NCBI GenBank assembly: GCA_951406725.2
Contig: OX597825.1
Coordinates: 28,706,001-28,770,000 of the forward strand
Direction: 5' to 3'
Source: Octopus vulgaris
Lineage: Eukaryota
Length of the DNA: 64,000 nucleotides
This document shows positions 1 to 64,000 of this stretch, in pieces. The position numbers were made by a program, and so were the translations under genes. The notes beneath the pieces are model-generated. The model worked only from the letters and a program-made list of their open reading frames with translations. It had not been told where the DNA came from and did no database searches. Position 1 is the first letter of the stretch, and every line of letters starts with the position of its first letter.

Positions 1-17
1 CCTTAAATTGATGACAT

Positions 18-112
18 ATTAAAACCAAAATGACCAACTTGCGTCCTGTATATCAGATGAAGGTGGAAACCACTTGATATATAGGACGTAAGTTGATCAT
101 TTTGGTTTTAAT
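18..112. repeat. Short inverted repeat (38-bp arms, 19-nt spacer)
   Basis: 18-55 is the reverse complement of 75-112 with 3 mismatches. Confidence 0.85.
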
Positions 113-786
113 GGAAACCACCTGTGATTTAATCCCACCTCAGCAGGGTCATAAAATAGCTTTCTGTATTCCACAACGAAATCCGACAGTAATATAATGC
201 AAAGTTATTTCCATCCAGGTACGAAATCACACTCCGCAGCCATCTTTCAATTTTTGATCAACTTCCCATATTGTAACGAGATGCTTTGGATATTCAGATA
301 TGATATTCAAATAGTGTGAAATATTGGATTTTGAATGATTCCCGCGTGTAAACCATAGATGTTAGATTATATCAATAAAATACCGAGAAGATAATTTAGA
401 TAAACTGAACCAAATACAATTGACCTTCTGTTTAAAACGACACTAGATATCCAATATATGTGAGCATAGCCGAGCTGAAAGGTTAAGAGGGTCACTTTGC
501 AAATACGAGGTCCCGAGTTGGATACTAGGACGTAATATCTTTGGTACGTGTCATTCTATATAGCCTCGATAAGCAAAAGCTGTAAAGAAGCCTGATGAGC
601 AGATTTTACCAGTAATTCAATGAGGCGCAGCCTTGTAACACATTGTGTCACTGAAATTCTTGTCCAGAATATTATTATTACAATACGTGTCAGCCGTAGG
701 TAATACAGTTGCCCGAACAGCTGAACATGGATATCACGGAATACGGAGCTCCGCTAAGTGTGTAAGTGTGTGTGAGTGTATGTCAG

Positions 787-828
<42 letters not shown>

Positions 829-1040
829 AGTGTAAGAGAATGCGGATATATACATACATATATGAATGTATATATATGGCTATATATATATACATATATA
901 TATGTAAATATTTATATGTATATATATAGTCACTGATATGTTTCAATGTTTTATATCTTTCTTAACTTGACAAATAAGTGCATTAAATTTTGATACAGTA
1001 TAAAGGACATAATAGAAATTAATATGCACAAGTCAAATTT

Positions 1041-1383
1041 TCTTTTCTACTATAGACTTAAGGCCTGATATTTGGGGGAAGGGGATAATCTATTTAATCG
1101 ACCCCAATGCGTAACTGGTACTTATTACATCTATCCCGAAAAAAGGAAAGGCAAAGTCAACCTCGGTGGAATTTGAACTCAGAAGTTAACGACGGCCGAA
1201 ATAAAATTATTGTACTCTATCTAGGCACAAGTCCCGAAATTTTTGGGGAGTGGGGGCCAATCGATTAGATCGACCCCAGTACACAACTGGTACTTAATTT
1301 ATCGACCCCGAAAGGATGAAAGGCAAAGTCGACCTCGGCGGAATTTGAACTCAGAACGTAAAGGCAGACGAAATACCATTAAG
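1041..1383 (-). mobile_element. SINE family B, two tandem 5'-truncated units with type-1 tail
   Basis: Two copies of the family body (plus-strand text atcgaccccgaaaggatgaaaggcaaagtcgacctcggcggaatttgaactcagaacgt), which recurs about 10 times in the window; B-box-like GAGTTCAAATTCC on the minus strand. Confidence 0.85.
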
Positions 1384-1766
1384 TGTTGTTTATTTATCGT
1401 GAGTAATTGCAATTCCGTGCGTAGATTTCATTTGGCAATATTCCTTACTAGCCCATTAGAGTTTAATTCCAGTTTTCTCTCTCCTAGCCAGGTTCTCAGC
1501 TCCTAAAAAACGTCTCAACTTCATACTGTGACGAGAAGCATTATTTGAACACTAAGACACGGAATGTCCAATACCCAAATAATTCTACCAAATCACTGAT
1601 GCTGTCTGTTATATTGTTTATTAGAATCCAGAAGGATGAAAATATAATGTTGATGTTTTTATGATATGAACGCAGAGCTTAGATAGGGGAAAGAAATATC
1701 TTTACAAAATTTATCCAGTCCCTTAGAACAGCGTGTATGTAAACATATATATGTATGGATAACATT

Positions 1767-1798
<32 letters not shown>

Positions 1799-3127
1799 TG
1801 TATGTATCTATGTATTATGATACAAATATAAATACACACAAATGTAAACATACATAACTGTGTGTATGTTGATCTGGAAAGAGAGAGAGAGAGAGAAAGA
1901 GAGAGAAGAGAAAGAGAGAGAAGAGACAGAGAGGGAGATGTAAATATGCGTACGTTTGCATGTATATAAGCATGCATATATGTATGTGTCCATGTATGTA
2001 TGTATTTCTGCATATATGTATGTATGTATGTGCATGTATACATGTATGAATGTATTTCTTGCATCAGCCGCATCATGCAACCTCAAGGTGGTTCGTGAAT
2101 AAAAACCGTGATAAGAGTCTTTCCCTGTTAAAATAAAATGGGCAAGCGCACTATACTGCAGCTCAAACCTGTCAAATGATTCTCAAAAGGAAACATTTAA
2201 ATTGCTGTTCCTGTTGGATAAAGGGAATTTACCAGGGTCTGATCATGATTAATGTATTCAGTAAGGTGACGCTAAAAATCTATTAAGCATTAAACCCTTC
2301 AAAAAATATAAACCTGCATAAATACAGTTGAAGTGCAGTTACACTATAAGGATTATCATACTTCATAAATCTGACAAACGAAACCCGAGCCTGAAATTAT
2401 ATATCATGGTCCTCTGTGACGTTGGAAGACCAGGTGAAGCACTAATAGAATCGAATGAACACAATCGCTTCTAACGGGTAAACAAAGAACTCGGGCATGA
2501 TAAATGTGGATTTCCTAGTCGATAGAGACATAAAGAATTTGGTGAAAGAATTCTATGATGTTTATGACCGACTTCTTAGCATTGCTTTGAAGGTATCATA
2601 GATGTAGAACCGTGCGATTAGCCAAGGTCATTTACAAACGAAGACAAGTGAAGAAGAAGATAGGAATTATTGCATGGTGAGATTAACAAAAAATTGTTCA
2701 TCGTAAAACTCATATTATCATAATGATAAATGTAATCAATATGGGAGCTAGTTCGGTGATATACACGGGAACTAGTACTGTATGGGAAAATTCTTAGATG
2801 GTGGAAGATATGATAGAGGAGAAGATGTAATAATTTTCAGCCTGAAAAAAAGACTAAAATATAGCCAATGCCTTGTTTAATATGAATAAACAGCAATAAC
2901 AGAACTGAAAAGACATCTTTCAAGGTATTGACGTAATTAACAATATCAAAGTTAGCGATCACAGACTGGAAAGGGGTAAGCGTCATATTGGCTTGCCAAA
3001 GTTACCAGAGAAATCATTTTGTTCTAAGAACTACCAGATCACCCTGTCAAAAATATAACCAATTGTTTTGAAACTAACTTTAATGAAGCAGTAATCGAAC
3101 AAACAGCAAATTCAAATTAACAAAATA

Positions 3128-3532
3128 GGCGCTGGAGTGGCTGTGTGGTAAGTAGCTTGCTTATCAAGTACATGGTTCGGGTTCAGTCCCACTGCGTGGC
3201 ATCTTGGGCAAGTGTCTTCTACTATAGCCTCGGGCCTGCCAAAGCCTTGTGAGTAGATTTGGTAGACGGAAACTGAAAAAATCCCGTCGTATATATGTAT
3301 ATATATATATGCGTGTGTATGTTTGTGTGCCTGTGTTTGTCCCCCTAGCATTGCTTGACAACCGATGCTGGTGTGTTTACGTCGCCGTCACTTAGCGGTT
3401 CGGCAAAAGAGACCGATAGAATAAGTACTGGGCTTACAAAGAATTAGTCCTGTGGTTGATTTGATCGACTAAAGGCGGTGCTCCAGCATGGCCGCAGTCA
3501 AATGACTGAAACAAGTAAAAGAGTAAAAGAGT
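3128..3532 (+). mobile_element. SINE family A (tRNA head, CORE-like segment, internal TA/TG microsatellite, stem-loop tail)
   Basis: A-box TGGCTGTGTGG, B-box GGTTCAGTCCC, CORE-like CTTGGGCAAGTG, tail CATGGCCGCAGTCAAATGACTGAAAC(AAGTAAAAG)n; multiple near-identical copies in the window. Confidence 0.9.
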
Positions 3533-4287
3533 ATAGAGAGATTAAACAACGAAACAAAATCAGGACAAAACAACACCGAAACCCTGAGTGTGATGTAGTA
3601 ATGAAAACACTTCTATGTGAGGTGGGGTTGGAGGCAAATGTCATGCTATAGAACGGAATAAACAAATGATAAGAAAACAGCGTGAGGGGTTTGAGAAATT
3701 GTATGAGCGTTTTAGAAACAACGACTCAACAGGGGAGAGTTGGTAAATTTGCCAAAAAGAAAGCCTAAACGACAGCATTAAAAGAAAGTGGAGCCATTAA
3801 GAATACAAAAGAGGAATTATTTAAATAGCAATGAAATTCTCCCAACATCTGTCATAGAAGCAACAATACAAAGCAGAAGATAAACAACATTGAAACTACG
3901 ATAACACTGCAATTATCAGAAATTATGCCACATGCTGTAAAACAGAAAATCACTAAAGATAGGGAAATCTTCAGAATAAGACAACATAACACCTCATGTC
4001 ATAGGAGTCGTCTGAAAAATGATCTCCTGGCGATTTGCAACACTTATTTTGACACTTCTAAGTGTCATGTATACTAGCTATTCGCCAATATCACGTCGAA
4101 CGGAATTGCCAAACAATTGGATGCGAGTCAAGTATATAACAAGCGGAATTTGAGGTGCTTTTTCTCTCGCCATTAATCTCTAAGATGTCATGGAATCACT
4201 CTCTATTCTAGATTTCTTACACATCAATATTTTAATTACACATCTGGCATATTGACATAAATCTTTCATCAGAATACACAAAGGTTT

Positions 4288-4445
4288 CATGGGCTGACCC
4301 AAGGGGCTGAGGCTGAAGAGCACGTGCCCCCCTCAAGAAAAGAAGTGCGCCTTTCTAAATAATGTTATTACACCCTTTTCTCCTGGAGTTGTATTCATTT
4401 CTGAGCATGTGATATCCCTTCGAAAAATTCATGGGACCGCGCCTG
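4288..4445. mobile_element. Degenerate MITE inserted in the RTE remnant
   Basis: Imperfect 16-bp terminal inverted repeats (11/16), GGTTT direct repeat on both sides (4283-4287, 4446-4450), GC-richer than the flanks. Confidence 0.45.
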
Positions 4446-4914
4446 GGTTTGAACCAGTTTCAAGAATAGATGGGAGTAAAACAAGGCTATTATATTTCAC
4501 CTAAAAGTTTACATCTTTCTTGGAAGAAGTATTTTGTGAACTGGAACTCAATGATTATGAATTGGCAATCGACAGCGAATTCTTCACGCAATTTTGATTT
4601 GCGTATGATATATAATGCTTATTGTAGGAGATCCTATGGAATGTTAAATTATGGAAGAAAAATAAAGAGAGAAAGCAAGACTTCATCTTAGAAGAAATAT
4701 GAAAACATAACTAAATTATGATCAATAACTGATAGATGCATTGCTCGAAATTAACGTTGTTGACGAAACATTAATATTCAAGCGGTAAACGTCTATATCT
4801 AACATGTCTATTTTTGGAAGAAATCAGCTGTCGTCAAACTTGGAGAGGAACGGATGTCTCAGGTCTAAGAAAACTGCGGCATCCATACCACACCTCTTAA
4901 TATTTGAGATCCCA

Positions 4915-4965
<51 letters not shown>

Positions 4966-5172
4966 TGTGTGTGTTTTTGTGTGGTAAGAAGTGTATTCCT
5001 ACGCAGGTAAAATATAGGAGAATATGTTTTGGGGTTTGAAAATGCACTCGAATCTGAAAATCGTGTAGTTGTTTTCAAATATATGTTAATTTACATACGA
5101 AGCTAGTTTCGACATTTTTGCGTATCAGTGGTACAAATATATATAAAAACAAGTCTATGTATAATAACGTAT

Positions 5173-6486
5173 AACTAGAAAAGCACTCGGAGAGCGCAGC
5201 TCATTTCCACCCATATATACGCATGCTGAAAATCACCCAATTTCCCAAACCAACGCTGGCAAAAACATAACTCCCTCCCATACTTATCTCGACCATCCTC
5301 ATCTTCAACACTGTCTCTGCCTTTACCACAATCACCGTCAAAGCTACGATCACCACAATCAGTTTCTTTACACAGTTGAAAATCCATTATCCGATACTCA
5401 TGGGACTGAGATTGTTGCAGATTTCTGATTTTTCTAATTTCTACAAAACGGAACAGTTTGAGGATAGAAACCAGGTCTAAACACAATAGATTATAGACAT
5501 ACTCTGAATGTAGTTCTATATAAATCTTTAATAATTTTCTTTATGCTTAAGACCATAAAAAATGTTAAGACATCAGCCTCTACCCACATTGTCATGCCTT
5601 GATTAAAAGGTTACATCATAGATTAGATTACTTAGATAAGTTTCGGTCGAAGTTGACTCGGGCCATGTCTAATTTAATATCACCATCTGGAAGAGATACG
5701 CAGTCAGCTCCGGAGAACCGTGGCCCATTTAAGCAGAGGGTTATTGTTTTCAGAGACATATCTGGGTGTGGGTGGTTTATCTGGTATTTGTTGGGGGTAA
5801 TCATCTAGGGATCATTTGAATGCCGTGAAGTCACTTTCCTCCTTTATGTGTGTCTGGCACGATGTTGAAGAGAGCAGGGCCAATTGAGGCGAAATAGTTG
5901 TCATAGTGTTGCGATATGACACGAACATTTCTGTAGTGGACGGATGGCATTAGGGCCAAGCCTAGGACGAGTTTTAAAGATAGGCAATGTTGATGGAATT
6001 TTTTTCCACATCATGCAGATGATATAGAGCTCACAGCGGCAGTGAAGGGAGCAAAGCCTGAGATTTTTGTGTCGATCCCAATAGTCCTAGCTTACCATGT
6101 CATCTTCCGCAGACCTCCGCCAAGCAGCTCATTTTAAGATAGATACGCGAGTAAAATTACTAATTTAGAAACGAAAATAAACTTTGGAAACAGCAACGCC
6201 ATTATAGGTTACGTGGAAACGATGAACATGTTTTCAAGGGAGATAATCAAAGAGCGTAACATCGTAATACTTCATGTAAAGTAAATATAGCAAATGAAAA
6301 ATTCTTCAAGAATCCATAAAAATTCCTGGATCACTACCAAAATTTCATCACATGTTCCATGTGTCATTACCAGCTTTTCCTGCAAGTTTCATTAAATATC
6401 GTTCACAACTTTTTGAGTTATTTTGCACACAGACGGACAAACCAACGCCGATGAAAACATATCCCCCTTCCTTGGCGGAGGTAAAA
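5173..6486 (-). mobile_element. Helentron-associated non-autonomous element (HINE/DINE-like), rearranged and interrupted by a CR1-like fragment
   Basis: Perfect 12-bp subterminal inverted repeat ACCTCCGCCAAG (6113-6124) / CTTGGCGGAGGT (6471-6482); characteristic other end GCGCTCTCCGAGTGCTTTTCTAGTT on the minus strand at 5173-5198. Confidence 0.65.
5618..6085 (-). mobile_element. CR1-like LINE 3' fragment
   Basis: Minus-strand peptide remnants FASIGPALFNIVP..FTAFK*SLDDYPQQIPDKPPTPRYVSENNNPLLKWA (CR1-type C-terminus), then a 3' stem-loop CATGGCCCGAGTCAACTTCGACCGAAAC and a (ATCTA)-like tail. Confidence 0.75.
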
Positions 6487-7436
6487 ATAGGGATTTAGGA
6501 GAATTCAAAAAGGACAAGGTAAAATCTATCATCACGTTACCCACACTGCGCACACATACGCACATGAATGTATAATATACATTATGTGTATGCGTTTGTA
6601 TGTAAATAAGTATGCATCTATGTATATATGTATGTGTTTGTGTGTATGTGTGTGTGTGTGTGTACGTGCGCGCGCGCGGCGTGCGTGTTTCACCAACACC
6701 AACACAATTTTCAAATGAAAATACATTATGTGGTATCCTACTGTCTTTTAAGAGTTGAACGAACTGTCTTTGATCTTCGTCTGTAGGGCAAAAAAGCCAA
6801 AATACAAGCAGCAAAAGCTATATGACCCCCTCCACCTAAAACGATACCCGCCCACAATCACAAAACATCTAAGCTAATGCATCCCATATTGCCATTATCA
6901 ACCCACTAAATTTTCAATCAAACTTGCTACATCCGATATCAGCATGTACGCGCCAACACCTGTATCGATGAGTGCGCGCGTGTATGAGTGAGAAAGAGAT
7001 TATGTCTGTATGAGTCTGTTTGTGTGTGTGTGTCTGGATGAGTGTGTGTGAGTGTGTTCGTATGAGTGTGTCTGTGTGTATGTCTGTGTGTGTGTGTGCA
7101 TGTGTATGTGTGTGTGTATGTGTATGTGTGTGTGTGTGTGTGTTTGTGTGTGTCTGTGTGTGTGTATTTGTGTATGTGTGTGTGTATTTGTGTATGTGTG
7201 TTTAAGTCTTTAAGTCAGAAGTGCAGAGGGCGAATTACCTATAAAATGTGGTGACCCTTCATATACTAACTTTTCTTCACCAGTCCTTGAATTTTTCATC
7301 TCATTTTCATTATTTACATCCACAAGAATAAGACAATTTTCTGTTCTCACAAAACATATCTTTCCTGTATCAATTTTTTCTATCTCACATTTGTTTGGTA
7401 TAATTATACTGTTTTTGGATTTGCCTTCAATTTAAG

Positions 7437-7575
7437 ATGTCTAGAAAGAAGCTATCAAGTAGAACTGAAGGCAGAAGTACAAAAAGGAATCGTATAATTC
7501 TTATACGGTTTTATGTTTTAAAAAGACTTGAAGTGAGAGAAAAGCTAAGTTATACTGCCAAAGCATTAAAGTGAA
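7437..7575 (+). pseudogene. Possible Tigger/pogo transposase N-terminal remnant
   Basis: MSRKKLSSRTEGRSTKRNRII..KRLEVREKLSYTAKALK across a frameshift resembles a psq/CENP-B N-terminal HTH and the remnant at 31329. Confidence 0.35.
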
Positions 7576-8841
7576 GAAGTGTTACTTCCGCAGAACCTAA
7601 ATCATGTCAGTTTTTGCATCACTATGGAGAAGGAATTCGTTATCAATGAAAGGTACAATAGATGAGACAGTGACCTTATGCTTTTTGGTGAAAGAGAAAA
7701 ACATTTTGCGAGTGAGTTTTATTTTTGCAATGGTCCTATTCTCTCCTACTGCGTATGTATGTACGTATGTATGTATGTATGTATGTATGTATGTATGTAT
7801 GTATGTATGTATGTATGTATGTATGTATGTATGTATGTATGTTTATATGTATGTATGTATGTTTGTATGCATGTGTGTATGTATGTATATATGTATGCAT
7901 GTATGTATGTGTTCATTTATTTATGGGTAGATACGTTCAGCAGTAACTGAAAGTAAACAAATTTGATAGCATTTCAAACATGCTTGAGAAGTATTTGAAT
8001 TTGTTATAGGCTTTTCATTGCAGTTTGTCCTGGAGGAGAAATTCTCGATTGAGACAAAAGTTATATGATGCTGACTAGTACGAAATTATTTTAAAATTCA
8101 TCACTCAATAGAGGGCGCTCTTAGCTATCTGTAGTGTTTTACACTTTTTTTTTGTCTCAAGCGGGAATTATTTCTCGATGATAAACCGCAAGAAAATACT
8201 TTTAAGCATTCAAATATCTCTCAACGTACTTAGACTGGTATCACATACGCACACAGACACACACAGACACACACAGACACACACAGACACACACAGACAC
8301 ACACAGACACAGACACAGACACACACACACGCACACACACGCACACACACGCACACACGCATACACATACACACGCACACCATACACGCATGGATATAAT
8401 GATGATGACCTCTGATCAGAAAAAGGACAAAAAAAAAAGAAAAAGCAATTCGGCAACAGATTTGAACCAAGGAACTACGAGCAAATAGACAATGGTTTAC
8501 GCACTAAACCATGTTTTTTGTGAAACCTACCATGTTCTCTATGGAACCTGCCATGTTCTGTGTAGAACCTAATCAAATGCAGATATTTAATAATAGCAGA
8601 CGGCCGCCAATTCCCCGAGAAATGTTGCTGTCAAACTGGTTCTGCTAAAAACTACCTACTCTAGATGTAGTGTAAATGCAAAATCATTGTGTGAGTTGAA
8701 GTCAGAAAGGAGAAGGGCAAAACTAAACACTGAAAAGAATTTAATTGAAAATTCTTCAGCATTATGTTCCTCTACTAAGTAAACACTGAGAGGAATTTGG
8801 TCTCAGGACCTTCTGCATTGTGTTTTACCCCATTTATGGTA

Positions 8842-9150
8842 TGGTTGTTGGCCTCCTTTTGTCTCGGAAGACAATGGAGCTGCGCATAAACTAATCCAGT
8901 AATCAAGTCCTCTCCAGTTTTGCGCAGGCCTGGGCTAGATGTAAGAAAATCCTGGGTAGCCCAATCGTCAGGATTCCTCTTTTGACCTTGCTGACGTAGT
9001 CCAAAGGAGTGCAGAGTATTACATTTGGCACCAGCTTGGTTGCAGGAGTTGCCGAGAGAGTGCCAAGCCGAACACTAAACCGCCTACGGGGCTCTGCTCC
9101 GGATTTCTGTGAAGGTTGTCTCCTTTCCGTAACCCTGGATAGGGGTCCAT
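8842..9150 (+). mobile_element. RTE/BovB-type 5' UTR-like fragment
   Basis: GC-rich island with TGTCTCGGAAGACAATGG, GCGCAGGCCTGGGC, TTTGGCACCAGC..GCAGGAGTTGCC and AACCGCCT..CTCCGGATTT, which I recall from RTE-BovB 5' UTRs; no ORF follows. Confidence 0.5.
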
Positions 9151-9911
9151 ACCGGGTAGTGTCAGCCGGAGCCAGCTGTACTATGGTATGGTATAGTACA
9201 GGAAAAGGTGATATACTAGAGAAGTGCGATACAGTTCATGACGAATGGACGGTATAGCAAGGTGTGATGCTTTGAGGACTGGTATACGAAGATGTGTTGT
9301 ATGGCAGTGGTAGTTGTTACGGATTGCTTAGACCCACGTGAACAGGAATCGAACCAAGCGGCATACATTTAAAGGTACTCGACGGTATTAAACAAATATA
9401 TTAAAGTGGAAGCTCTAGATTTATAAAAGCAGCTTGGTGAGTGGCGAAATATCAGGACGACCCTGCTGCACCCTGATTAATTGTTTAATGCCGGAGTATA
9501 GATGGTAGTTTTCAGTCAGAGAGGTAGATGCAAAATCTTAACGCAATACTATGATTGTGGATAACTCTTAGGTTTTCCAGCCAGTGTTTCGGCGCCATTT
9601 AGTGATTGTCCTCATCGGGCAGACACTATGTCTAAACAATATCTATAACAAGAATATTAATTTTTGCTGAAAGACATGATTCATTTGGAACGGCAGAGAA
9701 TATTAATTAAATAATTAATAAGATGATTAATTAAATCAGCCAGAGTTGTATGTATACTAAATATAACACTGTAAAGGAGAACTTCTAAATGTAAGCGTAT
9801 GAATGATGATCACAAAGCCAGCAATTAAATTCTTTGTCTTTCTTTAGGAACCAATGAAGAAGCTTTTCAATGGCCAACCGAACAGCAAGAAATAGCAGCA
9901 AATTCCATGTA

Positions 9912-10075
9912 TAGGCGTTGGAGCGGCTGTGTTGTAAGTAGGTTGCTTACGAACCACATGGTTCCGGGTTCAGTCCCACTGCGTGGCACCTTGGGCAAGT
10001 GTCTTCTGCGTTAGCCTCGGTCTGACCAAAACCTTGTGAGTGAATTTGGTAGACGGAAACTGAAAGAATGTATAC

Positions 10076-10132
<57 letters not shown>

Positions 10133-10338
10133 TGTGTGTGTGTGTGTATGTGTGTGTGTGCGGCTTGACAACCGATGCTGGTGTGTTTACGTCCCCGTAA
10201 CTTAGCGGTTCGGCAAAAGAAACCGATAGAATAAGTACTGGGCTTACAAAGAATAAGTCCTGGGGTCGATTTGCTCGACTAAAGGCGGTGCTCCAGCATG
10301 GCCGCAGTCAAATGACTGAAACAAGTAAAAGAGTAAGA
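9912..10338 (+). mobile_element. SINE family A
   Basis: Same head, CORE-like segment, internal microsatellite and tail as 3128-3532. Confidence 0.9.
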
Positions 10339-10849
10339 ATATGCGATCCTGTTACCTTGAAATGATAATAATAATAATAAAACATTGGATAATGTAGTAC
10401 TAGTTTACTATGCCTGGGAAAAATAAAGGATGTAATGGAAGAAAAAAAACAAACAAAAAGATAGCTGGAATGCCAGGTGACTGGTCTTTTCTTAATACGG
10501 GATTATTTGAAGGTTAAACGCAAGAAACAAAAACAACTACAACCCCTTCAACTCTACCTCTTTGCTCACAATCGTCTAAAATATAAAGAACATATATCCG
10601 ATTAATTACTGTAACAATGTTAAACCATAACAATAACAGATTTACTCTCACCTATTGTCATCATACAGAATTACGCCAGGGACCTAGAGAACAAAAAGAA
10701 CAAAAATACATAAAGCGCAGCAACCAAAAATAAGGAAAACATTCCGTCTGTATATTACTCTTTTACTCTTTTACTTGTTTCAGTCATTTGACTGCGGCCA
10801 TGCTGGAGCACCGCCTTTAGTCGAGCAAATCGACCCCAGGACTTATTCT

Positions 10850-10974
10850 GCCCGTTCAAAAATTTGGACCTGGAGATCTCCATTTCCAGCGACTTCGAGC
10901 GCCACCTCCCAGTGGCGTCGGGCGTCAACGAAGGGCCCTCGAATACAACAAGACGACCTAAGACGACCAAAGAC
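10850..10974 (+). mobile_element. 125-bp 5'-truncated retroposon insertion with a 10-bp target-site duplication (TSD)
   Basis: GACTTATTCT at 10840-10849 and 10975-10984; the insert ends in three AAGACGACYN units. Confidence 0.75.
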
Positions 10975-11143
10975 GACTTATTCTTTGAAAGCCTAGTACT
11001 TATTCTATCGGTTCTTTTGCCGAACGGCTACGTTACGGGGACGTAAACACAACGGCATCGGCTGTAAAGCGATGCTGGGGGGACGATCACATACACACAA
11101 ACATATACACACATACATACATACATACATACATACATACATA

Positions 11144-11197
<54 letters not shown>

Positions 11198-11417
11198 ACT
11201 AATGTAGGATAAAATTTTTATTTTTCGAAAAAATTTTTATCAATGGCCAGCATATAAAAAAATACCTTTAAAGGTTAAATTTATAAATAACTTATAAAAT
11301 AAGGGCAAAAGAAAAATTCTAATGCCAAATATGCCGAAAAAAAGACAAAATTGTCAATAACCATTATAATTTATGCGTCTCGAAACAAGCCGATAGAAAT
11401 TTCTAAAAAATTCGGTA

Positions 11418-11478
11418 TTACCGTATTGGTCCCAATTTCGGGGTTAATTCATAAGAATTTTCCCCTCTTCAGCGATAA
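11418..11478 (-). ncRNA. Type I hammerhead ribozyme (predicted)
   Basis: Minus strand: TTATCG-CTGAAGA-GGGG aa AATTC ttat GAATT aa CCCC-GAAA-TTG ggac CAA-TA-CGGTAA. Complete core, stems I, II and III all pair, AUA cleavage triplet. Confidence 0.85.
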
Positions 11479-11579
11479 ATACGTAAGACAGAAATGGAAT
11501 ACTTACTCATACCCATGAGCAGACTTAAGTACCCCAAATATATCCTAAATAGAAAATCTTCCGCACATGTCTTACGTAT

Positions 11580-11640
11580 TTATCGCTGAAGAGGGGAAAA
11601 TTCTTACGAATTAAGCCCGAAATTGGGACCAATACGGTAA
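11580..11640 (+). ncRNA. Type I hammerhead ribozyme (predicted)
   Basis: TTATCG (11580-85), CTGAAGA (11586-92), GGG..CCC stem II, GAAA (11619-22), TTG ggac CAA, T, A (11634), CGGTAA; predicted cleavage after 11634. Confidence 0.85.
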
Positions 11641-11767
11641 TAACGGATGTTTTAGAAATTTCTATCGGCTTGTTTCGAGACGCATAAATTATAATGGTTA
11701 TTGACAATTTTGTCTTTTTTTCGGCATATTTGGCATTAGAATTTTTATTTTGCCCTTATTTTATAAG

Positions 11768-11823
<56 letters not shown>

Positions 11824-12267
11824 GACGGGTTTCTTTCAGTTTCCGTCTCACAAGGCTTTGGTCGGCCCGAGGCTATAGTAGAATACACTTGCCCAAGGTG
11901 CCACGCAGTGGGACTGAAATCAGAACCATGTGGTTGGTAAGCAACCTACTTACCACACAGCCACTCCCAATATTATTACAAGTTTGTCCATCTAAGAAAT
12001 CGATATTATTAATTTGGTCTAACTTCTAAATTCTCAACCTTGCCAAAATAACTCCAACATATACAATAAATAATAATGGTTTCTTTGTGTTTATAAGTAA
12101 TCATAATTTCTTTTATGATTTCTAAATATTTTAATAAGAAAGGTTTCCAACACGATTACTTCCAACTTAATTATTTCTGATACAGGTGCAGCGCACACAA
12201 TTACTTTAATAATAATGATGATAATAATAATGATCATGATGATGAAAATATCAACAACAACAACAAT

Positions 12268-12465
12268 AAGGAAAAATTTGTGAGATATTAGGAATTAGCA
12301 CAGAAAGCTGTGTAGATTGTGGATGGCCTATGCAACAATTCTATATTAAAGAGTACCATCCTTTATTCTGCAAGAGCTCTACGGAATATTCTTGAGATTC
12401 GAGGCAACTTGTTGTCACTAAGCATCAAGATATAATACCTTTCTACTAAATTAGTATGCGCTAGC

Positions 12466-12467
<2 letters not shown>
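12268..12467 (+). mobile_element. R4/Dong-like (RLE) LINE 3' fragment, decayed, ending in (TAA)n
   Basis: KEKFVRY*ELAQK and KSTILYSARALRNILE remnants, short 3' UTR, then a (TAA)n tract. Confidence 0.6.
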
Positions 12468-12533
<66 letters not shown>

Positions 12534-12742
12534 TCAGACAAATACATAACAAAAACACTAGGACTTACAAACACATATAACATACAGAAAATTGCACCAC
12601 TAGGCACTGCACATATCCTACGCAGAACACTTTCAATACAGTAACCATCAGAGCATCACAATAAATCACAGCACATACCCAAGGCACACAGAGCTGCGTT
12701 CGGTAGTGAAGTGAAAGCACGTCATAAAAATAAAACTACTGA
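12534..12742 (+). mobile_element. R4/Dong-like LINE 3' fragment embedded in (TAA)n
   Basis: SDKYITKTLGLTNTYNIQKIAPLGTAHILRRTLSIQ* matches the R4/Dong C-terminal IQKxALLGTAHILR motif; (TAA)n on both sides. Confidence 0.8.
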
Positions 12743-12745
12743 ATG

Positions 12746-12780
<35 letters not shown>

Positions 12781-12814
12781 TATAATCATAATAATAATAA
12801 TGATAATAATAACA

Positions 12815-13033
12815 AGGGTTTAAAATTTTGCCACAAGGGCAGCAGTTTGCGGGGAGGGGATGAGTCGATTACATCGACCCCAGTGTTCAACTGGTACTTA
12901 TTTTATCGACCCCGAAAGGGATGAAAGGCAAAGACGACCTCGGTGGAATTTGAACTCAGAACGTAGCGACGGGCGAAATGCCACCAAGCATTTCGTTCGG
13001 CGCGCTAACGATTCTGTCAGCTCGCCGCCTTCC
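12815..13033 (-). mobile_element. SINE family B, full length, type-1 tail
   Basis: Head GGCGGCGAGCTG..GAGTTCAAATTCC and family body on the minus strand. Confidence 0.9.
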
Positions 13034-13106
13034 CAATGATAGAAATAATAATGGATGATGCTGATGCTGATGATGATGATGATGATAACAATAATAATAA
13101 TATGAA

Positions 13107-13311
13107 TTTCTTTTTTGGCCAAAAGGGTCCAACACATGGTGGAGAATATCAAAGGGCGAGATACGACACAGAAAAGCAGGTGGAGTTTACATCGATCAAA
13201 GGAGACTACAACATTAAAGGACCTATAAATAGAAATTGGAAAAATAAATGATTAACAAAGAGAATCCCGGAAGCTCCTGGCAGTCGACTTTGAGTAATTC
13301 GGGTAAAGCCC
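13107..13311 (-). mobile_element. Probable LINE 3' UTR fragment (Tx1/L1-like) sharing its end with the SINE B type-2 tail
   Basis: Minus end TGTGTTGGACCCTTTTGGCCAAAAAAGAAA resembles the SINE tail TGTGTTTAGCCCCTTGTGGGCAATAAAGAAA; no SINE body is attached. Confidence 0.5.
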
Positions 13312-13337
13312 GCACAAAATACCCGGGTAACTATACC

Positions 13338-13519
13338 GGTAACCGGTTATAAAGTCACAGGATAAAAGTCATAATTAATTTATGGTGACCGGTAATAAAG
13401 TCACAGTTAATTCATGGGATCCGGACAAAACCCCCTCGGGCACCACCCCACCGGACAAAACTTCTGTGACTTTTTTTCCGTAACTTACTTTCCTGTGACT
13501 TTTTTCTTTACCTGGATTC
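13338..13519. mobile_element. MITE with subterminal AAAGTCAC repeats and an 8-bp TSD
   Basis: ACTATACC at 13330-13337 and 13520-13527; AAAGTCAC units on the left and GTGACTTT units on the right. Confidence 0.7.
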
Positions 13520-13527
13520 ACTATACC

Positions 13528-13757
13528 TATTTCTTTACTACCCAGAAGGGGCTACACACAGAGGGGACAAACAGGGACAGACAAACGGATTAAGTCGATT
13601 ATATAGACCCTAGTGCGTAACTGGTACTTATTTAATCGACCCCGAAAGGATGAAAGGCAAAGTCGACCTCGGTGGAATTTGAACTCAGAACGTAGCGGGA
13701 GACGAAATACTGCTAAGCATTTCGCCCGGAATGCTAACTTTTCTGCCAGCTCGCCGC
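13528..13757 (-). mobile_element. SINE family B, type-2 tail
   Basis: Family head and body plus the tail ending GTAGTAAAGAAATA on the minus strand. Confidence 0.9.
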
Positions 13758-14274
13758 GTTATGCCAGCTCGACGCGTTTGCCACCATCCCCCAAAACAGC
13801 TGAAATACGTGAAAAAATAAAGAGTTGGCAAATATCGAGATGAATTCAAATATACAAATGGGAAACGATTATATGGTCCAGTTATATTATATACACGGAA
13901 CGGTGTACTTCAGTCTCTATACATTCATGATCGTGTTCATGGCTTTGTGCAACTGAAGGCCGTCACATTGCATTATCAATGAATCATTTCAATGATTCTT
14001 TCGAGCAATGGCTTTGCTCGTATACGAGAAAGCAGTCACTATGTATGTATGTATGTATGTAAGTATGTATGTATGTATGTATGTATGTATGTATGTATGT
14101 ATGTATGTATGTATGTATGTATGTATGTATGTATGTATGAATGTATGTACGTAGTACGTATGTATGTATGTATGTATGTATGTATGTATGTATGTATGTA
14201 TGTATGTATGTATGTATGAATGTATGTACGTAGTACGTACGTATGTATGTATGTATGTATGTATGTATGTATGT

Positions 14275-14679
14275 CCTATCTTTTAATTATTATATATGTT
14301 CCACTGATGAGGGAGACAGTTTCCAACAAAGATACAAGCCTCCAACTCTGGGATGTAGTTAACACAGACAAATTCACATTTGGAACTTGAGAAAGGTCTT
14401 GCATATATTTACTGTTCCACTCACAGATTGTACCTGTAATGTACGAATTAGCTGGCTGATTTCTCTTTCTGAGAATCCCAGTTTATCCAGATTCTCCTTT
14501 AAGCATTTACTAACAAAACCTAGTGTTCCAATTATTATTACTATGAATATGAATTCATAGTCTGGATATAAAACCCGAAGGTTTCGAAGGAATTGTCCAT
14601 AGATATCCTTCTTTTCTTTGATTTTCAGAGATATTTATATCTGCAGGGCAGCTGACCTCTATGATGAGCAGCTGATCTC

Positions 14680-14680
<1 letters not shown>
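14275..14680 (-). mobile_element. RLE-type non-LTR retrotransposon 3' fragment in (CATA)n, copy 1
   Basis: Minus: LLIIEVSCPADINI..KEKKDIYGQFLRNLRVLYPDYEFIFIVIIIGTLGFVSKCLKENLDKLGFSEREISQLIRTLQVQSVSGTVNICKTFLKFQM* (stop 14374-76); flanked by (TATG)n. Confidence 0.8.
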
Positions 14681-14713
<33 letters not shown>

Positions 14714-14871
14714 TGTATGTATGTATGTATGTATGTATGTATGTATGTATGTATGTATGTATGTATGTACGTATTATGTATGTATGTATTATGTATCTAT
14801 GTATGTATGTATGTATGTATCTATGTATGTATGTATGTATGCATGTATGTTCGTATGTATGCATGTATGTA

Positions 14872-15222
14872 TATCCTTATTCAGTTTTATTTCAAGATTT
14901 CTTGCCAATAGAGTAAAAAAGCCGAATTCTAACCTAGATCCGAGGCTCCTTCATTGAAATTGCAACATCTACACGGTATATTTGCACGTTTGTATTTATG
15001 AATATTGTATATGTGCAGATTCGAAAGTTTTGTTTAATGGAAATATAGTCATGCATATAGTTGCATATCTAGACAAGCTCATGTATATTCAAATGATAAA
15101 CTTCTGGAAAGTTTCACAGATTTTTACAGTTCCAGTAATGGACTGGATCTATAGATTCGAATCAGCATTGTCATTTCTGATTTTGAGAAACCTAATTGCT
15201 CAAAATTGGTATTTAGTCAGTG
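14872..15222 (-). mobile_element. RLE-type non-LTR retrotransposon 3' fragment in (CATA)n, copy 2
   Basis: Minus: NFEQLGFSKSEMTMLIRI..IQSITGTVKICETFQKFII*, then a 3' UTR shared with copy 3. Confidence 0.75.
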
Positions 15223-15232
15223 TGTATGTATG

Positions 15233-15600
15233 TCATTATTACGTTTTATTTCAGGATTTCTTTCAAATAGAGAGAGAGAGCCGGTTTCTATCCTAGATGG
15301 AAGGCTCCTTCATTGAAATTTCAACATCAACAGGGTATTTTGTATGTATGTACTTACGTATATGTGCGGATTTGTATGTTTTGTTTTATGCATGTCTTCT
15401 CATGCATATACTTGCATATCTAGGCGTTGTCTTAAATATTTAAATAATAAACTTCTGGAAAGTTTTACAGATTTATACAGTTCCAGTGAAGGATTGGATC
15501 TGTAGTCTTCGAATTAACTTCCTCCTTTCTGGTTTTGAGAAGCCTAATTTCTCAAGGTTAGTATTTAGGCAGTGTGTTACATATCCCGAGGCCCCAACAA
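15233..15600 (-). mobile_element. RLE-type non-LTR retrotransposon 3' fragment in (CATA)n, copy 3
   Basis: Minus: IVGASGYVTHCLNTNLEKLGFSKPERRKLIRRLQIQSFTGTV*ICKTFQKFII*. Confidence 0.8.
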
Positions 15601-15752
15601 TGTATGCATGTATGCATTTATGTATCTATGAATATATATATACAGAGGCATGTATGCATATATTTAAGTACCTATGAACTTTTATAGGCATGTAAGTATG
15701 TATGAATGCATGTATGTATGTATGTATGTATGTATGTATGTATGTATGTATG

Positions 15753-15783
<31 letters not shown>

Positions 15784-16154
15784 GTGTGTACGAGTGTTTT
15801 TATGTATCTACGTATGTATTTATATATGTGTGTATCAAAGTATTTATGTTTGCACGTATGCATACGTTGCTGGCGAGTTAGAGATGGCAGGTTCGTATGA
15901 CAGCAACTGTGTACGTGTGTAGCGTTGAGGATATATCGCTTCATCGCTTCTAAGAGCTCGTGCGCGCGTACGTGCGTGCGTAAGTGTACTTTAGTTCTGC
16001 ATCTATATATGGCTAAGCATAAATACGTTTATACGTCTGGATTCGTGATTAGAAGTGAGGTGTGTATATAACTGTTTGCTTCTGCATATATTTGACTATT
16101 AGTCATCTATTTCCCTATGTGTGAATGTTTGAAAATCACTGTCTATGTACGAGC

Positions 16155-16204
<50 letters not shown>

Positions 16205-16509
16205 GTATATATGCATATATGTATATATACGTGTGTATATTGCATGTGTATATATCGTTGTGCACGGGCTTGTTTATGCGTATATGCGTACGCGAGTGTA
16301 AATGTATGCTCCAAGAGGGCATTATGAAATGATATCGATTTAACCAAATACGACCATTAGAACGAGAGAAAGATCCTATGACCCCCTAATCCATATAATC
16401 CAGGAAGCTTAATTCCTTTGAAACAGAATCATATTACATTTCATCCATTGTCATGAGACATTACGGTCAAGGTTGCACTGCTCTCCATCTCTCTTTCTAC
16501 ACACGCATC

Positions 16510-16519
16510 TATATACATA

Positions 16520-16560
<41 letters not shown>

Positions 16561-16836
16561 TATACATACATACGTACATATATAAATACATACACATATA
16601 TATATATACATACATACATACATACATATATATATATACTTACATACATATATATATATAAATATATATATATATGTATGCAAGTATATATATGTATATA
16701 TATATATGTATGTAAGTATATATTTATATATATATATAGATATATATACTTACATACATATATATATATATATATATAAATATATATATATATGTATGCA
16801 AGTATATATATATGTATATATATATATATATATACT

Positions 16837-16878
<42 letters not shown>

Positions 16879-16986
16879 AAATATATATATATTTATATAT
16901 ATATATAAATATATACTTATATACATATATATGTGTGTTTGAGTGTATATACATAAACGTTATATATATATGTACACATATGTACA

Positions 16987-17038
<52 letters not shown>

Positions 17039-17114
17039 CATACATAGATACATAGATACATACATACATACATGCATATATATATGTATATATATATATG
17101 TAAATATATATATG

Positions 17115-17196
<82 letters not shown>
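16510..17196. repeat. Long compound (TA)n/(CATA)n/(TG)n microsatellite
   Basis: About 690 bp of alternating purine-pyrimidine sequence with internal sub-duplications. Confidence 0.95.
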
Positions 17197-17198
<2 letters not shown>

Positions 17199-17564
17199 AG
17201 GAAACTGAAAATGTGTGCATATATTTGTCTGATTGTGTATATGTGTATATGAGGAGATTTTGTTGATTACTGGCTAGATTTAGAGCAATAACATATGCGT
17301 GTATATTTCTGTGTGTGTGCGTGCGCGTGCACAGGGAATGTTGTAGAGTGCGTTTGTCTAGAGAGTGGTTACGTGAAAGATTAAGATAAATGGAGATTGC
17401 ATGCAAATCTAACTTGTGCAACCTGGCACGTTTATTTCAACTCTGTTGAAGGGCCATAATGCATACATATATACATGCAGGCATATAAACACCCACACAT
17501 ACACCCACACAGACACACATATCTCTAATATGTGTATGAATACATAAATATATTCAAATACATG

Positions 17565-17603
<39 letters not shown>

Positions 17604-18694
17604 GTATATATATACATATAGATATGCACATATATATATACAAACAGACACACACATGCACACACATACGCACACGCATAATACATATAATATGCATAAA
17701 TATAAGCACCTCTCAAATGGAAAAGCTGAGCAAGCAGTTGCAGCGCTGATCCTGGTCACATCAGTAATACTGGCAAAAATGTATGACCAGCTTTAACTTG
17801 ACAAGAAAAATAAATAACTTGACTCATCCTTGTTTTCTGGTCTCCGGTATTAGTGATCAACGTCTTATTTAATCGGTCCATTTTGGTTTCACATACGATC
17901 AGTAAATTCGATAATTACAAGCGTAGGTATATCATCACCAGCCAATAGTTAGTCTGAGGGTGAACAGGCAAGGAAACAGGACCTTTATATCCAGTTTTAT
18001 AGTCCTTATTGGTAGAGTGGAGTTAAAAATAGTTCCTCTTATTGATATATCTACCTTCATATACCGGTGTCAGCCATTTTATTCCTTTGCTTTTATTTGT
18101 TCTGCTCACTGGACTGCTGCCATGTTGGGAAACCGTCTTGAAATGTTTAGTCGTACAAATCGACCCCCAATATTTACTTTTGAAGTTTGGTACGTATTCC
18201 ATTTCTCTCTTTTGGCAGACCTACTACCCACACTCGTCTTCAGCATCACTACAGACAAATGTAGTTCTCAGTTTTCAATCGTGAAACAAGTGAAACATCT
18301 GCATGAGTTTCGCCAGTAACCAAGAAAACATATTTTCCACTGTATGACGAAATATTAGCCAATAACAGTTTCTTTCTCTGATGCCTTCAAGAGTCTGAGA
18401 AGTGACAACCGGCCGCTATATCTTGCCTTTCTGTCTGTCTGTCCGTCTGTCTGTCTATCTGTCTTCCTGTTTGTCTTTCTACCTGCATTTCTGTGTGTGT
18501 GCGTGCGTGTGTGTGTGTGTGTAGTTAATATGGGAATACACTGCACTACATATTACATGTGTGTATATATCTATACCTATATGTGTAAGTGTGTGAGCAT
18601 CCATATATATATATATGCATATGCTTATGCATGTATATATGAGTGTGTGTATATATATTAATATATACATGTATAGTTTCAAATAATAATAATG

Positions 18695-19082
18695 ATAATT
18701 TAATGGTTTCAAATTTTGCCACAGGGGCAGCCACTTTGGGGAGGGGATAACTCGATTACATCGACTCCAGTCTTTCACTGGTACTTATTTTGCTGACTCC
18801 GAAAGGGTGAGAGTCGACCTTGGTGGAGTTTGAACTCAGAACGTAACGACAGACGAAATACTTATTTCTTTATTGCCCACAGGGGGCTAAACACACAGAG
18901 AACAAACAAGGACAGACACACGGATTAAGTCGATTATATTGACCCAAGTGTGTAACTGGTACTTATTTAATCGACCCCGAAAAGATGAAAGGCAAAGTCG
19001 ACCTCGGCGGAATTTGAACTCAGAACGAAATACCTGAAAGTATTTCGCCCGGCGTGCTAACGTTTCTGCCAGCTCGCCGCCT
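18695..19082 (-). mobile_element. SINE family B composite (type-2-tail unit followed by a truncated type-1-tail unit)
   Basis: Minus-strand junction AATAAAGAAATA|AGTATTTCGTC near 18861. Confidence 0.85.
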
Positions 19083-19411
19083 TCGATAATAATGATGACA
19101 TTAATAACAACAACATAAACGCGCGAGAACACACATATGTATATGTGTGCCTCAGCCACTGCCAGTGTATATATATGTGCGTGTGTATGTGTGTGTATGT
19201 GTATGATCATGTGGGTGTGTATCTATCTACGAATCAAACCAGGTACCCTTTTGATGGAGTATCACTTCGCCTAGGCATACATATAAATAATATTTTATAT
19301 AATCGGTTTTATTGACCTCAGTATTAATTTTATATTATCGAGCATAAATTGTGAAAAGCGAAATCAACCAAGAAAAGATATATGTCGTGACATAAATTAA
19401 ATATGCAAGAC

Positions 19412-19464
19412 ATTTTATCCGTCATTCTAGACAGATTAAATTTGTCTAGAACGACGGATAAAAT
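19412..19464. repeat. 53-nt near-perfect hairpin
   Basis: ATTTTATCCGTCATTCTAGACA pairs with TGTCTAGAACGACGGATAAAAT with one mismatch. Confidence 0.85.
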
Positions 19465-20269
19465 TTATTAGAATATATAAATAGATATATAGGCTCTTTA
19501 GTAAAATATAGGCTGCGGAGAAAAGCCTTCCTCGATAAATGCTCCAACAGCACCGACCCAAAACATAATGGTAGCTAAAGAAAAGTAGACTAATAAAGAG
19601 TGTAAAACATTAGTGACATGAAGACCCCTTTAACAGTTACCGAACGTCATTAGTTATGATGCTGTCTAAAAACAAGTGTGGGAGGTTTCTCTGTCGTACA
19701 CTACATATGACAAGGAAGTTTGGAAGTATACTTTTGCTATTATGGATGATATCAGGAAATATGGCGTACATACAATAATTGTAACTTATCTACACCAAAT
19801 TTCCTGGCGCATATGCAGAGTGAATAACTGAATATTAATTTTTAAAAGAAAAAATATCTTTTGCTTTAAAATGAAATTAAATAAGACAAGTTTCTTTGTT
19901 ATACATTTTGAGGAGATGTATCTAATTAGATTTCTAAATTCTGTCACATTAATCGTAATCTTTTGCATCGAATCTCTGCAAAATTTCATAAGAATTGTGC
20001 ATTTTTCACAAAGTTATAAGAATAAAGTTAGATGGTGAACTTATGCCTCTTTCTGTGTGTCTATCTTTCTCTTTCTGTCTCTATCTCTCTCTGTCACAGT
20101 CTGTCTCTCTCTCTCGTCCCCCTCTCTCTCACTCATTCTTTCTTATATTGTGTTAACACGTAAAGCATTTTTATAGTTGTGTTTTTTGCTTTATTTTTGC
20201 AGCTCTATTCTCCCTCTGTAAGTTTTTATCGCTTTAGAAATCTAAGCAAATGTTAACCTTTTCTCAAAC

Positions 20270-20690
20270 ATAAGAAGATGTAGTGCTAACGTAGATAAAA
20301 AATCCGACCACTTCGCCACCTGCTTCTCATTGCTTTAAATCAAGGTTCCAAAACTGCTAAAGCCGATCGAGAAATTTGTGCTGTGTATAGAGAAGGTGCT
20401 ATCACAAAGAACTGCACAGAAATGGTTTTCAAGGAGGGAAAATTTACCTCTTCTCTGCGATCCGGCGGACCTGTTCATTCTCATTGGGGATCGAGTGAAT
20501 AAGTCCATCCACGGGGAACTGTAGCAATTTACTAAGGAATTAGCACAGCAGATGGAATGATTTCATGATACCGTAACTCGACTCTTTCACTCGATGGATG
20601 AGATCCTTGGATTTCACAAGCTCTGAACGAAAGAAAAAAGCTGAAGACTGAACATCGTTGATTTGACGAAAAGTGCTATTCAAGCGCTCT
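20270..20690 (+). pseudogene. Mariner transposase N-terminal remnant
   Basis: RHLLLIALNQGSKTAKADREICAVYREGAIT..RTAQKWF..RSGGPV (mariner HTH region with the GRP-like linker), frameshifted. Confidence 0.75.
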
Positions 20691-20996
20691 GTTGGGGAGT
20701 TCTGTTGACAACCGATGTTGGTGTGTTGAAGTCACTGAAACTTGGAGGTTCAACAAAAGAGACCGAAAGAATAAGTACTAAGCTTGCAAACAATAAGTCC
20801 CGGGGGCAATTTGTTCGAGTAAAGGCGGTACTCTAGCATGGCCGCAGTCAATCGACTGAAACAAGTAAATGAATAAAAGAATATATATAAATCCCCTCAC
20901 AAAGACTAAGTAAAAAAAGACAACAACAACAACAACAACGCGAGTACGTGGTACATGCAAATTATTAGCAGATGTTCAGGAAAGGACAGAAAGATG

Positions 20997-21031
20997 GTTT
21001 AAGGTTTCGAGCAGAGCTCTTCTTCAGAAAC
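20997..21031 (-). ncRNA. Minimal PLE-type hammerhead motif within a fragment at ~20900-21110
   Basis: Minus: GTTT-CTGAAGA-A-GAGC tct GCTC-GAAA-CC-TT-AAAC; the surrounding sequence is homologous to 59995-60200. Confidence 0.65.
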
Positions 21032-21114
21032 AGGGGTAAGTCCAATAGAAAAGGAAGACAGATGAAGAATATCGCCAGATCGCCAGCGATTAACATGCGG
21101 TTACATTTTGAAAA

Positions 21115-21209
<95 letters not shown>

Positions 21210-21229
21210 TGAGTGTGTGTGCGTGAATC

Positions 21230-22010
21230 GATTCACCTTGATTATCTCACTTCCATTTCTTAATATATAATTAACCTAAGATATTTCTACCTAACTAATT
21301 AACCTTTCTCCGCGGGTAGTAAATATTATTTCCAACAGATCCTATATTTTAATTCATGAAATCTGAATAATTTACTCTTCTAAATTACTTCTCTTCATAT
21401 TATTAAATCACCTTCTACTAAACCTACTAATATCTTTCTTCTTTGATTTTTCCTCTTCTATTTTTCCTAGTCTATATTTTGGACCCATAAGACTTTTTCC
21501 CCAATTAATAAGTATTATGCTTACTCATTATAAGTGATAGACTTTTCTCTAATTTTGAATAAATTTTAGATCTATAATTTCTCCTTTAATCCAACGTATC
21601 AAAGTACTCAGAACCTATCAGCTAATGTTGATGTATATTAGTTTTATAAAAATCTCTGCATTCTCTATGAGTCTCCTTATAACCATTTGACATTAACCTA
21701 GTTTTCCTAATGCTAAATCTGTTTACCAAATAGTAGTAATTGGCATTGTAATGTGACAAACCTTTTCTTTATATGGAACTTTGACATCTATTTCACCCCT
21801 ATTTCTATAAATAGAAAATCTTTGTTGTCTCCTTTAATTTGTCCATTCTTCTCAGAACCTTCTAACAGTTCAGAGCAACTGAATTTTAGTCAGTCAGTTG
21901 ATAAACTCCACTACCTTAAATGTTCTTAAAATTTAAATCCACATCTTTGTCTATATATCTACCTTCTATATAAGGTTATCACTTGATATGAAAATTATGT
22001 ATTAATGGAA
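21230..22010 (-). pseudogene. Possible extremely decayed Penelope-like RT/thumb region
   Basis: Only scattered minus-strand hints (GRYIDKD ~21950, VPYK ~21775, TRLMSNGYK ~21690) in the expected order, abutting an oppositely oriented HHR-bearing segment. Confidence 0.3.
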
Positions 22011-22022
22011 AACCTCTATTAA

Positions 22023-22106
22023 TGGCCGATGAGTGCTCAGCAATTTAAAACTGTTGTAATGCTTACAACATTTAATAAAATGATGTAGTGCGAAACGATC
22101 GTACCA
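22023..22106 (+). ncRNA. Hammerhead motif, mildly decayed
   Basis: TGG-CCGATGA (U4 to C)-GTGCTCAGCA..TGATGTAGTGC-GAAA-CGATCG-TA-CCA; palindromic stem III, 3-bp stem I. Confidence 0.6.
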
Positions 22107-22236
22107 AATTACCAAAGTTATTCTTGTTGCTTATTTTGATTATAATCACCCCATGGATTTATATGGATAACACCATTCAAAATTCTGGTGCATCTAACTT
22201 AAGTACCATATTCATTTGAATCTAAATTTTGCTGAA

Positions 22237-22293
<57 letters not shown>

Positions 22294-22308
22294 TAGATAG
22301 ATAGATAC

Positions 22309-22361
<53 letters not shown>

Positions 22362-22796
22362 ATACGATGGGGAAGAAAGTGACAGAAGGATTAAAAACTA
22401 TAAGGTTGAACGAAAAAAACAACTGAACTTCTATCCAATTGTAGGAAAAGACACGATAGTATATTCTATATACAGACATAGTCACGATGATTAATTATAT
22501 ATCCACACGAATCTATGTGCATATTTCCAGTTATACCATATATTTTTATGATATTTCGTCAGATATAAAATAATCAATGTAATACGATATCATAAAATCA
22601 CTGTGAATGTGAATACATGTGTGTACGGACGAAAAATTGCTCGTGTGTACGTGTGTATATGCGTGAAGTTGCTACAGTGCGTGCGTGAATTTATATAATT
22701 AAATCCATGCATTCCTTTCTTTTAGATTGCAGCTGATTATGACTTTATAAATATAATTGTACACACACGACTACCATACATACGCGTTCGCATATC

Positions 22797-22876
<80 letters not shown>

Positions 22877-22883
22877 AATTATG

Positions 22884-22916
<33 letters not shown>

Positions 22917-23201
22917 GTATATATATATGTATATATATATATACATATATATATATATGTATATATATATGTATGTATGTATACATATATACACATACAC
23001 ACACACACACACACGCACACGCACACACAGAGAAGAGAATCGGATGTTCTCCGTATACAATACACGTTGTAGTGCTCAAGAGATTTAAACCTGAGCGAGT
23101 AGGGGAGTAAATGTAAGGATAAGCAAGTTAGGCGGGGCGATGCACAAAGAATATTTAATGCATTAAATACAAAAGGGATGCATATATATGTTTACATATG
23201 A

Positions 23202-23296
<95 letters not shown>

Positions 23297-23445
23297 GCAG
23301 GGGTTCTCAAATGTTCCTGGGTTTAAGAGTATCAAGAATGACCTGGTTTTACAGGGGTTAGACAAACTGAAGGACCGGTGCAATAAGTGTGTGTATCTGA
23401 GAGGTGAATAAATTTCAAATCAGGAACTTTTCAGCAACCTCTCGC
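23297..23445 (+). mobile_element. Mariner-derived MITE
   Basis: Imperfect TIRs (GGGGTTCTCAAATGTTCCTG / CAGGAACTTTTCAGCAACCTCT), TA flanks, internal [18 protein letters not shown] mariner C-terminus. Confidence 0.7.
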
Positions 23446-23472
23446 ATATATTTATACATATATATATATATA

Positions 23473-23524
23473 TTAGACATGGCCTGGACCAATCTTTGGT
23501 CGAAACATATCTAAGTTTATCTAA
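23473..23524 (+). mobile_element. 52-bp 3' end of the CR1-like LINE
   Basis: TTAGACATGGCCTGGACCAATCTTTGGTCGAAACATATCTAAG matches the minus-strand tail at 5625-5675. Confidence 0.7.
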
Positions 23525-23686
23525 GGCGCAGGAGTGGCTGTGTGGTAAGTAGCTTGCTAACCAACCTCATGGTTCTGGGTTCAGTCCCACTGCGTGGCAC
23601 CTTGGGCAAGTGTCTTCTGCTATAGCCCCGGGCCGACCAATGCCTTGTGAGTGGATTTGGTAGATGGAAACTGAAAGAAGCCTGTC

Positions 23687-23738
<52 letters not shown>

Positions 23739-24017
23739 CGGGAAGCTTTATGAAAATAGACAAAAGACGAAGGCAGGTGGAAAACAAACAAACAATTATG
23801 TATGTGTGTGTTTGTGTGTCTGTGTTTGTCCCTCTAGCATTGCTTGACAACCGATGCTGGTGTGTTTACGTCCCCGTCACTTAGCGGTTCGGCAAAAAGA
23901 GACCGATAGAATAAGTACTGGGCTTACAAAGAATAAGTCCCGGGGTCGATTTGCTCGACTAAAGGCGGTGCTCCAGCATGGCCGCAGTCAAATGACTGAA
24001 ACAAGTAAAAGAGTAGA

Positions 24018-24018
<1 letters not shown>
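23525..24018 (+). mobile_element. SINE family A with a 60-bp PLE-family fragment (23737-23797) in its internal microsatellite
   Basis: Full head and tail; the insert matches 59994-60052. Confidence 0.9.
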
Positions 24019-24072
<54 letters not shown>

Positions 24073-24085
24073 AATAAATATAATA

Positions 24086-24500
<415 letters not shown>

Positions 24501-24505
24501 TATAC

Positions 24506-24563
<58 letters not shown>

Positions 24564-24570
<7 letters not shown>

Positions 24571-25707
24571 AATAAAATAGAACATATGCGTATATATAAA
24601 CATATATGTACGTACCTACCTCTACATGTACATATACACGCATATATGTGTACAGGACACCAAAAAGACGTCGAACACATAGAGAGACGAAAAACATAGA
24701 CACAAACCAAGGAACAGGACAAGCAAAAAAAAAGGGATACAAGACAATTAGCACAACGAAAAATCCCCTTCTTCAGTCGCTAAGGTTTCATCTACTCTAC
24801 GTTTCGAAGGATAAAAGCGAGACGTATCTTCGAAGAAACTTCCTTCCTGCGAAGAGCAAATCAATAAAAATTCTGAGATCTTTTCGCAGAGGGGTAAAAA
24901 ATGGTAAAAAAAAAAAATGGTAAAAAAAACAAGCAAGACGGTAACGACAGTACAAACATATAAACAGTAAAAAAATATATATAAACAGTGGAAAAATAAA
25001 TATATAACAGTGAGAGACAGGACAAGGAGAACAAGATAAGAAGGGCTGTTTACGCCAGACGAAAAAAGTATTGCAAACGCTGGATTATAGTGGACGACGA
25101 GAGAGCAGGAATGTCGACCAGTGGCCTTAGAAGGCGGGCGAGAAAAGACAGGATAGCAGTTACGACGGAAGTATCGTCGCAGATGGACGACGGGAATGGG
25201 GGAGGAGGAGCAAGAGGAAGAGAGAGAAGAAGGGGAATGGTGCGAGGAGACCATGAAGAATGGTGAGGGGGAGAGAGAGAATGAAGAATGAGAGAGAGAG
25301 GAAGAGACAAGTTAAGTGAGGGAAAAAAGACGAAAAAGGGAATGGGATAGAAAGAAAGAAAGATGCAGAGTCGCGTGAGAGTTAATATCAAGGCTAACTT
25401 GATAAACAGAACAATCTTACTTAATAGGGTGCGTGCGTTTAGTCGTATAATATGTTAATAAAATAGAACATATGCATATATATAAACATATATGTACGTA
25501 CCTACCTCTACATGTACATATACACGCATATATGTGTACAGGACACCAAAAAGACGTCGAACACATAGAGAGACGAAAAACATAGACACAAACCAAGGAA
25601 CAGGACAAGCAAAAAAAGGGATACAAGACAATTAGCACAACGAAAAATCCCCTTCTTCAGTCGCTAAGGTTTCATCTACTCTACGTTTCGAAGGATAAAA
25701 GCGAGAC
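24564..25707 (-). mobile_element. Non-coding PLE/retrozyme-like element with ~260-bp terminal direct repeats (~885-bp unit, ~1.3-mer)
   Basis: 24564-24823 and 25450-25707 are near-identical; (TA)n flanks; hammerhead-like boxes GAAACGTA and CTGAAGA on the minus strand in each repeat. Confidence 0.7.
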
Positions 25708-26026
25708 ATATATATATATACATACATACATGCACACACAGACACATATATATATAAATATTAATTTGATATATAAATTACTTATAAATTCTTATTCATG
25801 CTTGATAAAATATTTTATTTGATACTTGATAAAAATCATTGATGTGATTTTATCCTTTTCTATTATGAATAATATAATATTTTTACTCCTGATCAAAATC
25901 ACATTTCCTGCGGTGCTATTTTGATAATATAATTATCTTTGATCTGTACGTGCAAATACTTGTATGTTGACGTGCGAATCCACTTTGTACGGGTATGTAT
26001 AATTATTTGTTAGGATATTGCCGTGT

Positions 26027-26092
26027 ATTGCGCTGACGAAGAAGAAAAGCCTTTTTATGGGTTTAATCCAGAAATTGAACGCAATTCACAAT
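26027..26092 (+). ncRNA. Hammerhead motif with decayed stem II, within an element at ~25757-26230
   Basis: ATTGCG-CTGACGA-..AAGCCT/GGGTTT..-GAAA-TTG aacg CAA-TT-CACAAT; stem I 5/6 paired; stem III architecture as in the 11418/11580 pair. Confidence 0.6.
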
Positions 26093-26221
26093 TAACGTAA
26101 AGTTTTTCACTCGCCCGTCTAGAACCTGTGTCTTCCTTGGAGTTTTTCCGGTAGTTCTTTTAGTACATCGGCATTAATTTCAAGGATGTAGGAGATAGGC
26201 GTCTGGCCTTGCTCACATAAT

Positions 26222-26284
<63 letters not shown>

Positions 26285-27244
26285 TACATATAAGACTATG
26301 AACGTACAGAGCTTGAATGAGAATATAAATTAGCAACGAAGCACGTAGATATAGAGAGATAGGTACATCTATACATATATCAAATGATTAACAAATATAA
26401 AGATGTCTGATATGTATATTATATTATTTGAATAATACCAAGTGTGGTATGAATATAGTGAGTTATACAAGTAAATGCATACTCCAGTACACGTATGAAA
26501 TGCTGACACACAGTTATACAGCTTGCCTGCTATATAGTTTGATATAGATATTCTTGCATAAATGTGTATATGAATATGTGTGTGTATACAGAAAGAGAGT
26601 GAGACAGAGACAGTTACATAGATGGATAGGTAGATAGAAAAATAGATAAACAGACACATAGACAAACAAATATAGATATATGGGTAAATGTAGATAGACT
26701 GATACTTATACATAAATAAATGCATATATGCATACATTCATACATACATACGTACGTACATACATAGATATATGCATAGAGCTGCAAGATAAAAAAGAAA
26801 ACTCGTGACTATAGCGGAAACAAGAAGAGATATGCTAGAAATGGTAGAAGGAAGATTAGAGAGGCAGCTTGCCACCGCCTACATCCACTCTAAACACAAG
26901 CAAACACATCTAGATACATCTCTTCTCTTCGTCCCTTCTTATGGACACTGTCCAGAAATTTAATCATGCTTTTCTCTTTCACTCACTACAGGCTGCATTG
27001 TTCTTTTGTGTTGGGTTTTCTCATTGCATATTTATTGTAATTAAGTAATGTTTTATCGAAAAAGTCTTAGGTTCCATTTAATTTTACTATTATTGGATAT
27101 GTATTTTTTGTGGGGTTCTTTTGCTTTAGCCAATAGAATAAACCCATATTTTGTCTTGATTTCCATCCCAGTTTCTAAGACGACACTCGATGTTTTACTT
27201 TGTTTTTATCCTCTTCGCCTCAGTATTAGTTACCAAACTATCAT

Positions 27245-27360
27245 CTTATCTGTTAATGCCACAAAAGTGGCAGTTCTAATTCAATGCATAGAAACTGTCA
27301 GAAGCCCTAGCGATGTAGCTGATGAAGGCTGTATTTTCCCTCTTTCCGTCAGTTGCTTGT
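27245..27360 (+). mobile_element. Decayed PLE-type segment with hammerhead-like boxes
   Basis: CTTAT-CTGTTAA..GAAACTGTC-AGAAG, followed by CTGATGAAGG starting 28 nt after the G of GAAA. Confidence 0.4.
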
Positions 27361-27986
27361 ATACATTTGTGCACATACACACAAAGGGTCTTTACGTGAA
27401 AGAGAAAAAAAACGCACGAATTGATGCTAGTATATTTAAGTATCACTCCAATAATGCCGTAAGGAACAAAGGCTACATGGACAATTGTATTACGCTCTGT
27501 AAAACTTACAGAGAGCTTTTACCTGTAATGTACCCAGAGTTTCTGTTCCATTGGAAATTTAGGTTTTCTTAAAGTTCCTGTTCGAATGTGTTGCTAGAAA
27601 GGCGTTCGGATTAGGTTCGTATTGGAAATACACACCTTTCCTACACTGTTATAATATAGGCATGTAAACACACGTACACCAACACACACACGCACACCCT
27701 GATGAATGTATGTGTGTGAGTGTGTGTGTGTGTGTGTATTTGTATTTGTATGTATGTATTGATAAATAAGATAAAAGTGGAGTTTAGAAACCCAAGGTGT
27801 ACTCTAAATCGGCACTTATGCAAATGTTCTTTCACTCCGAGCGTTTCAACAGTTCGTGGTTTAGATGCAGCCTGAATATAAATATTAATGTTTTTGTAAT
27901 ATTACAACATATTACTCATGATCCAAGTTCCTCTCTTCAGGTCATAATAAAGAAATAAGTAAAATTGCAAAACCGCCATTCTTAGA

Positions 27987-28255
<269 letters not shown>

Positions 28256-28621
28256 TGCCCGTTAAGAATTTTGCTTCCGATCCTCAAGGGCTCGAGTTCG
28301 GTCCCACTCCATGTTATCTTGCGTGTCTTTTACTGTCTCTTCTATCCGACTAAATCTTAGGAGTGTATTTGGGTGAGCATCATACATACCGACATACAGA
28401 CATATATACATACAAACATATAATTACACAGATACATGCATACACATATACATATGCATGTAGGTATGTATATGTATGAGTTTGTATGTGTGTATGTGTG
28501 AGTATGCGTTTGCGTGTGTATGTATGTGTCCCTTTGTCTTGATAGTTGTAAATAAGTTGTATTCACGTTCAACTAGTGTTATTCATTTCCAATATTCTGC
28601 GCAAACTTGTATGATCGTGGA

Positions 28622-28671
<50 letters not shown>

Positions 28672-28673
<2 letters not shown>

Positions 28674-29076
28674 TTACTCTTTACTCTTTTACTTGTTTCA
28701 GTCATTTGACTGCGGCCATGCTGGAGCACCGTCTCTAGTCGAGCAAATCGACCCCGGGACTTATTCTTTGTAAGCCCAGTACTTATTCTATCGGTCTCTT
28801 TTGCCGAACCGCTAAGTGACAGGGACGTAAACACACCAACATCGGTTGTCAAGCAATGCTAGGGGGACAAACATAGACACACAAACATATATACACACAC
28901 ACTTAAATATATATACATATATACGACAGGCTTCTTTCAGTTTCCGTCTACCAAATCCACTCACAAGGCATTGGTCGGCCCGGGGCTATAGCAGAAGACA
29001 CTTGCCCAAGATGCCACGCAGTGGGACTGAACCCGGAACCATGTGGTTGGTAAACAAGCTACTTACCACACAGCCA
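28672..29076 (-). mobile_element. SINE family A
   Basis: Reverse complement of the family sequence; head slightly truncated. Confidence 0.9.
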
Positions 29077-29626
29077 TAATATATATAAGCAGTAGTATAA
29101 GCAGTAGCTGCACGACAATGTGAAGTATATAACTGCCACTTAAACGTGGCTAACCACTAAGGGTGGATGCTACTGTAGCTTGTGGCCCCACGAGAACATC
29201 TTTTCCAGCTGGCTATTGACACACTTTTTGTACCATATCAGTATTCTTTTTCGAAGCAGGCGACGATTGCCGACCGTAAGGACATCCCTCCGTAGAAAAT
29301 CAGCTTCATTAGACTCTGTTCGACTCATCATGAGTGGATGGAAAAACAGACTTTAAAACAATGATGATGATGATAATGGTAGTGACGATAATGATGATAT
29401 ATAATGATTCTTTGTTTTTTTTTTCGTTGAAACCAAAAAAGTATCTTCAACTTCCATAAAAGGCAACAATATTAACTCGGTGCAAATAGAAGTATTTTAT
29501 AGTTATTGACTCATTTCATGACATTTTAATTTATATATTTTCCTATACAATAAACATACATAATGCATACATATTTATATAAATCGATAGACACAACATA
29601 TATTTATGTATATACATACAAATATT

Positions 29627-29679
<53 letters not shown>

Positions 29680-29720
29680 GTGTGTGTATACATATATGTA
29701 TGTATGTACCTCTTTCTCTC

Positions 29721-29756
<36 letters not shown>

Positions 29757-30296
29757 ACGGCGGTGCATCAGTATGGCCGCAGCTCTGAGCTGAAACTACA
29801 AAAAAAAAAATATATATAAGTACATAGACGGGCTCATGTACTGGCGTATACATAATATGATATATATTTAGGTACACTTATGCTAGTTTATATTATATTT
29901 ATGAACAATATAAAATATTAGACATTTCCTGTTTAGTATTTTTAATAATAAATCATTTGTCTTGTATACAAAATATACTTATGACATCGTAAACATCATG
30001 ATGTATTAAAGATTTTCTTTAAACTACTGCCTAAATAAAACCGACTGTTTCTATACCCGGTTTATAAAATGTACATTGATATCAATAATAATTGTTGCTT
30101 TTGGTTTTTGTTAGTAAACGCTGAAGCGACAATGTGGAAGAGCAAGGATTTTCAGATAAAGGAATCAACCAGTTGAATCGTACATAACGAATAGTAAAAA
30201 TATGTAAGGGTTTTCTGAAGTTCAACATGTGACGTTGCTCCAGAGATGGAGCCCTGTAACTTTGTTAGAAACCAACTCCTTCTTTGCAAGAAGGAG

Positions 30297-30362
30297 TTAT
30301 AAATGGAACAAACACACACACATACATATATACATATACACACACACACACACACTTATGCA

Positions 30363-30424
<62 letters not shown>

Positions 30425-30763
30425 AAGAGAGAGAGAATATGTACATACACACGTACGTACATATTCAACAACTTAAGAATTCAAAATATTTGTAAGTTTA
30501 TTATATATAGTGCAATATGGGAGTGGACGCATCATTATAAATGGAACAAGCACTCACACACACATATATACATATATACACACATATGTATATATATATA
30601 TGTAGAGAGAGAGAGAGAGGGAGAGAGAGAGAGAAAGAGAGAGAGAGAAAGAGAGAGACAGAGAGAATATGTACATATATACGTATGTATATATTCAACA
30701 ACCTAAGAATTAAAAACATTCGTCAGTTTATTATATATAATGCAATAAGGAAGTGGACATCAT
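30297..30763. repeat. Tandem duplication of a ~235-bp microsatellite-containing unit
   Basis: Units start at TTATAAATGGAACAA (30297 and 30535) and share GAGAATATGTACATA..ATATTCAACAAC..GAGTGGAC/AAGTGGAC. Confidence 0.85.
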
Positions 30764-31328
30764 CCACGGTAAAGATAGAGAACTGAATAAAATTTATTGT
30801 CATATTTAATTTTACATTTGTTTGAAATTGAAATTTCACCAATGATTTTGCTTTCGTGATACCGGTTTTGACAAAAAGATACCATTTTTAAATGCCTTCC
30901 CTAAAATATTTGGCTTTGCCATTGTTAGAAACTGTTATGTAAATAAAAGAAGGAAACCAATTGCTATTGTTAGGAACAGTTATGTAAGCGTAACGCTTGT
31001 TTAATGATTATTCATTTTCTGTCTGCTAAGATCAATGAGGATTTCAAATGGAAATAAGATAGTGAAAAGGATATACCCAAAATAAATAAATTTAAAAAAT
31101 AAAGTCGGAACTCAGTAACATATTGCTGCAAAGACTATGAGAGCAAACATACAATGCACACCAAAGAATTGTTTACAATCAGTGCGCCATTTTGTTTCCT
31201 TCTCACTTGTTAATGTAGTACGTATGATAATATACAGCGTTGCATACGGTGTTGGCTTTCATTAATAATAAAATTGATTTAATTGTATGCGTGAGCTGTA
31301 TGTGTAGTAAAGAGTCTTTGGAAGAGAT

Positions 31329-31470
31329 GGTTAACCCAAAACCTAGAACAATAACTATATTGAGAAAATAGTCATGATTCTTCGCCTAGAGTCTGGTGAA
31401 CAGCCATCCAAGGTGTGTAAAACTTTAAATTTAGCACCTTCTGCTAAATTGTTTACGATGTGGAAACAAG
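31329..31470 (+). pseudogene. Tigger/pogo transposase N-terminal HTH remnant
   Basis: KPRTIT..EKIVMILRLESGEQPSKVCKTLNLAPS resembles a psq/CENP-B N-terminal HTH. Confidence 0.55.
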
Positions 31471-32044
31471 AAGGAAGGCGGAACGATTGTTTACGATATG
31501 GAAATAAGAAGGAAGGCGGAAGCGCAGAAATAAAGTGTGCCGTCTTTCCCTTAACTTTTGTTACGAAATAAGGCAATGGAGATTCTGCATATTATTGATG
31601 TTGTGAGTTGAGATTATGAACAAAAGTATACGCCTGAAACAATTCTTGGCAAGTTAGGATGTTATACATTTGTTAGGAGACTGGTAGTACCAAAACATTT
31701 TTGAACAATAAAGAATAATTTCATTGGTCTTAGATCCATTCTCCGTGGAAAATTATTATTCTAAACTGCAATGCTTAATAGAAGAATTCAGCCACTACCC
31801 TGATGTTGAAGAAATGCTGGTTTATTAAGAAAAACGCCAAATATGTTGTACATCGTCTGTTGGATGTCTACATCTACTTCGATCCGTTGTCATTACTTCA
31901 GAGTGGATATGCATCTTGAACTTGTAAATCCATACCTTTGATGGTGGTATACCATCCCGATACGCCTCGTGTAATAAAAAGCATGAAGGTGCGACTTATT
32001 ACGACTTTCAAAGGCCGTTAACTGGGTACCTGAGAGACATGTTA

Positions 32045-32410
32045 AAGCACATGCAATGGGTTGATTAGCTGGAACATTGCTTTGAAGGGTTTTGGTCGAA
32101 CAAAGTTAACCCAACACTTATTATTTTTTTATAATCTGTCGTTTATTCTATCGGTTGTCAGGCCTAACCACTAATTTACAGGACATAAACAAACCATAAC
32201 CGGTTGTCAAACAGCGGGCAGTGGGGAAAACACTGATGCTGACACACACATACATGAAGGGTTTCCACTAAGTTTCCGTTTACCACTTTCACTCAAAATG
32301 TATTGGTCGGCACAGGGCTAGTGTCGGAGATAGTTGCCCCGCGTACTGAACTGTGGAACTGAACCCGAAATCCCGTGGTTGCAAAACAAGCTCCTTATCC
32401 ACACAGCCAG
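32045..32410 (-). mobile_element. Old diverged SINE family A copy
   Basis: Recognisable head, CORE-like segment and tail with many substitutions. Confidence 0.7.
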
Positions 32411-32475
32411 TCTAGGGTATTCTTGCGAAAGATTCGAAGAGCGATGCACTCTGTAATTAATATTTCAGATTAGAA

Positions 32476-32861
32476 AGGCGGCGAGCTGGCAGAACCGTTA
32501 GCAAGCCGGGCGAAATACGTAGCGGTATTTCGTCTGCCGTTACGTTCTGAGTTCAAATTCCGCCAAGGTCGACTTTGCCTTTCATCCTTTTGGGGTCGAT
32601 AAATTAAGTACCAGTTACGCACTGGGGTCGATATAATCGACGTAATCCGTTTGTCTGTCCTTGTTTGTCCTCTCTGTGTTTAGCCCCTTGTGGGCAATAA
32701 AGAAATAAGAAACGTTAGCACGCCGGGCAAAATGCTTAGCGGTATTTCGTCTGTCTTTACGTTCTGAGTTCGATAAATTAAGTACCAGTTGTGTACTGAG
32801 GTCGATCTAATCGAATGAACCCCCCCCCCCAATTTCGAGCCTTGTGCTTAGAATAGAAAAG
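32476..32861 (+). mobile_element. SINE family B composite with a 17-bp TSD
   Basis: AATATTTCAGATTAGAA at 32459-32475 and 32862-32878; a type-2-tail unit joins AGAAACGTTAGC of a type-1-tail unit near 32708. Confidence 0.9.
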
Positions 32862-33171
32862 AATATTTCAGATTAGAACTCAAGAATGGTACTGGATATC
32901 ACTTCTGTATACTTCTTGACACGTTACACAAGGCTTTGCGTTCATTACAAAACAATGGATGACTTTAATTTATTGTTTTATGTATAAGCACCAACAAAGC
33001 GTGTTCAAATAAATATTTCAAGTATTTCATTATTTATTAAGAAGGCAATGTCAGTAAATACACTCGTAAATTTATAGCAGTATGTATCCAGTCCCGTTTC
33101 ATTTCTTTATGGTTTGGACTTCTTTTACAATTTTCCACTTTATGGCTGTATTTCACACTAGCCCCTAATAC

Positions 33172-33202
<31 letters not shown>

Positions 33203-33619
33203 TTTGTGTGTGTATGTGTGTGTGTGTGCGCGTATGTGCGTGTTTATGAGCAAATATATATACTTATACATATATATGTCTAAATATATATATAAATATA
33301 TATTATATGTATGTATGTGTGTGTGAGTGTGTGAGAGAGAGAGAGAGTGTGTGTGTGTGTGTATGTGTGAGTAGACGAGAAATGTGTGCATAGAACAACG
33401 TAAACAATAGATAAAAGAAGATATTAAGTTGTAGAAATTACAGAGGAGAACGATAACAAAAAAAAAAAAAACGAGATGCAGAAGAAAGCCAAACCAGGGA
33501 GTGGATTGTCTTTCAACTCGGTTAAGAGGCTGGTTCTTAGAAGAGAAAAATTTTAAATAAGAACACGGAAAAAAATAGACGTAAACAAAAGCTTCCTTCG
33601 TGAGCCGTCAACTTACCTT

Positions 33620-33697
<78 letters not shown>

Positions 33698-33825
33698 GTA
33701 TACCTGTGAAGTTGAAGTTATTTTAAAGCAAATTAAATAACAGCGACGGAACACAAACACATGAGGGACTCACTTCTAAGAGTTGAGTCAAATTTGTTGT
33801 ACACAAACAGACTTGCATACACACA

Positions 33826-33859
<34 letters not shown>

Positions 33860-33862
<3 letters not shown>

Positions 33863-34326
33863 TCTCTATATATAAAAGGCAGGTTGTCTGTCTGTGTGTC
33901 TGTGTGTCTGTCAGGTTGTACCCTCACCCTGACCACGGCTTTCAACCGATGCTGATGAAACTTGACACACACATAGCCCAATGTCCTAATTCAAAACTAA
34001 TGCAGCGAAAATTTTGAAAAGTTCCCCCAGTTCTGAAAAAAATCGATAAATTCGACATGGGGTCGAGAATCTAAGCTTTTTATATGCAACACATTTTCTG
34101 GGCTGTACGTGGGCTGTTCACGCGTTGGGAGGTGCAATGATGTTTTCATGTTTTCGCCCAAAGGGACAGCTAGGAACATCGTATACACAGAAGTATTCGA
34201 GTGAAGAGAAGACATTGCAACCTACACATGCGCCTTCGTTCCCTAGAGGGAAAGGACTAGATTGGGATTAGTCGTTGCCTACTAGGGGCTCTTACGTACC
34301 CGGGCAACGCCGGGCTATGCTGCTAG
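33860..34326 (+). mobile_element. Non-autonomous Helitron retaining the RepHel helicase C-terminus
   Basis: 5' TC, 3' CTAG, inserted between A and T; subterminal hairpin CCCGGGCAACGCCGGG (34299-34314); peptide TFSGLYVGCSRVGRCNDVFMFSPKGTARNIVYTEVFE* at 34091-34204. Confidence 0.9.
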
Positions 34327-34962
34327 TACAAACATAAACTCGCAAACACAAACACACGCATACACACACACCCCCACACAAAACCCACACTCACACACAC
34401 ATTGACTGAGTGTTCTGGTTTCGCCTAACGGCTTACACAACTAGCTAAATGCTAGAATATTAGAATGAACCGTTAAGTCAAACTTCAAAGTCAACACAAA
34501 TTTTGCAGTAATTTTGTCTGTAGCTTCCGTATTAAGCCAGTTCATCAGAAAATGCTTCCTTGTTGTTCTTGAACCGGTTTTAACGTAGTAAACTCAATTG
34601 TCAAATTGGTGAACCAGGTTGAAACGTTAAACACGGCATTTCGTCCATTTTCACGTTATGAGTTCAAATGCCAATGAGGTCGGCTTTGCCTTTCATCCTT
34701 TAGCGTTGATAAAGCAAGTACTGAGGGTCTGCAAAATAAGTACAAGTCGATTACTGGGGATCGACAAAATAAATACTTAAATAATTTGACTCGATCCCCT
34801 CCTCCGAAATTTCTGGCATTGAGACAAAATTTGAAACCAGTATAATAACCTCAGTTTTAACACGTGCGCACAGACACATATCTATCCACATACACACATG
34901 CATATATATATACATATTTGTATGTGAAACTTTAAGCAACATAGTAAAATAGTCAGATATAT

Positions 34963-35420
34963 TCAATCAACTCCCGCTGTTTTGAGATGATTTCAAGCTG
35001 TATGATGCAGATGACACGAATCTGAAAATACTCTTACATACAGTGTCCGAAGTCTGTTGGGATATTGGCATTAAATACGGTTTGGGAAAATCTGCCAAAA
35101 CGATATTTGAAAAGAGATAATTTTAACAAAAAAATAATGATAGCATATTCGGTTAGAAAACTGTAATAAAATATTTAGACCTATCACAAAATTGGAATTA
35201 CTTGGAATTAAAAACTTGACTGAATACGAGGTAATCTAACGAAATAAAATTTCTGGTAGTAATGTTGTGAAGAATTAAAAGTTCAACGGATTTAACATGT
35301 ATTAATACGTTATCTATTCGATTGATGTTCTACATTTTTAGTAATCAGGAACACACCGGTTATATTGTCATCTACAATTAAGAGAGGGGAATAGATACGT
35401 GACGTGCCAAGATGTTCATT
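34963..35420 (+). pseudogene. R4/Dong-like reverse transcriptase remnant
   Basis: LF*DDFKLYDADDTNLKILLHTVSEVCWDIGIKYGLGKSAK (MDDLKLY..DIGMxFGLxKCA motif), later YLGI. Confidence 0.7.
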
Positions 35421-35454
35421 GAGAAAGAACTTATTCTTGTTTTAATGGTATTTA

Positions 35455-35854
35455 TATTTCTTTACTACCCACAAGGAGCTAAACACAGTGGGGACAAATA
35501 AGGACAGACAAAGGGACCAAGTCGACCACATCGACCCAGTGCGAAACTGGTACTTTATTTATCGACCCCGAGAGGATGAAAGACAAATTTGAACTCAGAA
35601 CGTAACGACAGACGAAATACCTATTTCTTTATTACCCACAAGGGGCTAAACACAGAGGGGACAAACAAGGACAGACATAGGTATTAAGTCGATTACATCG
35701 ACCCCAGTGCTCAACTGGTACTTTATTTATCGACCCCGAAAGGGATGAAAGGCAAAGTCGACCTCGGCGGAATTTGAACTCTGAACGTAATGACAGACGA
35801 AATACCGCTAAGCATTTCGCCCGGCTTGCTAACGTTTCTGCCAGCTCGCCGCCT
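35455..35854 (-). mobile_element. SINE family B dimer (both type-2 tails) with TSD
   Basis: TTCTTGTTTTAATGGTAT on both sides (~35434 and ~35855); minus-strand junction AAAGAAATA|GGTATTTCGTC near 35621. Confidence 0.9.
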
Positions 35855-36274
35855 TTCTTGTTTTAATGGTATATAGACAACAGAGAGAGGGAGAGAGAGA
35901 GGGGGAGGGGGGGAGGGGGGGAGAGAGATTATAATACTTAATTCTCTTCAGAACAGGATATCAGTTCATTGCTGTGTTTACTCTCAATGGTTCTGAAGCA
36001 ACATGAAATGAAATGTTTCGTTCAAGAACCTATTGCAGCGACCGGTAGACGAGTCGAACCCATGAACTTATGTAGATGAGTCCACCATCCTATTCCACTG
36101 GGTCACGGGTATTCACTGAAATCAGGAAGCTGTTAAATAATTCCTGCCGTTGGCCTACAAAATTATTTCGTATATCATTACTTGTGCCTTAATAATTCCA
36201 TACATAAATAAAAAGTCGGAAATTTTGAAGTGGTGAGTCTTAGCGGATCAATCGACTCAGAGCTTCACTGATTA

Positions 36275-36488
36275 CATTGGTCAATACATTTTCTGGCACA
36301 AAGTTTATCAATGGGTTTTAGCTAATATAGGCGTGGCTGTGTGGTAAGTAACTTGCTTACGAACCACATGGTTCCGGGTTCAGTCCCACTGCGTGGCACC
36401 TTGGGCAAGTTTCTTCTACTATAGCCTCGGTCCGACCAAAGCCTCGTGAGTGGATTTGGTAGACGGAAACTGAAAGAAGCCCGTCGTA

Positions 36489-36548
<60 letters not shown>

Positions 36549-37879
36549 TGTGTGTGTGTGTGACTGTGTATATGTTTGTGTGTCTGTGTTTGTCCCCCTA
36601 ACATCGCTTGACAACCGATGCTGGTGTGTTTACGTCCCCGTTGCTTAGCATTTCGGCAAAAGAGACCGATAGAATAAGTACTAGGCTTACAAAGAATAAG
36701 TCCTGGTGTCAATTTGCTCGACTGAAAAGCGGTGCTCCAGCCTGGCCACAGTCAAATGATTGAAATAAGTAAAGGAGTAAAAGAGTAATTTTAAGGTGCT
36801 GAATACAAATCTGGCGTCAGATTTTGTAAGTCACATCAGATTTTGAGATATAAAAATCTTTTAATTTTGTTAGAAACGACTATTTAATTTTCATAAAGGA
36901 ATAATTAAACAGGCATAAATGCAATTCTAATAGAGAATATGTCTTTTTTAATCTAATAAATCACAACACAGTGGGAGTAAATGTGCATTAGTATGTAAGA
37001 ATTAAGCTTGGTTATAACAAAATATGAATACAAAATCTCTATTCATTTTGGTAATTTATTCTGATCACCTTATTACTGCAACAACCTCCTCTTTTCTGAC
37101 GACCTCTTGTATACAGCTTCTGGAATACCTCTACAAGTTGCATCAGTAATCTGCCATCATGTTTAAGTCCCATCGGCTTTGATAGCGTTCTTCCATTACT
37201 TTTATATTTTGATGAAAGTGTTCAGCTTGCTCTTCGCTAACATCACTCAGGTTCCCTGAAAACTCACCCAAGTGACTGTAAGTAGTACAATTTAAAACTC
37301 ATTCTACATCAATCCAATTGATTACCAGCTCAAGAGCAGCTCATCTACAATCTCTTAATAGCTTTGATGAATTGCTTCGTCGCACCAAGTTTCAACGCAG
37401 GTTTTACGAACTTCGTAGAGAGCCCAGGTTTTGTTCCTGGTCTCTAAGTGCTACTTTAAAGTAAGCAAGATACATCTTGACAAAGTCATCAATGTTACAC
37501 CCTTGAGACTGTGGAGTGAAGTTTCCACAGCCATAACAAAAGATATCGGGGTCATTACAGCACGTCCTTCTTTTTGATGTTATATCCATAGGCAGGTCAC
37601 AGTGGTTCAGTTCACAACTGAAAAGGAGAACGGCTTTAAAGCAAAACTCAGCTTGAACGTATTCAAAATTAGCATGACAACCCAGCCAAATTCCCACAAA
37701 TAGTAGGGTAAAGTTAAATTTTGGTATGCTCCAGGTAAATAAAGGTATATGCCGATGGCACAAAAATGTGATGTGATAAAGCAAATCTGAAGTTAGTTTT
37801 GGAAACAGCACCCTCAAATTAGTCTAAAGCAGCTCTAAGATTTTATGCCAGAAAATAAGTTTTATTTTGTTGACCAATG
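36275..37879 (-). mobile_element. Internally deleted Chapaev3-like (CMC) DNA transposon, with a SINE A inserted in one terminal repeat
   Basis: Termini CATTGGTCAA / TTGACCAATG with TTA on both sides; long imperfect TIRs; minus-strand remnants RRTCCNDPDIFCYGCG..YFKVALRDQ and NLSDVSEEQAEHFHQNIKVMEERYQSRWDLNMMADY. The superfamily name is from recall of these motifs. Confidence 0.75.
36329..36787 (+). mobile_element. SINE family A nested in the Chapaev3-like TIR
   Basis: Family sequence; the transposon TIR resumes immediately after it. Confidence 0.9.
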
Positions 37880-38349
37880 TTATGTATGTTACCGACAAAT
37901 CTACCAACCGACCAATCTATCAATCTACCAATCTACCTGTCTGTCTCTCTATCTATGCATACATATCAACATACATACAGCCGTACATACGCACAAAGGC
38001 ACATACGCATAGATGCACATACCGAAGCGCGCGCACACATACACACATCTTTTTTTCTTTTGTTGGCTTTCATTTGTTTCAGTCACTGGACAACGGCCAT
38101 GCTGGAGCACTGCCTATATATGTTCGCTTTGTCGGAGGTTCACTTATTTTCTGTATTTCTGAGTTCATGAGGCTAAACACAGCTCTTGTGGTTGTTCTTC
38201 AAGTTATTATTTCATTATTAGTATTGTTGTTTTTGTTGTGGGTTTCTATTACATCGTTTACGTCACATATATATATTATAATTTTTGTAGTAGTAGTAGT
38301 AGTGGTAGGAGTAGTAGTAGTAGTAGTGGTAATGGTAGTGGTAGTAGTG

Positions 38350-38392
<43 letters not shown>

Positions 38393-38478
38393 TAGTAGTA
38401 GTAATATTAATAATAATAAGTAACAACAAAGGAATGAGACCTCGATATTAGAGAAATAGAGGATCAATTTATAATATG

Positions 38479-38719
38479 TTATAATTTAGAACGCACGGCA
38501 AAAGTTTGTCTTTATAGTACTCGGAGTATAAAATGTCAGAGCGAAGAGCTACGATACATTCTCGTCAGTTATTAATGGCAACAAACGCTATGAGAAACGG
38601 TTTTTCATAGCGTTTGTTGCCATTAATAAGTGACGAGAATGTATCGTAGTTCTTCGCTCCGACATTTTATACTCCGAGTACTATAAAGACAAACTTTTGC
38701 CGTGCGTTCTAAATTATAA
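38479..38719. repeat. 241-bp spacer-less palindrome (fold-back element)
   Basis: ~120-bp arms with about 4 mismatches, centred at ~38599. Confidence 0.9.
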
Positions 38720-38757
38720 AACACACATACACACGTACACACACATACGCACGCACG

Positions 38758-38826
<69 letters not shown>

Positions 38827-39169
38827 TCAGAAATTTAAATTATGATGAATAAGCCATTTCACCGACTTCATTAAGATTCTCATTTCTAGTTGTCGTTTCC
38901 TGTTATGTATGATTGTTTCTGGCGGGGGTGGCAGCGGGTAGTATTCGTGGTGGTGGTGGTGGTGGTGATGGTGGTGGTGGTGGTGAGGGTGGTTAGAATA
39001 CTTTCCTATTTTTAATGTTATTCTTAAAAGTAATGCATTTCTAGTTTTCCATTTTTCTTTCGTTCTTTAATTTTTATCTCATTTTTGTTTTACTATCTAT
39101 TTCTGTACATTAGCTCATTAATTAAGACCTATTATTAGGATTATAATTATTATTGTTAATATTATCATT

Positions 39170-39175
39170 ATGATG

Positions 39176-39233
<58 letters not shown>

Positions 39234-39247
39234 TGATGATGATGATG

Positions 39248-39323
<76 letters not shown>

Positions 39324-39489
39324 TAATAATAATAATAATAATAGTAAAAATAATATTAATAATAATAACAATAATAATAATAATATTAATAATAATAACA
39401 ATAAAAAACAATAATAATAATAATATTAATAATAATAATAATAACAATAATAATCATCATAATTATTATTATTATTAATATTATTATTA

Positions 39490-39577
<88 letters not shown>

Positions 39578-39625
39578 CCTCATCGTGATTACTATTATTA
39601 TCATTGTTATTACTATTATTATCAT
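39170..39625. repeat. (AAT)n switching to (ATT)n microsatellite
   Basis: Strand polarity inverts near 39462. Confidence 0.95.
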
Positions 39626-40006
39626 CACTGTTATTGTTGTTGTTATTGGTCGTTTAATTTTTACATATTCATTTTCCTCATATTTATTTATTGTTATAGA
39701 TATTGTTGCTGCTGTTGCTGTTGTTGATATTCTTTATTTAGCTGATGTATTTCATGCGTGTGTTTCTTTTATTTTCCTGTTTACGCTGTATTTTTTCCCT
39801 AGAATTTTCTTCTTATTATATTTGCCTTTCTATTTTATTTTCGCATCGCTTGTATTATTATTTTTATTTTTTTCTGTTGCTGCTTTTCTTCGCTTCTCAG
39901 TGGCATGGTCTTTTCGACTATTGTGGATTTTGCATTTTGTTGTTGTTGTTGTTGTTGTTGTTGCTGGCATCTCATTATTATTTTCTTTCTTTCTTCCTTC
40001 CTTACT

Positions 40007-40078
<72 letters not shown>

Positions 40079-40274
40079 TACGTGCCGCGGTATGAAGAAG
40101 CCATGGCGGGATAGAGGTAAAGTCTAAATGGGCAACAGTGAAGAATTTCTGGCGCCATAGTTAGAGAATTGCTGGCCATTGAAGTGTAGGATAATTCCTA
40201 TTATGGATTATTTTGGCCTTTAGTCTAACTCTTTGTCTGTGTGTGTGTATGTGTGTGTGTGTGTGTGTGAGTGT

Positions 40275-40310
<36 letters not shown>

Positions 40311-40387
40311 AGTGAGGTGGTAGGGATGCTGAGTGTGGTGATTTCATAATATTTGTTTATACATACACACACACATACATAAAAACA

Positions 40388-40475
<88 letters not shown>

Positions 40476-41052
40476 CATACATACATACATATATACATAT
40501 ATAGATACATTTATACAAATACATATTTGCATACATACTTGTATGTTTATAAATATATATATGCATATATACATATATATGTATATACACATGTACTTAT
40601 TTATATATGTGTATATGAATATATGTATGTAGGTATATGTGTGTGTATGTATGTATGTATGTATGTATGTATGTATGTATGTATATATGTATGTATGTGT
40701 AATTTTTTGTTTGTTTAGCTGTCTTAATGACTCAGAGGTGGAAGTCTCCCTACAATGGAATTACTGTTTGACATGCAATCCCATTGAATGGTTTTCTATT
40801 TAGTGTTTTCTTTCTTTCTTTTCTTCTTTCTTCCTTCCTTTCTTTCTTTTTGTTTTCTCTCTTACTTTGTATTTTCATTTCTCGAATCGATCTGCAAGGT
40901 TTCTATAGTTAGAGGGAGTGCCGAGAGTAATCAATGTAAACTCCAAACCATAACTCACAACTCAATTCTACACCACACCTCATCACACACAGTTACACGC
41001 AGACACACTACACGCATTCTACGCAAGTATGTTTGAAATATGTATGCTAGAA

Positions 41053-42012
<960 letters not shown>

Positions 42013-42105
42013 AAGACGATACAAAAAATACGGATGGGACATTCGAAGCCTTCAATCTTCAGTCAAGAACCGGATCATCCTCGCAATTTCGGCTATGTAT
42101 GTATA

Positions 42106-42138
<33 letters not shown>

Positions 42139-42567
42139 ATATGCATTTATAATTATTTGTAAGTATATGCATATTTACGTATGTGCAGATATGTATGTAT
42201 AACATATACGCAAATGAGTTGCCTGTATGTGGGGCTATGCCTCTGTTTATGTACGTAGTTACAGTGTGCATTTGTGTATTTGTGCGTGCGTGCGTCTTTT
42301 GTATACCATGCCATTGTTTACATAGATATGTATATCCATGATATAAGATGAATAACTTTTTACTAAATACACCAACGGACACACAAACACACGATATACG
42401 CACATACATGTTCATTAAATAGCAGTGCTTTATATGTGAGTAGATATATATATATATATGTATGTATGTATGTAAGTATGTATGTATGTATGTATGTATG
42501 TATGTATGTATGTATGTATGTATGTATGTATGTATGTGTGTCTGTGTGTTTGTATATATATATAATC

Positions 42568-42973
42568 GGAGGTGCAATGGCCAGTGGTTAGGGCAGCGGA
42601 CTCGCGGTCATAGGATCGCGGTTTCGATTCCCAGACCGGGCGTTGTGAGTGTTTATTGAGCGAAAACACCTAAAGCTCCACGAACCTCCGGCAGGGATGG
42701 TGGTGATCCCTGCTGTACTCTTTCACCACAACTTTCTCTCACTCTTACTTCCTGTTTCTATTGTACCTATTTCTGTATTCCTGTTGTACTTGTTTCTGTA
42801 TTCCAAAGAGCCGGCCTTGTCACTCTCTGTGTCACGCTGAATATCCCCGAGAACTACGTTAAGGGTACACGTGTCTGTGGAATGCTCAGCCACTTGCAGG
42901 TTAATTCCACGAGCAAGCTGTTCCGTTGATCGTATCAGCTGGGACCCTCATCGTCGTAACCGACGGAGTGCTC
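42568..42973 (+). mobile_element. SINE family C (tRNA head, RTE-type tail)
   Basis: TGGCCAGTGGTTAG A-box, GTTTCGATTCCC B-box, tail TCATCGTCGTAACCGACGGAGTGC; second copy at 43440. Confidence 0.9.
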
Positions 42974-43439
42974 CTTCTTCTATATATAATCATTTAATTA
43001 TATGTGTATGTGTACTAGATCACTTCGTAATCGGTTCACTTTGTAACGTTCCGAATTGGCGTCTGTTACCATACCATCGGCTTGACTCAGGCTTAAAAAG
43101 TGAAGCTGGCTACATAAACACGGTTTGGAAGTCCGCCAGATATTATACATATGAATATAAATTGCAATCCTTATTATCCAGTGTGTCTTATTGTGAATCT
43201 GACTGCAAATATCTTAAAGGAGTGTGAATGGTTGCGGAATACTCAGCCAGATACCGAGAAATTCATTCTGTAGGTTGTTTTCAGCTTGTCAAGCAATTAG
43301 AATACACGTTATCAAATCTGACAAAAGCGTTTATATTCATCATTTGTTATGTATGTATGTATGTATGTATGTATGTATGTATGTATGTATGTATGTATGT
43401 ATGTATGTATGTTCGTATGTACGTATTATGTATGTATAT

Positions 43440-43810
43440 GGAGGCGCAATGGCCCAATGGTTAGGGCGGCTGTCTCGCGGTTGTAGGATCGCGGTTTCGA
43501 TTCCCAGACCAGGCGTTGTGAGTGTTTATTGTGCGAAAACACCTAAAGCTCCACGAACCTCCGGCAGGGGGTGGTGGCGAACCCTGCTGTTCTCTTTCAC
43601 CCCAAAATTCTCTCCCTCTTTCTTTCTGTTTCTGCTGTACCAGTATTTCAAAGGGCCAGCCTTGTCACACTCCGTGTCACGCTGAATCTTCCGGAGAACT
43701 ACGTTAATGGTACACGTGTCTGTGGAGTGCTCATCCACTTGCAAGTTAATTTCACGAGTACGCTGTTCCGTTGATCGATTGGAACACTCGTCGTAACCGA
43801 CGGAGTGCCA
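43440..43810 (+). mobile_element. SINE family C
   Basis: Collinear with 42568-42973. Confidence 0.9.
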
Positions 43811-43823
43811 ATAATATACATAC

Positions 43824-43928
<105 letters not shown>

Positions 43929-44098
43929 CCATGGATTATTACAAAATATCTTACCATGGATTTATATTATTTTTTCAAAACTTTTAGCCCAAGTTTATAC
44001 CGATACACATTTATACCAATAACTTTTTAAACAACACCGTTATCATACGATTTTAAATAGCATCTATTTCATTTGATTAAACTATACGGAAATTCATC

Positions 44099-44193
44099 TT
44101 TTTCTCTGATGAGTGTATGTACTACCTAATAATGATTATTAATTTTGGATTTCATTTCGACAGGTCATACATTCATGAAACGATCGTAAAATA
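44099..44193 (+). ncRNA. Hammerhead motif (stem I decayed) in an AT-rich insert at ~43928-44315
   Basis: CTGATGA (44106-12), GTGTATGTA..TACATTCAT stem II, GAAA (44177-80), CGATCG, TA; same palindromic stem III as at 22092. Confidence 0.65.
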
Positions 44194-44493
44194 TCTCAAA
44201 ACTTTTTAAATAAAGATAGTTTATATACTTTTTTATTAATACGATATTATTTGTATTATGGACATATATCTTCTGTGATTTTTTTGATGTAATTTTTCCT
44301 GCTTTTACATTCTAGTACACACACACACAGACAAATATATATGTGAATGTATACCAAACAGTACATATAAATAAGATAAAACAAAAAGCAAGAAATGTGC
44401 AAAAGACTTTCATAAGTTTCATGTTTTTAGATAAACGCTCAAGGAGGAACAAAAATGCTAAAAATTATACCGTTTGAATATAGTCCTTCATAT

Positions 44494-44751
44494 ATACACT
44501 AAATGCGCCCTTTTAAAGCCTAGCCAGGCTCATGGGCCCAGTTTCCCGGTTTCTATGGCGTATGTGTTCCCCAGCTAGACGGGACGCCAGTCCATCGCAG
44601 CGTTACTCATTTTTGCCAGCTGAGTGGACTGGAGCAACATGAAATGAAGTGTTTTGCTCAAGGACACAACGCGTCGCCCGGTCCAGGGATCGAAACCACA
44701 ATCTTACAATCATGATGCTGATGCCCTAACCACTAAACCACGCACCTCCTC
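44494..44751 (-). mobile_element. SINE family D with a 12-bp TSD
   Basis: AGTCCTTCATAT at 44482-44493 and 44752-44763; tRNA-like head on the minus strand (GTGGTTAGGG..GTTTCGATCCC). Confidence 0.85.
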
Positions 44752-44859
44752 AGTCCTTCATATGCTCGAAAAATATCCATTAAAAAGCGAGGAAGAGAAG
44801 AAAAGAGATCAACATAACGAGCAGGAGTAAATTCAAGGACGTTAGATGTTGGATCTCTG

Positions 44860-45530
44860 TTGGGTGTGGACAAAAGTAAAGCCGCTAGGTTGGCTAGTCA
44901 CGTATGGGTTTTGAAATCTAAAGCCACACTACATACAGTCAAGTGGAAAATAGTTGGAAAGTCCACACCATATGCCAACGGATCAAAAATTTGTAAACTA
45001 TGCGTAGCTGAACGATCACAGATCCTTTGCAGGTCTAAGGATTCCACTGCACTGCTGAATTCCACATCATAAATTTTCAGCGGATTTAACTATTTGGATA
45101 AGTTCCTGTTGGCGAATTGTAAAATACCCCACTCTCTGGATTGAACAGCTGTACTACTGATTATGAAGCCCCTATCCATTCAGCCTTATTATGAATTCAT
45201 GATCATAGGGGACATAATTCTAGGTCTCATCGTTTTTTCTTTTTCCTTTTCCTTTCGTTTTCCGGTGTTTTCCACTTTCCACCTTTTACATCTATTTGCT
45301 TCTCGCTTTTTCTCTTATTTTCTTTTATTTAATTGTTCCATTTTGGCTTGTTATGCCATGTAGACATCGCCTGGGGCTTTCATGAAAAAACCAGGGTTGT
45401 TATAAAATGCTGTCTGAGTCATTTCCATCACATGAAACTCTTAGTAGCTAATAAAAATATATCCTGTGTTTATTAAAGAATATTTATCTCTCACCAGATG
45501 GAGTGCTTTTTTGTTGATTTAGCTTCACAG
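44860..45530 (+). mobile_element. Penelope-like element 3' fragment: GIY-YIG endonuclease C-terminus plus 3' non-coding region
   Basis: LASHVWVLK..VKWKIV..PYANGSKICKLCVAER..LLNSTS*IFS..KFLLAN matches the LSxxxWxLK/W/CxLC/LLNxRxE pattern I associate with Naiad-type PLEs; residual HHR 3' box GAAACTCTTAGTA at ~45434. Confidence 0.75.
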
Positions 45531-45534
45531 TATG

Positions 45535-45612
<78 letters not shown>

Positions 45613-45628
45613 TAATATATATATATAC

Positions 45629-45663
<35 letters not shown>

Positions 45664-46703
45664 TCCCAGACACACTATTAATGCGACTCAATCACCAGCA
45701 CTGACTCCTTTTAACCTTTCATGAGAACGTTTTAAAATCCTTATAGGTATTTATTTATGTGTATTAGTGTGTTTGTTTGTGTCTATTTGTGTGTGTGTGT
45801 GTGTGTGAATTTGTGTATGTGTGTCTGTGTGTGGTATTTGTGTCTATTTGCTTTATTCTTTCCCTACATCATATCATGTCTTCGTGTAATATATTTCTGG
45901 ACCACAATGGATGCTTCAATATGTTGTAATTCATCACATGGCGTGCAGCATGATTAACTAGACAAGTGGCACTCTCCCCATTGTCCGTTTACGTCTATGA
46001 ATTATTATTGGGGTCGATTGTGGACTCGATTACAACGTGATGTTTGCTGTTTATCTGCAGTGTACATTCCAGTATATGGCTTGGTAGTTATTTGCTATTA
46101 ATATCCCAGTTATTTCTCTTAGGATGTCTCTCTTTTTCTTCCGGTATTTGTCTAAACCCAGTGGTAGGCAGTGACATAAAGCTTTTAAAATGTTGTAGTA
46201 CCTGGGGGTTAATAAATGTATATATGTCTGGAAGCCGATAGTTTTTCGTATAATGACAAGGACTGTAGGGGTTAAAGTGTGCTGAGGTACAGAAAATATA
46301 ATCCTTTTAATATAAAGATGTTCTTATATTTTTATATTTTTATTTTTGCTGATTATATTTGTCTAAATGGCAAACGAACATTTTCCTAAAGGCCTAAATT
46401 TTTTTAGGGGAGGTAGGGTCTAATCGATTACATTAACCCCACTGCTCAATTGATACTTATTTCATCGACGACGAAAGGATGAAAGGCAAAGTCCACCTTG
46501 GCGGAATTTGAACTCTGAACATCCAGCATGCATTCGATTCTGCCAACTCGTAACCTTTAAGTGGTGTACGAATGCTTGTCTGTACAACGTGGGGTGATGA
46601 GGACAGTGTAGACTGTTTTGGTATAGTGGTAGTTTATTATGGTTTACTGTAGGTGGTTTGGGGTTTCTATTCAGGGTTTGCATCACATTTTAGCTTTCTA
46701 ATC

Positions 46704-46911
46704 CAATGGTTCTCAAACATTTTTGTAACTGTAAACCTCTTTGATTTCTGTTTTACACTACTGGACTCTCATAATCATTTGATGTTTATAAAAAATCTGA
46801 TATATTTTTGTAATTAAATATTATTGAAGATTGTATGAAAAGATTAGTTAAATATTTCGTGTATTGTAGTAGTATGACTAATTTATTTCACATAAATGTT
46901 AACAACCGTTG
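46704..46911. mobile_element. hAT (Charlie-like) MITE
   Basis: Ends CAATGGTTCTCAAAC / GTTAACAACCGTTG; 8-bp flanks TTCTAATC / GTCTAATG (6/8 identical). Confidence 0.6.
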
Positions 46912-46918
46912 GTCTAAT

Positions 46919-47452
46919 GGAAGTCTGTCGGGGTTCGACGATGAAGTTAGTGACGCTGGAGGTGGGAGCGTAGCCCAAAGGCGGACGTGCAGATGCGGCC
47001 ACATGTTGGGCACATAACAGCAAAAGTAGAGTTAGGGATCCTCTCTTTTCGAGCATGTCGCTTCTGGTCCAGGCTCTTGAGGTGCTTTCCCTCGAACAGC
47101 TTAACACCCTTTTGGACAGCTGAACGCTTGGCGCCACGGTCAGAGGCAAGAGATTCCACAGGCCTCAAGGGAAGTATTCAGGCTGTCCTTGTACTCCTCA
47201 GTGGCCCTCCAGGGTTTCTTGCTCCAAAAGCCAGATCAAAGAAGAAGATCATCTTTGGTAGACGCGCATCGTCCAATCGGACTACATGTCCAACCCACCG
47301 GAGCTGGACCTTCATGATGAGGGCTTCGATCCGGGGCATTTAGGCTCAGTGAAGCACCTCATTGTTGGAGACTATGTCCTCCCAGGAAATTCCCATGACT
47401 GGTCGCAAGCAGCGGTGGTGGAACTGGTCAAGTAGTCGCATCTGCCTCCTAT
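46919..47452 (-). mobile_element. RTE-BovB LINE 3' fragment
   Basis: LDQFHHRCLR..ISWEDIVSNNEVL..QLRWVGHVVRLDDARLPK..CPTCGRICTSAFGLRSHLQRH*, then tail TCATCGTCGAACCCCGAC. Confidence 0.9.
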
Positions 47453-47821
47453 ACTGATCTAATGCATTGTTTATACAAGATAATCCTTGGAGGAGTAATT
47501 CTCATATAATCGCAGTACATTCATCTTTTAATCAGGAGTTAATTCAGGGGCCTTGTCCCTCCACAGAGCCTACAGGACTGGAGGCAGGGAGAGAGAAATT
47601 TAGCCTCAAGCCTTGTTTGATTACTTGGAACAGAGGGGACTCCGTCAAAGTTTTCATGTGGAGGTGCTCAACCGGGTGACAAATTAAAATCTTCACTTAA
47701 GCTGGCTATAGTGGGATTTGTACTCAGAACGCAAACGAGCAGAGCAAATACACAAGACATCCTGTTCGACATTTGCACAATATCGACAATTCTCTGCTCA
47801 GGATTTATTATTCATCTGCTA

Positions 47822-48030
47822 TCTTTTATTTGCTTCAGTCATTTGATAGCGACCATGTTGGGGCACCGCCTTGAAACATTTTTAGTCGAGTGAATAGACC
47901 GCAGTAATTATATTTAACGAACCGTTGAGTCATAGGGACGTAAACCAAACAACACCGGTTGTTAAGCAGTGGTGGGGAACAAACACAGACACAAAGACAC
48001 AACACACATACGTACAAACACACATACACA

Positions 48031-48065
<35 letters not shown>

Positions 48066-48212
48066 GACGAGCTTCCTTCAGTTTCCCTCTACCAAATCCA
48101 CTCATAAGGCCCGGATAGGCTCGGAGCAACAGCAGAAGTCAGTTGTCTAAAGCGCCACGCATTGGGACTGAACCCGGAACCATGTGGATGGGAAACACAC
48201 TTCTTACCGCTA
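47822..48212 (-). mobile_element. Diverged SINE family A copy
   Basis: Head, internal (TA)n and tail are recognisable. Confidence 0.75.
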
Positions 48213-49054
48213 AAGCCCATTCGACCTCAAAATGGTGAAATTTGAACTCAGAACTCAGAATACACTGTAACGTATTTATATCGTTCATAACAGTGGCCAA
48301 CATTCATGCATGTTACACGCAGTGGGTGACACATATCAACATTCTCAGCATCGTTATAGACTCATGTATCAATGTAGGAAGTACCCTCCTGCAAAATTTA
48401 GGTAAGACTAACTTACAGACAACAATATAAAGAAGATAATATACAGAAGACAAATAATGACGTCACTAGGTAGAGATCTTATCGCCTTATTATTTTCACT
48501 TTTTTTCTGTTTTATCTCCTCGAATGTTTTCTTTTCTCTGTTAATTCCACATCACCTCACTCATGAACTTTCCTTTATTGAAAACAATTACATCATTTAT
48601 CATGTTTTTTATTTATCCTTTTATAATATTATCTTTGCTCCCCTCCTCCCCTCTCTCTCTGTCTCTCTCTCTTACTTTCTTTGATCTTTCTTTCATTCTA
48701 ATAATTAAGTAATAAATAATATAATAATTATTATTATTTATATCACAATTAGTCGTTGCTCTTTATAAACAATTGATGTATTTTGTATGTTCTTTCAACT
48801 TGTAATTATTGGTGTGTTATCAGTAGCATCAACTGATAAAATAGTGTTATATATTCACTAACACAGCTACCGCAAGCACTATCAAACTACCACCACCATC
48901 ACCACCAATAACAAAAACAACAACAACTCTGCTACCACCACTGACAAAACCAACACCACCATCAACAACATTATTAACACCACTATTATGATCACTTATA
49001 AAAGTAACACCACTACCACCAATATTCATCCTCCTACCACCACCACTACCATTT

Positions 49055-49305
49055 TTAAAATGTTGAAATCTCATTAGGAGTGACGTCACAGTGGCAATGA
49101 TCTGGGAATAATTTGAAGATTTCAGTTCATTTAAAGTGTTGAAATCACGTTTCAACTGATGACACAATGGTAAAAATCTCTGTATTTTTGAAGATTACAT
49201 ACAGTTCTTAGAAATTGTTGAAATCTTTTTGCAAAGCACATCACACTGGTAAAGATATTAGAAACTTTTTGAAGATTTTAGTTGGTTTAAATTAATGAAA
49301 TCTAA
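49055..49305. repeat. Degenerate ~77-bp tandem repeat, about 3.3 units
   Basis: TGTTGAAATC at 49061, 49137 and 49216 (ATGAAATC at 49295), each followed by CACANTGG and TTTGAAGATT at similar offsets. Confidence 0.7.
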
Positions 49306-49424
49306 TTATTGATACCTCTGTCGACTTCAGATTATTGCTTCTAATATTTATAACCCGTAAAGAAACTCTAAAATATATTTTCTGTGACAAAAATTTAAGA
49401 TTTAGTGTCATATTTATGATTTTT

Positions 49425-49722
49425 TATGCGCCCTTTTCAAGCCTAGCCAGGCTCATGGGCCCGGTCTCCCGGTTTCTATGGCGTATGTGTTGCCCCTAGC
49501 TGGACGTGACGCCAGTCCATCGCAGCGTTACTCAACAGGTAGAGAGAGTGAGAGAAAATTGGGGCAAAAGAGTACAACTGGGGTCGCCACCACCCCCTGC
49601 CGGAGCCTCGGAGAGCTTTAGGTGTTTTCTCTCAATAAACACAAACAACGCCCGGTCTGGGAATCGAAACCACGATCCTCCGATCGCGAGTCCGCTGCCC
49701 TAACCACTGGGCCATTGTGCCT
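49425..49722 (-). mobile_element. Chimeric SINE: family C head joined to family D tail
   Basis: 49535-49722 matches the C head (reverse complement); 49425-49534 matches 44503-44609. Confidence 0.8.
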
Positions 49723-50486
49723 CTACCTTATTTATAATTACTCTGTATTAAATATTGAGTTCTATGTTAATATTCTGTTCTGTTTCTCTCTCTTGTTTTT
49801 TTCGGTTTTTCTTTGTTTTTTTTCTTTCATCAAAATTTCTATCCATCCTCCATACTCAGGTTATCAAAATTGATTCGATTGGTCAACTTGAGTTAGTCCC
49901 CTCAGCTCATTTTGCGTGTGTAAACGCACAGACATATACACAAGTCACACCCATACACAAAAATGCACACACAAATATATACTTGCTTATACCTAAACAG
50001 ACATGTATTTAAACTTAAAATGAAGTAGAATCACCCAAGAATTTCGAGCTATTTGCTATTGTGATGTCATCTATAACGAAATTTCAGTGAACGGAATTCT
50101 TCAAAATATTCCAATATCTTTGCTTCTATGGTGTCTTTTGAAATATCATTTGTGAACTCATAATTTTAAGCGAGGAAAGATTTTTCAGCTTTATTTTATA
50201 GCATACGGTATTTTGATGTCTCTATTCACTCACACTCTCTTTCAAACTCACACAAACACACACACGCATACACAGAATTAAAGAAAGTAGATAATAGAGA
50301 CTCAATTACTTTCCATGAAGCAAACATCATCGCGAAACTACTAAATACATAATTCACATTAAATTAATAGATTTAGGATAATGTATATATGTCAAATGTG
50401 AATAGGAAATGGAAGAATCATGAGTATACAGTGCAAAATAAAGAAATCTTATGATGCTTAGTCTAGTATATAATAACATTTCTACG

Positions 50487-51625
50487 CTATCACCTGTATC
50501 ACTTGTATCGAGCAGACGGTCAGATGATGTAATACATTACTGATCATAATATGCGTTTCTTTACCATCTTGGAAAATCATTTTCGCACCGTCGTGGAGCC
50601 CTTCCGATTGGCGTCTTCTGATCTTGCGGACACCACTCGACAACTGCATGGGTTTACCTGTTTGGCCCGGCAGAACTTGGGCTTTTGGTATTTCACGATT
50701 ACATCGTTCACTTTATCCTCTCTCGAGTTACCTCATTTCGGTTATGCTCTCCTAATGATATTCCTAGCATGGATCTTTCCATGTCAATCGATGTAGTCAA
50801 TCCGTAGTCAATCGATGTTCTTCTCTCTTTGTAGGAACCCATACCTCATTTGCGTATAAGATCACAAGCAAGTCGGAGTCATTGAGGACCCTGGCGCGTA
50901 AGGTCTTGCGCAGCTTCGCTTTGGGCAGATATTTTATCGAGTAAGCACATTTCCTCTTGCCCCTTTTCTTTTAGAGATTTCAGCATGTCTCGATGCACAT
51001 TTTCTGTGTGCACCAATTATACGTACTCTTTTAGGTTTTCGATTTCCTCGCTTCCCACTCCAATTCGGCCGCGTGATACGTTTTCGCACTACATGTGGGT
51101 CATTTAAAGGCCCAGTATTGAGCTAAGGGGTGGGGTTCGGTTTTATCAGCATATTTTGCAATTGAATTGTAGCTTCAAGGATGAACACGATGTCATCTGC
51201 AAATCGGAAATGTGTTAGTAGTTCGCCGTTGATGCTCATGCCTCCTCTTCAGCCAATGCGGTGGAGAGCTTTGGAGAGATGGTTTCACTGTGTGACGTTC
51301 TTCTCAATTGAAACACAATTGGCAATAGCAGAGCTATATCTGTGATGCATTCGGAATTCTCATCTCTGAGCAGTTTGGTGTATTAAGCCTCATCGCCTTG
51401 CATTTCCATAGACGTCTGCACAGCATTCACTTCGACGCTATCAAAAACCTTTTCGTAGTTGATGAAAGCGATGCACAGAACAGGTTTCTATTCTTTCGTT
51501 CCTTCTATAAGCTGCGTTAGAGTGAACATGTGACTCATCGTATTGTAGTTCTTACAGAGAACTGTTTGCTCCTCGGCTGCTGGTTGTCGAGATGTTTCGA
51601 TAGTCTGTCTTGTCTCTACAAGCAG
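50487..51625 (-). pseudogene. Decayed RTE-clade LINE (RT to 3' end)
   Basis: Minus: HMFTLTQLIEG..AFINYEKVFDSV..GGMSINGELLTHFRFADDIV; tail GATACAAGTGATACAGGTGATA. Confidence 0.85.
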
Positions 51626-52932
51626 TAGTTTATATATGTTTACAAATATACTCACTCGCACACATACATACATAGTATATGCATAGATACATATATGCAT
51701 AGATACATAATTGCATGCATAAGGTAACAGAAGAGAGTGTGTTTGTGCGTGAGTGCTGCATATGTGTCTCAATATATAGACATTTATGTACGTGTATGAC
51801 GTACTGTTTAAGTAAACCACTTCCTGAATTTGATCATACAGCATTTCTATTTGATTTTGAATCCCCTTTTTGTTGATATTATCACATTTGGTAATGTTTA
51901 CAACGGTTGGTGATTGAGCGCCTACACACACGCCGCCTGTTGGCATATATTACAACAAATCATCGAAATTGTTTTAGTTTCCGTTCGAAAATTATGAGTA
52001 GCTTTTACAAGTTTTTTGGGAGATTATATAACTTCATGAATTCAGCCCTCGACAGCAATCTGTTTCCACTAGAGATTACGTCAGGCTGCTACATAAGCTC
52101 CATAAGATGATCTCTCATCTCTCATCTCTCATTTCTCAAACTTCATTCTTTCTCACATAGAGATTAATATCTCTGCTAGAACTGAGTCGCAATTTACAGA
52201 CAGCGTTACATAAGACATTACATTTTCTCTCTCACATTGCAATAAATCTGCCTTCCAACGCCTCTATTACTCAAACTGCTTTCTTTCTCAGATAGTAATA
52301 AATCTGACTCCCAACACCTCTGTCATTCACATCAGACCGTGTAATGATATCCATCAAACCATTGCTAAAGACCTACTCTTCAACTTGTGGCAATAAGGCT
52401 TTTCTATACTACTGCGATCATTACTACTGCATCATTACAACCACAACTGCGTGAGCTTACAAATTACAGATATTTCCTGTCACAAACGTACACCCCTTCA
52501 GAAAAGCAAATTCTTTCTTTTGCTGTTGTAAATCAATCAGGGCCGTTGTGTTCGATAAACACTCTTTGTAACAAATTATGAAAATAATATATTGTTGAGT
52601 TACGCTACAGTGATTTCTTCACGCTCAATTCTTCTTAATACCGTTAATTATTAATATCAATTAGTTTCTGTCTCTATTTCAGAATAACTATCTGTGAGAG
52701 CGTACATACATACATACGTACATACATACATATATATCTATGTGTGTGTGTGATCATTAATATATGCACCCCACCACAGACACCTTGCGCCCCCCCCACA
52801 CACACAATAGTCTTGGGCCAACAGGTTTTTGGAATCTGACGATACACCATACAGCTAAACCCTTTATGGACGGGAAACCTCAGGTAATCTCATAAACCAC
52901 CCTTCCCCTTGTTTGGTATATATATATATATA

Positions 52933-53133
52933 TATTTCTTTACTGCCCACCAGGGGCTAAAGACAGAGGGGACAAGCAAGGGCAGACAAACGGATGAAGT
53001 CGATTACATCGACCCCAGTGCGTAACTGGTACTAAAGTCGACCTCGGCGGAATTTGAACTCAGAACGTAGCGACAGACGAAATACAGCTACGCATTTTGC
53101 CCGGCGTGCTAACGTTTCTGCCAGCTCGCCGCC
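52933..53133 (-). mobile_element. SINE family B, type-2 tail, internal deletion, flanked by TA-rich microsatellite
   Basis: Head and tail intact; a central segment is missing. Confidence 0.85.
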
Positions 53134-53135
53134 TA

Positions 53136-53242
<107 letters not shown>

Positions 53243-53409
53243 GATGTGTGTGTGTGTGTTTGTAGTTAGGGTATTCTGATCCACCGGTATTAAATTGTAT
53301 TGGCAGTAACAGTTTACCGATGTCATTTCTTCAACACCTCAAATCAATCTCACGTCTTGCAATATAAGCATCCATTGACGATTGTCTTGGTTTCCTTATA
53401 ATCATCATA

Positions 53410-53818
53410 GGACGAAGCATGACTGTGTGGTAAGAAGGTTACTTCCCAACCACATAGTTTCGGGTTCAGTTCCACTACGTGACACCTTGTGCAAGTGTCT
53501 TCTATTATAGCCTCGGGCCAACCAAAGCCTTGTGAGTAGATTTGGTAGAGGGAAACTGAAAGAAGCGTGTCGTATATATGTATATATATATGTATGTATG
53601 TGTGTGTATATATATGTTTGTGTGTCTGTGTTTGTCCCCCCAACATCGCTTGACAACCGATGCTGGTGTGTTTACGTCCCCGTAACTTAGCGGTTCGGCA
53701 AAAGAGACCGATTCAATAAGTACTAGGCTTCCAAAGAATAAGTCCTGGTATCGATTTGCTGGACTAAAGGCGGTGCTCCAGCATGGCCGCAGTCAAATAA
53801 CTGAAACAAGTAAAGAGA
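53410..53818 (+). mobile_element. SINE family A
   Basis: Family sequence. Confidence 0.85.
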
Positions 53819-53895
53819 GATCAAAATTGTCTTTTACCGCTAAACCTAATTGGTATTTAAGCAATGTGTTCATGGATAGTTGATGGGTTGGATGT

Positions 53896-53940
53896 AGTGC
53901 TGATGAGAAAGCAATAACTCCCGAAATATGCAAATACACT
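53896..53940 (+). ncRNA. Hammerhead motif, decayed
   Basis: AGTG-CTGATGA-GAAAG caataa CTCCC-GAAA-TATGCAAA-TA-CACT; stem III is one change from the palindrome TTTGCAAA; stem II 3/5 paired. Confidence 0.55.
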
Positions 53941-54692
53941 CATTAGCTACTTCTCTTATCGTCGATCGCATTAGTGTGCTTTTTTTCCGGTAGAATATTC
54001 TCAATAATTATTCTGCTATTAAATGTTTCTAGATTAAGTATTTTCTTCTGTAGCAAAGGAGTTTTTAATTAGGAGTCTTATTACACAAGAACGGAACTTT
54101 CGCAAGTGCACATTTTACATTCGGTTACCTATACATATTGACGTATATGCGAGCCATCAAGTGTGCATAGAGAAAACTGTGTTAATTTACCATTATTTAC
54201 TATTAGAATTAATTTCCAATACCAGATTACCGACTTCAAAATCTCCTGAGCATTTTTTTTTCTTATTGTATATCATCAATGATACTGGGCGATTGAGAAC
54301 TACAATCAAAAGAATTCTCACAGTGAAAAATCACGTCTTTCATATATAGTTTATCTGAGATTACAATGTCCAATACGAGACGGATTATTTTTAAAGATGG
54401 TGGGGTAGAATTTGGTGAAGATATGCTTGGCGTATAAAGAAAGCAAGACAAATTCACGTAATCTCACACTCTCTCTTAGCCTCACTGTCTCTCACTATTT
54501 CAGTGAAACGTTAATCGACTTAGGAAAGCTATTGTTCCAAACTAAAAAACAAACAAAAAATAAAGAGATATGGAAAAGTTTAAATAAAACATAGCTAACA
54601 CCTGAACACGGTCGAATCTCTACTGTGAATTGATTGGAAGAAATATCCATTCTACAAACGTATATACAATACAAAATACATACGTGCATACG

Positions 54693-54765
<73 letters not shown>

Positions 54766-55705
54766 GTATAAATGTATGTATCTATGTGTGCATGCATGTA
54801 TGTTTGTATGTATGTTTGTATGTATTCACGAAAGTATATATGTACGCATGTATGTATGTATGTATGTATGTATGTATGTATGTATGTATGTATGTATGTA
54901 TGTATGTATGTGAGCGTGCGGATGCAGGAATAATTTTGGTTGGTTTCATGGGGGCGCAATAAAATGACCGGGATTGAGGAACACTAGCTGTTCTAGTAGT
55001 ATCTTTCTGGAAGAGGGATACATTTACATAAAGCTTGCGGTTTCATGTAGCTGCTGGTCAGCTCGCTTCGGCCTATCACTAGGTACTGATCAAGAAGATC
55101 CAGAGAGTGGTACTCGTGTTGTACAAGTGGTTATTACTATAATTTGTGATTGACAGAGAGGGCATCAATAAATTGAAATTCTGAAGAGTTCTTGTTAGGA
55201 TCCTTTGATTTGCTCAGATTTGCTGTTAGGATCCTTTCCATTTGTAAGCCATTTTGGCGAGGGTGATTGTAACACTGTAAGCTTGAGCTGAGACTAGATT
55301 TGAAAGTTCTTACATGTTTAGAATATGTTGGAGCCCGCTGTTGACTTTTGGCGGGTTGATAACAGGAATTATCAGTTCAGGGTGTGGGATTGCCAGAACT
55401 GTTCAGTCTCCTATTGATACTTTACTGTACTTGTTGTGACTCCTTGTGTTCTGAGTTCAAAATCCCTCCAGGCCCTACTTAGCTGTTTCACTTAATCGAT
55501 TTTACACCAGTTTTTCACTACCAACACCACCAACACCACCACCACCAACACCACGACGACGGCGACGACGACGACCACCATCACCACCAACGCATGATAC
55601 AATGGCGTGCAACCTGTTGCAAGAAATTAATTTCTGGTTGAAGATAACTTACTACCTCCTATCCGTGCCGAAGACCCTGCAAAAGAGCCGTGGGAAATGT
55701 CCTTC

Positions 55706-56117
55706 GGCGGGCTGGTAGAAACGTTAGCACACCGGGCGAAATGCTTAGCGGTATTTCGTCTCACGTTACGTTCTGAGTTCAAATTCCACCGAGGTCGACT
55801 TTGCCTTTCATCCTTTCGGGGTGATTAAATAAGCACCAGTTACGCACTGGGGTCGATATAATCGATTTAATCCGTTTGTCTGTCCTTGTTTGTCCGCTCT
55901 GTGTTTAGCCACTTGTGGGTAGTAAAGAAATAGGTATTTCGTCTGCCGTTACGTTCTGAGTTCAAGTTCCGCCGAGGTCAACTTTGCCTTTCATTCTTCC
56001 AGGGTCAATAAATTAAGTACCAGTTACACACTGGGGTCGATGTAATCGACTTAGTCCTTTTGTCTGTCCTTGTTTGTCCCCTCTATGTTTAACCCCTTGT
56101 GGACAATAAAAGAAATA
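55706..56117 (+). mobile_element. SINE family B dimer with a 14-bp TSD
   Basis: GGGAAATGTCCTTC (55692-55705) / GGGAACTGTCCTTC (56118-56131); junction AAAGAAATA|GGTATTTCGTC at 55931/55932. Confidence 0.9.
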
Positions 56118-56608
56118 GGGAACTGTCCTTCTTTCAAGACAATTCAATAAAAACAAACGTTTGGTTATTTCCAATTGGCAAACGAGCGAAGTGCTTCAAT
56201 AGCTTATTCTGTTGGCATATAATTTCCAGTCTTTTATTCTGAAATATTGCTACGACTATTAATACGATTTTGTTCATGGCGATTCTCTTGTTATCTTGCT
56301 TGTTATTTCTCTATAGTTGCCTCAAATTTCTTTAATCTTCCAACCGACGTAATGTCTCTGTAGTTTTTAATTTCTGATAAAATTATCTTATGTTTTCATT
56401 ATTTTCCTTACTTTCCTGTCTAGTCTTACAAATTCAATTAGTTTCTCGTTGAGGATATTGTAACTAGTGTATTTCTATAACAAAAAAAGTGTTTACACAC
56501 ATCACGTGCGTGGATACGCTCACACACACACACAGGTGTGAGCGGGCGTGTATGTATATATGTATCTGTGTGTGTGTGTGTATATGTTTATATGCGTATG
56601 TATGTATA

Positions 56609-56770
56609 GGCACAGGAGTAGCTCTGTGGTAAGGTGCTTGCTTACCAACCATATGGTTCTGGGTTCAGTCCCACTGCGTGACACCTCGGACAAGTGTCTT
56701 CTACTAAAGCCTTGGGCCGACCAAATACTTGTGAGTGGATTTGGTAGGTGGAAACTGAAAGAAGCCCGTC

Positions 56771-56847
<77 letters not shown>

Positions 56848-57075
56848 TATGTATGTATGTATTTATGCGTGTGTGTGTCTGTGTTTGTCCCTCACCATCA
56901 CTTAACAACCGATGTTGATGTGTTTACGTCCCCGTAACTTAGCAGTTCAGCAAAAAAGACTCATAGAAATAAGTACTAAGCTTACAAAAAACAAGTTCCG
57001 GGGTCGATTTGTTCGACGAAAGGCAGTGCTCCAGCATGGCTGCCGTCAAATTACTGGAACAAATAAAAGGAAAGA
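56609..57075 (+). mobile_element. SINE family A
   Basis: Family sequence with an expanded internal (TA)n. Confidence 0.85.
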
Positions 57076-57312
57076 ATATATGTGTGTGTGTGTGTGTGCG
57101 CGCGCGCGCGCGTGTGTGTGTATGTATGTGTGTGTGTGTATGTATATATGAATCTCTCTCTCTCTCTCTCTATCTATCTGTCCATCTATCTATACACATA
57201 CACACACACTTATATATAGAAGGATAGACAGACAGATAGATAGACAGATATATACATACATATATAAAAATATAAATATATATGCATATATACATACGTA
57301 TATGTACATGCT

Positions 57313-57715
<403 letters not shown>

Positions 57716-58240
57716 AGAAGCCCATGTAAGGTGTTGTTATCTGTTTGGTGGGATATGAAAGATTCAGTCCACTTTGAACTTTAAAACCCAAACCAAACAA
57801 TAACAAAGGAGTTCTACTGCTTGAGCGGCGTTAGTCAGCGCTTGAAAGAAAACGACCATCTTATGTTTGAAGACGAAAGGTGTTCTTCCATCAGGATAAT
57901 GCTCGGCCACATACAGCGAGGATGACATTCCTAAGGCTGGAGCAGTTTGAATGGGAAACGATACCCCACCCACCATATTCGCCGGACATTTCCCCATCTG
58001 AAAGTCATTTATTCCGCAGTCTTCAAAATTATTTGGATGGGAAAAATATGGATTCTGTAGACGAGATCAGAATAGTGCTGGAGGAATATTATTCATCACG
58101 GACAAGTGAATTATGGAAGAGGTGCATTGCAAGTCTACCAGGCAGAGGATTGTAGAAAATGAAGGAAAGTATATTTTAGATTAAAAAGAACTTTATCTTA
58201 ATTTTGAGAAAATAAAAAAGGTATTAAAAACCTCATTATT
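57716..58240 (+). pseudogene. Mariner transposase C-terminal (DD34D-type) remnant
   Basis: FFHQDNARPHTA..WETIPHPPYSPDISPSESHLFRSLQNYL..IVENEGKYILD*; frameshifts upstream and downstream. Confidence 0.9.
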
Positions 58241-59015
58241 TATTATAATATATATCATTCATTAAAATATATATAAATATATATATTACCTGTTTTGGCA
58301 TTTTCCTTTGTTTAATGCATTACCGTGATGTTCCGTTAATTCCTTCCCAATTTTTTTTTTCAGTTCTGCATTCTGCTTCCTAACAATTTGTCACCCTGTG
58401 TTTGATCTAATTCTCTTTTCTGTTTGTAGATGTTTTTATATCTAACATTTTATTTGTAGTTTTAATTTTGTTTCTTCTTGATAAAGTTTTCTTGGCCAAA
58501 TTTCACATCAATAATTACAATGAATCCAGTAATACGTATAGCAGTGATTCTCATTGTTTATTATCAGCATGTAGATGGTGGACCGTCCTCCCAATTCATA
58601 TCTGAATTCGATTTGGTCTTGATTTTGTATATTTGCTAAATGTATCATTGCCAAGCCGCAAAGAAGAGGAGTGTACTTCAAACCGTCGTCTTATGATAAG
58701 GATTATTTCATCTTTAAATGAAGAAAGAAGGGCAGTCCCTAAGATCCTTTACATATACTTCGAGACTGGTAAGAGGTCGTGAATGATATAAACTGAACTC
58801 AGACAGATATAGCTGTGAGCTCTTATGCTTGTAGCTGAGTGGACGCCGTCAAAAGCATTCAAGAACCAGATGGTAGTCTTAAACATGGTTCTGGATACAG
58901 TCCCACTACGGAACACCTGAAGTAAGGGTCTTCTACCATATCCTCGGGTCAATCAAAGCATTGTAAGTGGATTTGGTAGACGGAAACCGAAGGAAGCCCG
59001 TCGTATGTACTATAC

Positions 59016-59699
59016 TACGAGGTGGAATTAAAAGGATACCCGACTGGTACTGTAGCGCGCCAACAGATGGCAGCACACGGTCGCATGCTCAGTGAGAGCT
59101 AGCAGTGATCTTCACGAGGCAGTGTGCCGAGTGACATTGCTGTGTTTACTTCGCAAATGGCACAGAAGTAAACACAGAAGCGGAAGAACGTCCCTGGAAG
59201 ACGATGGGGGACCTGGAAGACTTGCCACGAATGTCACCGCCGGAAATGAGAAGAAAATGAAGAGGAAAATGAACGACGTTTTGAAGAGATTGAAGGAGGA
59301 CATGGTGGAGCGCGAATAATTGGATTCTTCACTACGACAATACACCCTTTCATCGAGCTCTCATCACTCGTGAGTTTCTTGTCCAAATCAACATGGTATT
59401 GCTTCAGCACGTGCCCTGTTCACCAGATTTAGCTCTTTCAGACTTTCATCTCTTCCCCAAGATGAAAATGCGGCTCAAAAGTCGTCGTTTTTACATCCTT
59501 GTCGGGATCAAGAACGAATAGCAGAAGGTCCTCGAATCGCTTACAAAAAACGAGGCCCATGCTGAATTCCAAAAGTAGCAGGAACGCTGGAACCGGTGTA
59601 TTGCTGCGTAAGGCGACTATTAAGAAAGAAACGATGTTAAAAATAAGTTATTTTATATTAAACATAACTAGTCCAGGATCTTTTAGCTACAACTATGTA
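59016..59699 (+). mobile_element. Internally deleted mariner element
   Basis: TACGAGG start with imperfect TIRs; GRTSLEDDGGPGR, CSPDLALSDFHLFPKMK and ERWNRCIAA*GDY remnants. Confidence 0.8.
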
Positions 59700-59768
59700 T
59701 TGTACAGTATACATGCTATGTACGTATCTTAACTTTCAGTTCTATTCAGCAAATTATCTAGCTGTTTG

Positions 59769-59852
<84 letters not shown>

Positions 59853-60091
59853 TGTCTTGTTTTCCATTTGTGTCTTTCGCTGTTCGAAAAAAATAGTTCG
59901 TATTCCATGTACTCGTACTTCGTATTCCTTTTGTTGTACACGTTTCGTGATGTCCTGTGACCATATATGCATTATGTATGTATATATGCATATAACAGGA
60001 AGCTTTACGAAAATGAACAAAAGACGAAGGCAGGTGGAGTACAAACAAACAATTGTATTAGTATGGCGCTCAGGAATGGAAATAAAACAAG

Positions 60092-60129
60092 TCTTTTACG
60101 TTTCGAGCCTACGCTCTTCAACAGAAAGA
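60092..60129 (-). ncRNA. Minimal PLE-type hammerhead motif with CUGUUGA core variant, within a fragment at 59994-60200
   Basis: Minus: TCTTT-CTGTTGA-A-GAGC gtag GCTC-GAAA-CG-TA-AAAGA; stems I and II pair perfectly. Confidence 0.65.
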
Positions 60130-60219
60130 TACACAGAAAAGAAACACGGAGAGAAACAAGGAGAGAAAAAAAATGCGTGCAGGAGCTAATGAATCAACAT
60201 GCATATATATATATATATA

Positions 60220-60446
60220 AGGCGGCGAGCTGGCAGAAACGTTAGCACGCTGGGCGAAATGCGTAGCCGTATTTCATCTGCCGTTACGTTCTGAGTTCAA
60301 ATTCTGCCGAGGTCGACTTTGCCTTTCATCCTTTCGGGGTCGATAAATTAAGTACCAATTACGCACTGGGGTCGATGTAATCGACTAAATCCGTTTGTCT
60401 GTCCTTGTTTGTCCCCTCTGTGTTTAGCTCCTTGTGGGTAGTAAAG

Positions 60447-60451
<5 letters not shown>
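60220..60451 (+). mobile_element. SINE family B, full length, type-2 tail, in (TA)n
   Basis: GGCGGCGAGCTGGCAG head to GTAGTAAAGAAATA tail. Confidence 0.9.
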
Positions 60452-60487
<36 letters not shown>

Positions 60488-60490
<3 letters not shown>

Positions 60491-60800
60491 ATGTATGGCC
60501 TAGTGGTAAGGTTGTTGCACTCCCGATCGCGAGATCGTGGTTTCAATTCCAAAACTGAGTAGTGCGTTGTGTTCTTGAGGAAAGCACTTCATCTCACATG
60601 ACTCTGCGATCACTTCGATACCTGATGCGCGGTACACCATGACACCATGTACCTGTTCAGACAACGTCAATTTGATGGAGGAGAGAGTAAGCTAATGTGC
60701 GGCGCGAACGTTTGATCACTATAAACAAATCATTTGTGCAGGTCGTTCAGCAAAAACTGAACCCTCATACGTCGTTTTCGATTGGAGAATCGATCGTTGA
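60488..60800 (+). mobile_element. tRNA-headed SINE with a D-like head and a different tail
   Basis: TGGCCTAGTGGTAAG, GTTTCAATTCC and GCGTTGTGTTCTTGAG shared with family D; the 3' half differs. Confidence 0.65.
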
Positions 60801-60812
60801 TAGATAGGTGTA

Positions 60813-60919
<107 letters not shown>

Positions 60920-61026
60920 ACACACATACAGTCAGTGGATTTCTGCACAACTTCAAAGGAAGGAATGTCATCGATCATACTCAGGAAGACACACAATAAC
61001 ACATAAACCCATTCACACACCCACGC

Positions 61027-61058
<32 letters not shown>

Positions 61059-61215
61059 GTATGTAAAACTGCGTATATCTATGCATGTAGGTATGTGAAT
61101 ATATACATATATATATATATCGGTGTGTATTTCCTCGTACACATACGTTTATATCAAAATTAGCTCACCGACTTTCTGGATCCTACCTTAATTTTTGAAA
61201 TGTTTACCTCGTGAC

Positions 61216-61255
<40 letters not shown>

Positions 61256-61519
61256 ATAAACGATTTTGATGATATTGACGATGATGACGATAATAACAAC
61301 AGTAACAACAATAATACTGATAATGAGGATGATGATGATGATGGTGGTGGTAGTGGTGGTGATAATAAATCTGAGTTGCAGTTGCATGCATTGCGTGAAT
61401 ATAGCAGATAGAGAAGACTCCGGAAGCTAACGTTGAAAATTATCTCTATAATAGCTTCATATCTTCAGGGCTTGACATGAAATAGGACGGCGGCAGGTAA
61501 CGTTAACTAGTGTCGCTAT

Positions 61520-61743
61520 CGATAAAGAGGGAAAGGGAGGGAGAGTGAGAGAGAGAGAGAAGGGGGAGAGAGAGAAATGATAATGAGAGAGAGAGAATGA
61601 GAGTTGTAGTGAGGTTGTGGTGAGAGTTGGGATTTTTGAGAAACTTGAGGAGTGAGAGAGTGAGAGAAAGGAAAAGGAAATTGTGTGAAGAGAGAGCGAG
61701 AGAGAAGGAGAGAGAGAGGGGATAGTGAAAGGAAGCACGAAGT

Positions 61744-61789
<46 letters not shown>

Positions 61790-62053
61790 GAGTATTAATC
61801 GAAGAGTGAACTGAACTGTATTGAATTGAATTGAACTAATTTCAGCTCACGAGCTGTGGCAATGCTGGGGCACGTGTGAAAAAGTGCAGAGATAGAGAAG
61901 AGAGGAAAGAGGGAGGGGAGAGAGGCGAGATAGGGGCTGAGGGGTGAGAGAGGGGGTGAGAGAAGGATGAGTGAGGTGAAAAAAAATCAGGAGATAGTTA
62001 AGAGAGAGAAGTGAGAGAGAGGATTAAAAGAAAGCAGGAGGGAAAGGAGACGT

Positions 62054-62117
<64 letters not shown>

Positions 62118-62258
62118 GCAGAAGAGTGAGAAATTGAGGGAGAGAAGACGTTGATAGTTAGACTAAGGATAAGAGAGGGCTAGAAAAGGAAATTATATAT
62201 TGAAAGTGGTTGCAAAGGGAACAATAGAGCGGATTGAGAGAGAGAGGGAGAGAGAGAA

Positions 62259-62297
<39 letters not shown>

Positions 62298-62460
62298 AAT
62301 AAAGGGTGAGGATGTAATGGAAGGGGTCGTAAGAGGAGTATACAGAGAATGAAATGGGGAGAGAGAGAGGGAGAATGACAGTTAGTGCTAGAGAGAGGGC
62401 GAGAGAGAGAGAGAGACGGAAAGCTACAGGAAGAGACGGAGAGATTGAGAGAGAAGTAAT

Positions 62461-62504
<44 letters not shown>

Positions 62505-62700
62505 AAGAAAGAGCAAGTGGTTATGGTAGATGGAAAGTAAGAGGAAAATAACCTGAAAATTCGAAGCGTGAAGGTGCGTGAGAGAAAGATGGATAGAAAA
62601 AGCGTTGCCTAGAAACTAAAGAAAGAAAAACTAGGAAAGAGAGATAGATAGAGAAAGAGAGAGAGTGTCATAGTGGGAGAGTAGTAAGTGAATGAAGAGT
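61520..62700. repeat. ~1.2-kb purine-rich (GA)n/(GATA)n low-complexity tract
   Basis: Strong A+G strand bias. Confidence 0.9.
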
Positions 62701-63432
62701 TTTCAAAATGGGTGAAAGCAGGGAAGCGAAATGTAAGAGAGGAGAAGTCGGGATGGAAAGTGCATGGATTGTGATATGATAGGCAAATTCTCATGAAATA
62801 GAATCGATGGATTATCTCTCGACATTATTCTGAAATAAACTCAGAAATATTTAGAATTCAGCAGCAATTATGATAATGATATTTTGTTTTATTTTATTTT
62901 AATTCAATTCTGTTTTATTTTATTGGTGGATGCTACTTTCCGTTAGAGTTTTGTTGTAGATTAGCCCTTGGTGACGCCTGAACTAAGAACACCTACACTG
63001 GAAGCCATTTTAAATCTGAGTATACAGTATTAACGAATATATGGACTAATGTGTTCTTCCATTTTTCAGCTAAGACAGAGGGGGTTTTGGCTCCTATTTC
63101 TGCAAACCGACCTACACTGTTCAGGATCCCGGGATTACAGTTGACGAGAGAAGAGCAGGTTTATGGTATGTAGCGTTCCAGCCGTGACCAAACCATATCT
63201 TTCGTAAGCACAATGCATACTGAACGGTGACCCACATCGCTAAATGTGGTTTCCTAAAATGGAGAGGGCAATTTGAAAGGGATTTAGCAGCAATTTCAAT
63301 CATTAGAATGGTTTCGTTTCCATAGGTGCTGCTTTTGGGTTGTTATTGTTGCTACTGTTGCTGTCGTTGCAGGCTTTTGTTGTTCTTTTTGCTGGTATTG
63401 TCGTTTCTACTGTTGCTGCTATCGCTGCTGGT

Positions 63433-63553
63433 CTTCTTCTTCTTCTTCTTCTTCTTCTTCTTCTTCTTCTTCTTCTTCTTCTTCTTCTTCTTCTTCTTCT
63501 TCTTCTTCTTCTTCTTCTTCTTCTTCTTCTTCTTCTTCTTCTTCTTCTTCTTC
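63433..63553. repeat. (CTT)n, about 40 perfect units
   Basis: Directly visible. Confidence 0.95.
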
Positions 63554-64000
63554 CAATCAGGACTCACGCTATTAGCACCAAAGAATAATCTCTAATTCGA
63601 GCCTACTAACAATGCTTGCGGCAACTTAATGTGGCGGTAGGATGTGATGTGATGTGATGGTGATATTGCTGCTATATTTTGCAGATCAAATGACTATGTA
63701 GAAACTCCGCCGCTGGTTCTTAATTCTTTATACGGTTCTGTGTGCTGATATATTGTGCTATAAGTGCCGCAGTTAAGTAAACTTAGCTCAAACTTCTGAT
63801 TCGGCCCGTGTGGTGTTATTAATTTGGGTCCTGTCGGTCTTTGTTGAAGGAACTTATGATTAATGACGTTCCAGCGGTGAGATTTTGTATTTTATTCCTT
63901 TATCTTTCACCACAATTTTCAATGTGCTCTCCACTTTCAGAAAAACCTTTTTGCATGTGTAATTAAAGATTGATCTCCTGTGCATCTGAATAGAATCTCA

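Follow-up and report, generated by a model that had tools for sequence, protein, structure and literature searches.

Previous studies showed that an inverted 5'-truncated copy, together with a 30-40 bp "tail" on one end, is standard in Penelope-like elements (PLEs) (PMC8557442), and head-to-head inversions with palindromes at the junction have been described in rotifer PLEs (PMC3846280). In vitro, two start sites of reverse transcription bound the tail of an anole PLE (PMC11167929). In the Hydra clade, 26 of the 27 listed families target (TA)n, one of the families being from Octopus bimaculoides, and the stems III of the listed ribozymes are palindromic in 26/26 rows, with 3-4 bp and loops of 1-3 nt (PMC8557442). 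Hammerheads on opposite strands, 100-700 bp apart, were noted in 2014 (PMC4209133), and PLE hammerheads were described in three reports as cutting mainly as dimers or with the assistance of proteins (PMC4209133, PMC6765202, PMC11167929). Mussel has type I hammerhead repeats of 350-390 bp, and a cleavage rate of about 0.1 per min is given for a mussel retrozyme repeat (PMC7229834). Short hammerhead retrozymes are traced back to PLE ends in a 2026 preprint (bioRxiv 10.64898/2026.07.22.740005).

The locus described here lies in a 64-kb stretch of the Octopus vulgaris genome, referred to below as the window. It is an insert of 576 bases with two mirror-image arms inside the TA microsatellite of a dispersed repeat (Table 1). 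In alignment, 11287-11490 and 11568-11771 are reverse-complementary at 198 of 204 positions, the six mismatches falling at 11311/11747, 11409/11649, 11412/11646, 11415/11643, 11443/11615, and 11451/11607. Each arm holds one hammerhead motif, and the 204-bp inverted repeat with two motifs that had been claimed from the letters alone (hereafter the sequence-only reading) is thereby borne out by both the alignment and the descriptor matches. The same reading had laid out the element as 11196..11771; its boundaries of the arms stand, but 11196-11286 and 11491-11567 belong to the long arm. Contigs of other copies cross both 11490/11491 and 11286/11287, so the apparent "spacer" and the left 91 bases form one minus-strand arm of 372 nt. 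The insert is thus composed of a 372-nt long arm and a 204-nt short arm, set head to head with their cut 5' ends meeting, and the 3' ends of both lie in (TA)n. The 91-nt extension of the long arm is presumably the counterpart of the PLE tail.

Table 1. Features of the insert and of its host repeat; coordinates are those of the window, and strands are ribozyme-sense for the arms.
Feature	Position	Strand	Remarks
Host dispersed repeat, first part	10763..11085	+	8-10 other matches per segment in the window; very high contig depth
Host internal microsatellite, left part, (CA)n/(TACA)n then (TA)n (target tract)	11086..11195		
Long arm, 372 nt	11196..11567	-	5' cut at 11567; 3' end near 11196-11200
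3' extension of 91 nt, long arm only	11196..11286	-	Covered in 7/7 runs
Inverted-repeat arm 1, 204 nt	11287..11490	-	From alignment
Type I hammerhead motif, long arm	11418..11478	-	C3 11472, G12 11439; predicted cleavage after A17 11424
Upstream part of long arm (loop of the inverted repeat)	11491..11567	-	Joined directly to arm 1 in other copies
Head-to-head junction, 6-bp palindrome ACATGT	11565..11570		The first three bases are identical in both arms
Short arm (inverted-repeat arm 2)	11568..11771	+	5' cut 77 nt further; ends in (TA)n
Type I hammerhead motif, short arm	11580..11640	+	C3 11586; predicted cleavage after A17 11634
(TA)n target tract, right part	11772..11822		
Host dispersed repeat, second part	11823..11967	+	Shorter by a 12-bp deletion than other copies; matched 10 further times in the window

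The microsatellite site of the host repeat spans 737 bp here and 49-140 bp in seven other copies within the window, which bears out the claimed nesting in the (TA)n tract of a repeat. A target-site duplication could not be read in (TA)n. The SINE label that the sequence-only reading gives to the host repeat is putative: ARAGORN detected no tRNA gene there, and patterns of the Pol III A and B boxes, which degenerate heads would escape, gave no match. The first part of the host repeat is itself interrupted at 10850-10984, where a second insertion of 125 bp sits between 10-bp direct repeats (10840-10849, 10975-10984). Its empty form occurs in contigs of 4/4 runs as a joint 10839>10975 that skips 135 bases, the depth on this insertion is high, and no other copy of it is present within the window. 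Two oppositely oriented copies of the host repeat, 10250-10336 and 10763-10849, complement each other at 100% over these 87 nt but reach only 83-90% in their remaining segments, suggesting recent gene conversion or a young chimeric head. The window also contains another common repeat as two diverged direct copies 729 bp apart (12863-13031 and 13593-13760), and a 184-bp tandem pair at 55750-56119 appears to share a motif with it.

According to the descriptor search, a type I hammerhead core (CUGANGA, GAAA, and UH, with three helices, open at stem I) is present in both arms, in the order CUGAAGA, stem II, GAAA, stem III, AUA cleavage triplet, and stem I; positions follow the hammerhead numbering. 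Stem I has 6 bp including one U.G pair. Stem III, which is palindromic and closed by a GGAC loop, has 4 bp when A15.1-U16.1 is counted. Stem II consists of 4+5 bp in the long arm versus 3+5 bp in the short arm, whose outer part is shortened by a C>G change at 11615. A loose type I descriptor, applied to both strands of the 64-kb window, returned three matches, two of which are these motifs; the third, at 13067, is poor and lies within a GAT repeat. The strict form (stem I of at least 6 bp, stems II and III of at least 3 bp each, with cut-offs set from these motifs themselves) matched 0/40 dinucleotide shuffles. The RNAMotif-type check proposed by the sequence-only reading recovered both motifs, and its statement that each strand carries one ribozyme arm in sense agrees with the C3 positions in Table 1. 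Its Rfam check had the opposite outcome, as no hammerhead reached the gathering score and none of the 18 matches at E<=10 was a hammerhead. The hammerhead pattern was also scanned for in prokaryote genomes and in viral contigs, with 0 matches in either, and in metagenome contigs, where it occurred at seven loci; by blastn, 0/7 resembled the long arm over more than 27 nt, and all were taken as chance matches.

All six reading frames of the insert are broken by stops, and a 32-codon frame that ends in the UGA of the ribozyme has no Pfam match. A profile scan of 148 frames of the window (146 of the 201 that passed a filter plus two more, a set from which short exons would be missed) found no reverse transcriptase or GIY-YIG match. 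One frame scored above the curated cut-off and four gave weaker matches. The former, at 20299-20499 on the plus strand, is a remnant of a mariner-type transposase helix-turn-helix (Pfam HTH_48, E=1e-6).

The evidence on the repeat family comes from contigs assembled from seven of 24 public sequencing runs. Over 394 bases lie 5711 (run X2), 3141 (X6), 1578 (X7), and 319 (X16) contigs, whereas the unique flank is covered by single contigs; the insert is thus a member of a multi-copy family. Bounds of about 70 to 28,000 copies were derived from depth and left unused, since depth is no copy number. Contigs of X10 and X16, guessed to be RNA runs, span the cleavage site, an observation with no bearing on expression or cleavage. 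Upstream, the family extends beyond 11568 as a loose end (12 contigs, agreement 0.96), and the sequence that can be seen ahead of the ribozyme amounts to about 120 nt (89 in the window and the 30-letter loose end). Contig depth remains high up to 11560; a 5'-truncation gradient read from depth was rejected, since 11533-11546 is deeper than the ribozyme region. In the long arm, relative to other copies, about 6 bases are extra near 11214 and 9-24 bases are missing near 11513-11517.

The 3' end of the short arm recurs in other copies, as 19 contigs of X6 and four of X16 have loose ends that run into (TA)n ahead of the equivalent position 11282; the 3' end of the long arm, near 11196-11200, lies at the edge of the compared stretch, and its recurrence is therefore weaker than that of 11282. 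Opposite-strand joints were found at three other position pairs, 11261/11361, 11290/11340, and 11302/11568, the first two lying wholly 3' of the ribozyme, so that neither arm would hold one. Four head-to-tail joints, 11568>11200, 11555>11199, 11555>11230, and 11559>11220, step back by 326-369 nt. The joints given are those among the matches listed, with six further joints existing; each head-to-tail joint is carried by one contig per run, and the intervening letters are not given in 3/4. The fourth has four TA-like bases at the joint and also fits one copy inserted beside another. Steps of this size would be expected of a head-to-tail unit of roughly 0.4 kb. At 11389/11669, both arms share a letter that is absent from 66-87% of the depth, as would be expected if both had been copied from one template.

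The two arms diverge by 2.9% (95% CI 1.1-6.3%). If an octopus calibration of 0.09 substitutions per site for 25 Myr (PMC13282606, as excerpted) applies, this would correspond to about 4 Myr, and the description of the insertion as young is partly supported. Among the copies, 41 of 290 positions are listed as varying, 39 of them from the comparison of X2, X6, X7, and X16 and two (11463 and 11440) listed in the other contig comparison only. All 11 core positions are free of variants (P=0.18, or P=0.09 when only the motif is considered), and five of eight stem changes kept a pair (P=0.11-0.36); neither result is significant. Of the seven positions of CUGANGA, only N7 varies, in 23-30% of depth and in 4/4 runs. 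In stem I, a change from U.G to C-G and one from A-U to G.U occur together. A G-C to A-U swap is possible at 11463 with 11442, as read from separate variant positions rather than from one linked copy, and the same copies may also carry G.U at 10.1-11.1. Loop III varies, including the loss of one G, while its palindromic flanks are mostly kept. This pattern fits a working ribozyme in the parent family, with no test reaching significance.

Compared with 5'-truncated insertions of endonuclease-bearing PLEs, the locus is alike in its head-to-head inverted copy, one-sided extension, junction palindrome, microsatellite target, and type I hammerhead near the 3' end. It is unlike them in the length of the extension, 91 nt rather than 30-40, and in that no ORF, direct pLTR, or readable target-site duplication is seen. 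With the listed members of the Hydra clade (Hydra-1_Obim, Penelope-13_HM) it shares the (TA)n target, a short palindromic stem III, and a ribozyme near the 3' end, and with Penelope-13_HM also ribozymes on both strands through an inverted copy. However, its sequence differs from that of the listed octopus Hydra ribozyme, its stem III opens with AU instead of AC and is about one pair longer, its stem II has an internal loop, and the clade's protein is not seen here. The claim that stem III is fuller than usual therefore holds to the extent of that one pair, but the palindromic design is almost the same.

The metazoan non-LTR retrozymes of mussel, coral, and axolotl (PMC7229834, bioRxiv 10.64898/2026.07.22.740005) are similar in having a canonical type I hammerhead with a 6-bp stem I, low GC, many copies, no ORF (here in the part seen), and a head-to-tail arrangement, of which the present family gives hints at about 0.4 kb. 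Unlike these head-to-tail units of 170-400 nt, the octopus locus is inverted and not tandem; in the preprint on PLE-derived retrozymes (bioRxiv 10.64898/2026.07.22.740005), the word "inverted" occurs once, in a reference title. Pairs of minimal hammerheads in Schistosoma PLEs (PMC4209133) also lie on opposite strands, as do the motifs here with 114 bp between their C3 positions, but the Schistosoma motifs are described without a stem III and these have one. Two motifs of the family had no match in the supplement of the O. vulgaris repeat paper, and the words "hammerhead", "ribozyme", and "retrozyme" are absent from its main text (PMC13282606). Among the literature found for hammerhead ribozyme and octopus, only Craig et al. 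(PMC8557442) concerns PLEs.

We read the insert as two cut-short copies of a ribozyme-bearing repeat end, left by the Penelope-type insertion of a non-coding RNA unit of about 0.4 kb, and give this reading a probability of roughly 0.6. A Penelope-driven mechanism as such, whether it acted on a non-coding unit or left the stub of a coding element, is very probable, and the earlier suggestion of a Penelope-type insertion with an inverted truncated copy is supported by the layout and by the contig joints. In the proposed course of events, a Penelope-type reverse transcriptase-endonuclease would nick both strands of (TA)n, and one RNA would be copied into cDNA from two fixed start sites separated by about 85-91 nt, giving rise to the arm that ends at 11771 and the arm that ends near 11196. 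Both cDNAs would stop early, and their ends would be joined through a 3-base microhomology in the same single event; two ribozymes would be present only because each cDNA had by chance extended beyond the hammerhead. The "non-autonomous" character given to the element by the sequence-only reading gains from the four head-to-tail joints and from the lack of a visible ORF, within the limit of about 120 nt of visible upstream sequence.

The same mechanism could instead have left two pseudo-LTR stubs of an autonomous, coding Penelope-like element, for example of the Hydra or Neptune clade, which we consider possible though unlikely. Hydra elements are targeted to (TA)n and occur in octopus, a type I hammerhead sits some 90-210 nt before the 3' end in most of the listed families, and in Penelope-13_HM an inverted, 5'-truncated copy places one ribozyme on each strand (PMC8557442). 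PLEs make up 6.83% of O. vulgaris according to the repeat paper (PMC13282606), and the stretch visible upstream of the ribozyme is too short to exclude an ORF further up. However, the short steps of the four head-to-tail joints suggest a short period, and the depth does not fall before 11560. Moreover, 26/26 listed Hydra ribozyme rows open stem III with AC where the octopus motif has AU, and three short ribozyme motifs had 0 matches in the supplement of Craig et al. (PMC8557442).

In the parent family of the non-coding unit, the hammerhead would serve to cleave multimers of the transcript into units, with likely help from paired palindromic stems III. In ViennaRNA, stem III alone comes to +0.5 kcal/mol when folded as a hairpin, versus -12.3 for the duplex of two molecules, which encloses a tandem GA. 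The predicted probability of the active secondary structure is 0.01-0.02 when the motif is folded by itself and falls to 1e-3 to 1e-6 when flanks are included, and the minimum-energy fold differs from the hammerhead. The active fold loses to a pairing of 11483-11478 with 11427-11422, which spans the cleavage site; as ViennaRNA ignores tertiary contacts and Mg2+, this low probability is no proof of inactivity. Monomer cleavage, which the sequence-only reading derives from the fuller stem III, may occur but gains no support from these folds, and published Hydra-clade ribozymes have nearly the same stem. At the locus itself, the two motifs cannot dimerise in cis, since no transcript carries both in sense. 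The alternative 6-bp helix, which spans 11483-11422 on the minus strand and 11575-11636 on the plus strand and covers the cleavage site, beats the hammerhead fold by 4-6 kcal/mol in 93-nt folds. No variant is listed at 11479-11483, and the helix may be an off-state or an accident.

The 30 upstream letters of the family beyond 11568 (in ribozyme sense, present in other copies only) include GTTCGAATC, which fits the Pol III B-box consensus; no A box is seen in these 30 letters. The motif was spotted after the fact, and would be a weak lead to a Schistosoma Sm-alpha-like promoter. A literature search on the B box found no paper.

A more detailed version of the non-coding reading is tentative and, on balance, doubtful. 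The family would be a circular non-coding RNA parasite of about 0.4 kb, copied by Penelope enzymes from two starts about 90 nt apart; its ribozyme would be off in the monomer through the helix 11483-11478/11427-11422 and would cut only in the multimer through paired stems III, and the element may use the Pol III B box upstream of 11568. The spacing of the starts in this version is more than twice the published one. If it were true, retrozyme circles, ribozyme control, and Penelope insertion chemistry would be united in one element.

The second arm could also have been produced after the insertion of one ordinary copy, by a later DNA-level duplication folding back on the first. The minority letter shared by the arms at 11389/11669 and the short palindrome at the junction would both fit such an origin. 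It is nevertheless improbable, because the 3' end of the short arm in (TA)n recurs in other copies, an end that a random duplication would not pick, and because other copies invert at other points.

Coleoid cephalopods are known for heavy A-to-I editing, and the sequence-only reading had proposed that a read-through RNA of the locus might act as a switch, choosing between ribozyme cutting and ADAR editing of the 200-bp hairpin. The hairpin is real and would form long double-stranded RNA if transcribed, and both cores are intact after about 3% divergence of the arms; intact cores are, however, expected by chance, given a change of about 1.5% in each arm over 22 core bases. The order of the arms opposes the proposal. 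Since they point outward, the sense core (nt 391 of 576 on the plus strand, nt 300 on the minus strand) is always transcribed after the antisense core (nt 271 and 180, respectively). In folds of the growing RNA, which represent equilibrium and not kinetics, the first arm already base-pairs with 16-17 nt of the second (P>0.9) when the sense core has yet to emerge, and the whole insert reaches -335 to -340 kcal/mol versus -9 to -14 for the ribozyme (ViennaRNA). In addition, the short arm lacks one stem II pair, two of the three other inversions hold no ribozyme, and no host gene was found among the 148 frames, in which short exons would be missed. A literature search joining hammerhead, ADAR, inverted repeat, and retrotransposon yielded nothing relevant. 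We consider the switch highly improbable at this locus, because each ribozyme in a read-through RNA would be paired to the complementary arm. Both motifs are predicted to be inert in such RNA, which would form a duplex and might be edited, as might any long inverted repeat.

Least credible of all is that the motifs are chance look-alikes or dead relics of no ribozyme ancestry, for which the missing Rfam match, the non-hammerhead minimum-energy fold, and the non-significant conservation tests could be cited, against 0/40 strict matches in shuffles, a CUGANGA box in which only N7 varies, and a position and design that match published PLE and retrozyme hammerheads.

Taken as two truncated copies of a ribozyme-bearing repeat end, the locus likely behaves like an ordinary PLE insertion footprint. 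Its ingredients, namely the inverted truncated copy, the tail, the TA target, the opposite-strand hammerheads, and short molluscan hammerhead repeats, have all been published. In head-to-head insertions of this kind, the ribozyme always follows its own complement, so double-stranded RNA is expected instead of cleavage. The single locus matters little by itself; it adds one family for asking whether Penelope enzymes spread retrozymes.
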